The notes beneath the pieces were generated by a model. That model worked only from the letters and a program-made list of their open reading frames with translations, searched no databases and had not been told where the DNA came from. DNA of 64,000 nucleotides from an uncultured Bacillaceae bacterium (GTDB taxonomy: Bacteria; Bacillota; Bacilli; Bacillales; DSM-1321), in assembly GCA_963790055.1 (NCBI GenBank), contig CAWBND010000006.1, forward strand, positions 1,416-65,415. Direction: 5' to 3'. How positions within the stretch are numbered: the stretch's first letter is position 1; every line of letters starts with the position of its first letter. Of the stretch, positions 1 through 64,000 are shown piece after piece. The translations under genes and the position numbers were made by a program.

Positions 1-1172
1 TCCCAATTTCATCATTCTTATAGATTTTGGCCCTCTGCAGCAGTTCTCCTTTTGAAAACTTTTCTGCTGCATCTATTAAATTATTAATCGGCTTTAGAAT
101 AACATCTGTCATTTTTTTATAGATGACCATCGATAAAAGCAGGGCAATAAGGGATAATACAATAGCTGTTTGAATGTTTTTATTGATTTCAGCTGTAAAC
201 TGTTTATCGGAAATCGCGGTAATGATGAGCCAATCTACTCCGTCTTGTTTATATTCTGTTAGTTTAATATGAAGGTTCCCATCTTCTGTTTTTTTGATCA
301 CTTTATTTTCTGCTGTTTTTTTATAATTTTCATAGGCTTCTAGGATGGATTTGTTTTCAATGGTGTCGATCGATATTCTTTTATAGGTACCATCGGAAAG
401 CGGTTGAAAGGATTGATTATCAAGTGAATTTGCCACCAATTCACCGGAGTTTCTTTCAACAACATAAGCCGTTGCCATCCGATCTGCTACGACCTCCTTC
501 AAATAGTCGTTTAGACTTGAAAGAGTAATACGTGTACCTAATACGCCTTGAAGATTCCCTTCTTTATTATAAATTGGATAGGTAGAGGTAAGGACTAAGT
601 CATCTTTTACAAAATGCTTGTATAGGGGAGAAAAAATCGGTTTACCGGCCTCTTTTGTTAAGCTATACCATGGCTCTTGTACGGGGATCAAACTTGCCGT
701 AGTCCTCCACAAATTTTCCTTCCGTCATATCCTCCGTTACCGAATAATAAAAAGAGTGTCCATTCGTTTCAGCATTACTTCTATAGATTTCGATGTCATT
801 GTTTCCATTTCTGCGAGCTCCGTAATAATCGCCATTTTCTAACCCATAACTAATGCTATAGATATTCTCGTTGCTGGATTTGATGATGCTTGCAAAGAAA
901 GCATCTCGTTCAGTCTTATTATTCATATCGACAATCCCATTTTCGATGATATTGTGATTGATTGCATTCATCTCATATGGAAGGTGAATCAGTTCTTCGA
1001 TTTCTTTGAGAATATCTTTATTTGTAGCATTTTCTATTTTTAATATAATACTGTCTGAAGATGTTTTCCAGCTAGAAAAGATGATATAGCCTATTGTAAT
1101 GAGAGTACTCACCATTAGGACGATAAACGAAATGCTAATAATCCCCCTAATTGAACTTGTTTTTTTATCCAT
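1..1172 (-). pseudogene. Membrane sensor (TM-dCache-TM-HAMP, output domain beyond window edge) with a +1 frameshift near 674
   Basis: ORF 663-1172 ends DPRTRAMV*. Removing one base at ~674 gives the dCache motif DPRTRPWY and an open frame to base 1 with a second TM helix and HAMP (LKPINNLIDAAEKFSKGELLQRAKIYKNDEIG). Confidence 0.8.
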
Positions 1173-1399
1173 TCATGTATTTCTCCATTCCGGTACCTCT
1201 TGCATTCGTTCTCATTCGATACACTATTCTAATAATTATGTCTAAAATAATACTTTCTTGCAATACTATTTATCTAGATAAGTAACTTTTTTATAGTTAG
1301 AAGATTAATTACCCCGAAATTTTAAAAATAATGACACTACATATTATGAAACTAATCCCTCTTGTATTGCGTATTTATCGTTAGAAGGAGTGATGTTAA

Positions 1400-2125
1400 A
1401 TGAGCAGGTACGAAGAACAGGCATATGAGGAAATCCGAGCGTGGAAGCGAAAAATGGTAAAAAGGCCAAAAATGGTTCAGCGTTTAACGAAACAGGCACA
1501 ATTAAAAATAAATGAAAAGATTCCTAATAAAGTGCATGAGATGATAACGGCTGCAATTAAAAATTTCGTGAATATGACATTAAAAGGCTCCCAATTAACA
1601 ACGCGAAATAATCAGGCAGTGGATACATCACTTGAGGATCGAGATAAGCTGCTTGCTGATAAATTATCCACTTACCGAAAAACTGCGGTGATTGAAGGAG
1701 CAGGAACAGGAGCAGCAGGGTTACTCGTAGGACTGGCAGATTTTCCGCTTCTGTTATCCATTAAAATGAAATTTTTATTTGAAGCTGCCAATGTTTATGG
1801 TTTTGATACAAATGAGTATGAAGAACGTGTTTTTATACTCCAGGTATTCCAGCTTGCTTTTTCAAGCGCGGAAAAAAGGCAGGAAACAATGGAAATCATT
1901 GAGAATTGGGAAGAAAGAAAAGCCGCTTTGCTTGAGCTTGATTGGAGAGAATTTCAACAGGAATATCGCGATCATATTGACTTTGTGAAAATGCTTCAGC
2001 TTGTGCCAGGCATTGGAGCAATAATTGGTGCTTACGCAAACTATAATCTTCTTGACCAGCTGGGAGAAACAGCAAAAAATTGCTACCGCATGCGTTGGTT
2101 AAACGAAGCCGCTAAGCGTGCATAA
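1400..2125 (+). CDS. EcsC family protein
   Basis: EGAGTGAAGLLVGLADFPLLL and KMLQLVPGIGAIIGA motifs; RBS AAGGAG. Confidence 0.85.
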   Translation: MSRYEEQAYEEIRAWKRKMVKRPKMVQRLTKQAQLKINEKIPNKVHEMITAAIKNFVNMTLKGSQLTTRNNQAVDTSLEDRDKLLADKLSTYRKTAVIEGAGTGAAGLLVGLADFPLLLSIKMKFLFEAANVYGFDTNEYEERVFILQVFQLAFSSAEKRQETMEIIENWEERKAALLELDWREFQQEYRDHIDFVKMLQLVPGIGAIIGAYANYNLLDQLGETAKNCYRMRWLNEAAKRA

Positions 2126-2159
2126 GAGATTTATTTCGACTCTGTTAAATAAAAAAATA

Positions 2160-2187
2160 GAATTGATTCGACTTTTGAATCAATTCT
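2160..2187. terminator. Bidirectional terminator hairpin between convergent genes
   Basis: GAATTGATTC-N8-GAATCAATTC inverted repeat. Confidence 0.6.
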
Positions 2188-2227
2188 CATCCTTGAAATT
2201 CTAAATGGCATTGTTCGTCAGACGAAA

Positions 2228-2551
2228 TTACAAAACTACATCAATATAGTTTCCATCCCCCTTTACAATTGGAAGTCCTTGTTTCTTTAATTCCCTCCAT
2301 ATTTTTCGATCAAGTATAAATGGTCCACTTTTTTGAAATAAATGTACTTCCTGCTCAGGAATTGTTACATGATAGTATTGTTCTTCATTCGTTACAAACA
2401 TTTCATAGTTTACAAGTTGCATAACAATTACTTCATACCTGTCGTCCCATTCTTTCAGTTGGCGTTCTATTATTCCTACAACATGTTTTAAGAATTCTTC
2501 TCCACTTTTATGTCGAGCTATATAAGTTCTTGCTAGGCCGTTTATATTCAT
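2228..2551 (-). CDS. Hypothetical protein (107 aa) downstream of a SAM-I riboswitch
   Basis: ORF with RBS AAGGGAGAG; no family recognised. Confidence 0.7.
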   Translation of the reverse strand: MNINGLARTYIARHKSGEEFLKHVVGIIERQLKEWDDRYEVIVMQLVNYEMFVTNEEQYYHVTIPEQEVHLFQKSGPFILDRKIWRELKKQGLPIVKGDGNYIDVVL

Positions 2552-2602
2552 TATTACATCTCTCCCTTATTTTTTAATATATTTTTCAAGAAAAGAAGCG
2601 AT

Positions 2603-2642
2603 AAAAAGGCTCTTTATCGCAATTGAATGCAACAAAGAGCCT
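2603..2642 (-). terminator. Riboswitch expression-platform intrinsic terminator
   Basis: Minus strand GGCTCTTTGTTGCA...TGCGATAAAGAGCC followed by TTTTT, directly after the aptamer. Confidence 0.8.
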
Positions 2643-2649
2643 TCGCCGT

Positions 2650-2752
2650 TCGTTATCATTCAAAGCTATGCTTTGCTGGTCGAAGCACCTTACCGCTTGG
2701 CAGGTTGCTGTGAAGTCTATGAGCCAGTTCTCTCGTTCACTCGTGATAACCT
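2650..2752 (-). promoter_or_regulatory. SAM-I (S-box) riboswitch
   Basis: Minus strand GTTATC-ACGAG...CTGG...AGCAACC...GGTGCT...CCAG...GATAAC gives P1 GTTATC/GATAAC, P3 GCAAC/GGTGC and the CTGG/CCAG pseudoknot. Confidence 0.85.
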
Positions 2753-2988
2753 TATGAAGGTATTATAATTTTAACATTTTCTTCCAAAAATATGCAACAT
2801 TTTTCTTCTCTTAACAAAACTACCAAAGCGTTGACACCTTTTTCCTCTATATTCTAATAATCTAAGACTTTTATATGTGGCTTAATGAATCATACACTCC
2901 TCTTCCAATTATCATTTTTAAAAAGAACCTAATCTATGCGATTAGGTTCTAGTAAATTACTTTATTCGAACAACAAGAAGACTCTCCG

Positions 2989-3915
2989 TTACAGATTACT
3001 TAACTTACTTAAAAAGTCATTTAGCTCCTCTTCTTTCTTAAATTTAAAAGCGTAGCCAAAATTAGTTGGTGTTTTTCCATTTTTTATGCCCTTAGGGAAA
3101 CGTCGTAATGCCGTACTATGGCTTGGTTCATCGGAAATTTCAAAATTTTTCTTAGCCGTATCTGGATGTAGCACAATGGTTAGTAGCTTATTAGGAAGTA
3201 GGTATATGATCTCTTTATTAATCGTATGTTCAAATTCTGCAGCTTTTTTCGTTTTATTCGTTAACACAAAACCATTTTCGGTAAATATTCGATGAATATC
3301 TTCACTTATAGTCATTGTTTTAACGCCAGCGTTCGGCGTTTCATTTGTCACCTCATTTTGCCCCCTTTCTTTTTCCACTCTGATATCATCAAGTTGCTGC
3401 TTAACCTCTGCCCACATTTCATCGAGTTTTTTATCTAAATAAGGTTTAATTACGTCATCCATGTCCTCCACTTTCAATGCATTTGCTTCTGAAGCAACAG
3501 GGAGTTTATATACCGGGGCCTCAAAATTATAGGTTACGTATACCTGCATATACCAAACGCTGATTTCAAAGAGAAACTTATGAGCCTGTAGCGCGTCGGC
3601 AACTTCCACTTCCGTCACATTATGTGCCGCTTTATTCCCTTTTTTTCGAATCCATTCCAACTTCATATAAATCTCTTCCTCAATCGCATTCTGACGATAT
3701 AATTTATGTATTTTCTCAGCATGCTTAAGTGGATAGACAACCTCCAACTCTTCTTCTTTGCTCATTAACTTCACAAGGTGCTCACTATATAAACGGGCCT
3801 GCATCAATGACGCATGGGGCTCACTAAACATTTTATCTTCTATACGTTGAGCAAGGTCTGCTAAATCGGTAGAGAATTGCTGAACAAACTCAAATAAAAA
3901 CGCCATCTTTCCCAC
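2989..3915 (-). CDS. DUF4145-like protein (resembles HsdR N-terminal region) with an extra C-terminal domain
   Basis: ASLMQARLYSE...IRKKGNKAAH pattern. Confidence 0.7.
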   Translation of the reverse strand: MGKMAFLFEFVQQFSTDLADLAQRIEDKMFSEPHASLMQARLYSEHLVKLMSKEEELEVVYPLKHAEKIHKLYRQNAIEEEIYMKLEWIRKKGNKAAHNVTEVEVADALQAHKFLFEISVWYMQVYVTYNFEAPVYKLPVASEANALKVEDMDDVIKPYLDKKLDEMWAEVKQQLDDIRVEKERGQNEVTNETPNAGVKTMTISEDIHRIFTENGFVLTNKTKKAAEFEHTINKEIIYLLPNKLLTIVLHPDTAKKNFEISDEPSHSTALRRFPKGIKNGKTPTNFGYAFKFKKEEELNDFLSKLSNL

Positions 3916-4031
3916 TCCTATGTCTCAATATCAATTCGAACTAAAAATTTCCTCTATTATACTTGAATTTCCCGATTACATACAAAAAAATTTCAGCAGG
4001 ACATTCACGATTTCACAAAAAATAAGCAAAA

Positions 4032-4106
4032 GGTGGCCCCAGAAATTTTCTGAGACCACCAATCTTATTTTATCCATGTCACTTTAGCTATGCACTCCAC
4101 ATGTGT
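4032..4106 (-). repeat. Orphan rlmD/rumA 3'-end copy A (THVECIAKVTWIK*) plus terminator; att-like site
   Basis: Translates to the TrmA-family methyltransferase C-terminal HVEC motif; followed by hairpin GGTGGTCTCAGAAAATTTCTGGGGCCACC. Confidence 0.7.
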
Positions 4107-4168
4107 CAGGTACTGATCACCTACTTCAACTTACAGAAAAAGGATTACATTGAAAATTACTCTTCCAA

Positions 4169-4642
4169 TTACACACAAGTAAACGATTGAATTTGTCGCA
4201 AACTTACCCCGAAATAAACCCACATAAAACCATTCCAACGATATCCTGAGACAGATGTTCGACCAACAAATGTTGGATAGTACCAAAATTGCTGACGATT
4301 TGTTAGCCACACATACGTATATCTGAATAAACATCCTCTAATACTGCCTGGATCAACTGCAAATGCTCCTGCTTGTTGTGATTGAGTGGGAACATAAGAT
4401 GGTGGTGGGGCGGTAGGCGGTCCGGCTTCTGGTCCTTGACCCGGTGGTGCAATTGAAGGTTGAGAGCCAGGTAGTCCTGGTGGCGGTCCCATAGGTCCTC
4501 CTTGAGAAGGAACCCATTGGTCATATTGACTGTCATAAAGGTCTTCATGGTAGAAATTCTCCGGTAAAAATGGAGTTGAATGGTAATATGCTTCCTGCCT
4601 ATATGGATTGTTATACCATATATGTTCATGACTTAGATACAT
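4169..4642 (-). CDS. Proline-rich, probably sporulation-associated protein (VDPGSIRGCLFRYTYVW family)
   Basis: Pro/Gly-rich middle, conserved aromatic C-terminal domain typical of spore formers; RBS AAAGGAG. Confidence 0.7.
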   Translation of the reverse strand: MYLSHEHIWYNNPYRQEAYYHSTPFLPENFYHEDLYDSQYDQWVPSQGGPMGPPPGLPGSQPSIAPPGQGPEAGPPTAPPPSYVPTQSQQAGAFAVDPGSIRGCLFRYTYVWLTNRQQFWYYPTFVGRTSVSGYRWNGFMWVYFGVSLRQIQSFTCV

Positions 4643-4758
4643 AGGATGCGCTCCTTTTCATTTTAGAATCACATCATTATATTCATTAGTCATTTGTCTA
4701 TCAACTTGTACTTCAAAAAGTTTGTATTAATTTTTTATGTAAAAAAAGCAAATAAAAT

Positions 4759-4832
4759 GTGGTCCCAGAAATTTTCTGAGACCACTAAATCTATCTTATC
4801 AACGTTATTTTAGCTGCGCACTCCACGTGGCT
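4759..4832 (-). repeat. Orphan rlmD/rumA 3'-end copy B (SHVECAAKITLIR*) plus terminator; att-like site
   Basis: Direct repeat of 4032-4106, 726 bp away, with a near-identical terminator. Confidence 0.7.
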
Positions 4833-4887
4833 TGTACGAGTCGTCTTTGATGAACAAAAGTTACACCGTCGATTTCAAATCATGCCA

Positions 4888-6174
4888 TTATCTTACATCA
4901 TCAAGAGATTTCGCCACTGTGTGAGCAATTGGTTTCCATTCAACGTCCTTAAACAGGGCTACAACAGCAATAGGTATATAGGTAAACATAAAAAGCGGAA
5001 AAGTGATTGTATAAGCGATTTTTTTCCAGCTAGAACAATGAATTTTTTTCCACTCCGTCAAGGTTGTAATGAAACCAAGAATAAACAGTATCCCATAATA
5101 CCAGACAACAGATTTTAACATCGCCATAGTGGTTACATGAATCATTTCTTTTCCACCAAATAATTCAAAAATACCAGCTAAGTAGAAGAATCCATTCACC
5201 ACAATGCTGATACTAGAAATAAGCATGGCTGGCATAATCGTCATGGTCATATCGTAACATGAAAACCTGTTACGCTTTCTTCGAAAAATACTACTAACCA
5301 AATCTCTTCCGTATTTAGCAAACACCTGGTAAAATCCCTTCGCCCAACGTAATCGCTGATGCCAGGACTGGCCGAAGGTGACTGGTTGCTCGTCATAGAA
5401 TATGGCGTTTCTGCAGTATCCGATCTTTTCGCCTTTAATAATCTGAGAAACGGAAAACTCAATGTCTTCTGTAAGAAGATGGTGAGTCCAACCTCCATTT
5501 TCTTTGATCAAATCAGCATGTACTAGAAATCCTGTTCCAGAAATGGCACAACTAGTGTGAAGAAACATTCTTGGAAGGTTAAGATATTCAGCTTCATGCA
5601 GGAACCAGAGTGCATAACCTGCAGAAATCCAATTCTGGTCATAGTTCTTGGAGTTTCTATAACTAGTGATTACTCTGTAGCCCTGATTAAAGGTCTTGTT
5701 CATCTCCACTATATAATTCTCATCAAGAAGATTGTCAGCATCAAATACAAAATATCCTTCATACTTTCTGGATGAATATTCCTTTTCGATGATATGTATC
5801 ATATAGTCGAGGGCATAGCCCTTTCCAATCTGATTTTTATTGAAGCGCTCCCTGACAATAGCCCCAGCTTGCTCTGCAACTCGGGCTGTATTGTCCGAAC
5901 AGTTGTCTGCTACAACGAAAATATCAATCAATTCCTTGGGATACTTCTGGTTTTTTATACTTTTGATCAGTTGTTCGATAACGAGTTCTTCATTTCGAGC
6001 TGCGATGATCACTGCGTATCTATAGGGATGAACAGTCTGCATCCCAGGATTTTTGGTCTTTTTGACCTTAAATGAAACAAACATGTATACCATCTGATAC
6101 GAATACATCAATGCAAATAATAGGAACATAAGAAAATTAAAATTAGTAATAAAAGTTGATATATGCGAGTCCAA
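4888..6174 (-). CDS. Membrane glycosyltransferase family 2 (processive-type motifs)
   Basis: DAD, TED and QRLRW motifs; TM helices at both ends. Confidence 0.9.
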   Translation of the reverse strand: MDSHISTFITNFNFLMFLLFALMYSYQMVYMFVSFKVKKTKNPGMQTVHPYRYAVIIAARNEELVIEQLIKSIKNQKYPKELIDIFVVADNCSDNTARVAEQAGAIVRERFNKNQIGKGYALDYMIHIIEKEYSSRKYEGYFVFDADNLLDENYIVEMNKTFNQGYRVITSYRNSKNYDQNWISAGYALWFLHEAEYLNLPRMFLHTSCAISGTGFLVHADLIKENGGWTHHLLTEDIEFSVSQIIKGEKIGYCRNAIFYDEQPVTFGQSWHQRLRWAKGFYQVFAKYGRDLVSSIFRRKRNRFSCYDMTMTIMPAMLISSISIVVNGFFYLAGIFELFGGKEMIHVTTMAMLKSVVWYYGILFILGFITTLTEWKKIHCSSWKKIAYTITFPLFMFTYIPIAVVALFKDVEWKPIAHTVAKSLDDVR

Positions 6175-6519
6175 GCTGATACCTCCACGATGTTATCATT
6201 TGATTTTTAACACTCTTCGGCTGATTTCCCAATAACCTACATGATCATGGAAGCTATGAAGCATAAAGGATCTAAACGTCAAAGTCGTGTAGCTGGGTCT
6301 AGCGGATTTCAAAGAAAATTATAAAGTTTCGTAAAGTAAATTCTGACCTTCCTGTTTACGCGAGTTTTATGCACCAGTCAAAAGGCATCGAGCATCACTT
6401 ATCACCCCTTAAAAATCAAGTATATAACACAAATACAAATTATGGATTACAACAATGTTAAGTCTAAGTAAAATTTTAAACATTCAAAAAATATAAAAAA
6501 TCTGCTTTCCCTCAAATGA

Positions 6520-9500
6520 CTATTTTATTAATTGAAAAGGTAAAGCCTGAACATCCTGGCTACTCGAACCGATGTACGCAACAAATGCACCCGGATCACT
6601 TTTATATTGTAAATCTGAATGATGATAGCGCAACTGCTCCTCTGTAATGGCGAAAGAGATTGTTCTTGTTTCTCCAGGGTGCAACATCACCTTTTCGAAG
6701 CCTTTCAATTCTTTCAATGGACGAACGACTTCCCCGACTACATCTTGAATATAGAGTTGAACAATTTCCTCTCCTGATACATCCCCGTCATTTGTTACAT
6801 CAACAGAGATGGTTAAAGGAGTTTCAGCCGTCATTATTCCATAGGATAGCTTTGCATTTTTATATGAAAAAGTTGTGTAGCTTAAGCCAAATCCAAATAG
6901 AAATAAAGGTTCATTTGGAATATCCAAGTACTTAGAAACATACTTCTCCTCTGCATTGAGCGCGTTTTTAGGACGGCCTGTGTGAAAGTGATTGTAGTAA
7001 ACAGGGATCTGACCAACGGAATATGGAAAAGACATACTTAATTTGGCAGATGGATTCTTATCACCGAACAAGAGATCAGCAATCGCTGCTCCACCCTCAA
7101 TTCCTGGAAACCAAGCTTCAAGAATGGCATCTACTTCATCACAGACACCGTGAAGGTCCAGTGGACGTCCATTAAAAAGAACCGCTATCATGGACTTATT
7201 CGCCTTCTTTAATTTTTTAATTAAATCAAGTTGAACCTGTGGCAAGCAGATATCCGCTCTGCTTGCCGCTTCCCCGCTCATCTCGGAGTTTTCCCCGAGT
7301 GCAAGCACAATGACATCGGCTTCTTCAGCTGTCTTCAGGGCTGTATTTTGCTGTTCGATTGTTCCAGCTTCAATTCCGCAACCCTCCGCATAAAGAAGAG
7401 AATGGGCCCCCACTTTTTCTATAAGTCCATCATATAACGGCACAGCCTCTTCTTTTGAACCCAGCCAAGACCAAGGTCCCAAGATATCATGGTTCTTCGC
7501 AAACGGACCAATAACGGCAATCTTCAGGTCCTTTTGAAGCGGGAGGATATGATTTTTATTTTGTAAAAGGACGATCGATTTAGTCGCTATCTCCCGAGAT
7601 ATTTCACGATGATGTTTGCTCATAATGATTTTTTTCTCTAACTCTTCATCTGCACCACGATAAGGATTTTCAAATAAACCCAGTTTGAATTTTAGTCTTA
7701 AAATTCGGAGTACGGCTTCATCGATCAGTGCTTCATCAACCACTCTCATAGATACTAACCAGGCTAGATACTTGACATAAGCTGCGGTCATCATCTCGAT
7801 ATCAACACCGGCTGTAATGGCTTTATAGGCAGCTTCAGCCTCATCAGCTGCTACTCCGTGTGGAATAAGCTCCTTCACAGATCCCCAATCAGAAATCACG
7901 ACTCCGTCAAAACCCCATTCATCCCGAAGTAACCCGCGCAAAAGCTTTCGGTTCCCAGTGACAGGAATACCGTTAACCGTGTTAAACGAAGCCATGACCA
8001 TTTCAGCACCTTCATCAATAGCAGCCTTATATGCAGGTAAGTAATACTCCCGCAGCTGTCGTTCTGACATATCAACTGTATTATAATCACGTCCTCCTTC
8101 AGAAGCTCCATAGGCGGCAAAGTGCTTTACGCAGGCTGCCAACCGGTACAGATCTTTCTCGAGCTCTGGACCTTGGAATCCACGGACAAAAGCTTTCGCA
8201 AATTGGCTATTTAAATAAGGATCCTCTCCAGTTGACTCCATCACCCTTCCCCAACGCGGATCTCGGACTAAATCAACCATCGGTGCGAACGTAACATGGA
8301 TACCGGATACGGATGCTTCCAAGGCAGCAATCTGGGCACTCTTTTCAGCAAGATCCAAATCCCATGAACATCCTATTGCCAAAGGAATAGGAAAAATGGT
8401 CTTAAAACCATGAACAATATCAGCCATAAATAATAATGGAATACCGAGCCGATTGTTCTTAAGATGTGTTTCCTGAATATTTATAATCTCCTTAGCACCT
8501 GAAGCACCAATGACAGAACCGCTGTTTTGAACGATTTTTTCACTAATACCTAATTCAGTCATTGGACCCGTCATGTTACTTTTATCGTTTGAACCTTCAT
8601 AGAAACCGGAAACTAATTGAATTAATTGAGCGATTTTTTCATCCAATGTCATCTGTTTAAGCAAACATTTAAGCTTTTCTTCACTCATTCTCTTTCCAAT
8701 GTACGTTTCAAGAAAGTCAGCCACCTGAGAGTAAGCATATATCTGACTTTCCAATTTTACTAACTTATGCCCCTCCTCTTTGATTCGGATATACGTAACA
8801 GGATGATTTCGCTTCTTCAGTTTATTCACAATCTGCTCTGATTCTTTAATTGGAACACGCGGGTCATTAACTCCATGAATCACCATAAGGGGAGATGTGA
8901 TGTTATCCGCATGATTCAGAGGATCAATTCGTTCAAAAAATTCCCCATCTTTTTCAATCGTTCCATATTCATCCTCTCTAAGCTTCTTCCGCCAAGGACT
9001 TGTTGTTTTTAGGAACGTTCGTAGACTTGATATTCCTACGATATCGACGGCAGCCGCCCACAAATGAGGATAGTGACTAATAGCCAAAAGAACCATAAAT
9101 CCACCATAGCTGCCTCCCATAACCGCTATCTTACTACCATCAACATTCATATCTTCTTTAAGCCATTCCACTAAAGAAATAAGATCTTTCACAGCATCCA
9201 TGCGTTTACGAACATCATCTAAATGGGTATACGTTTTTCCGTAGCCTGTACTGCCGCGAACATTGGGAGTTACCACTGCATAGCCGAGATGTAGAAAATA
9301 TTGCAAAAGAGGGTTGTAAGTAGCACGACTTTGACTTTCCGGTCCACCATGAATATATACGACAACAGGATGTTTCTCAGCCGCAGATGTCGGTTTATAG
9401 TAAAAAGCAGGTATTTGAAGATTGTCAAAAGAACGAAAGAATATTTGTGTAGGCTCCATTAATTTTCCCTCAAGCACGGGGAGGCGAGAAGTATATGTAA

Positions 9501-10473
9501 GCTGTTCTGCCTTAAGGGTTTCAAGATCAAGCTCCCATATAGCAGATGGATGTGCAGGTCCGTTCAATATATAGAGAAGCTTTTGATTCTTTGGTGAAAA
9601 TTTGAGATTTGTGATTACTCCCATTGGCGTGTCCCATGTATAAAAAGTACTTATATCTAAGTCTAGTAAATACCCTTTGGATATTCCCCCCTCATTGATA
9701 GTAAAAGCTAATTGATTTTTTTCCTTATTCATGACTAGGCCTTCAAAATCCCAATTTCCCTGCTCCAGCGAAGTGAATTGTTTAGTGGGTAAATGTATGC
9801 ATGCAAGCCCAAAGAATTCACAGTCTTTATTTGATAATAGATAAAGATGATCTCCGTACTTATTAAAATGGACATCCTTAAAGCTTGCTTCTCCTGAATG
9901 CTCTGTTATCCAGTTCATGCCTCCAGTTACTAGTGAAAATACACCTAAATCATGATCAAGGGGAGTGTTTGTTCTTCTAACCAATAATGAATTCCCGTCA
10001 GGAAACCATTGCACAACGGAAAATATCCCATCTTGGGCAAAAACAAGGCAGACTTCCAGGGTCTCAAGATTCTGGATATAAATATCAAAAAATGCTTGAT
10101 TTCGTCGATTGCTAGACCAAGCAATCCATTTCCCATCTGGAGAGCTTCCACCATACACATGAACATGTTCTGGAGAGTTTGTCAAAGCGATTAACTCTCC
10201 ATCCTCCTTTAATAAGTACAATTGTTCCCTCTCGTCTCCAGAAACATCCATCCCAATAATCAGATCACATGTACCAGAAACATATTTTATGAAGGTGATT
10301 CCTTCTTTTGTAAAAGAAGATTGAGCTAGCCGCCTATCTTCTCGATAGTACTCCCATACCTGTGGTAATCCCGTATAATCAGAAATAAAGCTAATCTTCT
10401 TGCCATTCGGTTCATATTCAAGATTTGTCACCGTACGAACATGCACATAAGGATCTAGACTCATTTCAGCCAT
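6520..10473 (-). CDS. In-frame fusion: S9 prolyl-oligopeptidase-family peptidase plus GH3 beta-glucosidase (BglX-like)
   Basis: N-half has a beta-propeller, GGSYGG, NDPRV and EEGH. C-half has RDPRWGR, KHF, ISDW and SGEAASR plus an Fn3-like tail. There is no stop at the junction (~8688). Confidence 0.85.
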   Translation of the reverse strand: MAEMSLDPYVHVRTVTNLEYEPNGKKISFISDYTGLPQVWEYYREDRRLAQSSFTKEGITFIKYVSGTCDLIIGMDVSGDEREQLYLLKEDGELIALTNSPEHVHVYGGSSPDGKWIAWSSNRRNQAFFDIYIQNLETLEVCLVFAQDGIFSVVQWFPDGNSLLVRRTNTPLDHDLGVFSLVTGGMNWITEHSGEASFKDVHFNKYGDHLYLLSNKDCEFFGLACIHLPTKQFTSLEQGNWDFEGLVMNKEKNQLAFTINEGGISKGYLLDLDISTFYTWDTPMGVITNLKFSPKNQKLLYILNGPAHPSAIWELDLETLKAEQLTYTSRLPVLEGKLMEPTQIFFRSFDNLQIPAFYYKPTSAAEKHPVVVYIHGGPESQSRATYNPLLQYFLHLGYAVVTPNVRGSTGYGKTYTHLDDVRKRMDAVKDLISLVEWLKEDMNVDGSKIAVMGGSYGGFMVLLAISHYPHLWAAAVDIVGISSLRTFLKTTSPWRKKLREDEYGTIEKDGEFFERIDPLNHADNITSPLMVIHGVNDPRVPIKESEQIVNKLKKRNHPVTYIRIKEEGHKLVKLESQIYAYSQVADFLETYIGKRMSEEKLKCLLKQMTLDEKIAQLIQLVSGFYEGSNDKSNMTGPMTELGISEKIVQNSGSVIGASGAKEIINIQETHLKNNRLGIPLLFMADIVHGFKTIFPIPLAIGCSWDLDLAEKSAQIAALEASVSGIHVTFAPMVDLVRDPRWGRVMESTGEDPYLNSQFAKAFVRGFQGPELEKDLYRLAACVKHFAAYGASEGGRDYNTVDMSERQLREYYLPAYKAAIDEGAEMVMASFNTVNGIPVTGNRKLLRGLLRDEWGFDGVVISDWGSVKELIPHGVAADEAEAAYKAITAGVDIEMMTAAYVKYLAWLVSMRVVDEALIDEAVLRILRLKFKLGLFENPYRGADEELEKKIIMSKHHREISREIATKSIVLLQNKNHILPLQKDLKIAVIGPFAKNHDILGPWSWLGSKEEAVPLYDGLIEKVGAHSLLYAEGCGIEAGTIEQQNTALKTAEEADVIVLALGENSEMSGEAASRADICLPQVQLDLIKKLKKANKSMIAVLFNGRPLDLHGVCDEVDAILEAWFPGIEGGAAIADLLFGDKNPSAKLSMSFPYSVGQIPVYYNHFHTGRPKNALNAEEKYVSKYLDIPNEPLFLFGFGLSYTTFSYKNAKLSYGIMTAETPLTISVDVTNDGDVSGEEIVQLYIQDVVGEVVRPLKELKGFEKVMLHPGETRTISFAITEEQLRYHHSDLQYKSDPGAFVAYIGSSSQDVQALPFQLIK

Positions 10474-10589
10474 TTTATTACCACCTATCAAAATAGCATT
10501 CTTTTTAAGTTTTGCTTCTTTGGAAAAGTTGTTATTAAGCAAAACATAAATACCCCTTCATTATATTTAAACAGAATGAGTATCATGCT

Positions 10590-10676
10590 TTATTTTGGAA
10601 CAGGAATAGGTTTTTCAACTTCTTTTAATTCAAGAATATCAGGTGGACCATATTTGTTATAAACGATAGCTCTTAT
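10590..10676 (-). pseudogene. N-terminal relic of an MDR-family NAD(P)-dependent alcohol dehydrogenase/quinone oxidoreductase
   Basis: RBS AGGGGG, then ATA (mutated start) RAIVYNKYGPPDILELKEVEKPIPVPK*. Confidence 0.7.
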
Positions 10677-10787
10677 AAATATCCCCCCTAATTTACTTTG
10701 ATAAAAAAGAAGAACCTTCAAAAGCAGTTGAAGGTCCTTCTTTTGTCATCTTATAAGAGTTTCCGGCACTCACCATTTTCCTTCTAT

Positions 10788-11744
10788 CTATTTTGAACGC
10801 GACAGCGCCTTCCCTTGAATGAATGTATTCATCATATCTAAAGCTTCAATGGCCTCTGCTTGATCAACAAAAAATTGCAGAAAACCATGAATGATTCCCC
10901 CGAATCTTTTTGCCGTAATAGGAATACCGGCATCACGAAGCCTCTGACCATATGCTTCTCCTTCATCACGTAGCACATCGTACTCGGCTGTGAACAAAAG
11001 GGCTGGAGGTAAATCACTGACTTCAACAGCTTGAATAGGTGACGCATACGGATGATGACGATCTTCTTCTTCTTTTTCTATATACAAATCCCAAAAAAGT
11101 CCCATATGAGTATTCGTAACTCCAAATCCTTCAGCGTTTTCCGAATAGGATGGATAGATTGAAGGAACATCCGATGAATGGAAATCAATTACTGGATACA
11201 TTAATATTTGTTTGGCAATCTTTGGTGTTTTTCGATCCCGCGCCATTAGAGTAACCGCTGCTGTTAAAGTTCCACCTGCACTATCCCCTCCGACAATGAG
11301 ATTATTGGGATCTCCATTTAACTCTTCTGTATGTTCAGCTACCCATTTGGTAGCCTCATAACAATCTTCAGGTGCAGCAGGGAATGGATGTTCAGGTGCT
11401 AGTCTATAATCTACAGAAATCACTTTGGCACCAGTCTTAAGAGCTAAAATACGACACAACACATCATACTCTTCTACATCTCCGACAACAAATCCTCCGC
11501 CATGAAAAAAGACGAATAAAGGAAACGGCCCTTCACCAGCAGGTGTATAAATTCGAATAGGAATAGAATGGCCATCAGGTCCTAATACAGTACGATTTTC
11601 AATAGCTTGGACTTTTGGTCTGTCTTCCTCTGAAGGGAGGAACTCTAATGCCATGCCTCGATAGTTTATAAGGTCCTCTACAGTTGTTAAATTAGCTAAT
11701 GGGGATGCTTCTAAGAATTTTTTCACATAAGGTTTTAATAGCAT
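10788..11744 (-). CDS. Alpha/beta hydrolase, HSL-family esterase/lipase
   Basis: HGGG oxyanion motif, GDSAG nucleophile, YDVLRDE, HGF. Confidence 0.92.
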   Translation of the reverse strand: MLLKPYVKKFLEASPLANLTTVEDLINYRGMALEFLPSEEDRPKVQAIENRTVLGPDGHSIPIRIYTPAGEGPFPLFVFFHGGGFVVGDVEEYDVLCRILALKTGAKVISVDYRLAPEHPFPAAPEDCYEATKWVAEHTEELNGDPNNLIVGGDSAGGTLTAAVTLMARDRKTPKIAKQILMYPVIDFHSSDVPSIYPSYSENAEGFGVTNTHMGLFWDLYIEKEEEDRHHPYASPIQAVEVSDLPPALLFTAEYDVLRDEGEAYGQRLRDAGIPITAKRFGGIIHGFLQFFVDQAEAIEALDMMNTFIQGKALSRSK

Positions 11745-12034
11745 AAAAAAACTCCTCTCAAACAACTAAAATTTTTTGTAATAACTTCTATTAAATCATA
11801 GATGAGGAGAAGCCCTTGGTGTATAAATGGGATAATTTATAATTTAATTCATATATTTCCATATAAAATATTATCTAAAAATTCTGTGACTGTCAATTTT
11901 ACATTCTATTTTTAAATAACCCACTTTAATTATTAATTTTATCGTTCTTTGTCCATTAATGACCAAAGACTCATCATTTTTCAGAATGTTCAGGGTAAAA
12001 TGGAAAAGATTACGAATAAGCTAGATTAAACAGT

Positions 12035-12349
12035 GTGGTTGTTCTGAAACAGAGAATCTTGGCATTAACTTTGTCTTCTTCAATTTTCTTTGAATGGAAT
12101 TCACTTGGAGGAGAGAATCACGCTCATGCCAGCGAAAGTGAATCGTTAATTCCTGGTGCTCCTTCTATCCACCAAACCTATTTTGATGGACAAGAGCAAA
12201 ATTGGCTGACAACGGCCAATCCGGAGCAATTTAAACAAGCGACTCTTTTTGGAAACAGCATTCAGGGCAAGCAATTTATGGAACTAGGGCGGAGAAAGAA
12301 AAAGGGTTCTATTAACACCCATACTTTCTTCTTTATTCCACCAAAATAA
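12035..12349 (+). pseudogene. Probable truncated N-terminus of a secreted protein
   Basis: Degraded signal peptide ending AHA-S, no clear RBS, C-terminus runs into a hairpin. Confidence 0.35.
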
Positions 12350-12443
12350 TAAATTTTCTCCCTCTATAGATTTAAACTTCAAAAACTTATCATGGTATCG
12401 TTTCATTTCACGTTAAAATCATAATCCATTAGGAGGAATGAGA

Positions 12444-13319
12444 ATGCGTCATTATGTGTCTACTAGTCAGGAAGGAATTAATCGAGACTCATTGCCATTT
12501 AAACTATATGAAAAGGCTAAAAAATTTGGAATTTGGAACCCTAACGATATTGATTTTAGTCAAGATAAAGCTGATTGGGAATCATTAAATGTAGACCAAC
12601 AAGATGCACTTCTTCAACTCATTTCTTTTTTTTACAGTGGTGAAGAAGCTGTCACGCATGATATTCTTCCACTTATTTATGCGATTTCAAAAACTGGACA
12701 ATTTGAGGAAGAAATGTATTTAACCACATTTTTATTTGAGGAAGCGAAACATGCAGACTTTTTTAATCTTGTGTTACAAAACCTTGGCATTAAGCAAGAA
12801 CTAAATTCTTTTCTTTCACCTGCTTATCGAAAGGTATTCGATGAGATATTGCCAGGAACGATGGACCGTCTATTACATGATCAATCTCCTGAAGCCATTG
12901 CCGATGCCTCCGTTGTTTATAATATGTTTGCAGAAGGAGTACTGGCTGAAACGGGGTATTGGGATTTTTACGAGAGTTTGGCTAAAATAAACAAAATGCC
13001 TGGTCTCCTCGAAGGGCTTAGCTATATTAAAAGAGACGAGTCAAGGCACATCGGATTTGGAACCTTCCTCTTACAACGTCTGATTTCTGAGAATGATCAT
13101 TTATTAGATTATATTTTAAATAAGCTTCACAGTTTAATGCCAATTGCCATCGAATTGAGTGAAACGATGCGATTTGAAGAAGTGAGTCCATTTGGTATAA
13201 AAAAGTCAGATAGTCAAGCTTTTATGGTCAAACAATTGAATGCAAGAGTAGAAGTGTTAAAGCGAGCTCAAGGTAAAACCTTAGAGGAAATTTACCGTAC
13301 GGAGATTATTTTTGATTAA
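12444..13319 (+). CDS. R2-like ligand-binding oxidase (R2lox, Mn/Fe ferritin-like)
   Basis: YEKAKKFGIWNP, GEEAV, EEAKH, EGVLAE and DESRH motifs; no nrdA/nrdE partner nearby. Confidence 0.9.
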   Translation: MRHYVSTSQEGINRDSLPFKLYEKAKKFGIWNPNDIDFSQDKADWESLNVDQQDALLQLISFFYSGEEAVTHDILPLIYAISKTGQFEEEMYLTTFLFEEAKHADFFNLVLQNLGIKQELNSFLSPAYRKVFDEILPGTMDRLLHDQSPEAIADASVVYNMFAEGVLAETGYWDFYESLAKINKMPGLLEGLSYIKRDESRHIGFGTFLLQRLISENDHLLDYILNKLHSLMPIAIELSETMRFEEVSPFGIKKSDSQAFMVKQLNARVEVLKRAQGKTLEEIYRTEIIFD

Positions 13320-13341
13320 TGTGATTGAGTACCGAAAATTC

Positions 13342-13560
13342 GGTTCTGGTGCAAAGATTGCATTTATTTGAAAGAGGTATATGGATTCCTAATGGAATCT
13401 GTTCTTATACAGCCATTCTAAATAGTTGATGAATGAACTTCACCTGATTTTGGACAGACTTGTCCTATAAAGCAAGTTGTCCTTTTTTAGAGTAATAGTA
13501 TTAGTATGTCAAAGTTTAGGAGAATACTTACAAATATTTTGAGGTTTTTGCACCAGAACC
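13342..13560. mobile_element. IS6-family (IS240-like ends) MITE, 219 bp, no transposase
   Basis: Perfect 14-bp terminal inverted repeats GGTTCTGGTGCAAA / TTTGCACCAGAACC. Confidence 0.75.
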
Positions 13561-13635
13561 CTCAATACTATCTACCATAAATACTGAGCTTGAATAAAAA
13601 AAGAGAGCTTTATCGGCTCTCTACCAGTTCAACCA

Positions 13636-13851
13636 TTATTTCACTTCAGGCTCATCTAATACCATTTCATTTTGTTCAAATCCTTGATTGGCTTCTTCAA
13701 CTGTTAATGAACTCTTGATAAATTCTTCAAGTTCACCTATTTTCTTGCCACCAGCTTGGTATGAGTATCCAGCTAATTTGCCTTTTGATTTATTTATGAC
13801 AATATCAAGATCATGAAACACATATTTCATATATAAGATAGCTTGTTTCAT
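13636..13851 (-). CDS. Small hypothetical protein or gene fragment
   Basis: 71-aa ORF with poor RBS, followed by a terminator-like hairpin. Confidence 0.35.
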   Translation of the reverse strand: MKQAILYMKYVFHDLDIVINKSKGKLAGYSYQAGGKKIGELEEFIKSSLTVEEANQGFEQNEMVLDEPEVK

Positions 13852-13881
13852 TCCGTCTGTCGGCGGGGTCCAATATTTCTT

Positions 13882-13927
13882 TTATTTTTCTTTACGCACA
13901 TGTAGTGAACAGCACTCCACATGTGTC
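13882..13927 (-). repeat. Orphan rlmD/rumA 3'-end copy C (THVECCSLHVRKEK*); att-like site
   Basis: Shares the 16-bp GCACTCCACATGTGTC exactly with copy A (4092-4107). Confidence 0.65.
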
Positions 13928-13965
13928 GAAACGTTATAACGAATATATCATGACTGTCTAACCAC

Positions 13966-14907
13966 TTATTCCCCACTAGAATTCGACATATCCGCCTCAA
14001 TCCTACTCATGAACTCCTCTGCAGCGCTGTATCCTTGCTGTCTTAAATACCAGTTATTTGCAGCTGCTTCAATTAACCCTGCCACATCACGTCCAGGCTG
14101 GAGTTGAATTTCAATGGAAGGAATTTTAACGCCCATATATTCTGTATATTGAGATTCATGCTCTAATTCATTATTTAAATCATCTTTCTCCCATTTCGTT
14201 AAATTAATATCGAGCGTGATTCTTGTTTCATCTTGAAAAGCCTGTCGCCCGTATGAGCGGACCACATTCAACAATCCGATACTACGAAGAGCTAGAAACT
14301 CCTTTGTCTTTTCATCATGAGTACCCAAAAGGGTTTGTGGACTAAGCTTCTTTAGAACGACGACATCATCAGCCACTAGCCGGTGTCCCCGACCAATCAA
14401 TGTGTGTGCTGTTTCACTTTTCCCTACTCCTGAATGGCCACGAAGTAAGATCCCAATGCCAAACACGTTCATACATACTCCATGCACGGTCATTTCTGGT
14501 GCTAACTCCTTGACCATATATGCATCCAGCTTTGTAATAAATTCTGAAGTCGTCTCAGGCTTGTTTGTGATTAACAAGGGGATTTCCTCTCTTATACAAT
14601 GATGCTTTAAATATGTTAGTCCTTCTTCACCAGCTGTTACGATAAAACATGGTGGGTGATAATGGACAATATTTCCGATTCGGATTTGACGTTCCTCTTT
14701 ACTTAACTTATGCAAATAGTTAATTTCTTTTCTTCCTAAAATTTGAACTCGTTCTTTCGGAAAAAAATCAAAATGGCCTACAAATTCCAGACCTGGACGA
14801 TGCACCCGTGGTTGCGTAATCGTTTTCTGTAGTTGATTTTCACCGATTAATACTTTCAATGAAAACTTTTGAACCAAGTTTTCAATCGTTATTTGTTTCA
14901 CTATCAT
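13966..14907 (-). CDS. hprK: HPr kinase/phosphorylase (probably a paralog)
   Basis: RPGLE, VHGV, GHSGVGKSE Walker A, LVADD, PGRD motifs. Confidence 0.9.
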   Translation of the reverse strand: MIVKQITIENLVQKFSLKVLIGENQLQKTITQPRVHRPGLEFVGHFDFFPKERVQILGRKEINYLHKLSKEERQIRIGNIVHYHPPCFIVTAGEEGLTYLKHHCIREEIPLLITNKPETTSEFITKLDAYMVKELAPEMTVHGVCMNVFGIGILLRGHSGVGKSETAHTLIGRGHRLVADDVVVLKKLSPQTLLGTHDEKTKEFLALRSIGLLNVVRSYGRQAFQDETRITLDINLTKWEKDDLNNELEHESQYTEYMGVKIPSIEIQLQPGRDVAGLIEAAANNWYLRQQGYSAAEEFMSRIEADMSNSSGE

Positions 14908-15106
14908 CCATCCCCACTGTCCTAATAACCTTCTACGCTTTCATTATACTTGAAAAATATGAAAACGTCATCATTTTACAAATTTCTCATAATTGGAAAG
15001 CTTGTACAGGATGAGAATGAGATAATACCACAAAAAAATGGTCAGCCAGGAGTAAACTGGATGACCTTATGATACGAAGACGATACTATGCAGAAATTCT
15101 ATAACG

Positions 15107-15850
15107 TTAGCGTATTTTTGCTAATTGCGTATATACATCTGATAGATTAGAGAAACCTAGTTCTTGAGTTAAACGGACACCCTCTGCCCATAGCTTTGCT
15201 GTTCCGATTGCATCGTATAAGGCATGATGTCTTTGTTGTATAGAAATTCCAAAATGGCTGCAGCAATCATCCAACGTCCTTAACTCTTTTTCAGGCTCCA
15301 CGATTTGCGTTAAAAAAGATGTATCTATAATACGATGCTGAAAATTCGTCTTTAACATCGACCAAGTGGCATGCTGCATAAAGCTTTTTTCATGATGGGC
15401 ATGGTGAGCAACTAGAGGACGACTTTCAATGAATTGATAGAATTCCTTAAGGACGTACTTCAAAGGAGGAGCTTTCGCAAGTTGTTCTTCACAAATACCC
15501 GTTAAATCTTTAATTTCCACTGAAAGCGGTTCGTTACAATTCACTAAGGAATAGTATGTTTCATCCTCTATGATTCTATCACCTATCAATTTCACCCCAC
15601 CAATGGATAAAATTTTATCACCATTTTGTGGATAAAAGCCTGTCGTTTCTAAATCAAACACCGTCACCTGTAATTCTGAGAACGGTACCTTAAGAACATC
15701 TTGGGCTTTTGCATCTCTTTGCATCTGTCTAAGAAACGCTATGCTTGCAGGATCGGTTTGATGTGCCATAGATGTGTACATACTCGGACTTAGCCTTCCA
15801 GATAACTGTTTAACAAAGCGTAACATATTATTCATAATCATAATGGACAC
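15107..15850 (-). CDS. DEDDh 3'-5' exonuclease-domain protein (DnaQ-like)
   Basis: FDLETTG, AHH, HHALYDA. Confidence 0.85.
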   Translation of the reverse strand: MSIMIMNNMLRFVKQLSGRLSPSMYTSMAHQTDPASIAFLRQMQRDAKAQDVLKVPFSELQVTVFDLETTGFYPQNGDKILSIGGVKLIGDRIIEDETYYSLVNCNEPLSVEIKDLTGICEEQLAKAPPLKYVLKEFYQFIESRPLVAHHAHHEKSFMQHATWSMLKTNFQHRIIDTSFLTQIVEPEKELRTLDDCCSHFGISIQQRHHALYDAIGTAKLWAEGVRLTQELGFSNLSDVYTQLAKIR

Positions 15851-16848
15851 CCTTTATGAATAATATGTTTTGTCTCAGCAAACAGCTTATAACCCTTTTT
15901 CATAATTCGCTTAAGCTCTTGCTTTTCTGATTTCATTAAAGAATCAACCTGTAAGAGATGAACATCCTCATAACTTGTGGAATGCTTTTTAAAATAAAGA
16001 CGTAACGTTAAGAGCTTTTCAAAAGAATATTGATATTGTTTTATATAATCATAGCTATTAGGTAATTGTTGAAAACGGGTTAATGTAGATGGAGATGAGA
16101 TTTCCTCTTTTAACGAAAGTAACCGCAAAGAATTTACATACGGAAAAAAGACGACTTCCTTCATATTAATACAACCTGTTTCTTTCCCAAAGGAATCCGG
16201 TAAAAATTGTCCAAGAATACCAAGCCCCTTCTTCATATGACTTATATTTTCTAACAAACGAATATATAAATAGGGTTCTTTCTTTAAATGCTGAAAGGCA
16301 AGTTCTTTTAATCTTCCTAAAAAGGAATCTTCCCCTATGAGAACACGAGAATCAAAGAAAGTGGAAAAATAACGAAGAGATTCCCAGCTTGCCTCATTCA
16401 GCCAATCGCTAATCTGCCTCTCCCACGCCTCTATGGAGTGGCACCATTTCGGGTTTGACGACATGACCTTTCCATCACAGTATTCATATCCCACCACATG
16501 TAACCCATTCGAAATTTCTATTCCTAAATGTAAAAAATAAGATTGGACATCCTCACTACCTGCAAAAATAATTCCGTGATCCTGATCGCTCCAAATCGAT
16601 TGTTCGGACCTTCCACCACTACCCATGATAAAGACAACAAAGTGAGCTGGGGCTGGCCCAAACTCACTTTCTACTTTCTCGATTGCTTTGTGAACAGTTG
16701 TCTTCATTAACCGATCATGAAATCCATTAAGAGCAATTGGATCCTCACAAACTTCATGAATATGCTCATCTCTCCACTGTCTTATTTCAAGATAGCGATT
16801 TTGCTGTTCTTCCATCTCACCATTTTCCCAATGGTTCACAACAACCAT
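15838..16848 (-). CDS. DUF294 nucleotidyltransferase-like protein (GlnD/GlnE-like fold), without CBS/cNMP domains
   Basis: MGSGGRSEQ, SDQDHG, CDGKVMSSNPKW, FFDSR. Confidence 0.85.
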   Translation of the reverse strand: MVVVNHWENGEMEEQQNRYLEIRQWRDEHIHEVCEDPIALNGFHDRLMKTTVHKAIEKVESEFGPAPAHFVVFIMGSGGRSEQSIWSDQDHGIIFAGSEDVQSYFLHLGIEISNGLHVVGYEYCDGKVMSSNPKWCHSIEAWERQISDWLNEASWESLRYFSTFFDSRVLIGEDSFLGRLKELAFQHLKKEPYLYIRLLENISHMKKGLGILGQFLPDSFGKETGCINMKEVVFFPYVNSLRLLSLKEEISSPSTLTRFQQLPNSYDYIKQYQYSFEKLLTLRLYFKKHSTSYEDVHLLQVDSLMKSEKQELKRIMKKGYKLFAETKHIIHKGCPL

Positions 16849-16849
16849 T

Positions 16850-18121
16850 TTATACACCTGCTTTTTCTTTATGCTCAGGCATGCTTTCTGGGTAACCATA
16901 GCTTCCATGTTCACTTACATCCAGTCCAATGATTTCTTCCTCTTCTGTGACACGAATACCGCCCATTACTTTATCCATTACTTTTAGAATAATGAATGAA
17001 ATGATGAATGCGTATAGACCTGACGCTGCTACACCTAGTGCTTGAACACCTAATTGTGAGAAACCGCCGCCGTAGAATAAACCTGCTTGCCCCCAGTCAA
17101 TATCTGTTGATAGTGCAGGTACTGCGAATAACCCATTAGAAAGCGTACCCCAAACACCAACTGTACCATGAACGGATAAGACAAAGATTGGATCATCGAT
17201 TCTTGCTTTATCAAAAAATTTCATACTATAGAAAACCATAAGTCCACCTACAAGACCAATCACAACAGCTGCCCAAGGTTCAACAAATCCACAAGATGCA
17301 GTAATGGCAACAAGACCTGCTAATGCACCATTTAATGTTGTTGGAACATCTGCTTTACCTGTTACGACCCAAGCGATAAACATGGCCGCCACTGCACCTG
17401 CACCAGCCGCTAGTTGTGTATTTAAGGCCACAAATCCAAAGAATCCATCCTTAACTCCGAATGTACTACCCGCATTAAATCCAAACCAGCCTACCCAAAG
17501 AATAAGAACACCTAATGCCGTAAATACTTGGTTATGACCGGCAATATTATTCGATGAACCATCTTTATTGTATTTACCAATCCGCGGCTTTAAGATCATT
17601 GTAGCAGCTAACGCGGCCATAGCACCCGTTAAATGAACAACGGTAGAACCGGCAAAGTCTTGTTTACCATGTTGGGCTAACCAACCGCCACCCCAAATCC
17701 AGTGAGCAACGACTGGATACACGAATGCCGAGAATAACACTGCAAAAATCACATAAGCAGATAATTTAGCACGTTCCGCAAAACCGCCAAATGCAATTGT
17801 TAGAGAAACTAAAGCGAACATCACTTGGAACATAAAATTTACAGCGGGAGTCAACCCTTCCTCAACCGTTGAAACATCACCATAAAAGAAATTAGATAAT
17901 CCTATAAACGCGTTTCCTTCTCCGTAAATAAAGCCATATCCAACAGCCCAAAAAACTAATGTTCCAATTCCAGCAGTAAAGATTGTTTTACCAGCGATGT
18001 GACCAGCGTTCTTCATTCTCGTTGATCCTGCTTCAAGTAAAATGAATCCACCTAACATAAATAAAACCAAAATTGCGCCAATCATGACCCACAGATTATC
18101 CATTAAAACTGTAGCATCCAT
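16850..18121 (-). CDS. amt: Ammonium transporter
   Basis: DFAGSTVVH, GWFGFNAGS, NGALAGLVAIT, HG. Confidence 0.95.
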   Translation of the reverse strand: MDATVLMDNLWVMIGAILVLFMLGGFILLEAGSTRMKNAGHIAGKTIFTAGIGTLVFWAVGYGFIYGEGNAFIGLSNFFYGDVSTVEEGLTPAVNFMFQVMFALVSLTIAFGGFAERAKLSAYVIFAVLFSAFVYPVVAHWIWGGGWLAQHGKQDFAGSTVVHLTGAMAALAATMILKPRIGKYNKDGSSNNIAGHNQVFTALGVLILWVGWFGFNAGSTFGVKDGFFGFVALNTQLAAGAGAVAAMFIAWVVTGKADVPTTLNGALAGLVAITASCGFVEPWAAVVIGLVGGLMVFYSMKFFDKARIDDPIFVLSVHGTVGVWGTLSNGLFAVPALSTDIDWGQAGLFYGGGFSQLGVQALGVAASGLYAFIISFIILKVMDKVMGGIRVTEEEEIIGLDVSEHGSYGYPESMPEHKEKAGV

Positions 18122-18171
18122 TGAACCTCATCTCCTTCACTGTTAATTTTGTAATCTAATGTCGTTATACA

Positions 18172-18215
18172 TGTTAGGAAAAGTAACACCAATTCTAATG
18201 TTAGGTTTCCTTACA
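18172..18215. promoter_or_regulatory. Two tandem GlnR/TnrA boxes upstream of amt
   Basis: TGTTA-N7-TAACA (18172-18188) and TGTTA-N7-TTACA (18199-18215) both match TGTNA-N7-TNACA. Confidence 0.85.
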
Positions 18216-18391
18216 TCGATTATATGACATATATATTCCTAATGTGAAACATAAATGTATCTTTATTCCAATTTTTTTCCCTATAAAGAATAAAACCAGG
18301 AAAACCTTAGTTAGTTCTTGCTTTTACATGTTATATAACTTATACATTACCTTTACAATTTCAATTACTTTTTTAGAAGTTATGCATAAAC

Positions 18392-18440
18392 AAGGCTGAC
18401 TCCAAAAGTTCGTTCATAACGACTTTTTGGAGTCAGCCTT
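18392..18440. repeat. Long palindrome between divergent genes (REP-like)
   Basis: AAGGCTGACTCCAAAA...TTTTGGAGTCAGCCTT. Confidence 0.55.
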
Positions 18441-18643
18441 ACATTTTCCTTAGTTTGTTATATTTTTACACAACGATAATCGGGGGCTTCATTAAAAAAC
18501 GACAAACTTGTTTATATATGCCTATTAATTTACAGTAATAGCTAATTCCTATATAATGACTCTGGTGCAGTAAAAAAGAATCAGTCTATTCCTACTATAT
18601 CCACAACAATCAATAGCGTTATTTTCAAATGGGGGCCTGTCTA

Positions 18644-20368
18644 ATGATGAAAAAAAGCTTGAAAGTTAAATTTTTACTAACTTTTTCCGTATTACTTCTG
18701 GTCACATGCCTTGTTATGAGTATACTTCTTTATCAATCTTCCATGACTTTAGTACAAGATTCTGTCGGCAAACAGGCTGCGAGTACTGTAGAAAATGCAG
18801 CAAAAATCATTGATATGGAGCAGTATAAAAACATAACGATTGACTCAGACGAAACGACCTATTATAGCAAACTACGGGAAGATCTCAACCGAATACGAGA
18901 AATGAACAATATGGAATACTTATTTACGATGTCACGTGAAAAGAATGACAACGGGTATGATTATTATTATATGGTGGATGGTATGCCACTGGGTTCTGAT
19001 GATGCATCAGAGTTAGGGGAAAAAGAAGAGAATGCTGATTCCTATCTGGCTATGAGACGAGCCTTTGAAACTGGAAAAGTAGAATTTGAAATGACAAATG
19101 ACGAAGAATACGGTGCGTTAATATCGGTATTCGCTCCCATTAAAAGTGAAACAGGTGAAATACTAGGAATCATCGGCGCAGATATAGATGCCACTCAGGT
19201 TTATGAAGAAATGGGTGCCAATAAATTCAAAACCGGCATCATTACCCTTCTCATTTTAATCATCGGATTAGGATATATTTATTTTTTCACCAATTATTTA
19301 ACAAAACCTTTGCGGAGATTAACCAAACAAGTAGAGCAAGTTGGAGAAGGGAACTTATCTGTTGTCATCGAAACCGATCGACAAGATGAAATTGGGACAT
19401 TGACAAAAGCGTTCAGCAAAATGGTCCAGGATTTAAGGAATGTGATTGATGGCATCCATTCCAATTCTGTGCAGTTAATGCAGACGTCGGATCAATTATT
19501 CCATAATAGCCAAAAAGCAAGTGAAGTAAGCCTACATATTTCAACTTCCATCAACGAAGTATCAAAAGGTGCGGATACACAATATCAATATTCCGAAGAA
19601 AGCGCCGCTACTTTAGAACAAATCTCGCAAGGCATTGGACAAGTAGCAACGACATCAGCAAATGTTTCTGATTTATCATCCATTAGCTTGCAAAATGCCG
19701 ATCAAGGAAATCGGAGTATCGAAAATGTCATTAACCAAATGAATGTCATCAATCAATCTGTACAATTATCTGTAAACGCTATTAAAACGTTAGAAGAACA
19801 AGCAAATGAAATTTCATCCATTATCAATATGATACGTGCTATCTCCTCCCAAACTAATCTGTTAGCATTAAATGCAGCAATTGAAGCAGCTAGAGCAGGG
19901 GACCATGGAAAAGGATTTGCTGTTGTTGCTGAAGAAGTTCGGAAACTTGCAGAACAGTCGGAGCAATCGACGAATAGCATTTCTCACTTAATCATAACGA
20001 TGAACGAAGATACAAGTCGAAGTGTTGAAGCTATGAACCTTGTAACAGAAAATATGAAAGATGGGATAAAAATAGTTGAGGAAGCCGGAAACTCATTTGA
20101 AAACATCGTAGATTCCATTCAAACGGTGTCTGCACAAATAAAAGAAGTATCCACGACTTTAGAGGAGATGTCTGCTTCCTCAGAAGAATTAGTAGCAACA
20201 GTTGAAGAAACAACAACGTTTGCTAACCAAGCAGCAGATCATACAAAAAAGGTCGCCCAACTCACAGTTGAACAAGAAGCCTATATTGATGATATGTCAG
20301 ACTCCATTACTAGTTTAACAAAAATGGCAAAAGACTTAGATGAATCTATTAAGAAGTTTGTGCTGTAA
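18644..20368 (+). CDS. Methyl-accepting chemotaxis protein
   Basis: Two TMs, [21 protein letters not shown] signature. Confidence 0.95.
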
Positions 20369-20439
20369 TATAGCCCAATCAAAAAAATCCCGAAGAATAA
20401 GCTCTCTAAAATAGAGCTCATTCTTCGGGATTTACCATT

Positions 20440-21057
20440 TCATTGTTTAAAAGGAACCAACCTCATCAAAAATCGGTGTCTCTCCTTTAACGAATGTTTA
20501 TATATGTCATTAATAGCCTCTTTATATAACTCTCTTTTTTCTTCTTTCGATAACGGACTGTTTTTAATCGTCATCCTTGCTTCATACAAAAACTCTAAAT
20601 ATTCTTCGTATGAATCATCATATTGTTCTTCTAAATCATCACGGATTTTTTTAGCTAACATTGGGCTTGCTCCACCTGTTGCTACACTGATTAATAATCT
20701 GCCACGATGGAGCGATGCTGGAATGTGAAAATTACCTTGTTCTGAATTCGTAATCACATTTACAAGCTTCGTATCTTTTGTATGTTCATAGATTCTTTGA
20801 TTTACTTCTGCAGAATCAGTAGCGGCAATGATAAGAAAGGCACCCTGAAGATCTTCGTAGTTGACTTCCTTTTTGCGAACATCAATTTTCCCGTCCCTAT
20901 ACAACTCCTCAATCTGGGGTATAATGACTGGACTAATAACGGTAACCAATGCTCTTGCTTGAAGAAGTGGACCTATTTTAAAGAACGCAATCCTTCCACC
21001 ACCGACCACCACACATCGTTTATCTTCTATTTTAAGAGTAACAGGGTACATAAACAC
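20440..21057 (-). CDS. sirC: Precorrin-2 dehydrogenase
   Basis: VVGGGRIA, ISVATGGASP. Confidence 0.88.
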   Translation of the reverse strand: MFMYPVTLKIEDKRCVVVGGGRIAFFKIGPLLQARALVTVISPVIIPQIEELYRDGKIDVRKKEVNYEDLQGAFLIIAATDSAEVNQRIYEHTKDTKLVNVITNSEQGNFHIPASLHRGRLLISVATGGASPMLAKKIRDDLEEQYDDSYEEYLEFLYEARMTIKNSPLSKEEKRELYKEAINDIYKHSLKERHRFLMRLVPFKQ

Positions 21058-21070
21058 CTTGCTCCTTTCC

Positions 21071-21235
21071 TTAGTTGATTAACTCAACATTAGGTTTAGC
21101 GTAGTTTAACAGTTCTTTATTTACTAAGCGATCATACAAAATAACATCCGCTTGCTCAATACATCTTAATCCTTTTACGGTGATTAGTTTGGGGTCCCCT
21201 GGTCCTGCACCGACTAAATACACTTTTCCCATCAT
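21071..21235 (-). pseudogene. cobA: Truncated uroporphyrinogen-III C-methyltransferase (54 aa)
   Basis: [39 protein letters not shown]..., then a stop just before the sirC RBS. Confidence 0.88.
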
Positions 21236-21256
21236 AATTTTTCACCTCTTTTCTTC

Positions 21257-22099
21257 TTAACTCACTCTTGTTGTATGCTCGCTTTCACTTTTGATAAGAG
21301 CTTTTTTCTCTTCTCTTCGATGCGTTACATATAAGGCAAGACCGGTAAATAGTAATCCACCAAAAAGATTCCCAAGCAGCACTGGAATTTGATTCCATAA
21401 CCACCAATCCGCTACTGTAATATCTGCACCAAGCATCATTCCTGCAGGGATGACAAACATATTTACCACCGCATGTTCAAACCCTTGTGCAAAAAACATT
21501 AAAATCGGCAGCCACATCGCAACAATCTTCCCTAATGTGGATATTGAGGTCATCGCCATAACAGCACCCAGAGCGACCATCCAGTTACAAAGAATACCTT
21601 TTACAAAAGCAATAAATAATCCACTAGTACCTAATGCCGAATAGGCTAACGTTTTTGCTTCTGCCACATTGACAAGCTTTTGAGCAACCGCATGATCAGA
21701 TACGGATATGTTCCCTAAATGGGTAGCGGCAATCACATACAATGCTGCATAAAAAGAAGCACCGATTACATGACCCAGAATAACCCAGAACCAGTTCGAC
21801 AACATTTCCTGCCATGTTGCCTTCTTCGCTAAAACGGCTAACGGTACGAGAGCAAAATTACCTGTAACAAGTTCTAAACCAAGAAGAATAATGATGACAA
21901 AACCAGCAGGGAAAACAAGCGCACCTAAAATCCCCATTTGTGATTGTGTTTCAGCCGTAAATGCTAAGGTAGTACCAAAGCCAAGAAGAGCTCCAGCTAA
22001 TCCGCCTCTAATTAATAAATCCCAAATCGAGAGTTTCACTTTTGCAGCGCCTGCCCCGACCATATTTTCTACAACTTGTTCCGGATTCACGTATGACAT
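21257..22099 (-). CDS. Formate/nitrite transporter (NirC-like)
   Basis: ELVTGN, CNWMV, GFEHAVVNM. Confidence 0.92.
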   Translation of the reverse strand: MSYVNPEQVVENMVGAGAAKVKLSIWDLLIRGGLAGALLGFGTTLAFTAETQSQMGILGALVFPAGFVIIILLGLELVTGNFALVPLAVLAKKATWQEMLSNWFWVILGHVIGASFYAALYVIAATHLGNISVSDHAVAQKLVNVAEAKTLAYSALGTSGLFIAFVKGILCNWMVALGAVMAMTSISTLGKIVAMWLPILMFFAQGFEHAVVNMFVIPAGMMLGADITVADWWLWNQIPVLLGNLFGGLLFTGLALYVTHRREEKKALIKSESEHTTRVS

Positions 22100-22410
22100 C
22101 GGACTCCCCCTCCTACTTTATGTTTTATCCTAATTTTCATATATAAGACTTTAGTACTTTTCGCCCGTTTTCATTGTACCATCTTTAACATTTCTTCTAT
22201 ACACCGAATCCCTGCCATACCATTCCCGATTAGCACTATTTTTTGTCCCCCCATCATAAATATCTGCCTTTTCTAGATTCGTATTAGAAGATGCGTTATA
22301 CTGTTTTTAAGCTGTTCATGAAATACGTGAGAGAATCAAATTTTTCTCCATACTCAGTACGTCACGTTATAAAAACAGCGTATTTTAGTTATCGGTAGGA
22401 GTTGACACAT

Positions 22411-23241
22411 TTGAAAAAATTAACAGGTAAACGTATCGCCCTTGTTGCCTCACGTAAAACAGAGGAGCAAAGTACCATTGTGAAAAATCTGGGCGGTATT
22501 CCACTGCTCCGCCCTGCACAAGGAACCGTTTTTCTAAATGATTCTAATGTAAAATCAGAGATTACGAGGATCTTAGAAGGACATTTTGATTGGTTAATTG
22601 TCACTACAGGGGTTGGGACGGAACGGCTCGTGAAGATCGCACGGGAAATGGGGCAGGAAGAGGCATTTCTTACATCTTTAAAAGGGATGAAAATTGCGGC
22701 TCGTGGTTATAAAACCGTAAATATGCTTAGAAAACTCGACCTAACACCAGTCGTTCGTGATGATGATGGTAGTACGGCCGGTTTAGTAAGGGAATTGTCT
22801 CCTTATAATTTTAAAGGATTGCGCGTGGCGCTTCAGCTTCATGGTGATCCTGCACCAAAGCTAGTTCAATGGTTACAGCAGCAGGAAGCTGATTTTCACG
22901 AAATCCTTCCATATCAACATATTCCACCTGAGTCGGAAGTTCTAGAACAGCTTATTACAGAAATACTAGAAGGACAAATCGATGCCGTAAGTTTTACAAG
23001 TACTCCTCAAGTTCGTTTTTTATTTTCCTATGCGGAAGAAATAGGTGTCAAGGATAAAGTGCTAGATGCTTTTTCAAAAGATGCAGTAGCCTTGTCGGTA
23101 GGAAAAGTAACTGGGCAAGCTTTACGAGAGGAAGGCGTGGAGCGAATTGTCATGCCTCAGGATGAACGAATGGGTAGCGCGCTGATGGCGTTAGCCCAGT
23201 ATTATGACGACAAAGAAGATAAAATACAAGAAACTAGATGA
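22411..23241 (+). CDS. Uroporphyrinogen-III synthase-like protein (HemD family)
   Basis: TTGVG, ARGYKT, FTSTPQV; tetrapyrrole gene context. Confidence 0.8.
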   Translation: MKKLTGKRIALVASRKTEEQSTIVKNLGGIPLLRPAQGTVFLNDSNVKSEITRILEGHFDWLIVTTGVGTERLVKIAREMGQEEAFLTSLKGMKIAARGYKTVNMLRKLDLTPVVRDDDGSTAGLVRELSPYNFKGLRVALQLHGDPAPKLVQWLQQQEADFHEILPYQHIPPESEVLEQLITEILEGQIDAVSFTSTPQVRFLFSYAEEIGVKDKVLDAFSKDAVALSVGKVTGQALREEGVERIVMPQDERMGSALMALAQYYDDKEDKIQETR

Positions 23242-23505
23242 TCCAAAAAATCTCCATTTTCAGGCATATACTTGCTTTGAGTACATGCCTGAAGATGAAA
23301 ATGATGGGCTTGTCCCTTTTTCCGAACGGTCATTTCCCCGATACAAATCACCTAACGTTCTATGAATACTTCGCCTTTTCTTCATGACTCAATCATTTCA
23401 TCTCTTTTTCACTAACACTTCCAAAATAATCCTACATTACTTTCAGACAGGTATATAGTATTATAGAATGAGACAGAATTGTGAACTTTAGAAAGGGGGT
23501 ACTAC

Positions 23506-24981
23506 ATGATGGAACAATTACATGCGATTTTTGATTTATTGACCTCCCTCGCTTATTTCTCGATTCCTATTTCTTTATTAGTCTTTTTGAAAAAAAGGAA
23601 GCTCCAAGAGTTTACGTGGGTGTTTATATGTTTTATTCTATTTATCATGCTATGTGGAATTACACACTTAATGCATATCATAGAATATCTTTTTCCAACC
23701 CATTTTATCCATACAATCAATGGAATAGCGAAGGCTTTAACCGCTGCAATATCTGTATTTACAGCCATATTGCTTTGGTTGATTATTCCTAAAGCTTTGC
23801 TCATACCAAGTCCTTCCCAATTGGAGGGAGCAAATCAAATCTTACATAAACGTACGGAAGAAGTTTCTCAAGTAAACCAATTATTAAAGCAAGAGATTAG
23901 GGAACATAAGAATACGACGAATAAAATGCTAGATTTGATTGCGATTGTACAGTCCTCTAATGATGCCATTATTGGCGTTACATTGGATGGAAAGATTTCC
24001 AGTTGGAATTTAGGCGCATCTGAAATTTTTGGATATGCTAGTGAAGAAATTGTCGGGGAATCCTATTTCAAACTCGTTCACTCTGATCAAATAAAGGAAA
24101 TGAAACTAGTCTTTATGGACGTTAAAGAGGGACGAAGAGTATCACATCGTGAAATAAAACATCTCCTCAAGAATGGCACTGTCATTGAGGGCTCACTTAC
24201 GATATCCTCTATCAGATGTACAGAAGATGAACGAGAAATTATTGGAACATCTATCATCCTTCGTGATATCACAGAAACGAAGCAACTCCAAGATGAGATG
24301 AAGAAGCTTGGTGAATTAAAGACAGTAAGTCAAATGGCAGCTAGTATATCCCATGAGGTCAGAAATCCGCTTACTGTAGTAAAGGGATTTAATCAATTAC
24401 TAAGAAATCCTGATCTTACAGAGGAACAAAAGAACCTATATATCCAGTTAAGTTTAGAAGAATTGAATCGAGCAGAAAGTATTATCACGGATTATCTCAC
24501 ATTTGCCAAACCCTCCGTTGAATATTTAGAAAAATTAGAATTAAGTAAAGAGCTTGACTACATTGTACACGTATTAAATCCATATGCCACCATGAGAAAT
24601 ACCGTCATTCAAGTAGAAAAAGAAGATGGTCCTCTTCATATTTTTGGAGAAAGCAGAGAACTTCGTCAATCCCTCTTAAATATTATGAAAAATGGCATTG
24701 AGTCGATGGAACTAGGTGGAACATTAGCCATTCAAGTACAGAAAGTAAAAGAACACGCTGTCATCACTATTAAAGATACAGGAAAAGGTATGTCTAGCGA
24801 ACAAATTGAAAAGTTAGGCACACCGTATTATTCAACTAAGGATAAAGGTACAGGACTCGGAACGATGGTTGCATTTAGTATTATTAAAGCAATGAAAGGC
24901 GAAATTAAAGTTGATAGTAAAATCGGAAAAGGCACCTGTTTTTTCATCTCTATTCCTTTAGTTGACCGCTCTCACACCTAA
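23506..24981 (+). CDS. Sensor histidine kinase: ETR1-type ethylene-binding 3-TM domain, PAS, HisKA and HATPase (sporulation-kinase-like core)
   Basis: DLLTSLAYFSIP...FIMLCGITH...KALTA; SHEVRNPLT H-box; N/G1/F/G2 boxes. Confidence 0.88.
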   Translation: MMEQLHAIFDLLTSLAYFSIPISLLVFLKKRKLQEFTWVFICFILFIMLCGITHLMHIIEYLFPTHFIHTINGIAKALTAAISVFTAILLWLIIPKALLIPSPSQLEGANQILHKRTEEVSQVNQLLKQEIREHKNTTNKMLDLIAIVQSSNDAIIGVTLDGKISSWNLGASEIFGYASEEIVGESYFKLVHSDQIKEMKLVFMDVKEGRRVSHREIKHLLKNGTVIEGSLTISSIRCTEDEREIIGTSIILRDITETKQLQDEMKKLGELKTVSQMAASISHEVRNPLTVVKGFNQLLRNPDLTEEQKNLYIQLSLEELNRAESIITDYLTFAKPSVEYLEKLELSKELDYIVHVLNPYATMRNTVIQVEKEDGPLHIFGESRELRQSLLNIMKNGIESMELGGTLAIQVQKVKEHAVITIKDTGKGMSSEQIEKLGTPYYSTKDKGTGLGTMVAFSIIKAMKGEIKVDSKIGKGTCFFISIPLVDRSHT

Positions 24982-24991
24982 GGTTCAAAAA

Positions 24992-25022
24992 ATTAGACGA
25001 GAGACTAGTTCTCTCGTCTAAT
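24992..25022. terminator. Bidirectional terminator
   Basis: TTAGACGAGAGA...TCTCTCGTCTAA between convergent genes. Confidence 0.7.
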
Positions 25023-25025
25023 GTC

Positions 25026-26435
<1,410 letters not shown>

Positions 26436-26742
26436 TCACTTATAAGCTTTGCGAAGCTGGTCTCACCATCAGGTCTCATAAATGCGTATCCGCTAAAATA
26501 CTTTATGTACTATTCTATTTTTTCTAGAATCCAAATATCCCTGAAATTTACCTAATAACAAGCCATACTCAATACTGTTCGTCAAAAACACCACCATTTC
26601 ACATGTATGTAGTCTAGTTCTACAAAATGATTGGTACTTCCTGTTTTTTAAATTATCTGGAAATCGTTCAAAAACAACAGACAAAATCGTCATCATTTAG
26701 TAGAATTGAATTTGTTGCTGAATCGCCAAGAAAGGAGCACAC

Positions 26743-27783
26743 ATGAAATTCAAACTTAATATACTAGCATTTATCATTTTCAGTTTATTTTTACTTGTTG
26801 CTTGTTCCAATAACAAATATCAGGATGCGATGGACAAAGGAATACAGAGTCTGATAGAAAAAGATTATCATCAGGCAGCTATCCATTTTGAACTAGCCTT
26901 AAAAGAAAATGAAGGGGACAAAGATGCCTCCTCCTACTTTGATCAGGCTACTCAAATGAAGAATGCGATTAGTGCCTACGAACAAAAACAATATGATTCT
27001 GCACTTGATTCGCTTAATGCCGTCATTAGTTATAGAAATGGATTAAAGACCTTGCAGTCAGAGGCGAAACCCCTAAAAGAGCGTATACTTTCAGATAAGA
27101 ATATCACTACTTCTTTTCAAGACAATCTTAAGTTAGTGAAAAGTCTTATCGCAAAAGAAAGCTACAATATAGCAGAAGAGAAAATAAAGCTTTTACAACA
27201 AGATATCGATTCACATAAAATCCTAGCAGACTATGCATCTGAAGTAACTAAACTAGCAGAACAAGTAAATACTGCTTTACATGAAAGTAAACAAGTAAAG
27301 CAAAATGTAGTAAGTAAAAATGAAAATGACTTAACAAGCCAAGAACTCCAACAACAAACGAAAGCAGAACCATTCACCTATCGTTCCTATGTGAATAATC
27401 GTTTTGGATTTTCTATGCAATATCCAGATGGTTTAACAATGGATTCACCGCCAACCAATGGCGATGGAGCAAGATTCTATAATGCGGAGTTTGAAGTGAC
27501 TGCTTATGGTGGTCATACGAATATTGTGAACAATGGGGAAACCATCCAAACCTATTACCAGGAAGCTATCAATAGCATCTCTGGACCCATTGCCTATCAA
27601 AAATTGACCGACGATTGGTATGTCATCTCTTATGAAGAAAATGGACAAATTTTCTATAATAAATTCTTCTTTGGTCAGGAAATTTTCAATGCGTTTTCTA
27701 TTTCCTATCCTGCAAGCACACAAGAAAAATATGGTCCAGTTACAACTCATATTGCTAAAACCTTTCATTCATCTGCCCATTGA
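26743..27783 (+). CDS. Lipoprotein, TPR-like helical N-domain plus C-terminal YxNxRFGF domain
   Basis: Lipobox LVAC. Confidence 0.75.
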   Translation: MKFKLNILAFIIFSLFLLVACSNNKYQDAMDKGIQSLIEKDYHQAAIHFELALKENEGDKDASSYFDQATQMKNAISAYEQKQYDSALDSLNAVISYRNGLKTLQSEAKPLKERILSDKNITTSFQDNLKLVKSLIAKESYNIAEEKIKLLQQDIDSHKILADYASEVTKLAEQVNTALHESKQVKQNVVSKNENDLTSQELQQQTKAEPFTYRSYVNNRFGFSMQYPDGLTMDSPPTNGDGARFYNAEFEVTAYGGHTNIVNNGETIQTYYQEAINSISGPIAYQKLTDDWYVISYEENGQIFYNKFFFGQEIFNAFSISYPASTQEKYGPVTTHIAKTFHSSAH

Positions 27784-27970
27784 GTCAGCAATAAATAAAC
27801 CAATAAAGATATGGTAATGACAGGTGTTCTACGATTAAAAATTTATGTCAAAATTAAAGAACAAGGTAAACAAAAAAGCGACACCTTAAAAATGGTCGTC
27901 GCTTTTTTCATTTTAGCTCAATAGGGGAATGTTTTTACATCATTCTTTTATTAATCGTCTCATCATAAAT

Positions 27971-28243
27971 CTATCGTTGTTTTCTAGGACCTATTAATAA
28001 TTTGATTGCTGTTCTATGTTCGTTATTGATTAAAACATCTGTAAATGCTGGAACAAAAACTAGATTAATACCACTAGGAGCTACGAATCCTCTTGCAATT
28101 GCAATAGCTTTAATCGCTTGATTTAAAGCACCAGCTCCAATTGCTTGAATTTCTGTATTTCCTTTTTCTCTTAATACGCCTGCAATGGCACCTGCAACTG
28201 AATTTGGATTTGATTTTGATGATACTTTTAATACACCATCCAT
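27971..28243 (-). CDS. spoVS: Stage V sporulation protein S
   Basis: LKVSSKSNPNSVAGAIAG, IGAGALNQAIKAIAIARG. Confidence 0.93.
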   Translation of the reverse strand: MDGVLKVSSKSNPNSVAGAIAGVLREKGNTEIQAIGAGALNQAIKAIAIARGFVAPSGINLVFVPAFTDVLINNEHRTAIKLLIGPRKQR

Positions 28244-28402
28244 ATAAATTTTTCCCCCTGTTATTTAATCGCTTGATACGATCACTGGAAAGAATGTAAT
28301 TAACGTACCTTTAATAATATTCAAATTCAAATTAAACAGAACTATTGAACTCATTCCTTTGATACTTTTTTGTTATCCTATCCCTATCGTGTTAAAAAAG
28401 TT

Positions 28403-29278
28403 TTAAACTCCAAATTTTTTCCTATATCCACACTTCCTGCACATTTCTTCAACCGCCTCTCTTCTGGAAAATCCGTCGAAGAGGTTATTGGCTCTTTCTC
28501 CCTCTACAATTTCAGAGAAGGAAGTGCTATTGATATTACCTAAATTAATGACGCCTTCTCCGTCAAGACAACAAGGGACAACCGTTCCGTCGACAAGAAT
28601 GGCTGCTTGACTACGAAGTGCGTGACAAAATCCTTTCCCCTCATCCTCCGGTGCCTGTAAACTTGGCCATTGGAATTCATGGTCCTGATTCAGATAGATT
28701 CGATTTGCCACTTTCACTCCGCTACCTGGTACTACTTTTTCTTCAATCTTGTAATCTAGGTTAAACTCCTTCTCCAAGATTTCTAACGTTTCCCGATTTC
28801 TCCGCTTTTCAGCATTCGTTGCATGATCTTGCTGTAAATTCCATAATCGAAACGAGATAATGACATTCTGTTCTGCCGCTTCACGAGCAAACGAAAGGAT
28901 ATTAGCTACGTATTCTTCTCGATTCGTAGACCCTTCATGTCCATCAAAGCTATGAAGCGAGAAGTTCATTTGGCGTAGCGCCGGTTTGCCCAATAATTTC
29001 TCTCTGTTCTTTTTAATCAGTGTCCCATTGGTCGTTATATTCACCTTAAATCCCTTGGCATGACTGGCATCTAGCAATTCATCAATTCGTGGATGAAGAA
29101 GCGGCTCACCCTTGACATGAAGATAAATATATTTCGTATGCGGTTTAATCTGATCTAATATGTTATTAAATGCATCTAGCTTAATAAGATTCGCCTTGCG
29201 ACTTGTTGGCGGACAAAAGCTACAAGCAAGATTACATACACTCGTAATTTCAACATACACTTTTTTAAAGGTTTTCAA
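28403..29278 (-). CDS. Radical SAM/SPASM(twitch) domain protein
   Basis: CNLACSFC; C-terminal C...PCCLD...CRKC. Confidence 0.9.
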   Translation of the reverse strand: MKTFKKVYVEITSVCNLACSFCPPTSRKANLIKLDAFNNILDQIKPHTKYIYLHVKGEPLLHPRIDELLDASHAKGFKVNITTNGTLIKKNREKLLGKPALRQMNFSLHSFDGHEGSTNREEYVANILSFAREAAEQNVIISFRLWNLQQDHATNAEKRRNRETLEILEKEFNLDYKIEEKVVPGSGVKVANRIYLNQDHEFQWPSLQAPEDEGKGFCHALRSQAAILVDGTVVPCCLDGEGVINLGNINSTSFSEIVEGERANNLFDGFSRREAVEEMCRKCGYRKKFGV

Positions 29279-29414
29279 GATTCGCTCACCATTCCCGTTC
29301 TGTTTTTTTACATGATTCTTCTCATTTTAACAGAAGTTCATGATTTATTGAGGTTTTATTATGATTACACTACTGCTTCTTTTTCCCAATATTTTCTTCA
29401 TTGTCAACCTATCC

Positions 29415-29900
29415 CTACAATGTTTTACTCATATTGTACCAAAGGACTCCGCCATGTTCAGAGCTTGAAACCCCACAGTTACGGTAGCCATGGTTTTCAT
29501 AAAAGTGAATCAAGTCCTCTTTACAAGTGAGTGTAATCGTTTCACGCTTGTTTGCTCTTGCTTCTTTTTCAAGCTGTACCAGTAGCGCTGATGCCACGCC
29601 TCGTTTTCGATAATAAGGCGATACCGCTAATCCTAAAATACTTTGATGACCACCAGATACTGGATTTTCCTTTATATCACTAAATAAGTCATCCGTAATG
29701 AATGCTGATTCGATAACAGGGCCATTGACTAATCCCACGATTGCCTTCTCTTCTTCAGCTACAAAAAAACTATCCGGAATAAGCTGAATTCGCTGTTGGA
29801 ATGCTTCTTTCGTTGCAGCCTCTTCTTTTGTAAAGCAAAGATTTTCAATTGCTACGAGATGGGGCAAGTCTTCCATTTTCACATTGCGTATATGTAACAT
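29415..29900 (-). CDS. GNAT acetyltransferase (AANAT-like)
   Basis: LAVSPYYRKRGVA, FYENHGY. Confidence 0.88.
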   Translation of the reverse strand: MLHIRNVKMEDLPHLVAIENLCFTKEEAATKEAFQQRIQLIPDSFFVAEEEKAIVGLVNGPVIESAFITDDLFSDIKENPVSGGHQSILGLAVSPYYRKRGVASALLVQLEKEARANKRETITLTCKEDLIHFYENHGYRNCGVSSSEHGGVLWYNMSKTL

Positions 29901-30472
29901 TTTCTATATTCCTCCAAAATTAAGCCTATACGTATATTATATGGGATGAAAAATCATTCCTACAAGAATTTAGAGCAAAATTCAGTATGTAAAAATTGGT
30001 TGTGTTGTACATATTTTTTGCATTCTGCGACATCATTTGAAAATATCCATACATACGATGTCCTTTTTAGAGTTGTTTTTATATATTCTGGCGAGGTTTT
30101 TCTTAAAATACAAAAAATTGAAAATTCCTTCATTAAAACTTCTATACTATTTATTTTTGCTGGGTATACGCAACATGTATTCTAACGATGTTTATATTCA
30201 AATATAAATATTAGTCGAACTACGATTTCTATTAGAATTCGCAAGATTAATTGGCAAATTTGCAAGGATCCTATTAAAACAAACAACAAAGACCAGCTCA
30301 TGAACTGGTCCTTGTTGTCATTATTCATCTACAATCACTTGATTTAGCAACTGTTCTGCAAACACAATTGATTCTACTCTTGCCGCAACTTAAATAGGCT
30401 CAATCGTAAACAGATTGAGCCCGCTTGTAACAATTCACTATACCATTTTTTCAACAAATACTCCATGAAAAA

Positions 30473-32269
30473 CTATTTTCCCATTAATGCCACAAATTCA
30501 TCTACTAAATCGCTAAAAATCTTTAGTGCGTTTGCAATTGGTTCTGGTTTTGTTAAGTCAACACCCGCTCTTTTTAATAATTCAAGTGGTTTTTCAGAGC
30601 TACCACTTTTTAAAAAGGTTAAGTAGTTCTCAAGTGCTTCTTTGTCACCAGATAAAATTTGATCAGCAATAATAATCGCAGATGTATAACCTGTTGCGTA
30701 TTTATAGACATAAAAAGGACGATAAAAATGTGGAATTCGTGACCATCCATATTTTACTTCATCATCAAAGACTAGAGTTTCACCGTTATAGGTCCGGAAA
30801 ATCGTTTCATACACGGTATTAAATACGTCTGCATTTAACGGTTCATCTTTTTCTGCCTTTTCATGGACAATTTTTTCAAATTCAGCAAACATAACTTGCG
30901 TAAAAAACGTGCCCTTAAAGCTGTCAATAAAATGATTTAGTAAAAACTTCTTCTTGTCGGGTTCCTTTGTTGTCTGTAATAAATGGCGAATGAGCAAGAT
31001 TTCATTGACCGTTGAAGCAACTTCCGCCACAAAAATTGAATAGCCTGCTGAAATACGGGGCTGATACTTGGAACTAAAATAGGAATGCATACCATGCCCA
31101 CATTCATGCGCTAATGTGAATACGCTATCCAAATCATCACGATGGTTCAGTAAGATGAATGGGTGAACCTCGTATAAGCCAATATTATAGGCACCAGATC
31201 GTTTTCCTGGCGTTTCTCTGACATCAATATAACGATGTTCTTTAAAGCTTGCTAAAATTTCAACATATTCTTCTCCTAGCGGCTTTAGTGCTTCGAGCAT
31301 GAGCACAAATCCTTGCTCATAGGATATTTCTTCTTTTGCTTCCTTCACAAGTGGCACACTTAAATCATACGCACGTAATTCATCTACTCCCAGTAATTGC
31401 TTGCGAAGCTCTAAATACTTATACATTGGTGCTACATTGTTCTTTGTTGATGTAATTAAATTATCATAAACTTCTTTTGGTACTTCATCGCCAAAAAGCG
31501 ATTTTTCTAATGCTGACGAATAGTCTCGCACCTTGGACATATTCACATTATTTCGAATGGCCGCTGCAAGCGTCGAGCCAATTGTATTTTTCAGCTGTAC
31601 ATACGGTTGGTAGTAAGCTTTGTAGGCCTCTTTTCGTGTATCACGATTTTCATCCTCAATCAGCTTAGAATACATTCCGCGTGTAAGCTCAACCTTTTCT
31701 CCTTTCTCCGAAGTGACTTCGCCAAATTTAATATCCGCATTATTAATCATGCCAAACGTTTTTTGGGGCGCAGAAAATGCTTCTCCTACTTTTGAAAGCA
31801 CCTCCTCTTGTTCTTTCGTTAATACATAGGCTTTATAGCGATATGAATCGAATAAATCATCCTCAAAATAAGCTAATCCCTTTACTTCTGCTATGTATCC
31901 TTTTAATGTATTTTCTTCCAAACTTAATAGAAACGGCATAAAAAATGATGTGGCTTGACTTATTTTTCGACCTAATTGGCTCGCGCGATCCTGTAAGCTT
32001 TGAAACTCGCTATTCCTTGTATCTAAATCCGCTTGCAGCATGGCATACACATACAGTTTATTGTACATGCTCCCTACTTGTTCATTTAAATGAAGAAACT
32101 CATATAAATCATTCGCACTTCCAATTCCACCGTCAAATTGTTTCAGCTGATTAATTCCGTTTGAAACCTGCTGAAAATCTTGTTCCCACTTTTCCATGGA
32201 TTCATAAATATCTATTAAATTCCACTTTTCTTCTTCTTTCACTTCTTCACGTGTCTTAAATGTTTGCAT
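30473..32269 (-). CDS. pepF: Oligoendopeptidase F
   Basis: HECGH zinc motif, KRSGAY, WSRIPHFY. Confidence 0.95.
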   Translation of the reverse strand: MQTFKTREEVKEEEKWNLIDIYESMEKWEQDFQQVSNGINQLKQFDGGIGSANDLYEFLHLNEQVGSMYNKLYVYAMLQADLDTRNSEFQSLQDRASQLGRKISQATSFFMPFLLSLEENTLKGYIAEVKGLAYFEDDLFDSYRYKAYVLTKEQEEVLSKVGEAFSAPQKTFGMINNADIKFGEVTSEKGEKVELTRGMYSKLIEDENRDTRKEAYKAYYQPYVQLKNTIGSTLAAAIRNNVNMSKVRDYSSALEKSLFGDEVPKEVYDNLITSTKNNVAPMYKYLELRKQLLGVDELRAYDLSVPLVKEAKEEISYEQGFVLMLEALKPLGEEYVEILASFKEHRYIDVRETPGKRSGAYNIGLYEVHPFILLNHRDDLDSVFTLAHECGHGMHSYFSSKYQPRISAGYSIFVAEVASTVNEILLIRHLLQTTKEPDKKKFLLNHFIDSFKGTFFTQVMFAEFEKIVHEKAEKDEPLNADVFNTVYETIFRTYNGETLVFDDEVKYGWSRIPHFYRPFYVYKYATGYTSAIIIADQILSGDKEALENYLTFLKSGSSEKPLELLKRAGVDLTKPEPIANALKIFSDLVDEFVALMGK

Positions 32270-32442
32270 CTGCTCACTTCCTCTCGGCTTCTTCTATTTA
32301 TAGTATATGCGAACAACAAAAAAATAACATGAGATATGCACTTTCCACTTATGTATAAAAAGGTTAAACAAGATCGTTGATACAATAAGGCAACAACAAC
32401 GAACCAGTATGATTCCACATCATACTGGTTCATGAACACGTA

Positions 32443-33516
32443 TTAATTTACTTTCGTAACCCATCCTAATGGATCAGCTAGTTTTCCACTTTGAATGCCT
32501 GTTAATGTATCATATAACTTATGAGATAATTCGCCTGTCTCACCATTATTCACGATGATTTGTTCATCATTCCAGAAAAACTCACCGATTGGAGAAATAA
32601 CGGCTGCCGTTCCTGTTCCAAATGCTTCTTCTAATTTTCCTGCTTTATATGCATCGTAAATTTCTTGCATCGAAATACGACGTTCTGATACAGGAACATT
32701 CCAATGCTTTAATAAGTCGATAATAGAAGCTCTTGTTATCCCTTGAAGAATACTGCCGTTCAATGCGGGAGTCACAACTTCCCCATCAATTTTAAAGAAT
32801 ACATTCATGCTGCCTACTTCTTCAATGTATTTCTTCTCTACACCATCTAGCCAAAGAACTTGTGAGTACCCTTGTTTTTCAGAAATCTCTTGTGCTTTTA
32901 AACTAGACGCATAGTTCCCAGCTGTTTTTGCTTCTCCTGTACCACCGCGAACAGCACGCGTAAATTCTGCTTCAACAGCGATTTTAACAGGATGAATTCC
33001 CTCTTTATAATAGGTTCCTACAGGGGACATAATGATGATAAATTGATATCGGTCTGCGACATGTACACCAAGGTAAGGTTCAGTTGCAATAATAAACGGA
33101 CGAATATAAAGCGAAGTACCCTCTGCTTTTGGAATCCAATCTCGATCTACACGAATTAATTCTTTCAATGCAGTCAGTGCAAAGTCTTCATCAATTTCTG
33201 GAATGCATAAACGAGCATTTGATCTATTTAAGCGCTCAAAATTCTTTTCTGGACGGAATAAAATGACTTCATCTTGATCAGTTGCATAAGCTTTTAACCC
33301 TTCAAAAACCGTTTGCCCATAATGAAAAACCATCGCTGAAGGCTCTAATGTGAGCGGTTGATAAGGAACGATTCTTGGATTATACCAGCCTTGTCCTTGC
33401 AGATAATCCATGATAAACATATGATCGGTAAAAACTTTCCCGAATTCAAGCTGATCTGCTTGTGGTTTTTCCTTCTTTGTTTTGCTAAGTGTGATTTCAA
33501 AATCATGTTCGTTCAT
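32443..33516 (-). CDS. ilvE: Branched-chain amino acid aminotransferase
   Basis: FEGLKAY, AKTAGNY, EEVGSMN, GTAAVISP. Confidence 0.95.
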   Translation of the reverse strand: MNEHDFEITLSKTKKEKPQADQLEFGKVFTDHMFIMDYLQGQGWYNPRIVPYQPLTLEPSAMVFHYGQTVFEGLKAYATDQDEVILFRPEKNFERLNRSNARLCIPEIDEDFALTALKELIRVDRDWIPKAEGTSLYIRPFIIATEPYLGVHVADRYQFIIIMSPVGTYYKEGIHPVKIAVEAEFTRAVRGGTGEAKTAGNYASSLKAQEISEKQGYSQVLWLDGVEKKYIEEVGSMNVFFKIDGEVVTPALNGSILQGITRASIIDLLKHWNVPVSERRISMQEIYDAYKAGKLEEAFGTGTAAVISPIGEFFWNDEQIIVNNGETGELSHKLYDTLTGIQSGKLADPLGWVTKVN

Positions 33517-33612
33517 TACCAAAACCCCTTGCTAAATATAATTTTCTTTTATATTAGTTATCCTAAATATTTTACCCCTTTCATGAATCAAAGTTCAACC
33601 CCCTGATAACAA

Positions 33613-33637
33613 AATTTTCGGAACTTTTCTAAATATT
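33613..33637. promoter_or_regulatory. Possible overlapping CodY sites upstream of ilvE
   Basis: AATTTTCGGAACTTT and ACTTTTCTAAATATT, each with 3 mismatches to AATTTTCWGAAAATT. Confidence 0.45.
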
Positions 33638-33754
33638 TTTGTAATATTATAAATATAAACTTTCCCATTTTAACCGCCTTCAAACTATTTCTATCTATTA
33701 CTCTAACAATATTTGTTAATAATGGTTCTTATTTTGCTCACTATTCAAACTATA

Positions 33755-33772
33755 TAGTGAAAGATTTCACAA
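33755..33772. promoter_or_regulatory. Rex box upstream of FNT transporter
   Basis: TAGTGAAAGATTTCACAA, 1 mismatch to TTGTGAA-N4-TTCACAA. Confidence 0.7.
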
Positions 33773-33908
33773 AATGGTAAGAAAATAAGCCTCTTTTGTA
33801 AGAGCTATGGTGGGATAATGATTAAGAGAAATCGCATGCATGAAAAACCGATACATATCCATCGATAGTTAGATTAGGATTCTATTAAAAATATCTGAGG
33901 TGAACTTT

Positions 33909-34730
33909 ATGAGTTATTACACTCCAAATGAAATGGCAAATATTGCTGTAAAAACAGGAGTTAAAAAAGCAACAACACCACTACTTAACGTATTATTCCT
34001 AGGATTTCTAGGAGGCGCATTTATATCATTAGGTTATTTATTCTATATTCGCGTTGTTGCTGGGCTACCGCATGAATGGGGAACACTTAGTTCATTAATT
34101 GGCGCTGCCGTTTTCCCGTTAGGATTAATTCTAGTCGTAGTGGCTGGTGGTGAGTTATTAACAAGTACGATGATGGCAACGTCTATTGCTGCTTTTGCTA
34201 AAAAAATTACCTTTAAACAACTAGCAGTAAATTGGATTTTAGTTACGATTTCAAATTTTATAGGTGCTCTATTTGTAGCGTACTTTTTTGGTCATCTGCT
34301 TGGTTTTACCGAAACAGGCGTATTCCTTGAAAAAACAATTGCCGTAGCGACAGCTAAAATAGACGATACATTTTGGATGGCCTTTATATCAGGAATAGGC
34401 TGTAACTGGCTCGTTTCTTTAGGCGTTTGGGTTTCCTATAGCGCCGAAGATACTACTGGAAAAATCATCGGTCTGTTATTCCCTATTACCGCATTCGTTG
34501 CGATTGGATTTCAACACGTTGTGGCCAATATGTTTGTCATTCCAGCAGCTATTTTTGCAGGGGCTTTTACTTGGGGAGATTATTTCACCAATTTCGTTCC
34601 TGTTTTCTTAGGAAATGGATTTGGTGGTGCTATCCTTGTAGCAGGCATGTACTATGTTGCCTATCTACGTACGGATTCAAAAAAGGCTCATGTTACTTAT
34701 CTACACACGAGTTCAAGAAAAGCTAAATAA
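33909..34730 (+). CDS. Formate/nitrite transporter (second FNT)
   Basis: GGELLT, GCNWLV, GFQHVVANM. Confidence 0.92.
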   Translation: MSYYTPNEMANIAVKTGVKKATTPLLNVLFLGFLGGAFISLGYLFYIRVVAGLPHEWGTLSSLIGAAVFPLGLILVVVAGGELLTSTMMATSIAAFAKKITFKQLAVNWILVTISNFIGALFVAYFFGHLLGFTETGVFLEKTIAVATAKIDDTFWMAFISGIGCNWLVSLGVWVSYSAEDTTGKIIGLLFPITAFVAIGFQHVVANMFVIPAAIFAGAFTWGDYFTNFVPVFLGNGFGGAILVAGMYYVAYLRTDSKKAHVTYLHTSSRKAK

Positions 34731-34832
34731 GTCCTCAATAAATCAGTCCAAATGAAAGAGGTTGACTAAAAGGGTCAGCCTCTTTCATTTGGACTACATA
34801 ACCAAAAGCATATGTACACGTCCCGTTATTTC

Positions 34833-35270
34833 TTACTTCATAAACCCAAACAATCGTCCCCATAAGTTGCTTTTCTTTTCTGGCTTTTCTTCCTGTTTCA
34901 TTTTCTTTTCAATATATATATCTTCCTTATTGATTGCCGTTTCTTCTGCAAGGACAAGTCCAAGATCTGTGTTATAGTCTTTATTAAGTACAATCTTATA
35001 ACGAATTTTATAACGATTAGCTAACTCTACGTACTTTGATAAATGTGTATAATTCATATTGCCATTAAGAAATAAAAACGCCTTTGGATGATCCTTAATC
35101 ATTTGAGTAATTTCCGGATATACTTCCTCTTCCAACACTTGTGATTGGTATAATACAGCAATAACACGTTCTCTTAACGTTCCGAGATATTTCTTTCGTT
35201 CCTCAGGTTTAATTTCCTTTGTTCCGTAAATCCCCTGCTGTAAATAATCATCCACCTCATGTTTTATCAC
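34833..35270 (-). CDS. YueI family protein
   Basis: GIYGTKEIKPEERKKYLGTLRERV. Confidence 0.85.
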   Translation of the reverse strand: MIKHEVDDYLQQGIYGTKEIKPEERKKYLGTLRERVIAVLYQSQVLEEEVYPEITQMIKDHPKAFLFLNGNMNYTHLSKYVELANRYKIRYKIVLNKDYNTDLGLVLAEETAINKEDIYIEKKMKQEEKPEKKSNLWGRLFGFMK

Positions 35271-35403
35271 GATATCCCCCCCCCAAGATGTATAATGTAC
35301 TATATGTTTATTGTTTCCAAATGTGATTTTATCATGCTCATTTCAAAAAAGCTAACCCTCTAGTGGCAATAAAAAAAAGCATGCTTTTTATCATGCTTTT
35401 TTT

Positions 35404-35526
35404 TTACCAATCATTGGTTCTTTCAAGTAATTGATCAATATCATATATGTGCATTCCATGTACAATCGTATCAACCTCTAAATCTTCTGTTACCAACAAC
35501 AATTGATCTATATCGATTATTGCCAA
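35404..35526 (-). CDS. Unannotated 40-aa acidic small protein
   Basis: RBS AGGGAGGGG, TTG start, MAIIDIDQLLLVTEDLEVDTIVHGMHIYDIDQLLERTNDW*, own terminator. Confidence 0.6.
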   Translation of the reverse strand: MAIIDIDQLLLVTEDLEVDTIVHGMHIYDIDQLLERTNDW

Positions 35527-35605
35527 TATAAGCCCCTCCCTTTTTCTATACAATACGTTGATTAAAAAAAGTTTTTGAGGGTATTAGAGTAATCCACTAA
35601 GATTT

Positions 35606-36037
35606 TTATTTATTGCTCAATTGTAATGAATCTTTTTCTCCATACTGTTTAAGAAACAACTTACGAATTGTTTTTTCTAATCGATAAAATGTTCCACTAC
35701 AAATATAAACATCAGGTAGATTGTGAAAGATTGACTTTTTACCAATATGATAATGATCTTTCTCAGGAGAATAAACCAATATTTTCTTTTTTAATGCTAA
35801 GGCATATCCAATATTAAATAAATTTCCCTTCCCTGCTGTAAGAAAAACAAGAATAAAATCTGCAGCCTTAATGGCGGCTTCTTTCGAACTATCCGTATGT
35901 ACATTCATATTCTTCTCAGTCAATTGGCTCAGCACATTTCGTTCATTAATACAATGGATTCCTTTAGTTCTTAGCTTTTTTATAAGCGAGCGAACTTGTT
36001 TATTATTTATATCATCCGTTGCCATATAGTATTTCAC
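35606..36037 (-). CDS. Nucleoside 2-deoxyribosyltransferase-like fold protein (catalytic Glu apparently absent)
   Basis: ADFILVFLTAGKGNLFNIGYALALKK resembles the GTxxElGyA region. Confidence 0.55.
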   Translation of the reverse strand: MKYYMATDDINNKQVRSLIKKLRTKGIHCINERNVLSQLTEKNMNVHTDSSKEAAIKAADFILVFLTAGKGNLFNIGYALALKKKILVYSPEKDHYHIGKKSIFHNLPDVYICSGTFYRLEKTIRKLFLKQYGEKDSLQLSNK

Positions 36038-36135
36038 AAGCTACCTCCAAAAGTCTGATTACTTGTTACTTATACTATACATGTTCTTTATTAAGAACAC
36101 AATATTTTTTTACATTTTTTTGTATTTTTAGATTA

Positions 36136-36543
36136 CTATTTTAAAGCATCCTCAAAAGGAGCATAAAACTGATTTTTAGGTGCCAACATATCTGTTTCTG
36201 ATTCACGCGATTCTCCTTCTATCACATATATGCCAGATGGGAAAAAATCGAAATAACCACTTTCTATATGAAGATTTATAAAATACTCTTGTAAATCATC
36301 CATGAATTGGACGTATTGGTCTCGATTCAACACTTCACCATATTCATCTAATTGAAAATTACTATTTATCGCCTCTTGAAGTTGTTCATGATGGGACGCT
36401 GCAATATATACATCCACATCTCCGCATTCCATGCAAAGCAGAACCCCCTCTTTCCTTACTTCTTTATATGCATTTCTAATAAGTTCTTTTAAGATCGCAT
36501 CTATTTGTTCCGCATTTTGTATTCCAATGTTCTTATGTAACAT
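36136..36543 (-). CDS. Hypothetical protein with a CxxC motif
   Basis: ORF with RBS AGGAG; LLCMECGDVD. Confidence 0.65.
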   Translation of the reverse strand: MLHKNIGIQNAEQIDAILKELIRNAYKEVRKEGVLLCMECGDVDVYIAASHHEQLQEAINSNFQLDEYGEVLNRDQYVQFMDDLQEYFINLHIESGYFDFFPSGIYVIEGESRESETDMLAPKNQFYAPFEDALK

Positions 36544-36760
36544 TACTACCACTCCTAAAAAAAGTACTAATTATATCTTAATCTTTTTCTAATGAAAAAG
36601 TCTTTTTCGTTGTTTCTAAATTATTTAAGTGATGATTGCCGGGGAAATATTTACATTTTTTTGAAAATTCACTCGTTTTTTTGTTTTTTGACTATATAAT
36701 TTTATATATCTTCTTTTGTCCCGCCCTACGCCATTCATTACTTATTAAGGAGTGATTCAA

Positions 36761-37228
36761 TTGGATAGTAAATTCATGGAATTGGCCGTTCAACTAGCGA
36801 ATGATAATGTACGTTCAAAAGGCGGAGGACCCTTTGCTGCTGTTATTGTAAAGGATGGAATTATTGTCGGCAAAGGCTGCAATAATGTAACTACTACAAA
36901 CGATCCTACAGCACACGCTGAAATTCAAGCGATTCGTGATGCCTGCAAAAATTTAAGTTCCTTCCAATTGGACGAATGTGAAGTATACACAAGCTGTGAA
37001 CCTTGTCCGATGTGTATTGGTGCCTTATACTGGGCACGCCCTAAAGCGATTTACTATGCATCTACAAAGGAAGATGCGGCTGGAATTGGTTTTGATGATT
37101 ATTTCATTTATCAAGAATTAGAAAAGCCTATTCATGAACGTAGCCTCAAAATGGTTAGACTTCCTTCCTCAAATTACGATGTACCATTTAGAACCTGGGA
37201 AACCTCTTCTAATAAAGTAGAATATTAA
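36761..37228 (+). CDS. guaD: Guanine deaminase (CDA superfamily)
   Basis: GGPF, HAE, PCPMC, GFDD, C-terminal Y. Confidence 0.88.
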   Translation: MDSKFMELAVQLANDNVRSKGGGPFAAVIVKDGIIVGKGCNNVTTTNDPTAHAEIQAIRDACKNLSSFQLDECEVYTSCEPCPMCIGALYWARPKAIYYASTKEDAAGIGFDDYFIYQELEKPIHERSLKMVRLPSSNYDVPFRTWETSSNKVEY

Positions 37229-37287
37229 TAATACTTCTCACACCCTTCTGTAAATTGCCTTGAATCCTTTCAGAGATAAGATGTATG

Positions 37288-37340
37288 ATAAAGTGAAACT
37301 CCCATCAGTGGGACCTCTTCTTGATTCCTACTGATGGTTA
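37288..37340 (+). repeat. Dispersed Bacillus-type repeat (AAAGTGAAACT..CATCAGTGG..CTGATGG), copy 1
   Basis: Inverted partner at 39435-39477. Confidence 0.6.
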
Positions 37341-37360
37341 TAAAAATAGGAGGAAGCAAA

Positions 37361-38419
37361 ATGACACATCATAACAAGTATATAGGCTATATTGGTACTT
37401 ATACAAAAGGAACGAGCAAAGGTATTTATTCCTTTCAACTTGATCCTCAATCAAGCACGATTAGTGAACCAACTTTAGTTGCTGAACTAGTGGACCCAAG
37501 CTATTTAGCCATTAGCAAAGATCAAAAGCATTTATATTCGATTTACAAGGCTGATGGAAAAGGAGCTGTCGCTAACTTTACGATTCATCAACATACGGGT
37601 GAACTTTCGCTAATTGGGAAATCGGTTTCACCAAATGATTCATATTGCCACATTAGCATTGACAATGATGCAAAGTCTCTAGTAACCACTAGTTATGGAG
37701 GAGGCTTCGTCGAATCTTTTTCTATTTTAGAGAATGAATCTGTGAGCCCAGTCCAATCTACTGTGCACCATACAGGAAAAGGACCCAATCCCGATCGTCA
37801 GGAAAAAGCACATGCGCATTTCGCAACATTTAGTCCAGATGAAAAATTTATTGCCGTTGTTGATTTAGGAATCGACCAAATCATTACATATCGTCTCGAA
37901 AATCATCGTCTCCAAAAAGTACACAATCTTCAAGTTACTCCAGGCAGTGGACCTAGACATCTGATTTTCCATCCACATCAACCATTTGCCTATGTCATAG
38001 CTGAGTTACATCCCGAAGTGATTGTGCTTCAATACCATAAAGATTTAGGCGGCTTTGAAATGTTGCAAACGATTCGCACTGTCCCAGAGGATTTTGTCGC
38101 TAATAACCAAGGCAGTGCCATCCATATTTCATCAGATGGTCGTTATGTTTATGCGGGAAATCGTGGACATGACAGCATTGCTGTTTTTGCCGTTGATGAA
38201 CGTACAGGAAAACTCAGCTTAGTACAAATTATTAGCACAGAAGGTCATTGGCCCCGCGACTTCTCACTTGATCCAACCGAAAACTTTTTAGTTGCATCCA
38301 ACGAAGAAAGCGGCAATTTAACCTTATATAAACGGAATCAGCAATCAGGAGAACTCACACTCCTACAGGCTGGGATACAGGTCCCTTATCCAATTTGCAT
38401 AAAATTCCTTGAAATGTAA
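37361..38419 (+). CDS. pgl: 6-phosphogluconolactonase (beta-propeller lactonase)
   Basis: GTYT, RQEKAHAH, GSGPRH, NRGHDSI, WPRDF. Confidence 0.9.
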   Translation: MTHHNKYIGYIGTYTKGTSKGIYSFQLDPQSSTISEPTLVAELVDPSYLAISKDQKHLYSIYKADGKGAVANFTIHQHTGELSLIGKSVSPNDSYCHISIDNDAKSLVTTSYGGGFVESFSILENESVSPVQSTVHHTGKGPNPDRQEKAHAHFATFSPDEKFIAVVDLGIDQIITYRLENHRLQKVHNLQVTPGSGPRHLIFHPHQPFAYVIAELHPEVIVLQYHKDLGGFEMLQTIRTVPEDFVANNQGSAIHISSDGRYVYAGNRGHDSIAVFAVDERTGKLSLVQIISTEGHWPRDFSLDPTENFLVASNEESGNLTLYKRNQQSGELTLLQAGIQVPYPICIKFLEM

Positions 38420-38517
38420 TCAGAAAAGCGGAGCCTATACGAACATTTTCCGGCTCCGCATTAGAAAATCAATTATTTTGTTTGTCGTTAATCATTTGAG
38501 GGGGATTATCTCCTATT

Positions 38518-39141
38518 TCATTCTGAACGGCAAAATATTTCAATGAAATGCGCCAGCATTTTGGCAGTAAGTCCCCAAATAACGCGATTTTCATAACGAT
38601 AAAAATATTCTTCCATTTTCCTCGACTGCCACTGATAATCCTTTCCGCCAACAATTAAATCAATTGGAAATTGTTCCTCAGGTTCCACCGAGTAGTTAAT
38701 ATAATATATTTCTGGTTGATGATCTATAAAAAATGATAAAGGAACTGTAAAAACTGACTCTACCTCAGACTTGTTTATTTCTATTTCATCAATATTATCA
38801 ATAAAACCAGCAAACAGAAAAATAATCGTTTTGAACGGTGTAACAATATAGTCTAATGAATAAAGCTTACCAATATCCTCTCGCTTTAGCCCCAATTCTT
38901 CCATTGTTTCTCGTATCGCGGTATATTCTTCATTTACATCCTCTCGGTCAACCCTGCCTCCTGGAAAACAGATATCACCCGGTTGCCGCTTTAGAGTATG
39001 CGCCCGCTCTTCAAACAGAATGTAAATGCCATCCTCTTTTTTTACTAGTGGTAAAAGAACCGCAAATTTGGCAAATGATTCACCGCCTAGTATCGTTGGT
39101 GTATGCATTGCTAGTTTCTTTGTCATTTCTTTAACATCCAT
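38518..39141 (-). CDS. Nudix hydrolase, CoA pyrophosphatase type
   Basis: QPGDICFPGG...AIRETMEELG, IWGLTA. Confidence 0.9.
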   Translation of the reverse strand: MDVKEMTKKLAMHTPTILGGESFAKFAVLLPLVKKEDGIYILFEERAHTLKRQPGDICFPGGRVDREDVNEEYTAIRETMEELGLKREDIGKLYSLDYIVTPFKTIIFLFAGFIDNIDEIEINKSEVESVFTVPLSFFIDHQPEIYYINYSVEPEEQFPIDLIVGGKDYQWQSRKMEEYFYRYENRVIWGLTAKMLAHFIEIFCRSE

Positions 39142-39434
39142 CTACTTCACCTCATGTTTCTTTTCTTCATTTTAAACAGCTTTAGAGGGGAAGTCTAAAC
39201 AAAACTAATTAAATCGTGGAAAAATATTTCCATAGTTTTATATAAACAATGACAGCAGATAGAATATCTATGAAAAGATATTAGAAAAACACGACTTATC
39301 GCCCCAATGGCGAAAGTCGATGTACCTAAAGGCCCTCGCATCTTTACTTTAACCCTTTAAAGAAGTTAAACTTTCTTAAAGTATAAAAAAACAGCCACTA
39401 ATATCATTAGTAAGCTTGTTTATCTTGTTTTACC

Positions 39435-39477
39435 TAACCATCAGGGGAAAACCACCACTGATGGAAGTTTCACTTTA
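39435..39477 (-). repeat. Dispersed repeat, copy 2 (inverted relative to 37288)
   Basis: Minus strand TAAAGTGAAACTTCCATCAGTGG...CTGATGGTTA; overlaps the GNAT stop codon. Confidence 0.6.
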
Positions 39478-40140
39478 GAGAAACGGATTTTTCCATTCCA
39501 TCAGTACCCCGTAATTATGGGATTCTTCATCTTCTAAATAATTTTCAACAACAGCAATTGGACTTCTACCACATTTGAGTAAAAAACTAATAACTGGATC
39601 ATTTTGTTCACCTATCAGAACTTTTTGAACATATTCCTCCGCTATCATGATCTCCGCTACCTGATGATATCCTGGAATCCTTCCTCCACCAAGTAATCGG
39701 TCCAATTTTTTCTCAATCACAAGCCCATACAAGGCTTGCATCATCCACTTGCCTAGTCCGAATTTCCGATATTTTGGACGGATACTAATATCAACGACAT
39801 ACAAGGTATTTCCGTTCTGTTGATGATTACGGATATAACCATCATCCGTCGCTTCTGCCCATGAATGCTGCGGCTTAGCAGGATCAAAATCGACGCAAAG
39901 ACTAGTGATTGATCCTGCTAGTTCGCCGTTCACCTCTACACAAATTGTCCCTTCTGGAAATAAAGATACATGATTAGCCAATTGCTCCCGATTCCACCAT
40001 AACTCTTCTGGAAATGGCGGAGGAAAACATTCTGATTGAATTTTAATGAGTTCTTCAAAGTCTCCTTCATTATAATTTCGAAGGACAGCCGGTAACGGTT
40101 GGTTTTGATCAAAAACAAAAAACTCACTAAAGTAGGCCAT
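39475..40140 (-). CDS. GNAT acetyltransferase (YkwB/YhcX-N-like)
   Basis: YRKFGLG, GGGRIPGY, DPVISF, MEWKNP. Confidence 0.85.
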   Translation of the reverse strand: MAYFSEFFVFDQNQPLPAVLRNYNEGDFEELIKIQSECFPPPFPEELWWNREQLANHVSLFPEGTICVEVNGELAGSITSLCVDFDPAKPQHSWAEATDDGYIRNHQQNGNTLYVVDISIRPKYRKFGLGKWMMQALYGLVIEKKLDRLLGGGRIPGYHQVAEIMIAEEYVQKVLIGEQNDPVISFLLKCGRSPIAVVENYLEDEESHNYGVLMEWKNPFL

Positions 40141-40142
40141 AT

Positions 40143-41009
40143 TTATTGCTCCTTTTCCCAATCCACATATAAATCTGTCCGACGATCTCGCCACGTTGTT
40201 ACCGAACCTTTTTCACGTACCTGATATAACAAATCTAAATCGAGATCTGCCGTAATAATCATGTCATGATTAAGCTCCCCTTCTGCCATAATCCCTTTTG
40301 GTGGAAACGGAACGTCATTCGGTGTAATAACAGCCGCCTGACCAAAATTCGCCCGCATAAAGTCAACAGTAGGTAAGGCACCAATCGTTCCTGTTGTCAC
40401 AACATATACTTGATTTTCAATCGCACGTGCATGAGCTGTGTAACGAACACGATGAAAACCATGACGGTCATCCGTACATGATGGGCAAAAAATGACATCC
40501 GCTCCCTTCGCTTTCGCCATACGTACAACTTCCGGAAACTCAATATCGTAGCAGGTTAAAATGGCAATTCGTCCTTTATCTGTATCAAACACTTGCAAGC
40601 CTTCACCCCGACGCATATTCCACTCATGCACTTCTGTTGGCGTAATGTGAAGCTTAGCTTGCTCGGCAATTCGACCATCTGGATAAAATAAATGAGCGAC
40701 ATTATAAAGATGTCCCTCGCGCTCAACAACGTGGGTCCCGCCAATAATATGCATACCTGTATCGATGGCAAGTTTACTAAATAATGCACGATATTGTTCT
40801 GTAAAACGTGGAAGTTCCTCAATCGTTAAGCTCTGACCTTTTTCGTTACTAATGGATAATAGCTGAGTAGTAAAAAACTCTGGGAATAATACAAATTCTG
40901 CTTCAAACTCCTGTGCCGTTTTTATATAATGCTCACATTGCTTTGCAAATTCCTCAAATGAGTGAATCGTATGTAAATGATACTGTACGGCAGATACGCG
41001 AATCTTCAT
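40143..41009 (-). CDS. Carbon-nitrogen hydrolase (nitrilase superfamily)
   Basis: FPE, KLH and CYD catalytic triad. Confidence 0.9.
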   Translation of the reverse strand: MKIRVSAVQYHLHTIHSFEEFAKQCEHYIKTAQEFEAEFVLFPEFFTTQLLSISNEKGQSLTIEELPRFTEQYRALFSKLAIDTGMHIIGGTHVVEREGHLYNVAHLFYPDGRIAEQAKLHITPTEVHEWNMRRGEGLQVFDTDKGRIAILTCYDIEFPEVVRMAKAKGADVIFCPSCTDDRHGFHRVRYTAHARAIENQVYVVTTGTIGALPTVDFMRANFGQAAVITPNDVPFPPKGIMAEGELNHDMIITADLDLDLLYQVREKGSVTTWRDRRTDLYVDWEKEQ

Positions 41010-41010
41010 C

Positions 41011-41757
41011 TCACTCCTCCCCATTCTTCTTTACTGTTTTCATTTTAGAAGGATTGTTTATTTTATATAAGATTTCCTTGTTAAACTTTTTCTCTACAAT
41101 CTTGCCATCAAACGATAGCACGTCCCCTTCCGCTAATTCAGCCTTCTTTAAGGTCTTACTATAGCCACACCATGCATCTCCTACTTCTAATTCATTTTCT
41201 CCTTCCACTTTCACGAGTTCAAGTAAAATGACTTCATCCTCTTCTCCTGTAAAGTGATTCATTTTGGAAGTAAACTCTTTCACCTTTGCGGTAAAATGAA
41301 CTTTGTCATCAGGTAGCGCCAGTTTCAGTTTCGCAGGTTCTTTTTTCGATTTTGCTTTTTCTTTATTCACCGTCGCTGCTTGTCTAGATTCTGTTGTGGC
41401 TTGTTTTCCTGTGTTAGTACCTTCTTCTTCAATCACTGCATGTTCTCCCGTTAATGACTCTTTACCAAAACTAGAACTTTGCATTTCTTTTAAATAAGCT
41501 GGATGAATGCAGCTAAGATTTCCATCTTCAAATTGAACTACAATTGTCTGCATCCCGTTGCCATATTCCTCATAGCCAATAAGTTTCACTTTGACTTGCT
41601 GACCATTTGTTTTATATAACAGCTCTTTTTTAACCGACCGTTCCGTAAAGAGCTTCCATTCGACTCCTTTAGCAACATATTCCTCGTCATTCTCAAACGT
41701 AACAAATCCACCCTTAGGAGGAACAAAGTGTATATAATTGGATAAACTCGTTTCCAC
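41011..41757 (-). CDS. Hypothetical protein, possible C-terminal OB-fold
   Basis: ORF with RBS GAGGAG, abuts the next gene. Confidence 0.65.
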   Translation of the reverse strand: METSLSNYIHFVPPKGGFVTFENDEEYVAKGVEWKLFTERSVKKELLYKTNGQQVKVKLIGYEEYGNGMQTIVVQFEDGNLSCIHPAYLKEMQSSSFGKESLTGEHAVIEEEGTNTGKQATTESRQAATVNKEKAKSKKEPAKLKLALPDDKVHFTAKVKEFTSKMNHFTGEEDEVILLELVKVEGENELEVGDAWCGYSKTLKKAELAEGDVLSFDGKIVEKKFNKEILYKINNPSKMKTVKKNGEE

Positions 41758-41825
41758 AAAACCACTCCTCGTTATTAATTCTGATATTGCTCTATTTTAA
41801 CAAAGTAGCCACTTGTTGCAAAATA

Positions 41826-41880
41826 GAAAAGCTCCGTAGACCTGTTTAGCCACGTATGGGCTGGGTACCTGGAGCTAGAT
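41826..41880 (+). repeat. Degenerate GAAAAGC...GGAGCTAGA Bacillaceae intergenic repeat
   Basis: Same termini as 50320-50437. Confidence 0.5.
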
Positions 41881-41926
41881 AAATAAAAAACAGCAGCCGA
41901 ATCTTATCCGACTGCTGCTCTAATTC

Positions 41927-43375
41927 TTATAAAATAGGAGATAATAACCGCGATAATGATTCCTTAATTTTTATTTTTCTCGAACGTTTGCCATAAATTT
42001 CAAGTGTTAATTCTCTTGATACTTCGATATCTTTATAAAAATTATCTGATAATGACTTAGCTATTCCTTCGTCATAAATAAAGGCGTTCACTTCAAAGTT
42101 TAATTTAAAGCTTCTCACATCAATATTTGCTGTACCAATGGAAGATACTTCTTCATCAACGACAATCGTTTTGGCATGAATAAAGCCATTATCATAAATA
42201 TATACCTGTGCACCAGCTTTTAATAACTCCCCTGCATAAAAAGTAGTGGCCCAATAAACAAAAATATGATCAGGCTTATTCGGAATCATAAGCTTTACAC
42301 TAATACCTGATAAACTGGCTATTCTCAGTGCATCAAATAAACTAGCATCTGGTATAAAATACGGAGTCTGAATAAGAATCGACTTTTTGGCGGATGAAAT
42401 TAATTTAATATACCCATTTTTAATTTGTTCCCATTCTGAATCCGGACCGCTCGTCACAATTTGCAACCCAATGGAACCATTTGATTTGAGCTCAGGAAAA
42501 TAATTTCGCTGATACACGATATCGTGATGCTTTGAGGCTTGGTTCCAATCAAGAATAAAGCGAGTTTGCGTTGCATAAACGGCCGACCCTTCGATACGCA
42601 AATGCGTGTCACGCCAATAGCCGAATTTTGGGTCTAACCCCAAATATTCATCGCCTACATTAAATCCTCCAACATAGCCAATTTCCCCATCAATAATGAC
42701 AAGTTTGCGGTGATTCCGAAAATTAAGACGCGGATTAAGGTACTTTAATTTTGAAGGAAAAAATACCTCAACACGGCCCCCTGCTTTTTCAAACTCTTTA
42801 AAAAACCTCTTATTTAATGTTCTGGATCCTAATTCATCATATAAAACACGTACTTTAACCCCTTCTTTTACCTTTTTTGTCAAAGCGTGAATGAATCGTT
42901 TTCCTAAATCATCATCTTTAATAATATAATACTGAATATGTATATGATTTTTTGCTTGCTCAATATCTTTGAATAATTGCTGAAACTTTGCTTTGCCATC
43001 CGTAAATATGGAAACTTCATTATCCTCTGTCAAGACAGCATCATTTGTACAAAGATGCATATAGATTAAATCTCGATTATCTCTAGTTGAATTATTCCGA
43101 AAATGAAAATTATTACTCGTCAATTCAGTTAATTGTTTGTTCAAAATTTCTTCAATGCCTATTTTGTTCTTGTCTTCCCATTGAAATAAATGCTTACTTC
43201 GCAAATTCCGCCCAAGGAAGAGATACAATATAAAGCCAACTACAGGGAAAAAGAATAATACTAATAGCCAAGCCCATGTTGTACTAGGCTCTCTTCGTTC
43301 AATAAAAATAACAATTACTGCAAGTAACATATTTAAAATTAAAATAACAGCAAGTAAAATTGAAGTAATGTGCAT
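41927..43375 (-). CDS. cls: Cardiolipin synthase
   Basis: Two HxKxxxxD motifs (HRKLVIID, HAKTIVVD), N-terminal TMs. Confidence 0.95.
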   Translation of the reverse strand: MHITSILLAVILILNMLLAVIVIFIERREPSTTWAWLLVLFFFPVVGFILYLFLGRNLRSKHLFQWEDKNKIGIEEILNKQLTELTSNNFHFRNNSTRDNRDLIYMHLCTNDAVLTEDNEVSIFTDGKAKFQQLFKDIEQAKNHIHIQYYIIKDDDLGKRFIHALTKKVKEGVKVRVLYDELGSRTLNKRFFKEFEKAGGRVEVFFPSKLKYLNPRLNFRNHRKLVIIDGEIGYVGGFNVGDEYLGLDPKFGYWRDTHLRIEGSAVYATQTRFILDWNQASKHHDIVYQRNYFPELKSNGSIGLQIVTSGPDSEWEQIKNGYIKLISSAKKSILIQTPYFIPDASLFDALRIASLSGISVKLMIPNKPDHIFVYWATTFYAGELLKAGAQVYIYDNGFIHAKTIVVDEEVSSIGTANIDVRSFKLNFEVNAFIYDEGIAKSLSDNFYKDIEVSRELTLEIYGKRSRKIKIKESLSRLLSPIL

Positions 43376-43476
43376 TGTTACATCCTCACAATAAAGTTTT
43401 ATCTTCTCTATTAAGGATAACATTCATTCGTTATGAAAGAAAATGAAAAGTCTAAAGCTCGTTCGTATGTAACTCG

Positions 43477-44085
43477 CTACGGACGCTCTAATTCAAAGGT
43501 TTGGCCTAGTTTGCTGTAAGTATTGCCAGCAAGACGTGCGATTGGCTGTAACCCTTGGGCGTCTATTCTTCCTTTATGATAGAGAGATGGTTCAATGTGA
43601 TAACAAACAATTTTACCTATTAAAAGGTCGCATGCCACTTCGCCCTGTGAACCACCTAATTGTACAGCTTGTTCAAGCTTACATTCAAAACGAATTTTCG
43701 CTTCTTTTACAGCTGGAACGGAAATTTGTTCACTCTCCACTAACGTAAAGTTTGTTCTTGTTAGTTCACTCTCATTCATAGCAAGTTCTGCTGCTGTTTC
43801 ATTCACATCACTCAAAATAAGCTGATCCACAATATGAACAACGAACTCTTTTCCATTTGTTGCATTTCTTGCAGTGTCTTTCATTATGCCATTTCTTCGT
43901 TGAACGGATACTGAAATCATCGGTGGATTTGAACTAACAATATTAAAAAAACTGAATGGCGCCGCATTCACCACACCGTCTTCCGATTTTGTAATCACGA
44001 AAGCAATAGGTCTTGGAATAATACTACCAATTAAAAATTTATAATTTTCCGTTTCACTCAAGCTTTCAGGATGAATAGAAATCAT
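43477..44085 (-). CDS. Flavin reductase family protein (YwrF-like)
   Basis: PRPIAF, NAAPFSFF, KDTARN. Confidence 0.88.
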   Translation of the reverse strand: MISIHPESLSETENYKFLIGSIIPRPIAFVITKSEDGVVNAAPFSFFNIVSSNPPMISVSVQRRNGIMKDTARNATNGKEFVVHIVDQLILSDVNETAAELAMNESELTRTNFTLVESEQISVPAVKEAKIRFECKLEQAVQLGGSQGEVACDLLIGKIVCYHIEPSLYHKGRIDAQGLQPIARLAGNTYSKLGQTFELERP

Positions 44086-44294
44086 GACAAGCCTCCTTCT
44101 CTTATAACGTAGCCACATGTTTTAAAATCAATTAGTAGCTTACTGCTGCTTCAGATCAAATTAACCGTTATCTATAGTCTTCCCTGTAGAGTACACTTGA
44201 CTACGTTTAAGTTTAGACGATGACAATCCTTAAACTCAAGGTTTTCTTTTCCAATGTAGTATAATAATTAGCAGTCTATAAAGGGGGTAAACAG

Positions 44295-44744
44295 ATGACA
44301 AAGCATCATTTTTCTTTACACGCCAATTGGCCAGAGGGAAGAAACGGTACAGGTACCATACACTCAGGAAACTTGCAAACAACCATAAGTATACCATCCG
44401 AAATGGACGGCCCTGGTATCGGTACAAACCCTGATGAAATGTTATTAGGAGCAGCAGCTACTTGCTATATCATTACGTTAGCGGCGATGTTAGAACGCAG
44501 TGGCATCAAAAAAGAATCGTTACATATGAATTCAGAAGCAATTGTTGATGTAACAAAAGGCATATTTACTTATGAGAAGATTATTCATCGCCCTACCATT
44601 GTTTTAGCTTCAGATGTTTCTGATCGTCAACTGCAAACAACAAAAAAATTAGCTCAAAAAGCAGAAGACTCTTGTATGATCTCCCGTGCTCTAAAAGGGA
44701 ATGTTGAAATTGAATTAGAAATTTCTATTACAAAGGCTCCGTAA
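44295..44744 (+). CDS. OsmC/Ohr family peroxiredoxin (YmaD-like)
   Basis: GTNPDEMLLGAAATCY...CMIS. Confidence 0.88.
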   Translation: MTKHHFSLHANWPEGRNGTGTIHSGNLQTTISIPSEMDGPGIGTNPDEMLLGAAATCYIITLAAMLERSGIKKESLHMNSEAIVDVTKGIFTYEKIIHRPTIVLASDVSDRQLQTTKKLAQKAEDSCMISRALKGNVEIELEISITKAP

Positions 44745-44799
44745 AGAAGACCAGGTCATTTACTCGACCTGGTCTTCTTTCAAGACAATTTCACTTTTC

Positions 44800-45051
44800 T
44801 CAGTGGAGGCCACTCAACTTTTCATCCACTTGCTGGCAGACCTCGTCAGCTGTTAACCCGTGTGCAGCAATAACCGAACCTTGTGTGGATGCATTTTGGA
44901 TACCTAGTACATCCTTATCCAACCCCGTAATTACACAGCAATCTAGCCCCTGTGCGTCTGACTCTTGTTTCAGTTCTACAATGTCATACCCTTTTGCGCG
45001 CAAAGCGGCCTGTACATTCGTTAATGATTGCTCAACACCAATTCTTGACAT
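44800..45051 (-). CDS. YkuS (UPF0180) family protein
   Basis: [25 protein letters not shown]. Confidence 0.88.
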
Positions 45052-45058
45052 ACTAACA

Positions 45059-45191
45059 CCGTTGCCAAAAACTTATAAAAATCTATAAGCCTTGTTTGCT
45101 TCTTGCTTCTACCTGTCCGATTTTGCCAGAGCTACTTTCGTTTGCTGTGACAGTCCACAAGCGTAAATTCGGATACAACGAATCCTACATA
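45059..45191 (-). ncRNA. TnpB omega/reRNA-like scaffold (IS607 type), copy 1
   Basis: TATGTA-hairpin-GAATTTACGCTTGTGGA...GTAGC...GGACA...GAAGCAAGAA, homologous to 50715-50862. Confidence 0.65.
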
Positions 45192-45231
45192 GTTGAGTTT
45201 TCTTGTAAGATGAAAGTTCTCAACTCTTTAT

Positions 45232-45328
45232 CTGACTTGGTTTTCGTCGATTTTTATTCCTATACACCCTCACGATTCTACTCGATGACTACACCACTTT
45301 CGCAATGTATGGGATTCATAATAGGCAT
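45232..45328 (-). ncRNA. Unidentified conserved structured RNA module, copy 1
   Basis: Helices with compensatory changes relative to 50934-51035. Confidence 0.65.
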
Positions 45329-45520
45329 ACTCATTTTACCAAATTTACAGATAACAAACAAGTGAATTGACTAACGGAGTTCACCTCCTTATAATAGTTT
45401 ATAGATATTTCTTAACTGTTTTTCCCCTCCTCAATGCTAATTTACCCAATTCCACCATTTTCTATTTATGCAAATACTGAAAAAGCCAACTCCCATTATA
45501 AAGAGTTGGCTTACAAATCA

Positions 45521-46459
45521 TTAAAAATATTTCTTTTTCCAGAAAATAAAGGCTACCGTACCTGCTAACCCTAAAGCAATTAGCATCGTAAATATAAATG
45601 CGTATGGGTTATTTGCAAATGGCAAAGCTACATTCATCCCAAAAAAGCTCGCTACCATAGTTGGAAGTGTTAAAATAATGGTTACTGATGTTAAAAATTT
45701 CATAGCATTATTTACATTATTAGAAATAATAGAAGCGAATGCATCCATCATTCCGCTCAAAATAGACGTATACACTTCTGCCATCTCAATCGCCTGTGTA
45801 TTTTCAATAATAACATCTTCCAATAAGTCCTTATCTTCTTCATACATCTTTAAATAATTAAAACGAAGAATTTTATCTAACACTACTTTATTTGATTTTA
45901 AAGAAGTCGTGAAATACACTAAACTTTTTTCCAAAGATAAAAACGTGTACAGCTCTTTATTTTTCATGGACTGATGCAGTTCTCGTTCAGATTCATTTGT
46001 AATTTTATTGATTTGTTTTAAATATCGCAAATAATACATTGAAATCTCAAATAATATTTGCAAAGCAAATCTTGTTTTTTTAAAGGTATAAAATTCTTTG
46101 ATTTTATTATTTTTGAAGCTTGTAAGAATGGGTGTGTCTTTTAATGAAATCGTAAGAAAACAATCTGGAGCATTAATCATTCCAATTGGTATCGTTTCAT
46201 AAATTGGAAAGCCAGCATCATCATGCGCGATATATGGATAATCGACAATAATAAGTAAGTGGCCATCTTCCCGCTCAATCCTTGGGCGTTCTTCATCATC
46301 CAATGGATCTTTCAAAAAATTTACTGGTATATTTAATTTCATGCAGATTTCTGAAATCTCAGATTCTGTTGGTGCTACAATATTAATCCAAGAACCTTTA
46401 ACTATTCCATCAACCTTTTTTAATTCCCGTTCTTCATTTGTTTTATACATTTCAATCAT
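45521..46459 (-). CDS. corA: CorA family Mg2+ transporter
   Basis: FFGMN signature, two C-terminal TMs. Confidence 0.93.
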   Translation of the reverse strand: MIEMYKTNEERELKKVDGIVKGSWINIVAPTESEISEICMKLNIPVNFLKDPLDDEERPRIEREDGHLLIIVDYPYIAHDDAGFPIYETIPIGMINAPDCFLTISLKDTPILTSFKNNKIKEFYTFKKTRFALQILFEISMYYLRYLKQINKITNESERELHQSMKNKELYTFLSLEKSLVYFTTSLKSNKVVLDKILRFNYLKMYEEDKDLLEDVIIENTQAIEMAEVYTSILSGMMDAFASIISNNVNNAMKFLTSVTIILTLPTMVASFFGMNVALPFANNPYAFIFTMLIALGLAGTVAFIFWKKKYF

Positions 46460-46502
46460 GAATTAGCCTCCTCTTCTATAAAGAGAAAGCCTATTTATCC
46501 GT

Positions 46503-46598
46503 TCAAGAAGATGCCCTGTTAAATACACGAAATCTATGTACTCGGATTAGATAAGCTTTCTCGGATCTACTGGGTTCAGGATCATAACTTCCACTCAT
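46503..46598 (-). CDS. Putative corA leader peptide (31 aa, DPEP motif)
   Basis: RBS AAAGGAG, MSGSYDPEPSRSEKAYL...; its coding region can pair with sequence just before the corA RBS. Confidence 0.55.
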   Translation of the reverse strand: MSGSYDPEPSRSEKAYLIRVHRFRVFNRASS

Positions 46599-46797
46599 CT
46601 TATCATCTCCTTTTCATTGACTATTCTTTATCTTAATCCTAATAATTTTAAATCACAACAGCAATTTTAAAAATATACATAAAAAATACAATTCCCTTAC
46701 ATATCATGTTTATACTTTATATCTTGCTGAAAACTTGACTTTTTTCGAAAACTAACATACAAAGGCTCTGTTAGCATGCTAACAGAGCCTTTTATAC

Positions 46798-47238
46798 TTA
46801 ATGCTGGATTTGATTTTGATCATGATCTTCTGAAATAGCGCTTAAAGCAATGCCTGCTTTGGAATCTGTTTCACGTCGAACAGCTAAATCCCCAAGCGAA
46901 ACAATCCCTACAAGTCGATTATTTTCCACTATTGGGATTCTTCGTATTTGTTCACTTGCCATTAACTCTTCAATGTCATCAATTGACATATCTGGCGACC
47001 CCGTCACTAAATGTGTTGATATCACATCCGTAATTTTAGTAGAGTTTGGTCTTTTTTCAGCTACACACCGAATAACAATATCCCGGTCGGTAATAACACC
47101 GATTAGTGATTGATTAGAATCCAATACTGGAATCATCCCCACATCATCTTGCTTCATTTTTAAAGCAGCCTCATAAATATTATCCTGCTCCGTACAGCAA
47201 TCTACATTTTTAGTCATAATGTCTCGAACACTTGTCAT
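46798..47238 (-). CDS. CBS domain protein (YhcV-like)
   Basis: GVITDRDIV, QIRRIPIV, GIVSLGDL. Confidence 0.9.
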   Translation of the reverse strand: MTSVRDIMTKNVDCCTEQDNIYEAALKMKQDDVGMIPVLDSNQSLIGVITDRDIVIRCVAEKRPNSTKITDVISTHLVTGSPDMSIDDIEELMASEQIRRIPIVENNRLVGIVSLGDLAVRRETDSKAGIALSAISEDHDQNQIQH

Positions 47239-47392
47239 AAAAATTCCTCCTCTATTGTTCATCCACGATTATTATGACCACTTGAACTTTTTATATTCTG
47301 TTGCCTGTCTTTACCTTATAAAAAATGTAAGACAGAAGGTACAATCCTTCTGTCTTACTTATAACATTTACATTATTTTAATAAACAAAATT

Positions 47393-49168
47393 TTATGCAA
47401 TATCAGCTGGAAGTAAAATATTAAAAGTTGTCCCTTTATTCACTTCACTTTCAACAACAATACGCCCTTTATGTCCTTCAATAATTTTAAAACTAACCAT
47501 TAATCCTAAACCGTTTCCCGTTTTCTTTGTTGTATAGAAAGGTTCACCTAACTTTTTTAAGCGTTCAGGTGGAATACCGACACCAGTATCTTCGATAGAA
47601 ATTTGTACTTCACCTTCTTTTAATTCGATGCTTACCATGATCTTTCCACCACTTGGCATAGCTTCCATACCATTTTTCACAAAATTCAAGAATACTTGTT
47701 TCAAACGGTTTTCATCACAACGCACAAGAATCGAGTCGTGAGCACTCTCAAAATAAAAAGTGACATTTTTTTTTCGTGCATCAAACTCCATAAGCGATAA
47801 TACATTTCGAATAATCGGAATAATATTTTTCGTTTCTAATTGAACAGACTGTGGCTTGGCTAAAACCAAAAATTCCTCAACAATTTGATTTACCCGATCA
47901 ATTTCATCTAGAATGATTTCAAAAAATTCGATACGATTTGAATCTTTTTCTTCCGAATGTAAAAATTCTGTATATCCCTTCATCGATGTAAGTGGATTAC
48001 GAATCTCATGAGCTACACCTGCTGCTAACTGACCTACAGCGGCTAATTTATCTTGTTGATGCAGCATTTCTTCCGCTTTCTTACGGCTAGTTATATCTGT
48101 TCGAATCGAAATATATTGATAGGGTTTTCCGTTTTTCATAAATGGAACAATCGTTGTCGCTACCCAATACAATTCTCCCAATTTATCGCGATTACAGATT
48201 TCCCCGCTCCACGTTTTACCTTCCTTAATCGTTTTCCAAAGATCACCGAAAAATTCCTTTGAATGATACCCTGAATTAATGATGGAGTGATTTTGTCCAA
48301 GTAATTCCTCTTTGCTATACTTTGAAATCTCAATAAATTTATCATTTGCATAAGTAATAATCCCTCGTGGGTCAGTTATAGCCACAATCGATGACTGATC
48401 TAATGCAAATCGGATATCTCTTACATAATTATCACTGTTAGCTAGTTTTCGGCTAATGATGATACTTGAAATAAGTAAACCGAATACAAGCAAAATAGAA
48501 ACAAAAAACAGCAAATACGCTAGAAAGGACGTATTTTTTACAAGTACATACTGATTACCTACTGCAGAATCAACGGGAAAAGTCCATCGCAATAAATATT
48601 GTCCTTGAATAATCGCCCCTGTCATCATAAAAGTGCTTACAATTTTTAAAAAGTGGGCATTTCCTTTATGGAACCGACTTGGATAAAATAAAATAATAAG
48701 CGTCAAAATAAACATGCAAAGAATCATAACAAAAGACACAAAAATAAGAGATGAATTAACATTCCATTCATCGTGCACAGGATACAAACTAATTATATAG
48801 TTAGCAAACAATGCTATTGTTAGCCAAACACTAGCATACAATATATGAAAGAAATTCAGCACGTTTTTCATTAAATTAAAGAAAGCGATTGCTATACAGG
48901 CTATATCTATCGCCAAAGTCAAAATAATAGTAGAAAAGTCTAGTAAATCAATACGATACCCCACAAATACTACACTATTAATAAAGTTCAAAATCCAAAA
49001 AGCAATTCCTAACACACAACTACTTCCGACAAATAAAAATCGTTTTCGTTGATTGGTCTTTGCCCGCATTCTCATAAACAGATAAATTGCTGCATAAGAA
49101 GCAATGAACGTTACAATAATTGAAATGAATAATACAACTTTATTAGATGAAAACATACTGACTTCCAC
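47393..49168 (-). CDS. Sensor histidine kinase: multi-TM (MHYT-like, degenerate) plus PAS, HisKA and HATPase
   Basis: Several TMs, PAS/PAC, AHEIRNPLT, G boxes. Confidence 0.88.
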   Translation of the reverse strand: MEVSMFSSNKVVLFISIIVTFIASYAAIYLFMRMRAKTNQRKRFLFVGSSCVLGIAFWILNFINSVVFVGYRIDLLDFSTIILTLAIDIACIAIAFFNLMKNVLNFFHILYASVWLTIALFANYIISLYPVHDEWNVNSSLIFVSFVMILCMFILTLIILFYPSRFHKGNAHFLKIVSTFMMTGAIIQGQYLLRWTFPVDSAVGNQYVLVKNTSFLAYLLFFVSILLVFGLLISSIIISRKLANSDNYVRDIRFALDQSSIVAITDPRGIITYANDKFIEISKYSKEELLGQNHSIINSGYHSKEFFGDLWKTIKEGKTWSGEICNRDKLGELYWVATTIVPFMKNGKPYQYISIRTDITSRKKAEEMLHQQDKLAAVGQLAAGVAHEIRNPLTSMKGYTEFLHSEEKDSNRIEFFEIILDEIDRVNQIVEEFLVLAKPQSVQLETKNIIPIIRNVLSLMEFDARKKNVTFYFESAHDSILVRCDENRLKQVFLNFVKNGMEAMPSGGKIMVSIELKEGEVQISIEDTGVGIPPERLKKLGEPFYTTKKTGNGLGLMVSFKIIEGHKGRIVVESEVNKGTTFNILLPADIA

Positions 49169-49408
49169 TTTTTCTAATCACCCCTCTATTTCCCCTTTCT
49201 TTTATTGTACTGAAAAAGACTCAGACATCAAAAACAAATATTACCTATTATGTATATTTCTCTCCACCATCCGCATTCTTTACACTTTTATTTACAAAAT
49301 GATAAGTCTTTCCAAAAAAAGTAAGGATTCAATAGGAATTTCTTTATTTACCAACATCTCTATGTTTATAATAAACAATAAAATACTAAAAAGGGGAGAC
49401 TCAGTTAC

Positions 49409-50317
49409 ATGACAGATATTACCTATCAGGATACGGCGGAAATAATCCAAAAAAAGTCGCAACATAAACGTCTAACATGGCGTCAAATTTTTCAACGAGC
49501 ACTCTTAATCACGGTAGGTGCTGTATTAATGAGTGTCGGTCTAGAAATCTTTTTAGTTCCAAATAATGTAATCGATGGGGGTATTACCGGAATTTCGATT
49601 ATGTTATCTTATCTTACCGGCTGGAAGCTTGGGATTTTCATCTTTGTTTTGAACCTTCCTTTCTTTTTCATCGGCTATAAGCAGATTGGTAAAACCTTCG
49701 CTATTTCCACTCTTTATGGAATCGTCATTCTTTCCATATCTACAACATTACTTCATCCTGTACCTGCTTTTACGCAAGACATTCTACTCGCTTCCCTTTT
49801 TGGCGGAATGGTTCTTGGAATCGGTATTGGGATCGTCATTCGATACGGCGGTTCTTTAGATGGCACAGAGATCCTAGCGATTTTAGCAAGTAAGAAGATG
49901 CCTTTTTCAGTAGGCGAAATCGTGATGTTCTTCAACATCTTTATTTTAGGAAGTGCAGGTTTTGTATTCTCTTGGGATCGCGCGATGTATTCCATTTTAG
50001 CTTATTTTGTAGCTTACAAAACAATGGACGTCGTGATTGCTGGCTTAGATGAATCTAAATTTGTATGGATCATTAGTGATGAATTTCAAGAAATTGGAGA
50101 TGCTATTCTACATAGACTAGGTCGCGGAGTCACCTACCTTTCAGGTGAAGGAGCATATTCTGGAGAAGATAAAAAAGTCATCTTTTGTGTCATCAACCGT
50201 CTAGAAGAAGCGAAATTAAAGGATATTGTCAAAGAATATGATACTTCTGCTTTTCTAGCCGTTGGTGACATCGCAGAAGTACGTGGTGGTCGATTTAAGA
50301 AAAAAGATATTCATTAG
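49409..50317 (+). CDS. YitT family membrane protein
   Basis: DGGITGIS, GGSLDGTE, RGVT, DUF2179-type tail. Confidence 0.9.
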   Translation: MTDITYQDTAEIIQKKSQHKRLTWRQIFQRALLITVGAVLMSVGLEIFLVPNNVIDGGITGISIMLSYLTGWKLGIFIFVLNLPFFFIGYKQIGKTFAISTLYGIVILSISTTLLHPVPAFTQDILLASLFGGMVLGIGIGIVIRYGGSLDGTEILAILASKKMPFSVGEIVMFFNIFILGSAGFVFSWDRAMYSILAYFVAYKTMDVVIAGLDESKFVWIISDEFQEIGDAILHRLGRGVTYLSGEGAYSGEDKKVIFCVINRLEEAKLKDIVKEYDTSAFLAVGDIAEVRGGRFKKKDIH

Positions 50318-50319
50318 AT

Positions 50320-50467
50320 GAAAAGCGGAACCGGCTCGGTCAGCTCGTGAAGAAAATAGGAAAAGACCCGGAAGGCGCTTTTTGCCTTTCGAGGGCTTTT
50401 ATCTTTTTCCGTGCTGAGCTAGCCGGTGGAGCTAGACATGAAGAAAAGCGGAAGACACCCGTTCAGC
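50320..50467 (+). repeat. GAAAAGCGGA...GGAGCTAGAC Bacillaceae palindromic intergenic repeat (one full copy plus a partial tandem copy)
   Basis: Long internal hairpin; related stubs at 38423, 41826 and 59764. Confidence 0.6.
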
Positions 50468-50508
50468 AAAAAAGCACAAGTGCATGGGCACTTGTGCTTT
50501 TTATTAGC

Positions 50509-50706
50509 TCAAGAAGAATGTTTTGGATTATTAATGGCTGGCAGCATTCTTGATCCTGCCTTCATTTCACTGCCGCATAACGGACAAATATGTTCATCGT
50601 TGCTTGTAAAATTATCACGAATCCAACCTTTGCAATCATCGGACATGCATTCCCATACTTTTGTTTCCTCAGGAATGACTTCTTCCATATTATTTCGTCT
50701 ATACAT
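50509..50706 (-). CDS. Cold-inducible YdjO-like zinc-ribbon small protein
   Basis: WECxxxxCxGWIRxNF...CPLCG. Confidence 0.82.
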   Translation of the reverse strand: MYRRNNMEEVIPEETKVWECMSDDCKGWIRDNFTSNDEHICPLCGSEMKAGSRMLPAINNPKHSS

Positions 50707-50714
50707 TCATCTCA

Positions 50715-50862
50715 CTGCTACTAAAAACATAATCAAATGTAATCATCTGACTATGCCAGACGGTTTCCTGCTTCAACGTGTCCCGTCTCGCCAATTGCTC
50801 GCTACTACGGTTGGTATAACACTCCACAGGCGTAAATTCCGATGTAGCCCACCGTACACATA
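50715..50862 (-). ncRNA. TnpB omega/reRNA-like scaffold (IS607 type), copy 2
   Basis: Homologous to 45059-45191 with covarying hairpins. Confidence 0.65.
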
Positions 50863-50933
50863 TACAGATTAGTTAAGTTAATGTGTATATCTTCGTCCGT
50901 TAGTAGACTCTCCTTTCGTTAGATTTTTCAATT

Positions 50934-51035
50934 CCGCTTGATTTTCGCATTTAGGCACAATGTAGGCGACCATCACGGTTCTATCCGATGCAACCGTCAC
51001 TTTCGCAACGTCTTGGCACATTCACAACCTACACC
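50934..51035 (-). ncRNA. Unidentified conserved structured RNA module, copy 2
   Basis: Homologous to 45232-45328. Confidence 0.65.
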
Positions 51036-51698
51036 TCTGAAACGTTTGAATAGACTTAATGCAATTTTTTATCCTTTCACTTTTTACACCAGTGAAAAAG
51101 TAAAGTATAAAAAATCCTTTTCATTTGAGCGAAACGTAATCATTACGAACCGATATAGTGAAAAAAATCTACATCTATTATAACATATCTACATCCAACT
51201 ATTACAGAAATACGTTTGGAGTAATTTTTTAACCTACACCTAAAACAACGAAAGCCCTACCTCTCTTTCATCCATACGGTTCCTAGACCGCGCCTGTAAG
51301 AATCAGGTTAAAAAACAGGAAGCACATGTTTATTAAAACTAATCTTTCCTACTGTAACTCTAAATGAAAATTAAAATTAAAGAAAAGGGTACGAAGAAAT
51401 TTATGAAGATTATTTGTGGAGAAATAAAAATCTTTCTTAGTGCTTATGCATGGATAAGCCGCGCTCTTAATAAAAATGTTACTTTATAAAAAATCACTCT
51501 TCAATGAATCCTTTAAAACCATTCAGATACTATCTTATCATATAATTTACAATATGTAAATATTTTTCAAAACTATACCATCTAGCTCTGCTGATTTTTT
51601 GTTTATTCGTGTAAATTCATAATTTCACATAAATAAACAAAAAATTGAATATATAACATAGGTTTTATAAAAAAATAAAGAGGTGATGGACTCACCTC

Positions 51699-51905
51699 TC
51701 ATTTGAAAGAATTAAATTCAGTTTGAATTTTAGGAAGCTCCCGCATCTCCTCAATTAATTGCTCCCCACAAATAGGACATAGATAATTGGCAGAAGCAAA
51801 GTCTTTCCGCATCCATCCATTACACGTATCTGACTCACAAGCGTACACAACTGTGTTTTCTATAATTATTTCTGGTTCCTCTGAATTTCTTTTAGCAAAA
51901 TACAT
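51699..51905 (-). CDS. Cold-inducible YdjO-like zinc-ribbon small protein (paralog)
   Basis: CESDTCNGWMRKDF...CPICG; RBS AAGGAGG. Confidence 0.82.
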   Translation of the reverse strand: MYFAKRNSEEPEIIIENTVVYACESDTCNGWMRKDFASANYLCPICGEQLIEEMRELPKIQTEFNSFK

Positions 51906-51979
51906 GAGTAGCCTCCTTATGTCAGTTTTCTATAGTATACGCAGTAACTTCATAACTTATTTATCATTTTAGAATATAA

Positions 51980-54100
51980 TTAATTCCCCATTGCAGCCTT
52001 TACAAGAGCTGCTTTTATCATAAAATATGAAATGTGCTCAGGAAGGGCCTCTTTTAACGGCTTTAACTTATCTGCACTTAAGCGATTAGCTATATCTATA
52101 ATTAAGCGATAATCATTTGGAGTAAAAATATCACTCCAATTCATTTCTAATCGTTCTTGGGCACATTTGATTAAGTGACCCTCAACCGTTACAACAGATA
52201 GCTCTCGTATTGTTGCTATTTCCTTGACGCTCATCCCTTCTCGATAATACTTATAACTTTCTAGATGCGTAGGTATACTACTTTTGCTCTTTTTTTCTTC
52301 TATTTGAGCTGATGAATGTTCGACCTCTGGATGTTGGGTAAGATAGGATTCTATTACTTTCATAAATGCCTGTCCATATCGTTCGAACTTTTGATTTCCT
52401 ACCCCCTTTATTCTAAGAAATTGTTCATCAGTAGTTGGTAAGTGTGCAGCCATTTCCCTTAATGTCACATCGGAAAAAATAATAAACGGAGCCACATTTT
52501 CCGAACTTGCTAGCTCTTTTCGAAGCTGACGTAAGCTCTCGAATAACTCTTGATCACCAGTCGTCGTAGTAATTACTTTTCTTTCCTTACGATACACTTT
52601 GGTCTTGCTCATGAGTACTTCTTTTCCACTATTCGTCACTTTAAGAACTGGATACTGTCCGCCCGTCATTTCAATATATTGTCTTGCTGTGAGAAAATCG
52701 ATAAAGTCTGCTACATCCTTTGCCGACTGATTTTTCATAATGCCATATGTGGATAACTTTCGAAAACCAAATTCGTCCATTTTTCGATTTTGTGAGCCCG
52801 TTAGTACTTGGCTTATCAACGTTTTTCCAAATCGTTCACCCATGCGGATCATACACGAAAGAACCATCTGTGCCTCCATTGTCACATCGACGGATTCTCG
52901 CTTATCTGTACAATTTTCACAATGTCCGCAATCCTCAATTTGCTCTTCACCAAAGTACTGTAAAATAAACGCTTGTAAACAGCCTTCCGTAAAACTATAA
53001 TCCTTCATTTTATTTAATTTCTTTATTTCTTCGTCTCTTCGTTCAGGTTCTGGATGAGATTGCTCAATGAGAAAACGTTGTACTTGTAAATCCTGTGGCG
53101 AGTACAAAAGAATACACTCACTTTCAAGTCCATCCCGCCCCGCACGTCCTGCTTCCTGGTAATAACTCTCCATATTTTTCGGCGTTTGATAATGAATAAC
53201 ATAGCGAACATTTGATTTATCAATCCCCATTCCAAATGCACTCGTTGCCACCATCACAGGAAGCTCATCACGTATAAATTGTTCCTGCATAAATGTCCGC
53301 TCCTGTTCACTCATTCCCGCGTGATAACGTCCAACTCCAATGCCCGCTTTCATTAGTCTTGTATAGAGAGTGTCTACATCCTTTCTTGTGGCTGCATAAA
53401 TGATGCCAGATTCTTGCTTATTGTTTTCGACATACCTCATCAGAAATTGATCACGATTTTCCTCTTTCACAACCGAGAAAAATAAATTATCTCTTGCAAA
53501 GCCTGTTGAAATCGTTGTATTTTCATCAATTTCTAATGTCGCACAAATATCCGCTGTAACGATAGGTGTAGCCGTTGCTGTTAAGGCAAGGACAATCGGC
53601 TTTGATGGCAACTCATTCAAGAGTGTTTTAATCTTTAAATAGCTTGGACGAAAGTCATGCCCCCACTGTGAAATACAATGTGCTTCATCAATGGCCACTA
53701 AAGCAAGATCTATGTATTGCCATTCCTCGTGAAAAGCCGGATGGTCCAAACGTTCAGGTGCGACATATACCAATTTGTATTTCCCTTGTTTAATTTCCCT
53801 CATACGTTGTCTTGCTTCATTCGCAGAAATCGAGCTGTTCAAAAATGTCGCATCGATTCCGTTTTGTACAAGTGCATCTACTTGATCCTTCATCAAGGAG
53901 ATAAGTGGTGAAATAACAAGTGTTATTCCAGGTAACAGAAGTGCCGGGATTTGATAACAAAGTGACTTCCCGCCGCCTGTCGGCATAATTCCCGCTGTAT
54001 TTTTACCTGCAAGCACCCGTTCAATAATAGCCTTCTGCCCGCCTCGGAATGTTTCATATCCAAAATATTGTTGTAAATACTCATGCGCTTTGTTTATCAA
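51980..54100 (-). CDS. recQ: DNA helicase RecQ
   Basis: MPTGGGKS, DEAHC, QEAGRAGRDG, RQC and HRDC domains. Confidence 0.96.
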   Translation of the reverse strand: MINKAHEYLQQYFGYETFRGGQKAIIERVLAGKNTAGIMPTGGGKSLCYQIPALLLPGITLVISPLISLMKDQVDALVQNGIDATFLNSSISANEARQRMREIKQGKYKLVYVAPERLDHPAFHEEWQYIDLALVAIDEAHCISQWGHDFRPSYLKIKTLLNELPSKPIVLALTATATPIVTADICATLEIDENTTISTGFARDNLFFSVVKEENRDQFLMRYVENNKQESGIIYAATRKDVDTLYTRLMKAGIGVGRYHAGMSEQERTFMQEQFIRDELPVMVATSAFGMGIDKSNVRYVIHYQTPKNMESYYQEAGRAGRDGLESECILLYSPQDLQVQRFLIEQSHPEPERRDEEIKKLNKMKDYSFTEGCLQAFILQYFGEEQIEDCGHCENCTDKRESVDVTMEAQMVLSCMIRMGERFGKTLISQVLTGSQNRKMDEFGFRKLSTYGIMKNQSAKDVADFIDFLTARQYIEMTGGQYPVLKVTNSGKEVLMSKTKVYRKERKVITTTTGDQELFESLRQLRKELASSENVAPFIIFSDVTLREMAAHLPTTDEQFLRIKGVGNQKFERYGQAFMKVIESYLTQHPEVEHSSAQIEEKKSKSSIPTHLESYKYYREGMSVKEIATIRELSVVTVEGHLIKCAQERLEMNWSDIFTPNDYRLIIDIANRLSADKLKPLKEALPEHISYFMIKAALVKAAMGN

Positions 54101-54191
54101 GGAAAAAATCCTCCCTTTCTATTTATACCTTTATTTTACCGTTTTTTTTTGCAACATGAACTCCTAGAATCTCAGATTTATTCCAACTTAG

Positions 54192-54219
54192 TCATAATCA
54201 AATGCAAATTGCATAGTGT
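54192..54219 (+). promoter_or_regulatory. Probable sigma-E promoter of the cotJ operon
   Basis: TCATAAT-N13-CATAGTGT; cotJ is sigma-E dependent in B. subtilis. Confidence 0.55.
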
Positions 54220-54250
54220 TGTAAAGGCAGTTTTTTTAGGAGGTTAAGAT

Positions 54251-54487
54251 ATGAACCAAGAAGAACGAAATTTCACTCCAATTAAAGCATGGACTCCTTT
54301 TCATAGTCCATTTGATCCGTGTCCACCAATTGGGCAAAAGTTTTATCGTACACCCATTAATATTTATATGAACTTTCAACCGCCTAATCTTGAACAATTC
54401 ACTCCTCAAGAAGCATTAAAGGCTGGAACCCTTTGGAAGGTTTTTTATGATCATTATGACAATCCATTTCGAGAAAGGGAGTCTTAA
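54251..54487 (+). CDS. cotJA: Spore coat protein CotJA
   Basis: PFDPCPPIG, EALKAGTLW. Confidence 0.92.
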   Translation: MNQEERNFTPIKAWTPFHSPFDPCPPIGQKFYRTPINIYMNFQPPNLEQFTPQEALKAGTLWKVFYDHYDNPFRERES

Positions 54488-54751
54488 ATGGACAGAAACA
54501 TAGATGCAGAATACTATCAACTTCTTGAGCAAATTCAAGCAGCGGATTTTGTTCTTGTGGAGCTAACCCTTTACTTAGATACCCATCCATCAGATGCGCA
54601 TGCTTTACAGCAATTTAATCAGTACTCCGAATACAGTAATCAGCTCAAAGCGATGTTCGAGTCCAAGTATGGTCCATTATTACAATACGGAAATAGTCCT
54701 GCGGGTAGCACATGGGACTGGGGATGTGGTCCCTGGCCTTGGCAGGTTTAA
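54488..54751 (+). CDS. cotJB: Spore coat protein CotJB
   Basis: [18 protein letters not shown]. Confidence 0.93.
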
Positions 54752-54763
54752 GGAGGGAGATTC

Positions 54764-55333
54764 ATGTGGGTCTATGAGAAAAAACTTCAATATCCGGTAA
54801 AAGTAAGCACCTGTAATCCAAGACTAGCGAAGTTTCTGATTGAACAATATGGCGGAGCAGATGGTGAGCTTGCCGCCGCCCTAAGATATTTAAATCAAAG
54901 GTATACGATTCCCGACAAAGTCATTGGACTGCTGACGGACATCGGCACAGAAGAATTTGCTCATTTAGAAATGATCGCTACGATGGTATACAAACTAACA
55001 AAAGACGCAACACCACAGCAAATGAGAGAAGCTGGACTCGGTGAACACTATGCGAATCATGACGGTGCTCTTTTTTATAACAACGCAGCTGGAAATCCCT
55101 GGACAGCAACCTATATCCAAGCAAAAGGAGATCCAATTGCCGATTTATATGAAGACATCGCCGCTGAAGAGAAAGCAAGAGCAACTTATCAATGGTTAAT
55201 CGACATTTCAGATGATCCCGATATTAACGATTCCTTGCGTTTTTTACGTGAAAGAGAAATTATTCACTCGATGCGCTTCCGTGAAGCAGTTGAAATTTTA
55301 AAAGAGGAACAAAATAAGAAAAATTTTTTTTAA
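54764..55333 (+). CDS. cotJC: Spore coat Mn-catalase-like protein CotJC
   Basis: MWVYEKKLQYPV, GGADGEL, TEEFAHLE. Confidence 0.95.
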   Translation: MWVYEKKLQYPVKVSTCNPRLAKFLIEQYGGADGELAAALRYLNQRYTIPDKVIGLLTDIGTEEFAHLEMIATMVYKLTKDATPQQMREAGLGEHYANHDGALFYNNAAGNPWTATYIQAKGDPIADLYEDIAAEEKARATYQWLIDISDDPDINDSLRFLREREIIHSMRFREAVEILKEEQNKKNFF

Positions 55334-55397
55334 AAGCTAGACATACAGCCATTGCTTCATCAAGAACTCTGCACTGGCTGTATGTCTATTTGTGATG

Positions 55398-56270
55398 TTA
55401 CTTTCGTTCCGACGAATAGGTCCATCCGTCCTCTTGATAAATCTTTCCTTCTTTCATTAATTTACCCAGTGCTCGCTTGAATGCTCCTTTACTCAAGCCA
55501 AAATGAAACTGAATATCTTCTGGTAACGTTTTATCTCCATATGGCATCGCTCCGCCACGATTCATTAAATAGTTATAAATAACATCAGCATCTTCTACCA
55601 TTTTGTCTTGTTTAAAAGGCAGTAACGACACGTTTAACGATCCATCTTCTTTTCGATCAATGACCCGTCCTTCGACAAACTCACCTAATCTCGGCTCTTG
55701 CTTACGTTCGCTTTCGTGAACAAAACAGCGGTAGCCCTCTTCTGAAACAAAAAATGAACCAACCATCAACAAACGGTATACGTTTCCTTTCACCGTTGTG
55801 TTTCGGACACCTTTTAAAGGAGCTTCTACTGTAATAGTTTGAATGACATCTTCGGTTGCTAGTTTAGCAAATAATCGTTCCTGACGATCTATTTTCAAAG
55901 AAACATACAAACGATCACCTACATTTGGCCATAAATGCTGTAAATTCGGTAGGTCATCTAATGAAACTAAAATATCTTTCGACAAACCAATATGTACAAA
56001 AACGCCTAATTCCCTTCTAACATTGACCACTTCTGCCCAACCATATGTACCAACTTGAATATCTGGGATTTTCATAGTTGACGTTAAACGTCCTTGCTTA
56101 TCTAGATAGATAAACACCGTAACTTCCTGACCAATTTCTAACTCTGCTCCTTCTGCTATTTCACTATTGTGAAGCAGCACATCATCTGTACCATCTGTTA
56201 AAAAATAGCCAAATTCTGTTTCACGATCTACTTCTAATTCAACGGCCTTTCCGACCTGTATGCTTTCCAT
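55398..56270 (-). CDS. CvfB/YitL family S1 RNA-binding protein
   Basis: Tandem S1 domains, SKGAFKRALGKL winged helix. Confidence 0.9.
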   Translation of the reverse strand: MESIQVGKAVELEVDRETEFGYFLTDGTDDVLLHNSEIAEGAELEIGQEVTVFIYLDKQGRLTSTMKIPDIQVGTYGWAEVVNVRRELGVFVHIGLSKDILVSLDDLPNLQHLWPNVGDRLYVSLKIDRQERLFAKLATEDVIQTITVEAPLKGVRNTTVKGNVYRLLMVGSFFVSEEGYRCFVHESERKQEPRLGEFVEGRVIDRKEDGSLNVSLLPFKQDKMVEDADVIYNYLMNRGGAMPYGDKTLPEDIQFHFGLSKGAFKRALGKLMKEGKIYQEDGWTYSSERK

Positions 56271-56372
56271 GAATTGAATTCCTCCTGTATTCTCCATTAT
56301 GTATGTATGCTCAACTATATCTTGTACAGCATACTTGAATCTATCACGATTTACAAAGCCTGTATATAACAA

Positions 56373-56804
56373 TCATCTACTTTTCTTATCAATTATTACT
56401 TGCTCTAGACCATGTTTTTCGAAATATTGATGATATTCCTCTTCAAGTTCAAGTAAACGTTGAAAAGCAGCATCCTCTTCTAAAGGTTGCCGGGTCATTT
56501 CAGCTTTAAAATCACGTCTAGCTAAATAATAAGCGAGTTTATCCCAAAACACCATGTCTTCATACGCATCAATGGCTCCATGAAGTTCCCGCTCACGTTC
56601 AATCGTTATATCATACACTCCATATTGTCCATCATATTCAACGCCCTCCACATCAAACTCTTTCGCAAATGACATTACATACTGTTCCATGTCAGAAAAT
56701 GCATGTTGATCACTAGTATCTTCATTAGAAGAAGTGACCCAAAATCCTAATTGAACCATTTTTAAAAGCGTTTCATATTGTTCTTTAGTAAAATTAATAT
56801 TCAT
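56373..56804 (-). CDS. Hypothetical protein
   Basis: ORF with RBS AAAGGAG. Confidence 0.7.
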   Translation of the reverse strand: MNINFTKEQYETLLKMVQLGFWVTSSNEDTSDQHAFSDMEQYVMSFAKEFDVEGVEYDGQYGVYDITIERERELHGAIDAYEDMVFWDKLAYYLARRDFKAEMTRQPLEEDAAFQRLLELEEEYHQYFEKHGLEQVIIDKKSR

Positions 56805-57000
56805 ATAAAACTCCTTTTCCCCTACATATTATCTTAATGGTAGAATTAGTGTATCATTTATCTATTAGTAAAGAAAATAGTACGAACCTCTGTTTCAGAT
56901 TATGGTATAAGACAATGAGAATAATGAATTGGCTCTTTATGATTTACTTCGTTCAATCATGTAGTTCATCTATCATTACGAATGAAAGCGTGTGATTTTA

Positions 57001-57552
57001 ATGAAAATAAGACGAGCCACATTAGGAGATGTAACAGGTATCGCTAATGTACATGTGCAAACGTGGCGATCAACCTATAAAGGAATTATTCCGGATGAAT
57101 ATCTTGATTCATTGACGATTGAAAACCGAACGAAAAGCTGGCAAAGACATTTACGCACATTGCATATTGCCATTTTTGTTGCCGAAAATGAAGCTGGGGA
57201 AATTATTGGCTTTGCTGCTGGCGGCCCTGAACAAACAAGAAACTTCCATTATCACGCAGAACTGTACACCGTTTACATTTTAGACGAGTATCAACAGCAA
57301 AATATTGGAAAACGGTTATTTAAGGCCGTTGTGGAATTTTTAGAAGAAAAACATTATCAAAACCTGCTAATCTGGGCATTAGAGAAAAATGTAAATCGCA
57401 GATTCTATGAATCATTAGGTGGTCAACTAGTGGCTTCTAAGTCTATTTCGATTTTTGGTAAAGAGTTACTAGAAGTCGGATATGCCTGGGAAAACATTCA
57501 TGATTTACTTACACAACTAGCGCAACAAACCTTTAACTTTTCATCGAAATAA
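57001..57552 (+). CDS. GNAT acetyltransferase
   Basis: WRSTYKGI, QQQNIG, RFYESLGG. Confidence 0.88.
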   Translation: MKIRRATLGDVTGIANVHVQTWRSTYKGIIPDEYLDSLTIENRTKSWQRHLRTLHIAIFVAENEAGEIIGFAAGGPEQTRNFHYHAELYTVYILDEYQQQNIGKRLFKAVVEFLEEKHYQNLLIWALEKNVNRRFYESLGGQLVASKSISIFGKELLEVGYAWENIHDLLTQLAQQTFNFSSK

Positions 57553-57633
57553 GGTACAATTTAGCAAGGTATAGTTTAAAAAATACATAGATGTAAACTG
57601 TGCTTCTGGCAATTCAATGTTAAATATGGGTGA

Positions 57634-59304
<1,671 letters not shown>

Positions 59305-59423
59305 ATATATCATGAACAAAGCACAGCGATTGAGAGCTGTGCTTTGTTCATTCATAGTATAAACGTTATGATTTACTCAAATCTTTAATGAGTGCTCCTG
59401 ATTGTTTACTCTTTTACTTTTCA

Positions 59424-59660
59424 TCAATAATAACCACCATAATATGGATAACCATAGCCATATCCATATCCTCCATATCCTCCATATCCTCCAAATGCTC
59501 CACCAAGTAATGCGCCTGCCGCCAACCCGCCTAGAAACGGTACACCAAAACCGAAGCCAAATGGTCTTCCAAAACCAAAAGGTCTACGTCCAAAGCCCCA
59601 AGGATATCTCTCATCATATTCATTTATAACATAAGGAACTTGTTGCCAATCATTGTTCAT
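59424..59660 (-). CDS. Gly/Tyr-rich small spore-coat-like protein
   Basis: PFGFG repeats, PFLGGLAAGALLG, GYG tandem repeats. Confidence 0.75.
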   Translation of the reverse strand: MNNDWQQVPYVINEYDERYPWGFGRRPFGFGRPFGFGFGVPFLGGLAAGALLGGAFGGYGGYGGYGYGYGYPYYGGYY

Positions 59661-59871
59661 TATCTTTTCCTCCTCAAGTTTTATAATCCTTTCTTTCCCT
59701 TTATGCCTATGCACTGTTCACCTAGTTTGTTTAGGCTAATAGCTTAAGGAGGAAGAATAATTAGAAAAGTGGAAGATACCCATATAGCGACGTAGGACTG
59801 GACATTTGTACTCATTGAGCATTATATATATCTTTTAACATAAAAAAACAGGTTTCGTCGAAAACCTGTTT

Positions 59872-60516
59872 TTAAAGCGGAATCACATAAAGTAACACAG
59901 CAAAAAAGTGAGCTACCGATCCAGCTAATACAAATATATGCCAAACTGCGTGATGGAAGGGAAAAGCACGCCATACATAGAATATCGCTCCAAATGTATA
60001 CAGCAATCCTCCCGCAACGAGTAATTGAACGCCACCAATAGGTAATGTAGCTGTCAAAAGCTTCCAGGCAATCACAATTAGCCAGCCCATTGCAATATAC
60101 AAAATGGTTGACATATAAAGAAATCTTTTTACAAAAAAAGCTTTAAAGACAACACCAACGACTGCTACGCCCCATACAATCCCTAACAACGTCCAACCCA
60201 TTGCTCCTTTCACTACGAGCAGCATAATCGGCGTATACGTACCAGCGATAAAGATATAAATCGCTGAATGATCAAAAATTTCAAAAAGATCTTTCACTTT
60301 CCCCTCAGGGAAACTATGAACCAAAGTGGACGATGCATATAAAAGTAACATGGATACACCGTAAATAGTTGCCGATACAACATCCCATGCAGATCCTTGT
60401 TGTGCGGCATATATAATTAAAAACACAAGTGCAGCAATACTTAATAATGCTCCGATTCCGTGAGTGATTGCATTGACAATCTCTTCTTTACGAGTATAAA
60501 CATGTGTATTAGCCAA
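59872..60516 (-). CDS. Hemolysin III / PAQR family membrane protein
   Basis: EEIVNAITH, DHSAIY, HAVWHIFV; TTG start after AAGGAGG. Confidence 0.92.
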   Translation of the reverse strand: MANTHVYTRKEEIVNAITHGIGALLSIAALVFLIIYAAQQGSAWDVVSATIYGVSMLLLYASSTLVHSFPEGKVKDLFEIFDHSAIYIFIAGTYTPIMLLVVKGAMGWTLLGIVWGVAVVGVVFKAFFVKRFLYMSTILYIAMGWLIVIAWKLLTATLPIGGVQLLVAGGLLYTFGAIFYVWRAFPFHHAVWHIFVLAGSVAHFFAVLLYVIPL

Positions 60517-60662
60517 ACAAACAGCCTCCTTCTTCCAAATAGGATGGATCCTATTGTCTTTAGTATACCATATGAAAAATGAGGTACACTTTAATCTAAG
60601 AGATCTTAGCAAATTAGACAAAAAAACCTCTGTCAGTGGACAGAGGTTCCTTCTCAAATCAA

Positions 60663-61922
60663 TCAGCCTTGAAGAAGAAGTTGTTCTGGATCTTCAAGCA
60701 TATTCTTAACAGCTACTAGGAAACCAACCGCTTCTTTACCATCAACGATACGGTGATCATAAGATAATGCAAGATACATCATTGGTCTGTTTTCAATTTT
60801 ATCTCCAACTGCAATTGGACGTGTTTTGATTGAGTGCATTCCAAGAATACCTACTTGTGGTGCATTCAAAATTGGTGTTGATAATAGTGAACCGAATGTT
60901 CCACCATTTGTAATTGTAAATGTACCACCTGATAAATCTGAAAGACCCAATTTGTTATTACGTGCTTTAACCGCTAAATCAGAAATATCTTTTTCGATTT
61001 CTCCAAAGCTTTTACGATCTGCATCACGTACAACTGGTACAACAAGACCTTCCTCAGTAGATACGGCTACACCGATATCATAGAAGTTCTTTTTAAGGAT
61101 ATGATCACCTTTAATTTCTGCATTTAATAAAGGATATTGTTTTAATGCTCCGATAACAGCTTTTGTAAAGAATGACATGAAGCCAAGTTTTACGTCATTT
61201 TGTTTAACAAAAGCATCTTTGTGACGGCTACGTAACTCCATTACCGCACTTAAGTCTACTTCATTGAAAGTTGTAAGCATAGCTGCTTCAGCTTGTACTT
61301 GTACTAAGCGCTTAGCGATTGTTTGACGACGACGTGTCATTTTAATTACTTCAATACGATCATCTTCAACTTCAACTGAAGATGCTTTTTTCGGTGCTGC
61401 TTGTTGAGCTGGAGCTGCTTGAACTGGTGCTTTACTTGCAGCTTCTACATCTTGTACACGCACGCGTCCTAGTGGATCAACCGCTGGTACAGTTGTTAAA
61501 TCAATACCTTTTTCACGAGCTAATTTTCTTGCAGCAGGTGAAGCAATAACAGGTTGACCAGCTGCTGTTGTTTCTGTGACTGGTGCTTGTGGTGCCGCTT
61601 GAACTGGAGCTGGAGCTACTTGTGGTGCTTCTACTTCTGCTACAGCAGGAGCTACTTCTGCTTGAGAAGCTGCAACTGCAGCAGATCCGCTTTCATCAAC
61701 AACAGCAATTGCTTGCCCAACTAATACGGTATCCCCTTCTTCAGCCAATTGCTCTGCAAGTGTTCCTGCACAGTCTGAAACAATTTCAACATTTACTTTA
61801 TCTGTTTCTAGCTCGAGTAAATAATCCCCTTTTTCTACTCGATCACCAGGTTGTTTTAACCATTGTGCTATGGATCCTTCTGTAATTGATTCTGCTAATT
61901 CTGGTACTAAAACTTGTGCCAT
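60663..61922 (-). CDS. odhB: 2-oxoglutarate dehydrogenase E2 (dihydrolipoamide succinyltransferase)
   Basis: ETDK lipoyl motif, [16 protein letters not shown]. Confidence 0.96.
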
Positions 61923-61923
61923 C

Positions 61924-64000
61924 TTATTTTTCCCCCTCTAGATTGCGCGTGATTGCTGTTGTAATAATACGGTTTTGTTCGATTTTATGTGCAATTGCAT
62001 CTCCCTCTGAAGGACTAGATCTGCGTTTTCTTCCAACATAAGATACAGAAAGTCCATTCGGTACAAGTGCATTTAATCTTGGTTCGATGAATGACCATGC
62101 TCCCATATTTTTAGGTTCTTCTTGAGCCCAAATGAATTCTTTAACGTTTGTATATTTTTTCAACGCTTCTTGAAGTCGTTGGAATGGTAATGGATAAAGC
62201 TGTTCAATACTAATAATTTGAATCCATTCATTATTTGGTTCAGAAGCAACTTTCTCACGTAATTCAACAGCTAATTTCCCTGTAGCAAATACAATACGTT
62301 CTACTGCTTTTGGCTTTTGACCTAATGTTTTTGTTTCAATAAATGTTTCGAAGCGCTCATTGCTGAATTCTTCAGATGCAGATGCCATCACTTGATTACG
62401 TAGCATACTCTTTGGACTCATCAGAACAAGTGGACGAATTTCGTCTTTTTTTAACATCTTCGCTTGTCTTCTAAGAATATGGAAGTATTGCGCTGCCGAA
62501 CTTAAATTGGCAACTGTCCAGTTATTCTCAGCAGCTAATTGAAGGAAACGTTCCAAACGAGCACTTGAATGCTCTGGTCCTTGACCTTCAAAACCATGCG
62601 GTAACAACATCACAAGACCTGATTTTTGTCCCCATTTTGCACGACCAGCTGCGATAAATTGATCGAACATAACTTGAGCCGTATTAGCAAAGTCACCAAA
62701 TTGACCTTCCCATAAAACTAACGTTTCTGGTGCAAATACATTATATCCATATTCAAATCCAAGTACCGCGGTTTCAGTAAGTGGACTATTATGCACCGCA
62801 AACGATGCATTAGCAGACTCAATTGTGTGTAATGGCGAATATGTTTTACCATCCATGCTGTCATGAAGAACGATGTTTCGTTGTGCAAATGTTCCACGCT
62901 CAGAATCTTGCCCAGTAAGACGAATTGGCGTACCATCTTTTAGAATTGTTGCAAAAGCTAAAGTTTCAGCATGTGCCCAGTCAATTTTACCATTTTCTCC
63001 AAATGAATCTAAACGACGTTCTAAAATTTTTGCCAACTTTTTATTCGGTGTAAATCCTTCTGGCCATTTTACGAGCTGCTCATTGATTTCCATTAGTTCT
63101 TCAACTTTGACACCTGTTTGAACTTTTGGATAACCGTAAATAATATTTTCAGGTGGGTCCAATTCAAACTCTTCTTCTGGTTTATTACCTGAAACATGAT
63201 TATACGCTTCAACAAGTTTAGCATTTACTTGTTCATTTAAAGCACTTACTTCCTCAGCTGTAATAACTCCACCTTCAAGAAGTTGCTTTGCATAAATTTC
63301 TTTTGGCGTTGGATGCTTTTGAACTAACGCATATGTTTGAGGCTGAGTTACTAACGGCTCATCCATTTCATTATGTCCAAATCGACGATAGCCAATTAAG
63401 TCAATCAAGAAATCTTTATTGTATTTTTGACGATAGCGAACAGCAAGTAAAACAGCTTCTAAACAAGCTTCTGGATCGTCTGCATTTACATGGACAATTG
63501 GAACTTCAAAACCTTTAGCTAAGTCACTTGAATATCTAGTTGAACGTGAATCTTCACTTTCAGTTGTAAAACCAATTTTATTATTAGCAATAATATGAAT
63601 GGCTCCACCTATTTTATAGCCTTTCAGTCCACTTAAGTTAAATGTTTCTGGGACAATTCCTTCTCCAGGAAATGCTGCATCACCATGAATTAGGATAGCA
63701 AGTGACTTAGAAATATCTTGCTTTGGATACCCTTTTTGTGTGCGATCTTCCTGAGCTGCACGAGAATATCCTTCTACAATCGGTGCAACTACTTCTAAGT
63801 GGCTTGGGTTGTTCGCAAGCGTAAGTCTTACTTTCTTTGTATTATCACTAGTAATTTGGCGATTTAAACCTAAGTGATATTTTACATCTCCTGTCCATCC
63901 AAACGTTACTCCAATTGAACCCTCTGAAGGAACTAAATCTTTATTTGGTGAATGTTGGAATTCAGAGAAAATCATTTCGTAAGGTTTCCCTAATACATGT
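61924..64000 (-). CDS. odhA: 2-oxoglutarate dehydrogenase E1 (5' part outside window)
   Basis: [36 protein letters not shown]. Confidence 0.96.

What the first reader, a model, noticed from the sequence alone, without database searches (positions are those of the whole stretch)
23506..24981. Plant ethylene-receptor (ETR1) binding domain fused to a sporulation-type histidine kinase
Seen: D10, Y17, I20, P21, I47, C50 and H54 (plus K76, T79) align ungapped, at a constant offset of 15, to Arabidopsis ETR1 D25, Y32, I35, P36, I62, C65, H69 (K91, T94). Known: these ETR1 residues are required for Cu(I)/ethylene binding, and bacterial examples are described mainly from cyanobacteria and Proteobacteria. 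The kinase core (SHEVRNPLT, no adjacent response regulator) resembles Bacillus KinA-E orphans that feed Spo0F/Spo0A. Inference: a Bacillaceae sensor that could couple a plant hormone or other small volatile to sporulation or biofilm decisions.
Basis: partly seen in the sequence, partly recalled or inferred. Interest (0 to 1): 0.82.

Follow-up and report, generated by a model that had tools for sequence, protein, structure and literature searches.

The report
Ethylene-receptor sensor on orphan sporulation-type kinase
A spore-forming soil-type Bacillus relative carries a membrane sensor kinase whose input is a true relative of the copper-containing ethylene-binding domain of plant ethylene receptors and whose output resembles the kinases that start sporulation; the receptor family is already known in bacteria, but this wiring is rare and untested.

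Summary
ORF 23506-24981 (+) encodes a 491-aa protein. It has an ETR1_N ethylene-binding domain (Pfam PF25487, 97.8 bits against a cut-off of 27), a long helix, one PAS domain, HisKA and HATPase_c. Each is also near-invariant in 230 other family members.

The kinase core is closest to sporulation kinase B: 205 bits to Geobacillus KinB (PDB 3d36), against 110 bits for the next chain. It is 55-63% identical to 5TMR-LYT KinB-type kinases of Bacillaceae. No receiver domain lies within 22 kb, nor within about 9 kb in three other genomes. Spo0F, a Spo0B-like protein and Spo0A are encoded elsewhere in the genome.

The domain is rare in Bacillota: about 1% of sampled Bacilli species, and 0 of 400 other genomes in a phylum-wide sample. 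The Bacillaceae domains form one clade with two outputs, PAS-kinase (this gene) and GGDEF-EAL (Peribacillus asahii, Bacillus ectoiniformans).

The family and the EBD-PAS-kinase layout are already known (AzoEtr1, SynEtr1). This is therefore a new variant, not a new kind. Ethylene binding and transfer to Spo0F are inferences. This scan has flagged ethylene-binding-domain proteins in at least 87 other genomes, none with sporulation wiring.

The parts
23506..24981 (+). Whole gene: EBD-PAS-HisKA-HATPase_c sensor kinase, 491 aa
   Evidence: ORF list and translation; Pfam architecture; AlphaFold2 model with mean pLDDT 79
23492..23499 (+). Shine-Dalgarno-like AAAGGGGG, 6 nt before the ATG
   Evidence: Read directly from the sequence
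23442..23469 (+). Promoter-like site TTCAGA-16-TAGAAT. The AGAAT and a following TTGTGAACTT are also found upstream of the G018 orthologue
   Evidence: Scan result, no better than shuffles; upstream alignment. Weak evidence; the sigma factor is not assigned
23515..23799 (+). Ethylene-binding domain (ETR1_N), residues 4-98, with three membrane helices at 3-30, 34-62 and 66-98
   Evidence: PF25487, 97.8 bits; helices in the model; dN/dS 0.22-0.24 against G018
23533..23535 (+). Asp10 codon, the counterpart of ETR1 Asp25
   Evidence: D in 222 of 230 family members; role of Asp25 in PMC10266040
23653..23667 (+). C50-G-I-T53-H54, the predicted Cu(I) site (ETR1 C65, T68, H69)
   Evidence: C, G and H in 230 of 230 family members
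23731..23733 (+). Lys76 codon, the counterpart of ETR1 Lys91 and partner of Asp10
   Evidence: K in 218 of 230; Asp25-Lys91 coupling in PMC10266040
23812..23955 (+). Long linker helix, residues 103-150, between membrane helix 3 and PAS
   Evidence: Helix 103-150 in the model; the IPSPS..LE..AN start of the linker is conserved across the family
23941..24282 (+). Cytoplasmic PAS domain, residues 146-259
   Evidence: PF00989 9.6e-15 and PF13426 5.4e-12
24328..24510 (+). HisKA (DHp) domain, residues 275-335; phospho-acceptor His283 at 24352-24354
   Evidence: PF00512 6.8e-15; DHp alignment with the genome's own kinases
24649..24960 (+). HATPase_c catalytic domain, residues 382-485
   Evidence: PF02518 1.4e-20; aligned to KinB 3d36
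24992..25022 (.). 13-bp hairpin between this gene and the convergent beta-eliminating-lyase gene (25026-26429, minus strand)
   Evidence: Terminator-like scan, called on the minus strand

Best explanation
The gene encodes a membrane sensor histidine kinase. Shown: its sensor belongs to the ETR1-type, copper-dependent ethylene-binding domain family. The sensor has three membrane helices, and the Cu(I) ligands Cys50 and His54, Asp10, Lys76 and all residues reported as needed for ethylene binding are intact. Shown: the domain is under purifying selection. Shown: through a long helix and one PAS domain it is joined to a KinB-like DHp/catalytic core. The gene has no partner response regulator nearby. 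The genome encodes Spo0F, a Spo0B-like protein and Spo0A. Inferred: a Cu(I) ion held by Cys50 and His54 binds ethylene or a similar small olefin dissolved in the membrane. Inferred: the Asp10-Lys76 link passes the change to membrane helix 3 and down the linker helix. Inferred: this changes autophosphorylation of His283, and the phosphate goes to Spo0F and so into the Spo0A phosphorelay that governs sporulation and biofilm decisions. By analogy with ETR1 and SynEtr1, ethylene would lower kinase output, so the gas would hold cells back from Spo0A activation. The sign of this effect is the least certain step. My estimates for the parts are: true EBD-family sensor kinase about 0.95, binds ethylene about 0.6, main partner is Spo0F about 0.55.
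For: Domain identity: PF25487 at 97.8 bits. All nine named residues sit in columns that are 95-100% conserved in 230 relatives. The protein-atlas feature search also places the domain in ETR1_N clusters. Three helices are followed by one long helix in the model. Selection: dN/dS of the sensor is 0.22-0.24 at dS about 0.6, the same range as PAS and the kinase. Kinase type: KinB 3d36 scores 205 bits against 110 bits for ZraS. The nearest database cores are 5TMR-LYT kinases, several labelled sporulation kinase B, at 55-63% identity. In the core tree the EBD kinases sit inside the KinB / dCache / PAS-kinase radiation of Bacilli. The DHp is 57-62% identical to the genome's own KinB-type paralogues and 31-34% identical to the kinases that have a partner regulator next to them. 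Orphan status: the only receiver domain on the 68-kb contig is more than 22 kb away. No receiver domain lies within about 9 kb in G062, G018 or G131. In this genome 7 of 8 kinases with the HE[IV/F]RNPLT-type H-box have no receiver domain within 5 kb; the eighth carries its own receiver domain. The three HEL[RK]TP kinases tested all have an adjacent regulator. Phosphorelay: Spo0F scores 200 bits to B. subtilis Spo0F; Spo0A and a Spo0B-like protein are present. Precedent: AzoEtr1 has the same EBD-PAS-kinase layout, binds ethylene, and loses function in D35A and C75A mutants. Ethylene inhibits ETR1 kinase activity (PMC11819568).
Against: There is no biochemistry for any Bacillota member. The H-box is shared with AtoS and ZraS, which are not sporulation kinases, and the top NCBIfam model is AtoS, far below its cut-off. 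No B. subtilis KinA-E sequences were available, so placement among proven Spo0F kinases rests on one PDB chain and on source annotations. The Bacillaceae clade differs from other ethylene-binding domains by an invariant extra His57 and a 3-residue loop insertion, which could change metal or ligand chemistry. Relatives have lost the sensor yet kept the kinase, and the gene is present in only 3 of 47 species of the genus, counting this genome. The input is therefore dispensable. The genome is only 62% complete, so an unlinked partner regulator other than Spo0F cannot be excluded.
Confidence: 0.5

Rival explanations
1. The domain is a copper or redox sensor, not an olefin sensor. Loading, loss or oxidation of the bound Cu(I) would itself be the signal, tying copper or oxidative stress to kinase output.
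For: The strictly invariant residues are the metal ligands Cys and His. The Bacillaceae clade adds His57 and Met56 one turn above His54, plus extra His residues in the outer loop. A copA-like pump lies 3.2 kb from the sister gene in B. ectoiniformans.
Against: The residues reported as needed for ethylene binding but not as copper ligands (Y17, I20, P21, I47) are also conserved. Every family member tested so far binds ethylene (PMC11819568, PMC6682694). The genome already has an ordinary copZ-copA pair.
Confidence: 0.15
2. It is a true ethylene-type receptor, but it signals to an unlinked regulator other than Spo0F, or acts mainly as a phosphatase. It would then control motility or biofilm rather than sporulation.
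For: The characterised bacterial receptors control biofilm, phototaxis and colonisation (PMC11819568). The sister proteins in Bacillaceae have a c-di-GMP output. Other single-domain receiver proteins exist in the genome. The genome is 62% complete.
Against: The DHp and catalytic core are closest to KinB. Kinases of this H-box class are almost all orphans in this genome, which is the pattern of phosphorelay kinases.
Confidence: 0.25
3. The ethylene-binding domain now serves only as a membrane anchor and dimerisation module. The real signal would enter through the PAS domain.
For: Relatives that deleted membrane helices 2-3, or the whole sensor plus PAS, still keep an intact kinase.
Against: A mere anchor would not keep every ligand and copper residue. 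dN/dS of the sensor equals that of the catalytic core, and the pocket columns are invariant in the clade.
Confidence: 0.08

Closest known systems
AzoEtr1 of Azospirillum brasilense (PMC11819568)
   Same: Same domain order: ethylene-binding domain, PAS, histidine kinase. Similar size (525 aa against 491 aa). The Asp and Cys that are essential in AzoEtr1 (D35, C75) are conserved here.
   Different: AzoEtr1 has a co-transcribed single-domain response regulator, whereas this gene is an orphan. The kinase core here belongs to the KinB-like group of Bacilli. The host is a Gram-positive spore former. The sensor carries clade-specific His57 and a loop insertion.
Arabidopsis ETR1 / ERS1 ethylene-binding domain (Pfam PF25487)
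   Same: Three-helix copper-binding sensor. D, Y, I, P, I, C, H, K and T lie at a constant offset of 15 from the ETR1 numbering.
   Different: There is no N-terminal Cys pair for a disulfide-linked dimer (residues 1-9 hold no Cys). PAS replaces the GAF domain. There is no receiver domain. Output is through histidine phosphotransfer, not CTR1.
SynEtr1 (slr1212) of Synechocystis
   Same: A bacterial ethylene-binding domain fused to a histidine kinase that signals by phosphotransfer (as summarised in PMC11819568).
   Different: SynEtr1 also carries phytochrome-like light-sensing domains and has dedicated downstream regulators.
Sporulation kinase KinB (Geobacillus stearothermophilus, PDB 3d36; B. 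subtilis KinB)
   Same: The DHp and catalytic core score 205 bits over residues 270-487. The AASISHE.RNPLT and DYLTFAKP motifs are shared. Both are orphan genes.
   Different: KinB has a 5TMR-LYT membrane sensor and no PAS domain. Here the sensor is an ethylene-binding domain plus PAS. The genome keeps a separate KinB-type gene (G000 C8:118191-119456).
EBD-GGDEF-EAL proteins of Peribacillus asahii and Bacillus ectoiniformans (P0272, P0271)
   Same: Sensor of the same Bacillaceae clade, 58-65% identical, sharing His57 and the loop insertion.
   Different: The output is c-di-GMP turnover instead of a kinase. Several members have changed Asp10, Thr53 or Lys76.

Membership tests
ETR1-type ethylene-binding domain (Pfam PF25487) | Profile match above the curated cut-off | tested here: met
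   97.8 bits against a cut-off of 27, residues 4-98; 101.8 bits in the six-frame genome search
ETR1-type ethylene-binding domain (Pfam PF25487) | Three membrane helices at the N-terminus | tested here: met
   Helices 3-30, 34-62 and 66-98 in the AlphaFold2 model
ETR1-type ethylene-binding domain (Pfam PF25487) | Cu(I) ligands Cys and His in helix 2 (ETR1 C65, H69) | tested here: met
   C50 and H54; both columns are 230/230 in the family
ETR1-type ethylene-binding domain (Pfam PF25487) | Remaining residues needed for ethylene binding (ETR1 D25, Y32, I35, P36, I62) and the Asp-Lys pair (D25-K91) | tested here: met
   D10, Y17, I20, P21, I47 and K76 are present, in columns 95-100% conserved. The mapping to ETR1 uses published residue numbers, not a direct alignment
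ETR1-type ethylene-binding domain (Pfam PF25487) | Saturable, copper-dependent ethylene binding | not testable with these tools
   Needs a radioligand assay
Bacterial ethylene-receptor two-component pair (AzoEtr1 / SynEtr1 type) | Cognate response regulator encoded next to the receptor | tested here: not met
   No receiver domain within 22 kb in the window, nor within about 9 kb in G062, G018 and G131
Sporulation phosphorelay kinases (KinA-E type) | DHp and catalytic core closest to a proven sporulation kinase | tested here: met
   KinB 3d36 at 205 bits against 110 bits for the next chain. The core lies within the KinB-type radiation. No B. subtilis KinA-E sequences were available for a tree
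Sporulation phosphorelay kinases (KinA-E type) | Orphan gene in a genome that encodes Spo0F, Spo0B and Spo0A | tested here: met
   orphan; Spo0F, Spo0B-like, Spo0A
Sporulation phosphorelay kinases (KinA-E type) | Phosphotransfer to Spo0F | not testable with these tools
   Needs in vitro phosphotransfer profiling
KinB orthologues proper | 5TMR-LYT membrane sensor (PF07694) | tested here: not met
   There is no PF07694 match. The genome's own KinB-type gene has one

The most novel reading that the evidence does not exclude
This would be a sporulation phosphorelay kinase with a defined and easily delivered ligand: the gas ethylene, sensed through a copper site. A plant or microbial volatile would then directly gate Spo0A activation in a spore former. 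In addition, the Bacillaceae sensor clade may have evolved its own outer His/Met entrance (Met56, His57, and loop His66 and His69) that loads Cu(I) from outside the cell without a RAN1-like pump.
Probability: 0.3. Interest if true: 0.8.

Novelty: new variant of a known kind. Interest (0 to 1): 0.55.

Why it matters
What the sporulation kinases of Bacilli sense is a long-standing open question, and few have a defined ligand. A KinB-like orphan kinase whose input is a well-studied sensor would make the link from signal to Spo0A directly testable. That sensor has a known cofactor (Cu(I)), a known ligand (ethylene), known inhibitors (1-MCP, silver) and known loss-of-function mutations. For ethylene biology it extends candidate receptors to Gram-positive spore formers. 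It also shows one sensor lineage plugged into two outputs, phosphorelay and c-di-GMP, and the c-di-GMP type occurs in named species. The natural D10N / Lys76-loss variants and the sensor-deleted relatives offer ready-made comparisons.

Tried and rejected
- The single genome-contig scan was dominated by the kinase-core pattern. It returned only KinB-type and PAS kinases, none covering the sensor. It gave names for kinase relatives but no census of the fusion.
- Lacey and Binder 2016 and Wang et al. 2006 are not held. Carlew et al. 2019/2020 is not in the library. I could not check whether Firmicutes members were already listed there.
- No paper in the library links an ethylene receptor to sporulation or to Peribacillus.
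- No tool gave an Arabidopsis ETR1 sequence, so there was no direct pairwise alignment.
- NCBIfam matched no KinB model. Its best hits, AtoS and KinD, are far below their cut-offs.
- The sub-threshold PF25487 hits in G015 and G046, which looked like pseudogene remnants, lie antisense inside a conserved 320-aa gene and are spurious.
- The promoter scan was no better than shuffles. I assign no sigma factor and no Spo0A box.
- The neighbours (hemD-like, sirC, formate/nitrite transporter, beta-eliminating lyase) are shared only with the near-identical G062, so I reject a functional operon link.
- The structure search was skipped. The PDB sequence search found no solved ethylene-binding domain, and model coordinates cannot be measured with these tools.

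Full report
**1. What is there**

The window holds an ORF at 23506-24981 (+) of 491 aa. A Shine-Dalgarno-like AAAGGGGG precedes the ATG by 6 nt. A 264-bp gap lies upstream. Downstream, a convergent gene shares a hairpin with it.

Pfam gives four domains:
- ETR1_N (PF25487), residues 4-98, 97.8 bits against a cut-off of 27, E 4.4e-28.
- PAS, residues 146-259.
- HisKA, residues 275-335.
- HATPase_c, residues 382-485.

An AlphaFold2 model built on 14 orthologues has mean pLDDT 79. It shows three helices at 3-30, 34-62 and 66-98, one long helix at 103-150, a PAS fold, a two-helix DHp at 256-334 and the catalytic domain. The positively charged KKRK loop between helices 1 and 2 fits an N-out, C-in topology. 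That topology is my inference from the sequence.

**2. The observation**

I aligned the sensor with 230 other family members, taken from a search of 1.84 billion representative proteins. The columns read D 222, Y 229, I 229, P 227, I 229, C 230, H 230, K 218 and T 229 of 230.

The offset of 15 reproduces the published ETR1 numbers Asp25, Cys65, Thr68, His69 and Lys91 (PMC10266040, PMC9603746). For Y32, I35, P36 and I62 I rely on my memory of Wang et al. 2006, which is not held. No ETR1 sequence could be obtained from a tool, so the direct alignment was not run.

**3. The kinase half**

Evidence that the core is KinB-like:
- Against the PDB, the core's best match is sporulation kinase B of Geobacillus (3d36), 205 bits over residues 270-487. 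The next chain, ZraS, scores 110 bits.
- In the 5.8-billion protein collection, the closest cores outside the gene's own clade are 5TMR-LYT kinases of Halalkalibacter, Domibacillus, Peribacillus and others, at 55-63% identity. Several are labelled sporulation kinase B by their source.
- A maximum-likelihood tree of 70 cores places the EBD kinases inside this Bacilli radiation of KinB-type, dCache-type and PAS-type kinases. They lie away from most other kinases of the same genome. This was a quick search and support is moderate.
- The DHp shares AASISHEVRNPLT and DYLTFAKP with the genome's own KinB-type genes, at 57-62% identity. Against the kinases that sit next to a regulator, identity is 31-34%.

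The H-box alone is not diagnostic. AtoS and ZraS share it, and AtoS is the top NCBIfam model, far below its cut-off.

**4. Orphan status and phosphorelay**

- The only receiver domain on the 68-kb contig is more than 22 kb away.
- No receiver domain lies within about 9 kb of the orthologue in G062 (syntenic), G018 or G131 (both in different contexts).
- In this genome, 7 of 8 kinases with this type of H-box have no receiver domain within 5 kb; the eighth carries its own receiver domain. The three HEL[RK]TP kinases tested all have an adjacent regulator.
- The genome is 62% complete. It encodes Spo0F (200 bits to B. subtilis Spo0F), Spo0A and a Spo0B-like protein. SpoVS lies 3 kb away in the window.

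The host is therefore a spore former with a multi-step phosphorelay. A same-genus genome (G042) encodes a protein 93% identical to one from Peribacillus asahii. The genus is therefore probably Peribacillus; this is an inference.

**5. Distribution**

Full-length orthologues fall into only about 14 clusters at 90% identity. All come from metagenomes or MAGs where a name exists, for example 'Bacillus bacterium' HHY73647.1.

PF25487 above its cut-off was found in:

| Sample | Genomes with a hit |
|---|---|
| Genus | 4 of 47 |
| GTDB family | 4 of 67 |
| Order | 5 of 401 |
| Class | 4 of 401 |
| Phylum-wide | 1 of 401 (this genome only) |

All counts include this genome. Of the four genus hits, three are the kinase type and one (G042) is the GGDEF-EAL type. 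These are samples, so the result is 'not found in those searched', not 'absent'.

A tree of the sensors gives one strongly supported Bacillaceae clade (SH-aLRT 100). It contains the PAS-kinase type and an EBD-GGDEF-EAL type. The EBD-GGDEF-EAL type is found in Peribacillus asahii, Bacillus ectoiniformans, Bacillus sp. V3B and a Ureibacillus MAG. Other Bacilli sensors (G176, G651, G661) fall elsewhere in the tree, so they are separate lineages. The G176 gene has a receiver-type ORF just upstream. The source of the Bacillaceae clade is unresolved.

**6. Constraint and clade features**

- dN/dS of the sensor is 0.22-0.24 against G018 at dS about 0.6. This equals the values for PAS and the kinase.
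- Compared with 230 other sensors, the clade has an invariant His57 where others have E, S, G, A or D. It also has Met56 and a 3-residue insertion in the outer loop with further His residues. These could tune copper loading or ligand choice; that is a hypothesis.
- Four orthologues carry Asn at position 10, and three of them have also lost Lys76. This fits the Asp25-Lys91 coupling and the low-affinity D25N form described for ETR1 (PMC10266040, PMC11971883).

**7. Mechanism**

- Shown: family membership, an intact pocket, purifying selection, a KinB-like core, orphan status, and presence of the phosphorelay.
- Inferred: Cu(I) on Cys50 and His54 binds ethylene. Asp10-Lys76 couples the event to helix 3 and the linker helix. 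Autophosphorylation of His283 changes, and the phosphate goes to Spo0F.
- Direction: by analogy with ETR1 and SynEtr1, ethylene would lower kinase activity (PMC11819568). This direction is uncertain.
- Copper supply: an ordinary copZ-copA pair is present.

Rivals are a copper or redox sensor, a different partner regulator, and a mere membrane anchor. Each is listed with its evidence in the rival section.

**8. Comparison and novelty**

The family is large, with 6,052 representative clusters at E up to 0.001. It has its own Pfam model, and the literature reports putative receptors in several bacterial phyla (PMC11819568). AzoEtr1 has the same EBD-PAS-kinase order and is proven to bind ethylene. 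This scan has noted ethylene-binding-domain proteins in at least 87 other genomes, but none with sporulation wiring.

What is new here:
- the Bacillota host;
- the KinB-like orphan core, which predicts entry into the Spo0A phosphorelay;
- the Bacillaceae clade with two outputs.

I could not check whether older catalogues (Carlew et al., Lacey and Binder) already list Firmicutes members.

Verdict: a real feature and a new variant of a known kind, of moderate interest (0.55).

Noticed in passing
P0017, P0018; L004:5971-6822 (P0020); P0029: There is a reductive series inside the clade. Two relatives keep only membrane helix 1 of the sensor and have lost the Cys/His helix. 276-283-aa kinases (a Bacillales MAG, Schinkia azotoformans) keep one membrane helix plus the post-sensor linker and run straight into the DHp, with PAS deleted. 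In the core tree they nest next to P0012 and P0014.
   Followed up: partly
P0003, P0006, P0008 (= G018, L002), P0009: These are natural Asp10-to-Asn variants. Three of the four have also lost Lys76 (to I, I and T). The EBD-GGDEF-EAL sisters vary Asp10 (G, E), Thr53 (G) and Lys76 (E, N, M).
   Followed up: partly
L114:14005-16419 (G182 = Bacillus ectoiniformans): A copA-like 805-aa P-type ATPase with a GMTCSAC metal-binding motif lies 3.2 kb downstream of the EBD-GGDEF-EAL gene (L114:9169-10842). This may be coincidence.
   Followed up: no
window 47396-49168 (-): A second orphan PAS histidine kinase (590 aa) with an HEIRNPLT H-box lies in the same window. It is probably another phosphorelay-type kinase.
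   Followed up: partly
window 20440-23241: A sirC-like gene and a formate/nitrite transporter lie on the minus strand, and a 279-aa hemD-like gene lies on the plus strand directly upstream of the kinase. The arrangement is shared with G062 only.
   Followed up: partly
L088 (G176 C74): A separate Bacilli ethylene-binding-domain lineage appears split into a 185-aa sensor ORF and a 177-aa HATPase ORF, with a receiver-type ORF just upstream. It may be a frameshifted classical two-component receptor.
   Followed up: no
L003 (G015), L086 (G046): Sub-threshold ETR1_N hits with internal stops lie antisense within a conserved gene of about 320 aa. They are spurious, not pseudogenes.
   Followed up: yes

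Follow-up and report, generated by a model that had tools for sequence, protein, structure and literature searches.

On the minus strand of the window, the 64,000-nucleotide stretch of DNA analysed here, a corA-like gene runs to 45521, with a terminator-like hairpin behind it; ~470 nt further on, at 45051, the next ORF starts. This ORF (44800..45051, minus strand) is intact and encodes an 83-aa UPF0180 (ykuS-like) protein (Pfam PF03698, E=1.6e-29), and it has lost its Shine-Dalgarno sequence (SD): what is left is ...ACGG|TG, 7 nt before the ATG. The locus thus raises the question of what separated the gene from its ribosome-binding site, and what kind of sequence now fills the space. The original prediction had answered it with an ORF-less IS607 element, pointing to an AAGGAGG at 45384-45390 (minus strand) and to the UPF0180/ykuS-like ATG at 45051, both of which are present as described.

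Boundaries and empty sites of the insertion

In two congeners (G016 and G018), the orthologous corA-ykuS spacer reads ...GAGGAGG|TGTAACCTTATTATG and ...GAGGAGG|TGGAAGTATG, respectively, and the occupied site in the window reads GAGGAGG[367 bp]TGTTAGTATG. Since the empty alleles run from GAGGAGG directly through TG to the ATG, the insertion is 45059-45425 on the minus strand, from GGAAAAACAG... to ...TTGGCAACGG, a 367-bp element absent at this locus in relatives. By the same alleles, the split SD of the UPF0180 gene is the host GAGGAGG at 45426..45432 (minus strand), which forms the left flank of the element and carries a TAM-like motif. An insertion exactly within an SD, with a GG core and no duplication, had been proposed, and is backed by these empty alleles, whose existence in relatives had also been anticipated and which are precise at the orthologous locus in both congeners. 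The position of the split SD had been placed differently: the AAGGAGG at 45384-45390 lies 36-42 nt inside the element, as it does in all four ORF-less copies of the genome. Consequently, the GG(TG) on both sides of the predicted 325-bp interval holds, but its left boundary does not, as 35-42 nt of the left end had been missed.

The assembly of the same genome (16 contigs, 62% completeness) contains three full ORF-less copies of 367, 388 and 365 bp, which are 77-86% identical, and one internally deleted ORF-less copy of 149 bp. The four precede four different genes, and empty sites were found for all of them. These are exact at AGGAGG|TG for the window copy and the copy on contig C14, and at AAGGAGG|GA for that on C16. 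The congeners read AAAAGGAGG|TGCTTG... at the C14 site, where the two flank alignments overlap by exactly GG (2 nt), AAAAAAGGAGG|GAACG... at the C16 site, and ...AAAAGGAGGTATAGCATG at the site of the ORF-less copy on C1, whose left flank is partly rearranged. A short GG core, no target-site duplication, a precise empty site and several copies at different loci are all as in the IS607 family.

Three observations on the surrounding DNA are recorded here in their own right. The spacer between the corA-like gene and the element (45433-45500, minus strand) shares conserved GCATA/ACATA ... CATnnTA-like boxes with the orthologous spacers in L009 and L010; by eye, they resemble forespore sigma-F/G promoters. 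Elsewhere in the window, a SAM-I riboswitch lies at 2650-2752 on the minus strand (Rfam, 68.6 bits, above the gathering score). Just upstream of the mini-copy on C16 (L006, reverse strand, query 135-422), there is a very abundant repeat of ~150-290 bp, with dozens of copies in G062 and G018, which is unrelated to the IS607 element.

Ends, family membership and target choice

The last 131 nt of the element (45059..45189, minus strand) comprise a TnpB guide-RNA (omega/reRNA) scaffold and the right end. RAGATH-18 (Rfam RF03064) matches in full length at 45100-45161(-) with 69.1 bits (E=4e-13, gathering score 44.9), in agreement with the proposal that the 3' half is a TnpB right-end RNA. RAGATH-18 has been described as the core of the ~185-nt reRNA of IS607-family TnpBs (Ren et al. 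2024, PMC11061315). Two tnpB-only copies are also present in the genome; their right ends are 90% and 87% identical to that of the window copy, and these last ~134 nt are all that they have in common with the ORF-less copies. The TnpB encoded by the copy on C1 (373 aa) aligns over its full length with ISFba1 TnpB (PDB 8IAZ, E=1.5e-79), including the three RuvC acidic motifs. The ISFba1 reRNA takes its guide from the 20 nt on the 3' side of the scaffold (Ren et al. 2024, PMC11061315), and by analogy the predicted 20-nt guide of the window element would be TGTTAGTATGTCAAGAATTG (45039..45058, minus strand), which spans the host start codon.

The outer left end (45391..45425, minus strand) carries the motifs AACAGTTA ... 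ATCTATAAA, which are common to the tnpB-only copy on C1 and to an IS607 remnant on a B. cereus plasmid that bears the 5' part of tnpA (L102 about 3128-3170). The left-end motif is therefore shared with both tnpB- and tnpA-bearing relatives. The element itself has no ORF of at least 90 aa on either strand, the longest being an 89-aa ORF on the opposite strand, and tblastn searches of its 5' half with three TnpBs for a coding remnant returned noise only. As the serine-recombinase TnpA is not encoded either, the element was filed as non-autonomous. It carries every testable mark of a non-autonomous IS607 derivative except the genes themselves. We conclude that the 367-bp element at 45059-45425 (minus strand) is an ORF-less, non-autonomous IS607-family transposon derivative, with a RAGATH-18 right end and a left end common to gene-bearing relatives, much as had been suggested.

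A search for an autonomous copy with tnpA/tnpB had been suggested as a check. Relatives bearing tnpB are present in the genome; for tnpA, the assembled 62% of the genome yielded no intact IS607 gene, and contig C13 carries a truncated remnant only (L174:1462-1779), in which 105 aa cover a MerR-like helix-turn-helix and the start of the serine-recombinase domain before a premature end. A resolvase match on contig C4 was rejected as IS607 tnpA, since it is an ordinary frameshifted resolvase/invertase-type gene. In the congener G024, a tnpA-like frame adjoins tnpB and RAGATH-18. As a separate observation, the tnpB-only element on C1 contains a small ribbon-helix-helix gene between its left end and tnpB, divergent from tnpB and on the opposite strand (G000 contig C1 ~7290-7450; L004x 1790-1950). 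A B. thuringiensis plasmid carries the same pairing in its annotation (L101:1599-1766), and the gene may be a conserved regulator of this TnpB lineage.

Next to the outer left end lies the internal SD-like AAGGAGG (45384..45390, minus strand), with an inner GGAGG|TGA boundary that is found in all four ORF-less copies. In 4/4 copies, GGAGGTGAA stands 36-60 nt from the left end and is followed by CCGTTAGYCAA, an inverted repeat of the right terminus TTGGCAACGG. In the window copy, this inner inverted repeat, read directly, is CCGTTAGTCAA (45367..45377, minus strand). Complementarity between the inner repeat and the right end is perfect in L138 and L156, and both arms are changed in L144 (CGTTACC / GGTAACG). 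In metagenome relatives of low GC content, (GAGG)TGA(A/C)CTGTTG... comes directly after the host GGAGG and corresponds to the inner boundary of the window copy, so that the predicted 325-bp unit keeps some meaning. Two origins of the AAGGAGG fit these data: either an ancestral 325-bp unit nested into an SD inside a canonical IS607 left end and was later mobilised together with the outer left end, or the motif is a retained tnpA SD. A strong promoter-like TTGACT-17-TATAAT, built from these bases read on the other strand (45367..45395, plus strand; 11/12 matches in a consensus scan), faces outward through the left end. The first bases of the predicted interval, GAACTCC, had been thought to pair back on the SD (GGAG/CUCC); this fold-back is probably due to chance, because it is present only in the window copy, the other copies reading GAAACC.

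We then considered the target sites of the whole clade. A set of 19 independent right ends from the genus and G081, in which copies from kin are not fully independent, contained two types, ...TTGGCAACGG| (type 1) and ...TAGTAGCAG| (type 2). The start codon of an ORF of at least 50 aa was found 0-11 nt past the right end in 18 of the 19, for 1.5-kb tnpB-bearing and ORF-less copies alike. Where left flanks could be defined, they were GGAGG, GGGAGG or GGGGG in type 1 and AAAGGAG in type 2, so that the flanks of other copies conform to the expected pattern of a GGAGG-like motif on the left and a start codon a few nucleotides to the right. In most of the metagenome copies, too, the right end is followed by a start codon, at a distance of 1-11 nt. 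The downstream genes are mutually unrelated; they encode, among others, a class A PBP, DUF3792, SSB, a 2-hydroxyacid dehydrogenase, Uma2, clostripain, an adenylosuccinate-synthetase-like protein, a GlgC-like protein and an FMN reductase. Genome-wide, the share of sites followed by such a start is 42% for AGGAGG, 24% for AGGAG and 56% for AAAGGAGG. At least 17 out of 19 would arise with a probability of 2.5e-5 if p=0.42, and of 1.5e-3 if p=0.55; the signal is partly survivorship. This enrichment suggests either that an insertion is tolerated better in an SD than within a gene, or that more than 6 nt make up the target.

For RAGATH-18-associated IS607 TnpBs, the TAM was AGGAG in 18 of 22 strains with active TnpBs and GAGGG in the other 4 (PMC11061315). 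The targeting of SDs can be explained by the TAMs of this clade being themselves SD-like (AGGAG, GAGGG; GGAGG), and the proposal that the SD would serve as TAM and target at the window locus agrees with the published motifs. In effect, the RAGATH-18 branch of IS607 is a transposon specific for Shine-Dalgarno sequences, with the SD as its predicted TAM and the start-codon region as its predicted guide, and nearly every copy parts a gene from its ribosome-binding site. The TAMs are on record in the searchable literature, where we did not find a statement that RAGATH-18 IS607 elements sit in SDs.

A structured RNA module in place of the genes

The window element resembles ISFba1-type IS607 (PMC11061315; PDB 8IAZ) in its full RAGATH-18 right-end scaffold, in the close homology of a TnpB of the same genome to ISFba1 TnpB, in a G-rich SD-like left flank reminiscent of the TAMs AGGAG/GAGGG (PMC11061315), and in a core, GG in type 1 and AG in type 2, that equals the last bases of the published TAMs; the SD-like TAM of the present clade is itself predicted from flanks. 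It differs in that tnpA and tnpB are absent, and ~190 nt of non-coding sequence take their place, comprising a structured module that is conserved and a site resembling a promoter.

The module (45227..45332, minus strand; covariance model R1, 120.6 bits) is a structured RNA of ~100 nt, in which a closing stem P1 is combined with a three-way junction P2-P3-P4 (GNRA loop, RUAGAA loop) and a hairpin P5 with a GAAAAYCAA loop. Between module and scaffold, a linker hairpin GAGTTGAG...CTCAAC is predicted from folding (45192..45226, minus strand), and a hairpin was read by eye at the linker position of the other ORF-less copies. A first alignment of four sequences gave the three-way junction, with compensatory changes in 7 of 17 predicted pairs. 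Searching the same genome with R1 returned only the four aligned copies; there were no matches in five close relatives, and genome G081, from another family of the order, gave one. A 23-base pattern derived from invariant positions then yielded 36 metagenome loci. Over all 41 R1 hits (25 distinct), 94.6% of cells are paired and 15 of 25 pairs show compensatory changes, in an alignment fitted to R1, which favours structure; the slide control is nevertheless far off, with a covariation score of 0.36 for the module versus 0.04-0.10 for slid partners, and none of 500 shuffles was as good. Weak R1 matches in L108, L109 and L110 (21-30 bits) lacked RAGATH-18 in their vicinity and were regarded as noise.

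RAGATH-18 lies 60-130 nt downstream of the module on the same strand in 16 of the 18 loci scanned, the two exceptions being a contig end and a disrupted copy. The module was seen only in ORF-less copies, and no ORF lies between it and RAGATH-18 in any of them. In one metagenome locus (L164 ~4800-5192), an unrelated insertion of ~250 nt before P5 interrupts the module and the RAGATH-18 part is degraded, an example of family decay. In other collections, a pattern from the P5-hairpin region found only chance matches in unrelated phyla among genome contigs, plasmids and phages yielded the right end and not the 5' half, and a pattern scan of viral contigs gave no match.

Known RNA classes did not account for the module. 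A cmscan of 45040-45440 with all Rfam 15 families at E<=10 returned only RAGATH-18 and two noise hits, so that a known riboswitch was rejected for the 5' half. For group I introns, there was no Rfam match at E<=1 over 2.5 kb or at E<=10 over 45040-45440, and identity with an IStron was rejected, as the defining intron was not found. Self-cleaving ribozymes (hammerhead, twister, twister-sister, pistol, hatchet, HDV-like) gave no covariance-model match to the module, and the strands of its three-way junction (0-1 nt) are too short for a hammerhead core. The fold of the whole transcript has a z of -1.4, an uninformative value.

A promoter-like TTGTTT-17-TAAAAT with an extended -10 TG (45333..45361, minus strand) precedes the module, with a start predicted just before it; the site failed a stricter consensus scan. 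In most type-1 copies, a -10-like hexamer (TAAAAT, TATAAT or GATAAT) abuts the 5' side of the module, often with a -35 like TTGNTT at 16-18 nt, and no obvious promoter was seen in type-2 copies. The conserved -10-like box right before the module suggests that the module may be the 5' end of the element's own transcript. Most likely, it serves this RNA (5' stability, processing or TnpB loading) and not the repair of the host mRNA.

Two further elements carry the module. A second, diverged ORF-less element in the window (~50715-51070, minus strand) ends in the type ...TAGTAGCAG| and has both RAGATH-18 (50765-50830(-), 65.8 bits) and the same 5' module (50928-51038); its empty site in the closest relative, G062, reads ...TCTAAGGAG|TGAGATGAATG. 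The left end and the host SD have been deleted, and the module, the scaffold and the intact downstream ORF have been kept; it is thus an immobile fossil before an intact ORF. Beside it, a BsrC sRNA was noted on the plus strand (51235-51321; Rfam, 87.4 bits, above the gathering score). In G081, an ORF-less type-2 element (L111:1456-1816) is inserted at AAAGGAG|G, between the stop of pcrA and the start of ligA, which suggests that the element is tolerated before an essential gene. The ligA gene is single-copy and shows frameshifts at homopolymer runs, which are probably assembly errors and weaken its value as proof of a harmless SD insertion. No cognate RAGATH-18-linked TnpB was found in G081, where the best homologue is 30% identical and not beside RAGATH-18; persistence of the element is therefore not always TnpB-dependent.

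Maintenance of the element and its place among gene-less transposons

Taken together, these data make it probable that the element is a guide-RNA-only mini-transposon that hitch-hikes on the IS607 TnpA/TnpB machinery. By homology, an IS607 TnpA acting in trans would have inserted it at the GG of GAGGAGG|TG in the UPF0180 SD, where it may affect translation of the host gene. Transcription from the internal promoter would yield an RNA made up of the ~100-nt module, the hairpin, the TnpB scaffold and a ~20-nt guide from the host flank, and TnpB from a tnpB-only copy elsewhere in the genome could, again judging by homology, load this RNA. After excision, TnpB would cut the restored site, which offers both the TAM and a match to the guide, and sister-chromosome recombination following the cut would reinstate the element. 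Against this reading, the assembled 62% of the genome offers the C13 remnant in place of an intact tnpA. Moreover, the full copies differ by 14-23%, yet the closest relative, with flanks 91-96% identical, is without them, a pattern at odds with a simple recent burst. The strong conservation of the 5' module is also left unexplained by a pure hitch-hiker model.

The module could also be a new functional RNA class defining a distinct lineage of guide-RNA-only IS607 parasites, a reading that we hold to be rather unlikely. One possibility under it is a small ribozyme or RNA device that would let the element sit in the SD of even essential genes (ligA, ssb) with their expression preserved; another is a TnpB-capturing domain through which a gene-less element could outcompete the nuclease's own guide RNA.

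Neutralisation at the RNA level, where the element would be spliced, processed or looped out so that the SD is brought beside the start codon, is in our view improbable. Removal could rely on the 5' module, through a novel activity in self-splicing or processing that is not of the group I kind, or the inverted-repeat ends could pair and loop the element out; either way, the host GAGGAGG or the internal AAGGAGG would come to lie near the start and the gene would stay translated. IS607-type IStrons provide a precedent for stealth of this kind (PMC4227781; bioRxiv 10.1101/2023.11.20.567912). The ends are indeed complementary (CCGTTAGTCAA versus TTGGCAACGG, and AAUAUCUAUAAAC versus GCUUAUAGAUUUU), as is expected anyway of transposase-binding inverted repeats, and SD insertions exceed the expectation from motif frequency, which fits better tolerance than at intragenic AGGAGG sites. 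However, 1.5-kb tnpB-bearing relatives without the module occupy SDs equally often. Every copy examined has an intact downstream ORF; the SSB gene and the single-copy ligA of G081 are among these, the latter example being weakened by its probable homopolymer assembly errors. The splicing put forward in the original prediction found no support: Rfam group I introns and self-cleaving ribozymes gave no match at E<=10, no CCUCC-like, anti-SD-like internal guide was seen by eye, and the host flank ends in G and not in U, which is typical at group I 5' splice sites. In addition, a transcript starting at the module from the promoter-like site would lack the upstream exon and the SD.

That same promoter-like site, present 5' of the module in most type-1 copies, could also mean that the element has been exapted as an expression cassette and is no longer, or not only, selfish: its promoter and structured leader would drive or regulate the downstream gene, with a sensing or stabilising role for the module. 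From the module to the host start codon there is no terminator, module conservation is typical of functional RNAs, and the second window copy has kept module, scaffold and an intact ORF after losing its left end and SD. We nevertheless doubt this explanation strongly, as the downstream genes are unrelated, which argues against a common regulatory logic, the closest relative is without the insertions, and the full scaffold, needless for a mere leader, has been kept with scores equal to those of tnpB-linked copies. Finally, a native conserved leader or riboswitch of the ykuS-like gene, to which the 5' untranslated position and the structure would be suited, can be dismissed, since the orthologous loci in G016 and G018 are precisely without the element and the same sequence precedes unrelated genes.

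Returning to the guide-RNA-only mini-transposon, its nearest counterparts are IS607-type IStrons and gene-less IS200/IS605 elements. With IStrons (PMC4227781; bioRxiv 10.1101/2023.11.20.567912), it shares IS607 ends, a GG-containing target, a structured RNA in the left part and a guide RNA in the right part, as well as the natural occurrence of ORF-less derivatives, such as the ORF-less BcISt1 copies derived from group B IStrons (Tourasse et al. 2014, PMC4227781). In contrast to IStrons, its left RNA is ~100 nt long, has no group I match and apparently stands behind its own promoter; the TAM of CboIStron is TGGG and not SD-like (Zedaveinyte et al., bioRxiv 10.1101/2023.11.20.567912). In the part of their paper considered here, Meers et al. 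(2023, PMC10055086) discuss ORF-less IS605 elements whose guide RNAs are used in trans. These PATE-like elements are likewise gene-less, retain both ends and a guide RNA, and rely on the TnpA/TnpB of other copies; they differ in their Y1 transposase, single-stranded hairpin ends and TA-rich TAM, and that part of the paper reports no extra conserved RNA domain for them (PMC10055086). An ORF-less, guide-RNA-bearing transposon derivative is therefore of a known kind, and what is new here is the conserved 5' module, its promoter-like site and the systematic location in SDs.

Among RAGATH-18 RNAs, 64% adjoin an IS607 tnpB, and the other 36% were left undescribed in the same study (PMC11061315). We did not find the question of how hosts tolerate insertions that split SDs raised in the searchable literature. 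The gene-less lineage is widespread, occurring in the genome studied here, in one other family of the order and at 36 metagenome loci, and in it a strongly covarying, unclassified RNA domain replaces both genes upstream of the guide RNA. The module can be regarded as a concrete candidate for a functional RNA that is new and associated with RNA-guided nucleases, and the lineage, on the reading that we consider probable, would provide the IS607 family with an example from nature of a hitch-hiker made of guide RNA only.

What the first reader, a model, noticed from the sequence alone, without database searches (positions are those of the whole stretch)
45232..51035. Unrecognised ~100-nt covarying RNA module shared by both elements: possible non-group-I 'IStron-like' ribozyme
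Seen (minus strand, copy 1 45232-45328 vs copy 2 50934-51035): closing stem CCUAU/AUAGG vs UGUAGGU/GCCUACA; conserved URUGAAU; inner stem CCC/GGG vs CCA/UGG; hairpin CAUUGC-GAAA-GUGGUG vs CGUUGC-GAAA-GUGACG; bulged hairpin CAUCGA-GUAGAA-UCGUG vs CAUCGG-AUAGAA-CCGUG; final hairpin GAC-GAAAACCAA-GUC vs UGC-GAAAAUCAA-GCG. Loops are conserved while stems change in compensatory fashion, the signature of a functional RNA retained after the ORFs were lost. Known: IStrons carry a group I intron core at this position, between the left end and the tnp ORFs. I find no group I P7/R/S, group II D5, hammerhead, twister or pistol consensus. Inference: this could be a new catalytic or structural RNA that lets an SD-targeting transposon remove or bypass itself in mRNA. 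Alternatives are a TnpA/TnpB-binding or regulatory RNA.
Basis: partly seen in the sequence, partly recalled or inferred. Interest (0 to 1): 0.88.

Follow-up and report, generated by a model that had tools for sequence, protein, structure and literature searches.

The report
Conserved leader RNA of guide-only mini-transposons
The ~100-nt module is a real, undescribed structured RNA that always sits in front of the known TnpB guide-RNA scaffold (RAGATH-18) in small gene-less IS607 transposon derivatives; it is most likely the leader of their own guide-RNA transcript, not an intron.

Summary
33 distinct copies from Bacilli and Clostridia support the fold by covariation: 91% of cells paired against 28-45% in slid controls, and 14 of 24 pairs changed on both sides. 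No Rfam 15 family matches, even at E<=10.

Context changes the interpretation. Rfam finds RAGATH-18, the guide-RNA (reRNA) scaffold of IS607 TnpB nucleases, 70-100 nt 3' of each copy. In 65 of 65 testable loci from genomes and metagenomes the module is followed by RAGATH-18 with no ORF between. TnpB-carrying relatives lack the module.

A sister genome has both sites empty. Copy 1 is a 367-bp insertion between the SD and ATG of a ykuS-like gene. Copy 2 is a left-truncated relic.

A conserved TATAAT lies 7 nt 5' of the closing stem, at the position of the tnpA promoter in a full-length element. The module therefore probably begins the element's own transcript.

Best reading (about 0.5): a structured leader that lets a gene-less element supply guide RNA to TnpB made elsewhere. 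No intron or known ribozyme features were found, but catalysis is untested. The scan had not noted this module on other DNA.

The parts
45426..45432 (-). Host Shine-Dalgarno GAGGAGG of the ykuS-like gene. It is also the AGGAG-type TAM flanking the left end of copy 1.
   Evidence: The empty site in sister genome G066 reads GGAGGAGG-TGTTAGT-ATG. TAM 5'-AGGAG for RAGATH-18-type TnpB comes from PMC11061315.
45059..45425 (-). Copy 1: complete ORF-less IS607-type mini-element, about 367 bp. The GG at each junction is ambiguous.
   Evidence: It is absent as one block from G066 and G065. No ORF fills it.
45411..45420 (-). Left-end motif AACAGTTAAG. It is shared with TnpB-carrying elements and with other mini-elements.
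45384..45390 (-). Internal SD-like AAGGAGG followed by an inverted-repeat-like CCGTTAG (45371-45377). It lies inside the element and is not the host SD.
   Evidence: The same two-part left end occurs in 12 other copies.
45333..45341 (-). Candidate extended -10 box TGgTAAAAT, 7 nt 5' of P1. TTGTTT at 45356-45361 is a weak -35.
   Evidence: TATAAT is perfect in 18 of 33 copies and near-consensus by eye in roughly 28, at a fixed 28-29 nt from the core. The position matches the tnpA promoter of a full-length element. The simple -35/-10 scan does not call it. No RNA data.
45259..45325 (-). Module core of copy 1: P1, J1/2 UAUGAAU, P2, P3 (GAAA tetraloop), P4 (bulged, loop GUAGAA), J2/1 UGU.
   Evidence: R1 scores 117.5 bits. 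Covariation. The MFE fold equals the consensus fold.
45234..45248 (-). P5: a 3-bp hairpin with the highly conserved loop GAAAACCAA.
   Evidence: The stem is only weakly supported (75% of cells paired).
45192..45226 (-). Variable hairpin GAGUUGAG...CUCAAC between the module and the reRNA.
   Evidence: Compensatory variants ATACAAG/CTTGTAT, ATATAAGG/CCTTATAT and GAGCGT/ACGCT appear in other copies.
45162..45191 (-). reRNA 5' flanking motif, with hairpin GGAU/AUCC followed by GAAUUUACG.
   Evidence: It is shared with TnpB-linked copies. The motif is described in PMC11061315.
45100..45161 (-). RAGATH-18 (RF03064), the core of the TnpB guide-RNA scaffold.
   Evidence: 69.1 bits against a gathering score of 44.9.
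45059..45099 (-). reRNA 3' flanking motif and right end, finishing ...UUUUUGGCAACGG.
45039..45058 (-). Predicted 20-nt guide, which is host DNA: spacer TGTTAGT, then ATG at 45049-45051, then the first codons of the ykuS-like gene.
   Evidence: The position follows the reRNA architecture in PMC11061315. This is inferred.
50715..51062 (-). Copy 2: a left-truncated mini-element of a second subfamily. The left junction lies at about 51055-51065. About 57 nt of host DNA, including the ydjO-like SD, are missing.
   Evidence: The G066 empty site reads ...AATCTAAGGAG|TGAGATGA-ATG.
51038..51043 (-). The hexamer at the -10 position of copy 2 reads GTTTCA, so the promoter has decayed.
   Evidence: The orthologous type-B copy L017 has TGTATAAA here.
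50961..51033 (-). Module core of copy 2: P1 UGUAGGU/GCCUACA, J1/2 UGUGAAUGUG, P2 CCA/UGG, then P3 and P4.
   Evidence: R1 scores 83.5 bits. Coordinates.
50935..50949 (-). P5 of copy 2: UGC-GAAAAUCAA-GCG.
50765..50830 (-). RAGATH-18 of copy 2.
   Evidence: 65.8 bits.
50715..50764 (-). 3' flank and right end of copy 2 (...GUUUUUAGUAGCAG). 8 nt further on is the ydjO-like ATG at 50704-50706.

Best explanation
The module is the structured 5' leader domain of a stand-alone guide-RNA precursor. The precursor is made by a gene-less (MITE-like) derivative of RAGATH-18-type IS607 elements.

The mini-element keeps these parts:
- the transposon left end with its promoter;
- the module, which stands where tnpA and tnpB would be;
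- a variable hairpin;
- the complete TnpB guide-RNA scaffold (5' flank, RAGATH-18, 3' flank);
- the right end.

Proposed mechanism:
1. Transcription starts about 7 nt after the -10 box, so P1 pairs the very 5' end of the RNA.
2. The compact three-way-junction fold, with its many conserved unpaired bases, protects the RNA and helps it mature or load.
3. The untranslated guide RNA can then be used by TnpB made in trans.
4. That RNP cuts the empty site (AGGAG plus spacer plus start codon) and so maintains or spreads the mini-element.

Shown here: the RNA fold, its invariable linkage to the reRNA, its restriction to ORF-less elements, and that the elements are insertions.

Inferred: the transcription start, any role in stability, processing or TnpB loading, and use by TnpB in trans.
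For: - RAGATH-18 lies 70-100 nt 3' of both modules.
- The module is followed by RAGATH-18 at 39-99 nt, with no ORF between, in 30 of 30 testable genome loci and 35 of 35 testable true metagenome loci.
- Within six genomes, RAGATH-18 copies are either TnpB-linked without the module or ORF-less, nearly all of the latter with the module.
- R1 finds no credible match in 9 TnpB-linked loci.
- A complete tnpA-tnpB element has TGTTATAAT, 7 nt, then the tnpA SD at the place where mini-elements have TATAAT, 7 nt, then P1.
- TATAAT sits at a fixed distance in most copies although the P1 sequence varies.
- Covariation and strand-specific G.U pairs show that the RNA runs in the reRNA direction.
- Empty sites in a sister genome show these are insertions.
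- Four TnpB genes of the two matching subfamilies are present in the same genome.
- ORF-less elements that carry omega RNAs used in trans are already accepted for IS200/IS605 (PMC10055086).
Against: - There is no RNA-level evidence for the start site.
- The simple -35/-10 scan does not call the promoter, because the -35 is poor.
- About 25 conserved unpaired bases are more than a plain stabilising hairpin needs. This points to a specific partner or chemistry that I cannot name.
- TnpB-bound reRNA in the ISFba1 system starts only 37 nt 5' of RAGATH-18, so the module may be trimmed off the mature RNP.
- Two host genomes carry intact modules but no close intact TnpB.
- Copy 2 keeps the fold although its promoter and left end are gone.
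Confidence: 0.5

Rival explanations
1. One reading: the module, or the whole element, is a new ribozyme or bypass device. It would remove the insert from host mRNA or let ribosomes bridge it, so that genes whose SD has been displaced stay expressed. A narrower version is a new self-cleaving ribozyme that cuts the leader to form the reRNA 5' end.
For: - The elements always split SD from start codon: 27 of 32 have an ORF start 5-10 nt after the right end.
- The downstream ORFs are intact.
- One insertion shared by two species has a downstream carbonic-anhydrase gene with 11 synonymous and 3 non-synonymous codon differences, so that gene stayed under selection.
- The many conserved unpaired bases are typical of ribozymes.
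- RAGATH motifs were defined by their neighbourhood to twister and hammerhead ribozymes.
Against: - There is no match to any intron or ribozyme model.
- The exon-side junction GGAGG| does not fit group I, and the element does not start GUGYG as group II would.
- A promoter inside the element gives transcripts that have no 5' exon.
- TnpB-carrying relatives occupy the same kind of site without the module.
- In the selected-gene case, a GGGG stretch remains 5 nt from the ATG and could itself act as a weak SD.
- The module ends about 70-100 nt before RAGATH-18, well upstream of the mature 5' end reported for reRNA.
Confidence: 0.1
2. The module is a recognition domain with a job of its own, not tied to guide-RNA biogenesis. 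Possibilities are a ligand- or protein-binding aptamer that regulates the downstream RNA or host gene, or a stable by-product sRNA that acts in trans.
For: - The architecture resembles aptamers: a tight three-way junction, a conserved asymmetric internal loop (UUGUGAAU against UGU), and conserved loops GAAA, GUAGAA and GAAAACCAA.
- The fold is intact in genomes without a close TnpB.
- The fold is also intact in the promoter-less, truncated copy 2.
Against: - It is never found apart from the reRNA: 65 of 65.
- No terminator or SD-sequestering platform follows it.
- Its distribution is that of a rare mobile element: 0 of 66 family genomes and 0 of 150 sampled phylum genomes. It is not tied to one pathway, since the downstream genes are unrelated.
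Confidence: 0.2
3. The module is a DNA-level signal, such as a recombinase-binding site, or a functionless remnant that hitch-hikes with the guide-RNA scaffold.
For: - It lies in the left half of the element, where IS607 recombinase sites are expected.
- The nearby AT-rich repeats (TATAAA) look like protein sites.
Against: - Compensatory changes keep pairing in 14 of 24 pairs.
- The invariant U.G and G.U pairs would be C.A mismatches on the other strand.
- The sequence is conserved between Bacilli and Clostridia copies whose flanking parts have diverged.
Confidence: 0.05

Closest known systems
reRNA (omega RNA) of RAGATH-18-type IS607 TnpB, for example ISFba1 (Ren et al. 2024, PMC11061315; Rfam RF03064)
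   Same: Both window elements carry the full scaffold (5' flank, RAGATH-18, 3' flank), ending at the transposon right end. Host DNA follows as the guide. Copy 1 has an AGGAG-type TAM at its left flank; in copy 2 that flank is deleted.
   Different: - The described reRNA starts 13 nt after the tnpB stop codon, with a 37-nt 5' flank.
- Here there is no tnpB. The scaffold is preceded instead by a promoter-like box, the ~95-110-nt module and a hairpin.
- That paper reports 36% of RAGATH-18 copies as not next to TnpB but does not analyse them.
PATE-like ORF-less IS200/IS605 elements that encode omega RNAs used in trans (Meers et al. 2023, PMC10055086)
   Same: They are gene-less derivatives that keep the transposon ends and a guide RNA, and depend on TnpA and TnpB made by other copies.
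   Different: - A different superfamily: a serine-recombinase IS607 with a RAGATH-18 scaffold.
- These elements have an added conserved RNA domain of their own, shared across classes of Bacillota. This argues for one successful mini-element lineage and against repeated random deletions.
IStrons: group I intron plus IS605/IS607 chimeras (Tourasse et al. 2014, PMC4227781; Zedaveinyte et al. 2023, doi 10.1101/2023.11.20.567912)
   Same: A structured RNA at the left side of a TnpB-family element, co-transcribed with the guide RNA at the right end. The insertions would otherwise harm host genes.
   Different: - No group I core, and no splice-site features.
- In IStrons the RNA coexists with tnpA and tnpB. 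Here it occurs only when they are absent.
- It probably starts the transcript, so it is not flanked by exons.

Membership tests
IS607 / RAGATH-18 reRNA element | Match to the RAGATH-18 covariance model above the gathering score | tested here: met
   69.1 and 65.8 bits against a cut-off of 44.9.
IS607 / RAGATH-18 reRNA element | AGGAG-type TAM at the left flank, and host target directly after the right end | tested here: met
   Copy 1 has GAGGAGG| at the left and |TGTTAGTATG at the right, and the empty site is in G066. For copy 2 the right junction is met but the left flank is deleted.
IS607 / RAGATH-18 reRNA element | tnpB (with or without tnpA) directly upstream of the reRNA | tested here: not met
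   No ORF lies between the left end and the reRNA. There is no protein-level trace of TnpB or TnpA in the interior. The elements are derivatives, not canonical members.
Non-autonomous (MITE/PATE-like) derivative of an IS | Gene-less, ends shared with autonomous or TnpB-carrying copies, several copies, and an empty site in relatives | tested here: met
   Four ORF-less and four TnpB-linked copies are in this genome, sharing the right end and the left-end motif. Empty sites are shown.
Non-autonomous (MITE/PATE-like) derivative of an IS | Mobilised or maintained by TnpA and TnpB supplied in trans | not testable with these tools
   Matching TnpB genes exist in this genome. No intact tnpA was seen next to them.
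Group I intron / IStron | Group I catalytic core (P3-P9, G-binding P7) | tested here: not met
   No Intron_gpI or related hit at E<=5 on 7.1 kb or at E<=10 on 401 nt.
Group I intron / IStron | The 5' exon ends in U (a U.G pair in P1), and the intron spans the whole element | tested here: not met
   The upstream flank ends ...GGAGG in nearly all copies.
Group I intron / IStron | Self-splicing activity | not testable with these tools
   This needs in vitro transcription or RT-PCR.
Known small self-cleaving ribozymes (hammerhead, twister, twister-sister, pistol, hatchet, HDV-like, hairpin) | Match to the family covariance model | tested here: not met
   No hit even at E<=10.

The most novel reading that the evidence does not exclude
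The module is a new class of catalytic RNA or specific-recognition RNA: either a self-cleaving ribozyme or a TnpB-recruiting aptamer. It would mature or load a stand-alone guide RNA and so define a 'guide-RNA-only' hyperparasitic mobile element. Such an element carries no protein gene and survives by hijacking the nuclease of other transposons. An even bolder version is that the folded element lets ribosomes use an SD placed 370 nt from the start codon.
Probability: 0.15. Interest if true: 0.85.

Novelty: new variant of a known kind. Interest (0 to 1): 0.6.

Why it matters
TnpB and its guide RNAs are the ancestors of Cas12 and are being developed as compact genome editors.

This finding adds a conserved RNA domain that is not in Rfam or in the papers searched. 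It marks a cross-class lineage of gene-less elements that keep only a promoter, a leader and a guide RNA.

If the leader raises guide-RNA stability, processing or loading in trans, two things follow:
- It explains how guide-only parasites compete with autonomous elements.
- It could be borrowed to express reRNAs from separate transcripts.

The finding also accounts for part of the 36% of RAGATH-18 copies reported as not adjacent to TnpB. It sharpens an open question as well: how genes tolerate a 370-bp insert between SD and start codon.

Tried and rejected
There is no transcription-start or splicing evidence.
- Rfam at gathering score and at lax E-values gave nothing on the module.
- Thermodynamic significance is weak: z = -1.2 and -0.3.
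- Long-range pairing of the -35/spacer region with the reRNA 5' flank was seen in the MFE folds. It is strong only in the Bacilli subfamily. The mean z over 29 copies is -0.8, with no consistent covariation, so I dropped it.
- Pairing of the P5 loop GAAAACC with GGUUUU near the right end fits many copies but fails in L013, L020, L025, L038 and L017 (inspection), so I dropped it.
- Origin of the module from tnpB or tnpA coding sequence: there is no protein-level similarity. The only signal is a weak 12-nt resemblance of the P5 loop to the tnpB codons for VKTKP, probably chance.
- The module as a 5' UTR of full-length elements: not found in 9 TnpB-linked loci or in a complete tnpA-tnpB element.
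- The simple promoter scan does not call the proposed promoter, because the -35 is poor. The promoter claim rests on conservation and position only.
- Spread in relatives: 0 of 66 genomes of the family and 0 of 150 sampled genomes of the phylum. The filters were strict and few candidates were scored, so weak copies could have been missed.
Full report
**1. Observation**

The fold is:
- a closing stem P1;
- an asymmetric internal loop (UUGUGAAU-type on the 5' side, UGU on the 3' side);
- a 3-bp stem P2 that opens into two hairpins: P3 with a GAAA tetraloop closed by UGC/GUG, and P4 with a bulged U and loop GUAGAA;
- after a short spacer, a 2-3-bp hairpin P5 with loop GAAAACCAA.

RNAalifold on the four copies in this genome recovers P2-P4.

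Single-sequence energies are not unusual (z = -1.2 and -0.3), and the MFE fold of copy 2 differs from the consensus. One or two sequences alone would therefore prove little.

**2. More copies and covariation**

BLAST and a covariance model find exactly four copies in this genome.

A degenerate pattern from the conserved loops pulled 31 loci from one-genome-per-species collections. The hosts include Clostridium, Romboutsia, Haloimpatiens, Oceanirhabdus, Sporosarcina, Ectobacillus, Gottfriedia, Bacillus, Melghirimyces and Planococcaceae. It also pulled 40 metagenome loci, three of which are chance hits.

On a MAFFT alignment of 33 distinct copies, 90.8% of cells pair, against 28-45% when the 3' partners are slid. 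14 of 24 pairs show changes on both sides. No shuffle out of 500 reaches the observed score. The model-fitted alignment gives 92%.

P1 alone appears as CCUAU/AUAGG, GCUA/UAGU, CCUAC/GUAGG, UGUAGG/CCUACA, CCG/CGG, CCUG/CAGG, CUGGA/UCCAG and AUCAA/UUGAU.

The retrieval pattern fixed 21 bases, so the invariant pairs are partly ascertained. The covarying positions were free.

Invariant U.G and G.U pairs make the structure specific to the minus strand. That is the strand of the guide RNA.

**3. What surrounds it**

Rfam finds RAGATH-18 (RF03064) at 45100-45161 and 50765-50830 on the minus strand. That is 70-100 nt 3' of each module. Nothing matches the module itself, even at E<=10 on a 401-nt slice.

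RAGATH-18 is the core of the reRNA that guides IS607-family TnpB nucleases. These have TAM 5'-AGGAG, and the guide is read from the DNA just past the right end (PMC11061315).

In 30 of 30 testable genome loci and 35 of 35 testable true metagenome loci, the module is followed by RAGATH-18 at 39-99 nt with no ORF between.

Within this genome and five others, RAGATH-18 copies are of two kinds:
- those behind a tnpB gene of 366-390 codons, without the module;
- those without any ORF, nearly all with the module. The exceptions are two shorter or 5'-truncated derivatives (L064, L046).

The covariance model finds no credible match in nine TnpB-linked loci. The interior of the short elements shows no protein-level trace of TnpB or TnpA.

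The module is therefore the hallmark of a gene-less derivative lineage. It is not a leftover common to the family.

**4. They are insertions, and where exactly**

A sister genome, G066, has a YkuS-like protein that is 100% identical. It has GGAGGAGG-TGTTAGT-ATG where the window has 367 extra bases.

Copy 1 therefore runs from about 45425 to 45059. The host SD is GAGGAGG at 45426-45432.

At the second site G066 reads ...AATCTAAGGAG|TGAGATGA-ATG. Copy 2 ends at 50715. Its left part is missing, together with about 57 nt of host DNA including the SD. Copy 2 is a truncated relic of a second subfamily. Two TnpB genes of that subfamily are also in this genome.

Across all copies the left flank ends in GGAGG-like sequence. 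27 of 32 right ends are followed at 5-10 nt (mode 7) by the start codon of an intact ORF. This is what an AGGAG TAM predicts.

**5. Where the RNA probably starts**

A TATAAT hexamer lies at a fixed 28-29 nt from the core, which is 7 nt before P1, although P1 itself varies. It is perfect in 18 of 33 copies and near-consensus by eye in roughly 28. It is preceded by TG in 13 of 33.

In copies with an extra 5' hairpin, the box moves with that hairpin.

A complete tnpA-tnpB element in Clostridium grantii has TGTTATAAT, 7 nt, then the tnpA SD at the same place behind a homologous left end. The mini-elements thus seem to keep the transposon's own promoter and to place the module at +1 or +2 of its transcript.

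Three cautions apply:
- The -35 is poor.
- The simple scan does not call the site.

Copy 2 has lost the box: it reads GTTTCA.

**6. Mechanism**

The best-supported reading is a structured leader of a self-transcribed pre-reRNA. It stands in for the translated tnpA-tnpB message and lets a gene-less element deliver guide RNA to TnpB made elsewhere.

The concept is accepted for PATE-like IS200/IS605 elements (PMC10055086).

The roughly 25 conserved unpaired bases suggest more than passive protection. Specific recognition is plausible: TnpB loading, a processing enzyme, or self-cleavage.

TnpB-bound reRNA in ISFba1 begins 37 nt before RAGATH-18. The leader may therefore be removed during maturation.

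**7.

Evidence against:
- There are no intron or ribozyme signatures.
- The junctions do not fit group I or group II.
- The elements have an internal promoter.
- The module is absent from TnpB-carrying elements that sit in the same kind of site (for example in front of an ssb-like gene).

Evidence that keeps the question open:
- Downstream ORFs are intact.
- One insertion shared by two species has a downstream gene with 11 synonymous and 3 non-synonymous codon differences. Some genes therefore stay useful with the insert in place.
- In that case, however, a GGGG stretch remains near the ATG.

Catalysis cannot be excluded without experiments.

**8. Distribution and novelty**

The module is rare and patchy: 0 of 66 other genomes of the family and 0 of 150 sampled genomes of the phylum. 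It nevertheless occurs in both Bacilli and Clostridia, as expected of a mobile element.

Two hosts carry intact modules without a close intact TnpB.

None of the papers in the library that mention RAGATH-18 describes this domain. Earlier notes of this scan describe RAGATH-18 TnpB elements, but not this module.

I class it as a new variant of a known kind: a guide-RNA mini-element with a new conserved RNA domain.

Noticed in passing
L025 and L029 (Bacillus sp. AFS001701 and Gottfriedia acidiceleris): The same mini-element sits at the orthologous site in two species (460 of 477 nt identical). The carbonic-anhydrase-like gene behind it differs by 11 synonymous and 3 non-synonymous codons out of 188. 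The gene has therefore stayed under purifying selection with the insert between its SD and ATG. A GGGG stretch 5 nt from the ATG may serve as a weak SD.
   Followed up: partly
window 50704-51070 (-): The ydjO-like gene has lost its own SD (AAGGAG in G066) through a ~57-nt deletion next to the truncated copy 2. Only ...GUAGCAG-UGAGAUGA precedes its ATG. Whether it is still translated is unknown.
   Followed up: partly
L006:1900-1991 and L007:1899-1973 (tnpB genes of this genome); also L060 and L062: The P5 loop motif GAAAACCAAGC weakly resembles the tnpB codons for the conserved VKTKP motif (GTGAAAACCAAACC). R1 gives E about 0.01-0.02 and nhmmer gives 0.002-0.1 at the same place in four tnpB genes. 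This is probably chance, but it recurs.
   Followed up: partly
G000:C1 about 7200-7500 (L003), between the left end and tnpB: The TnpB-carrying element in front of the ssb-like gene carries a small opposite-strand ORF (MTISDKNTRTLITLPKELKSKLEKIAKEENRSF...). It looks like a ribbon-helix-helix (CopG/Arc-type) protein and is not typical IS607 cargo.
   Followed up: no
window 45367-45395 (+): A near-consensus promoter-like site (TTGACT, 17 nt, TATAAT; 11 of 12 matches) lies on the opposite strand inside the left part of copy 1, pointing out of the element towards the corA-like gene's 3' end. It was seen in this copy only.
   Followed up: no
L064 (Clostridium punense) and L046 (Sporosarcina): These are still shorter derivatives. 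L064 joins the inner left-end repeat directly to the variable hairpin and reRNA, with no module. L046 keeps only the P5 motif, the hairpin and the reRNA.
   Followed up: no
L027 (Bacillus cereus AFS039342): This copy lacks the 5' strand of P1 and the promoter. Its reRNA 5' flank is interrupted by about 130 nt of unrelated sequence containing Ns.
   Followed up: no
window 51235-51321 (+) and 2650-2752 (-): A BsrC sRNA match (87 bits) lies about 170 nt beyond copy 2 on the other strand. A SAM riboswitch lies at 2650-2752.
   Followed up: no

What the first reader, a model, noticed from the sequence alone, without database searches (positions are those of the whole stretch)
50707..51269. Second, diverged omega-RNA element also ends at SD-to-start spacing, in front of a cold-shock-type gene
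Seen: the right end ...TTTTAGTAGCAG is followed by 8 nt (TGAGATGA) and the ydjO-like ATG, with no proper SD in between. Its paralog at 51905 has AAGGAGG. Two left junctions ending in AG would rebuild an RBS: AAAGGAG at 50910-50916 (giving AAAGGAGTGAGATGAATG, element ~195 bp, omega-RNA only) or GAAAGAGAG at 51261-51269 (element ~546 bp including the RNA module). ATGATTACRTTT occurs near the right end and again at 51132-51143, like IS607 subterminal repeats. A TG-N-TATAAT promoter (~51177-51185) reads into the element. Inference: two independent insertions by different family members (GG vs AG core) with the same geometry within 6 kb argue for a genome-wide RBS-targeting strategy.
Basis: partly seen in the sequence, partly recalled or inferred. 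Interest (0 to 1): 0.75.

Follow-up and report, generated by a model that had tools for sequence, protein, structure and literature searches.

The report
Transposon carrying a spare ribosome-binding site
A gene-less IS607/TnpB guide-RNA transposon remnant has cut a small gene off from its ribosome-binding site, and the comparison shows that this transposon family lands there habitually and carries its own internal ribosome-binding site that RNA pairing with the element's end could bring next to the host start codon, which would let such insertions spare the host gene.

Summary
The right junction is real. Near-identical relatives have the empty site AAGGAG|TGAGATGA-ATG, so an ORF-less IS607 element (RAGATH-18 guide RNA plus an undescribed ~100-nt module, ~330 bp) split ydjO's Shine-Dalgarno (SD) from its start. 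Both proposed left ends are wrong. GAAAGAGAG lies in the host BsrC sRNA. AAAGGAG (50910-50916) is internal, being conserved in a sister element. The true left end and host SD appear deleted near 51040-51064. RBS targeting holds: 31 of 33 AG-core right ends lie 5-11 nt before a start codon (22% for random AGGAG sites). The published TAM, AGGAG, is itself an SD. New here: across Bacillota these elements carry a strong SD followed by a complement of their last 9-13 nt, inside tnpB. It co-varies with the right end, keeps G-U pairs and freezes synonymous sites. Pairing would loop the element out and rebuild a split RBS (inferred, untested; spacing is long). The window's copy of the motif is weak and not significant alone. 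The scan had noted RBS targeting for the 45-kb neighbour; I found the internal SD pairing in neither its notes nor the papers searched.

The parts
50509..50706 (-). ydjO-family gene (65 aa), intact; 2 aa differ from the empty-allele relative
50695..50714 (-). Host flank: 8-nt SD-to-start spacer plus first codons; predicted 20-nt guide of the omega-RNA, matching the empty allele behind TAM AGGAG; no other target in the assembled genome (best site has 7 mismatches)
50715..50734 (-). Element right end, terminal AG core at 50715-50716; 3' arm of the proposed long-range stem
50765..50830 (-). RAGATH-18 core (RF03064, 65.8 bits, above the 44.9 cut-off)
50715..50895 (-). omega/reRNA scaffold, 78-80% identical to the two tnpB-bearing siblings on C7 and C12; includes a stub of the last tnpB codons (50873-50895)
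50894..50909 (-). Anti-right-end: 7-bp core (50900-50906) plus extension complementary to the right end, -9.2 kcal/mol; weak, p=0.12 on its own
50910..50916 (-). Element-borne SD AAAGGAG (anti-SD -12.9 kcal/mol), conserved in the G081 sister element; not the left junction
50935..51033 (-). Undescribed ~100-nt structured RNA module (closing stem, GAAA hairpin, bulged hairpin, final hairpin); found only in ORF-less elements; 8 of 16 consensus pairs show compensatory change; no Rfam match
51034..51064 (-). Left-junction zone: probable inner left-end remnant (51034-51043) joined to host-like UTR (51044-51054); TAM, host SD and most of the left end missing
51064..51115 (-). Host 5'-UTR hairpin, with a homologous hairpin in empty alleles
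51177..51185 (-). Host extended -10 motif (TGTTATAAT) of ydjO, conserved without the insert
51235..51321 (+).

Best explanation
This is an immobilised, ORF-less IS607-family element of the AGGAG-TAM lineage. SHOWN: it inserted at the AG of the ydjO SD without target duplication, and the window allele now lacks the host SD and a recognisable left end. INFERRED: these were lost in a later deletion, so the transposase can no longer excise it and rebuild the RBS. INFERRED from published systems: its omega-RNA can load a TnpB made in trans (two siblings keep the D-E-D RuvC triad) and would cut the empty allele. SHOWN at family level: elements carry a strong SD followed by a sequence complementary to their own last 9-13 nt, inside tnpB about 580-670 nt upstream, and deletion derivatives keep it. 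INFERRED: on the mRNA this pairing loops out the element and places the internal SD beside the host spacer and AUG. That is a portable split RBS like T4 genes 25 and 38, which would explain why RBS insertions survive. The window's AAAGGAG plus CTACTAA is a weaker version of that device and is the likeliest way ydjO could still be translated.
For: Empty alleles. 31/33 ends at start spacing, against 22% for AGGAG sites and 44% for AGGAG outside ORFs. In an unbiased scan, the best complement of the right end within 1.4 kb lies at -579 to -607 (-511 in one deleted copy) in every AG element that keeps a long tnpB stretch, pairs to the terminal G, and follows an SD in the top 1% of windows. Own end beats the other family's end in 31/32 AG and 13/13 GG elements; 8/8 distant AG elements beat shuffles. 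22 wobble-keeping and 0 pair-breaking transitions. Only 2 of 57 four-fold codon columns in 30 tnpB genes are at least 85% frozen, one in the SD and one in the anti-end. Pair probability 0.86-0.99 in sibling C12. Deletion derivatives L051, L104, L107 and the C16 mini-element keep the motif. Three RAGATH-18 elements without a nearby start lack it (L145, L155, L158). The last 21 scaffold nt are disordered and dispensable for cleavage (PMC11061315). ORF-less copies sit before the single ligA of G081 and before a ribonucleotide-reductase small chain.
Against: Nominal SD-to-AUG spacing after looping is about 11-20 nt (6-9 plus 5-11), longer than the usual optimum and than T4's 5 and 11. The window copy alone is not significant (p=0.12). 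Its pairing probability is about 0.45 only when the module is constrained, about 0.16 at 15 C and near 0 unconstrained; in the G081 sister RNAfold buries the anti-end in another stem. G081's ligA carries frameshifts, probably assembly indels. Elements are related, so counts overstate independence, and the wobble tally used sites chosen by a score that rewards G-U. A weak terminator-like hairpin lies at 50744-50762.
Confidence: 0.58

Rival explanations
1. The long-range pairing is real but regulates the guide RNA, not host translation. The anti-end inside tnpB sequesters the scaffold 3' end until ribosomes on tnpB or processing release it, and the SD recruits or pauses ribosomes there. Downstream host genes, ydjO included, are largely silenced and mostly dispensable.
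For: The motif sits in the tnpB coding sequence and pairs with the nucleotides next to the guide. Most genes behind tnpB-bearing AG elements look non-essential by their sequences (my reading). Spacing is long. Competing folds at the omega-RNA 3' end are known for IStrons (10.1101/2023.11.20.567912).
Against: The motif is kept in elements with no tnpB, and even in the C16 mini-element that has no omega-RNA. The SD has no standard start codon of its own nearby. It is missing from elements that are not in front of starts.
Confidence: 0.2
2. The window's copy is a dead relic. The family device exists, but here it has decayed, ydjO translation is strongly reduced, and the gene is simply young enough, or redundant enough with its paralog at 51699-51905, to look intact.
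For: Weak stem and competing folds. Left end lost. The UTR patch 51213-51100 is only about 86% identical to the empty allele, against 97-99% on both sides. Two amino-acid changes against two silent ones.
Against: The 24-nt SD block is identical in a sister element from another family that is 86% identical overall. The same short architecture (SD, 3 nt, 7-bp stem, short overhang) occurs in tnpB elements L157 and L160. The ORF is intact.
Confidence: 0.35
3. The SD plus anti-end is a DNA-level feature: an internal pseudo left end (TAM-like purines, 6-9 nt, inverted repeat) bound by the serine transposase.
For: True left ends have a similar layout: AGGAG, 6-8 nt, imperfect inverted repeat. IS607 ends are known to carry offset imperfect inverted repeats (PMC6188088).
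Against: Changes keep G-U pairs and bulges, which is a single-strand signature. IS607 moves as double-stranded DNA. The purine tract matches the 16S tail (up to -17.7 kcal/mol) better than the TAM.
Confidence: 0.1
4. The module is a small ribozyme that removes the element from the mRNA, IStron-like, and rejoins SD and start.
For: The module is structured, co-varying and specific to ORF-less elements. IStrons with AG/CAG ends exist (CsISt1, PMC4227781).
Against: No group I core or ribozyme family matches. tnpB-bearing elements land at RBSs without the module. In this allele the host SD is gone, so splicing at the ends would not restore it.
Confidence: 0.07
5. One reading: a 195-bp or 546-bp element whose DNA excision rebuilds the RBS.
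For: Joining 50910-50916 to the spacer would give a sequence close to the empty allele.
Against: The first junction is internal to a conserved element block and lacks the left-end consensus. The second is in host BsrC.
Confidence: 0.03

Closest known systems
ISFba1-type IS607 TnpB with RAGATH-18-derived reRNA (Ren et al. 2024, PMC11061315)
   Same: RAGATH-18 scaffold of similar length, TAM AGGAG next to the left end in siblings, AG terminal dinucleotide, guide taken from the flank.
   Different: No tnpA or tnpB here; left end lost; extra 5' RNA module. In the passages I read, the paper notes neither that the TAM is an SD nor an internal SD with an anti-end.
PATE-like ORF-less omega-RNA elements of IS200/IS605 (Meers et al., PMC10055086)
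   Same: Non-autonomous, guide-RNA-only, dependent on TnpB and TnpA in trans.
   Different: IS607 (serine recombinase) lineage, purine-rich target, no terminal palindromes, added module and internal SD.
Group B IStrons (BcISt1, CboIStron, CsISt1; PMC4227781; 10.1101/2023.11.20.567912)
   Same: IS607 ends; RNA-level rescue of host expression; a long-range inverted-repeat stem near the 3' end; conflict between guide RNA and another RNA fold.
   Different: No group I intron; the proposed rescue is by folding, not splicing; the target is the RBS, not coding sequence.
Split RBS of phage T4 genes 25 and 38 (reviewed in PMC3014915)
   Same: A stem between SD and AUG shortens the working spacing.
   Different: There a local hairpin of about 16-17 nt in fixed genes; here a 200-670-nt loop supplied by a mobile element, with longer residual spacing.

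Membership tests
IS607 / RAGATH-18 TnpB elements | RAGATH-18 reRNA at the right end | tested here: met
   65.8 bits, cut-off 44.9
IS607 / RAGATH-18 TnpB elements | Insertion behind a G-rich TAM at a shared dinucleotide, no target duplication | tested here: met
   Empty allele AAGGAG|TGAG; element ends in AG; siblings have AGGAG before the left end
IS607 / RAGATH-18 TnpB elements | Left end with subterminal motifs and adjacent TAM in this copy | tested here: not met
   Consensus left end absent; similarity to the sister's left end not significant, p=0.12
IS607 / RAGATH-18 TnpB elements | tnpA and tnpB genes in the element | tested here: not met
   Only a stub of the last tnpB codons. Siblings on C7 and C12 have full tnpB with D-E-D. 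Only a truncated tnpA in the 62%-complete assembly. Filed as a non-autonomous derivative.
IS607 / RAGATH-18 TnpB elements | Guide RNA expressed and directing cleavage | not testable with these tools
PATE-like non-autonomous omega-RNA elements | Both ends intact, so mobilisable in trans | tested here: not met
   Met by the G081 sister (about 366 bp), not by this copy
IStrons | Group I intron core at the left end | tested here: not met
   No Rfam intron match up to E=10; module about 100 nt
IStrons | Self-splicing that rejoins the flanks | not testable with these tools
   Needs RT-PCR
Split RBS (T4 gene 25/38 type) | Conserved stem between SD and AUG | tested here: met
   Family level
Split RBS (T4 gene 25/38 type) | That stem forms in this copy | tested here: inconclusive
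   -9.2 kcal/mol, p=0.12, pair probability 0 to 0.8 depending on the context folded
Split RBS (T4 gene 25/38 type) | Residual spacing of 5-11 nt | tested here: not met
   About 11-14 nt here, about 11-20 nt in the family
Split RBS (T4 gene 25/38 type) | Translation depends on the stem | not testable with these tools
   Needs a reporter
TldR (nuclease-dead TnpB repressors) | Inactivated RuvC in the cognate protein | tested here: not met
   Siblings keep all three acidic motifs

The most novel reading that the evidence does not exclude
RAGATH-18/IS607 transposons across Bacillota are specialist RBS parasites. They use the SD as target and TAM, and neutralise the damage with a portable split RBS written into the tnpB coding sequence: a long-range RNA stem presents the element's own SD to the host start codon. 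The same 3' nucleotides alternate between rescuing host translation and flanking the guide RNA. This would be a splicing-free counterpart of IStrons.
Probability: 0.55. Interest if true: 0.88.

Novelty: new variant of a known kind. Interest (0 to 1): 0.76.

Why it matters
It would explain how a widespread RNA-guided transposon family tolerates landing in ribosome-binding sites, even in front of ligA, without an intron. It would give the unexplained AGGAG TAM and the disordered, dispensable last 21 nt of the reRNA a biological meaning. It would be a natural case of translation initiation across a loop of several hundred nucleotides, testable with a simple reporter. It also shows an RNA-level constraint hidden in tnpB codons, which matters when these nucleases are recoded for editing.

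Tried and rejected
546-bp and 195-bp boundaries: rejected. ATGATTACRTTT as a subterminal repeat: chance level. Group I R/S-like motifs near 51036 and 50890: rejected; the second is the tnpB stop region and Rfam gives no intron. The 47-codon ORF at 50878-51021: no Pfam match, and its ATG is ACG in the sister. Translational coupling from the right end: a stop sits directly before the ydjO ATG and the short in-frame ORF ending there has no SD (read from the sequence). Other filled alleles of this locus: none found. More AG-type ORF-less copies: none in metagenome or viral scans, plasmids, phages, 66 family genomes or 400 class genomes; one in 400 order genomes. Donor for the diverged UTR patch: none better than the empty-allele sister. 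Descent of the window's SD block from the tnpB-internal motif: the best alignment lands there in 16 of 36 elements, about 10% expected, but single scores are mostly not significant. Paper searches for RBS targeting or a split RBS in IS607 found nothing to the point; the library lacks most subscription journals.

Full report
What is there. The minus strand from 51400 to 50500 holds the host BsrC sRNA on the opposite strand (51235-51321), an extended -10 motif (51177-51185), a UTR hairpin, a structured module, a RAGATH-18 RNA (50765-50830), a right end finishing at 50715, an 8-nt spacer and a 65-aa YdjO gene. The genome is a 62%-complete assembly with 8 RAGATH-18 matches. Two of them, on C7 and C12, share the same right end and carry full tnpB genes with intact RuvC motifs. 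Only a truncated IS607 tnpA was found.

Right junction. All 24 genus relatives have an SD, nearly always AAGGAG, directly before a near-identical spacer and the ydjO start. Contigs about 95% identical to the window read AAGGAG|TGAGATGA-ATG. The element therefore went in at the AG of the SD, with no duplication. In the filled allele the 22 nt before the ATG pair with the 16S tail no better than a third of random sequences (-5.2, against -9.9 kcal/mol when empty).

Left junction. BsrC and the promoter are present in empty alleles, which removes the 546-bp model. A complete sister element of about 366 bp was found in genome G081, from another family of the order. It has AAAGGAG then a left end, the same module, the same 24-nt block containing the internal AAAGGAG, and the same right end. 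It is 86% identical to the window from 51039 to 50715. So 50910-50916 is internal and the 195-bp model fails. The window has neither the left-end consensus of the AG lineage nor a TAM. Host homology runs to about 51064, and 51044-51054 matches a relative's UTR just before its SD (weak after several tests). My reconstruction, which is inferred, is a deletion of the host SD and most of the left end, possibly at a TCAAA microhomology near 51047. The copy is then about 330 bp and cannot excise cleanly.

The module (50935-51033) is shared with three GG-core elements in this genome and 14 loci in Clostridium, Melghirimyces, Sporosarcina, Gottfriedia and others. Wherever the flank could be read, it lies directly before an omega-RNA region in an ORF-less element. 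Eight of 16 consensus pairs change on both sides. It has no Rfam match and was absent from the tnpB-bearing elements searched. Its function is not established. In GG elements it follows an internal extended -10, so it is probably the 5' end of the transcript.

RBS targeting. Eight of nine right ends in this genome lie 7-11 nt before a start codon. Right ends collected by sequence alone across the order gave 31 of 33 distinct sites with a start at 5-11 nt. The same rule fits 22% of AGGAG sites in this genome (binomial p about 1e-18) and 44% of AGGAG sites outside long ORFs. The baseline uses a crude gene model and the sites are not fully independent. Ren et al. found TAMs AGGAG and GAGGG (PMC11061315), which are SD sequences, so part of the bias is built in. 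The rest needs loss of coding insertions and survival of RBS insertions. That raises the question of how the genes stay translated, since the G081 sister sits before the only ligA found in a 98%-complete genome (that assembly shows frameshifts in ligA and in the next gene).

A spare SD. An unbiased search for the best complement of the last 16 nt within 1.4 kb upstream landed, in every AG element that keeps a long tnpB stretch, 579-607 nt upstream inside tnpB (511 nt in one deleted copy). It paired up to the terminal G and lay just behind one of the strongest anti-SD matches of the region (-12 to -17.7 kcal/mol, top 1% of windows). GG-core elements have the same layout with their own complement. 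Each family's motif fits its own end better than the other's in 31/32 and 13/13 cases, and the pattern extends to distant Bacillota. Changes in the stem keep G-U pairs: 22 wobble-keeping against 0 pair-breaking transitions, with a selection bias I note. In 30 aligned tnpB genes only 2 of 57 four-fold codon columns are frozen, one in the SD and one in the anti-end, while the amino acids there vary. Elements that lost almost all of tnpB kept this piece (L051, L104, L107), as did a mini-element on C16 with no omega-RNA. Three RAGATH-18 elements not in front of a start lack it. In the ISFba1 structure the last 21 scaffold nt are disordered and dispensable, so they are free for another job.

Mechanism. 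On an mRNA the anti-end would pair with the right end and loop out 200-670 nt, leaving the internal SD on one side of the stem and the host spacer and AUG on the other. T4 genes 25 and 38 use such a split site (PMC3014915). Shown: the insertion site, the bias, and a conserved complementarity with RNA-type variation beside a conserved SD. Inferred: that the stem forms in vivo, that ribosomes use it, and that TnpB from siblings guards the site. The main objection is spacing: about 11-20 nt after looping, against 5 and 11 in T4.

This copy. Its motif is the short type, also seen in L157 and L160: SD, 3 nt, 7-bp stem, short overhang, 8-nt spacer. The duplex is -9.2 kcal/mol and not significant alone (p=0.12). 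Pair probability is about 0.8 without the module, 0.45 with the module constrained and near 0 unconstrained; in G081 the fold buries it. So the family case is strong and the case for this copy is open. I put it near even whether ydjO is still translated this way.

Comparison and verdict. The element is a non-autonomous, left-truncated derivative of the ISFba1-type IS607 family. It is PATE-like in lifestyle and is not an IStron. Earlier scan notes had the module (e1-5458880) and RBS targeting by the neighbouring element (e1-5458879). A word search of the notes and five paper searches did not turn up the internal SD pairing; the library is incomplete. New variant of a known kind, with a mechanism that would be new if the reporter test holds. 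Interest 0.76.

Noticed in passing
window 45059-45427 (-): The GG-core neighbour has the same device: an internal AAGGAGGTGA followed by a complement of its own right end, about 320 nt upstream.
   Followed up: partly
G000 C16:48184 (-): Mini-element with a left-end-like stretch, internal SD, anti-end and right end but no module or omega-RNA; no start codon within 15 nt by my rule.
   Followed up: partly
L106:1156-1757 (G081): Complete ORF-less AG element between pcrA and the single ligA, splitting the ligA RBS; the assembly has frameshifts in ligA and in the next gene.
   Followed up: partly
Relaxed selection or a recombination patch.
   Followed up: partly
L057:3930-3990 and many G000 contigs: A ~60-nt REP-like repeat with dozens of genomic copies sits just before the SD in the sister's empty allele, and again behind the paralog's terminator; both are absent from the window.
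   Followed up: partly
window 51235-51321 (+): BsrC sRNA between the two ydjO paralogs, with a C-rich single-stranded stretch that looks like an anti-SD; an 11-nt stretch at its 5' end recurs at 51026-51036.
   Followed up: no
L068-L070, L072, L074, L079: Clostridium tepidiprofundi has at least six near-identical ORF-less module elements, each ending shortly before a start codon: a recent expansion and a good test system.
   Followed up: partly
L145, L155, L158: RAGATH-18 elements ending in CGG that are not in front of start codons and lack the SD/anti-end; possibly IStron-like or with other targets.
   Followed up: no
window 50744-50762 (-): Weak terminator-like hairpin inside the right end could lower read-through into ydjO.
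   Followed up: no
G000 C1:5905 (-): A tnpB-bearing GG element splits the RBS of an ssb-like gene.
   Followed up: no
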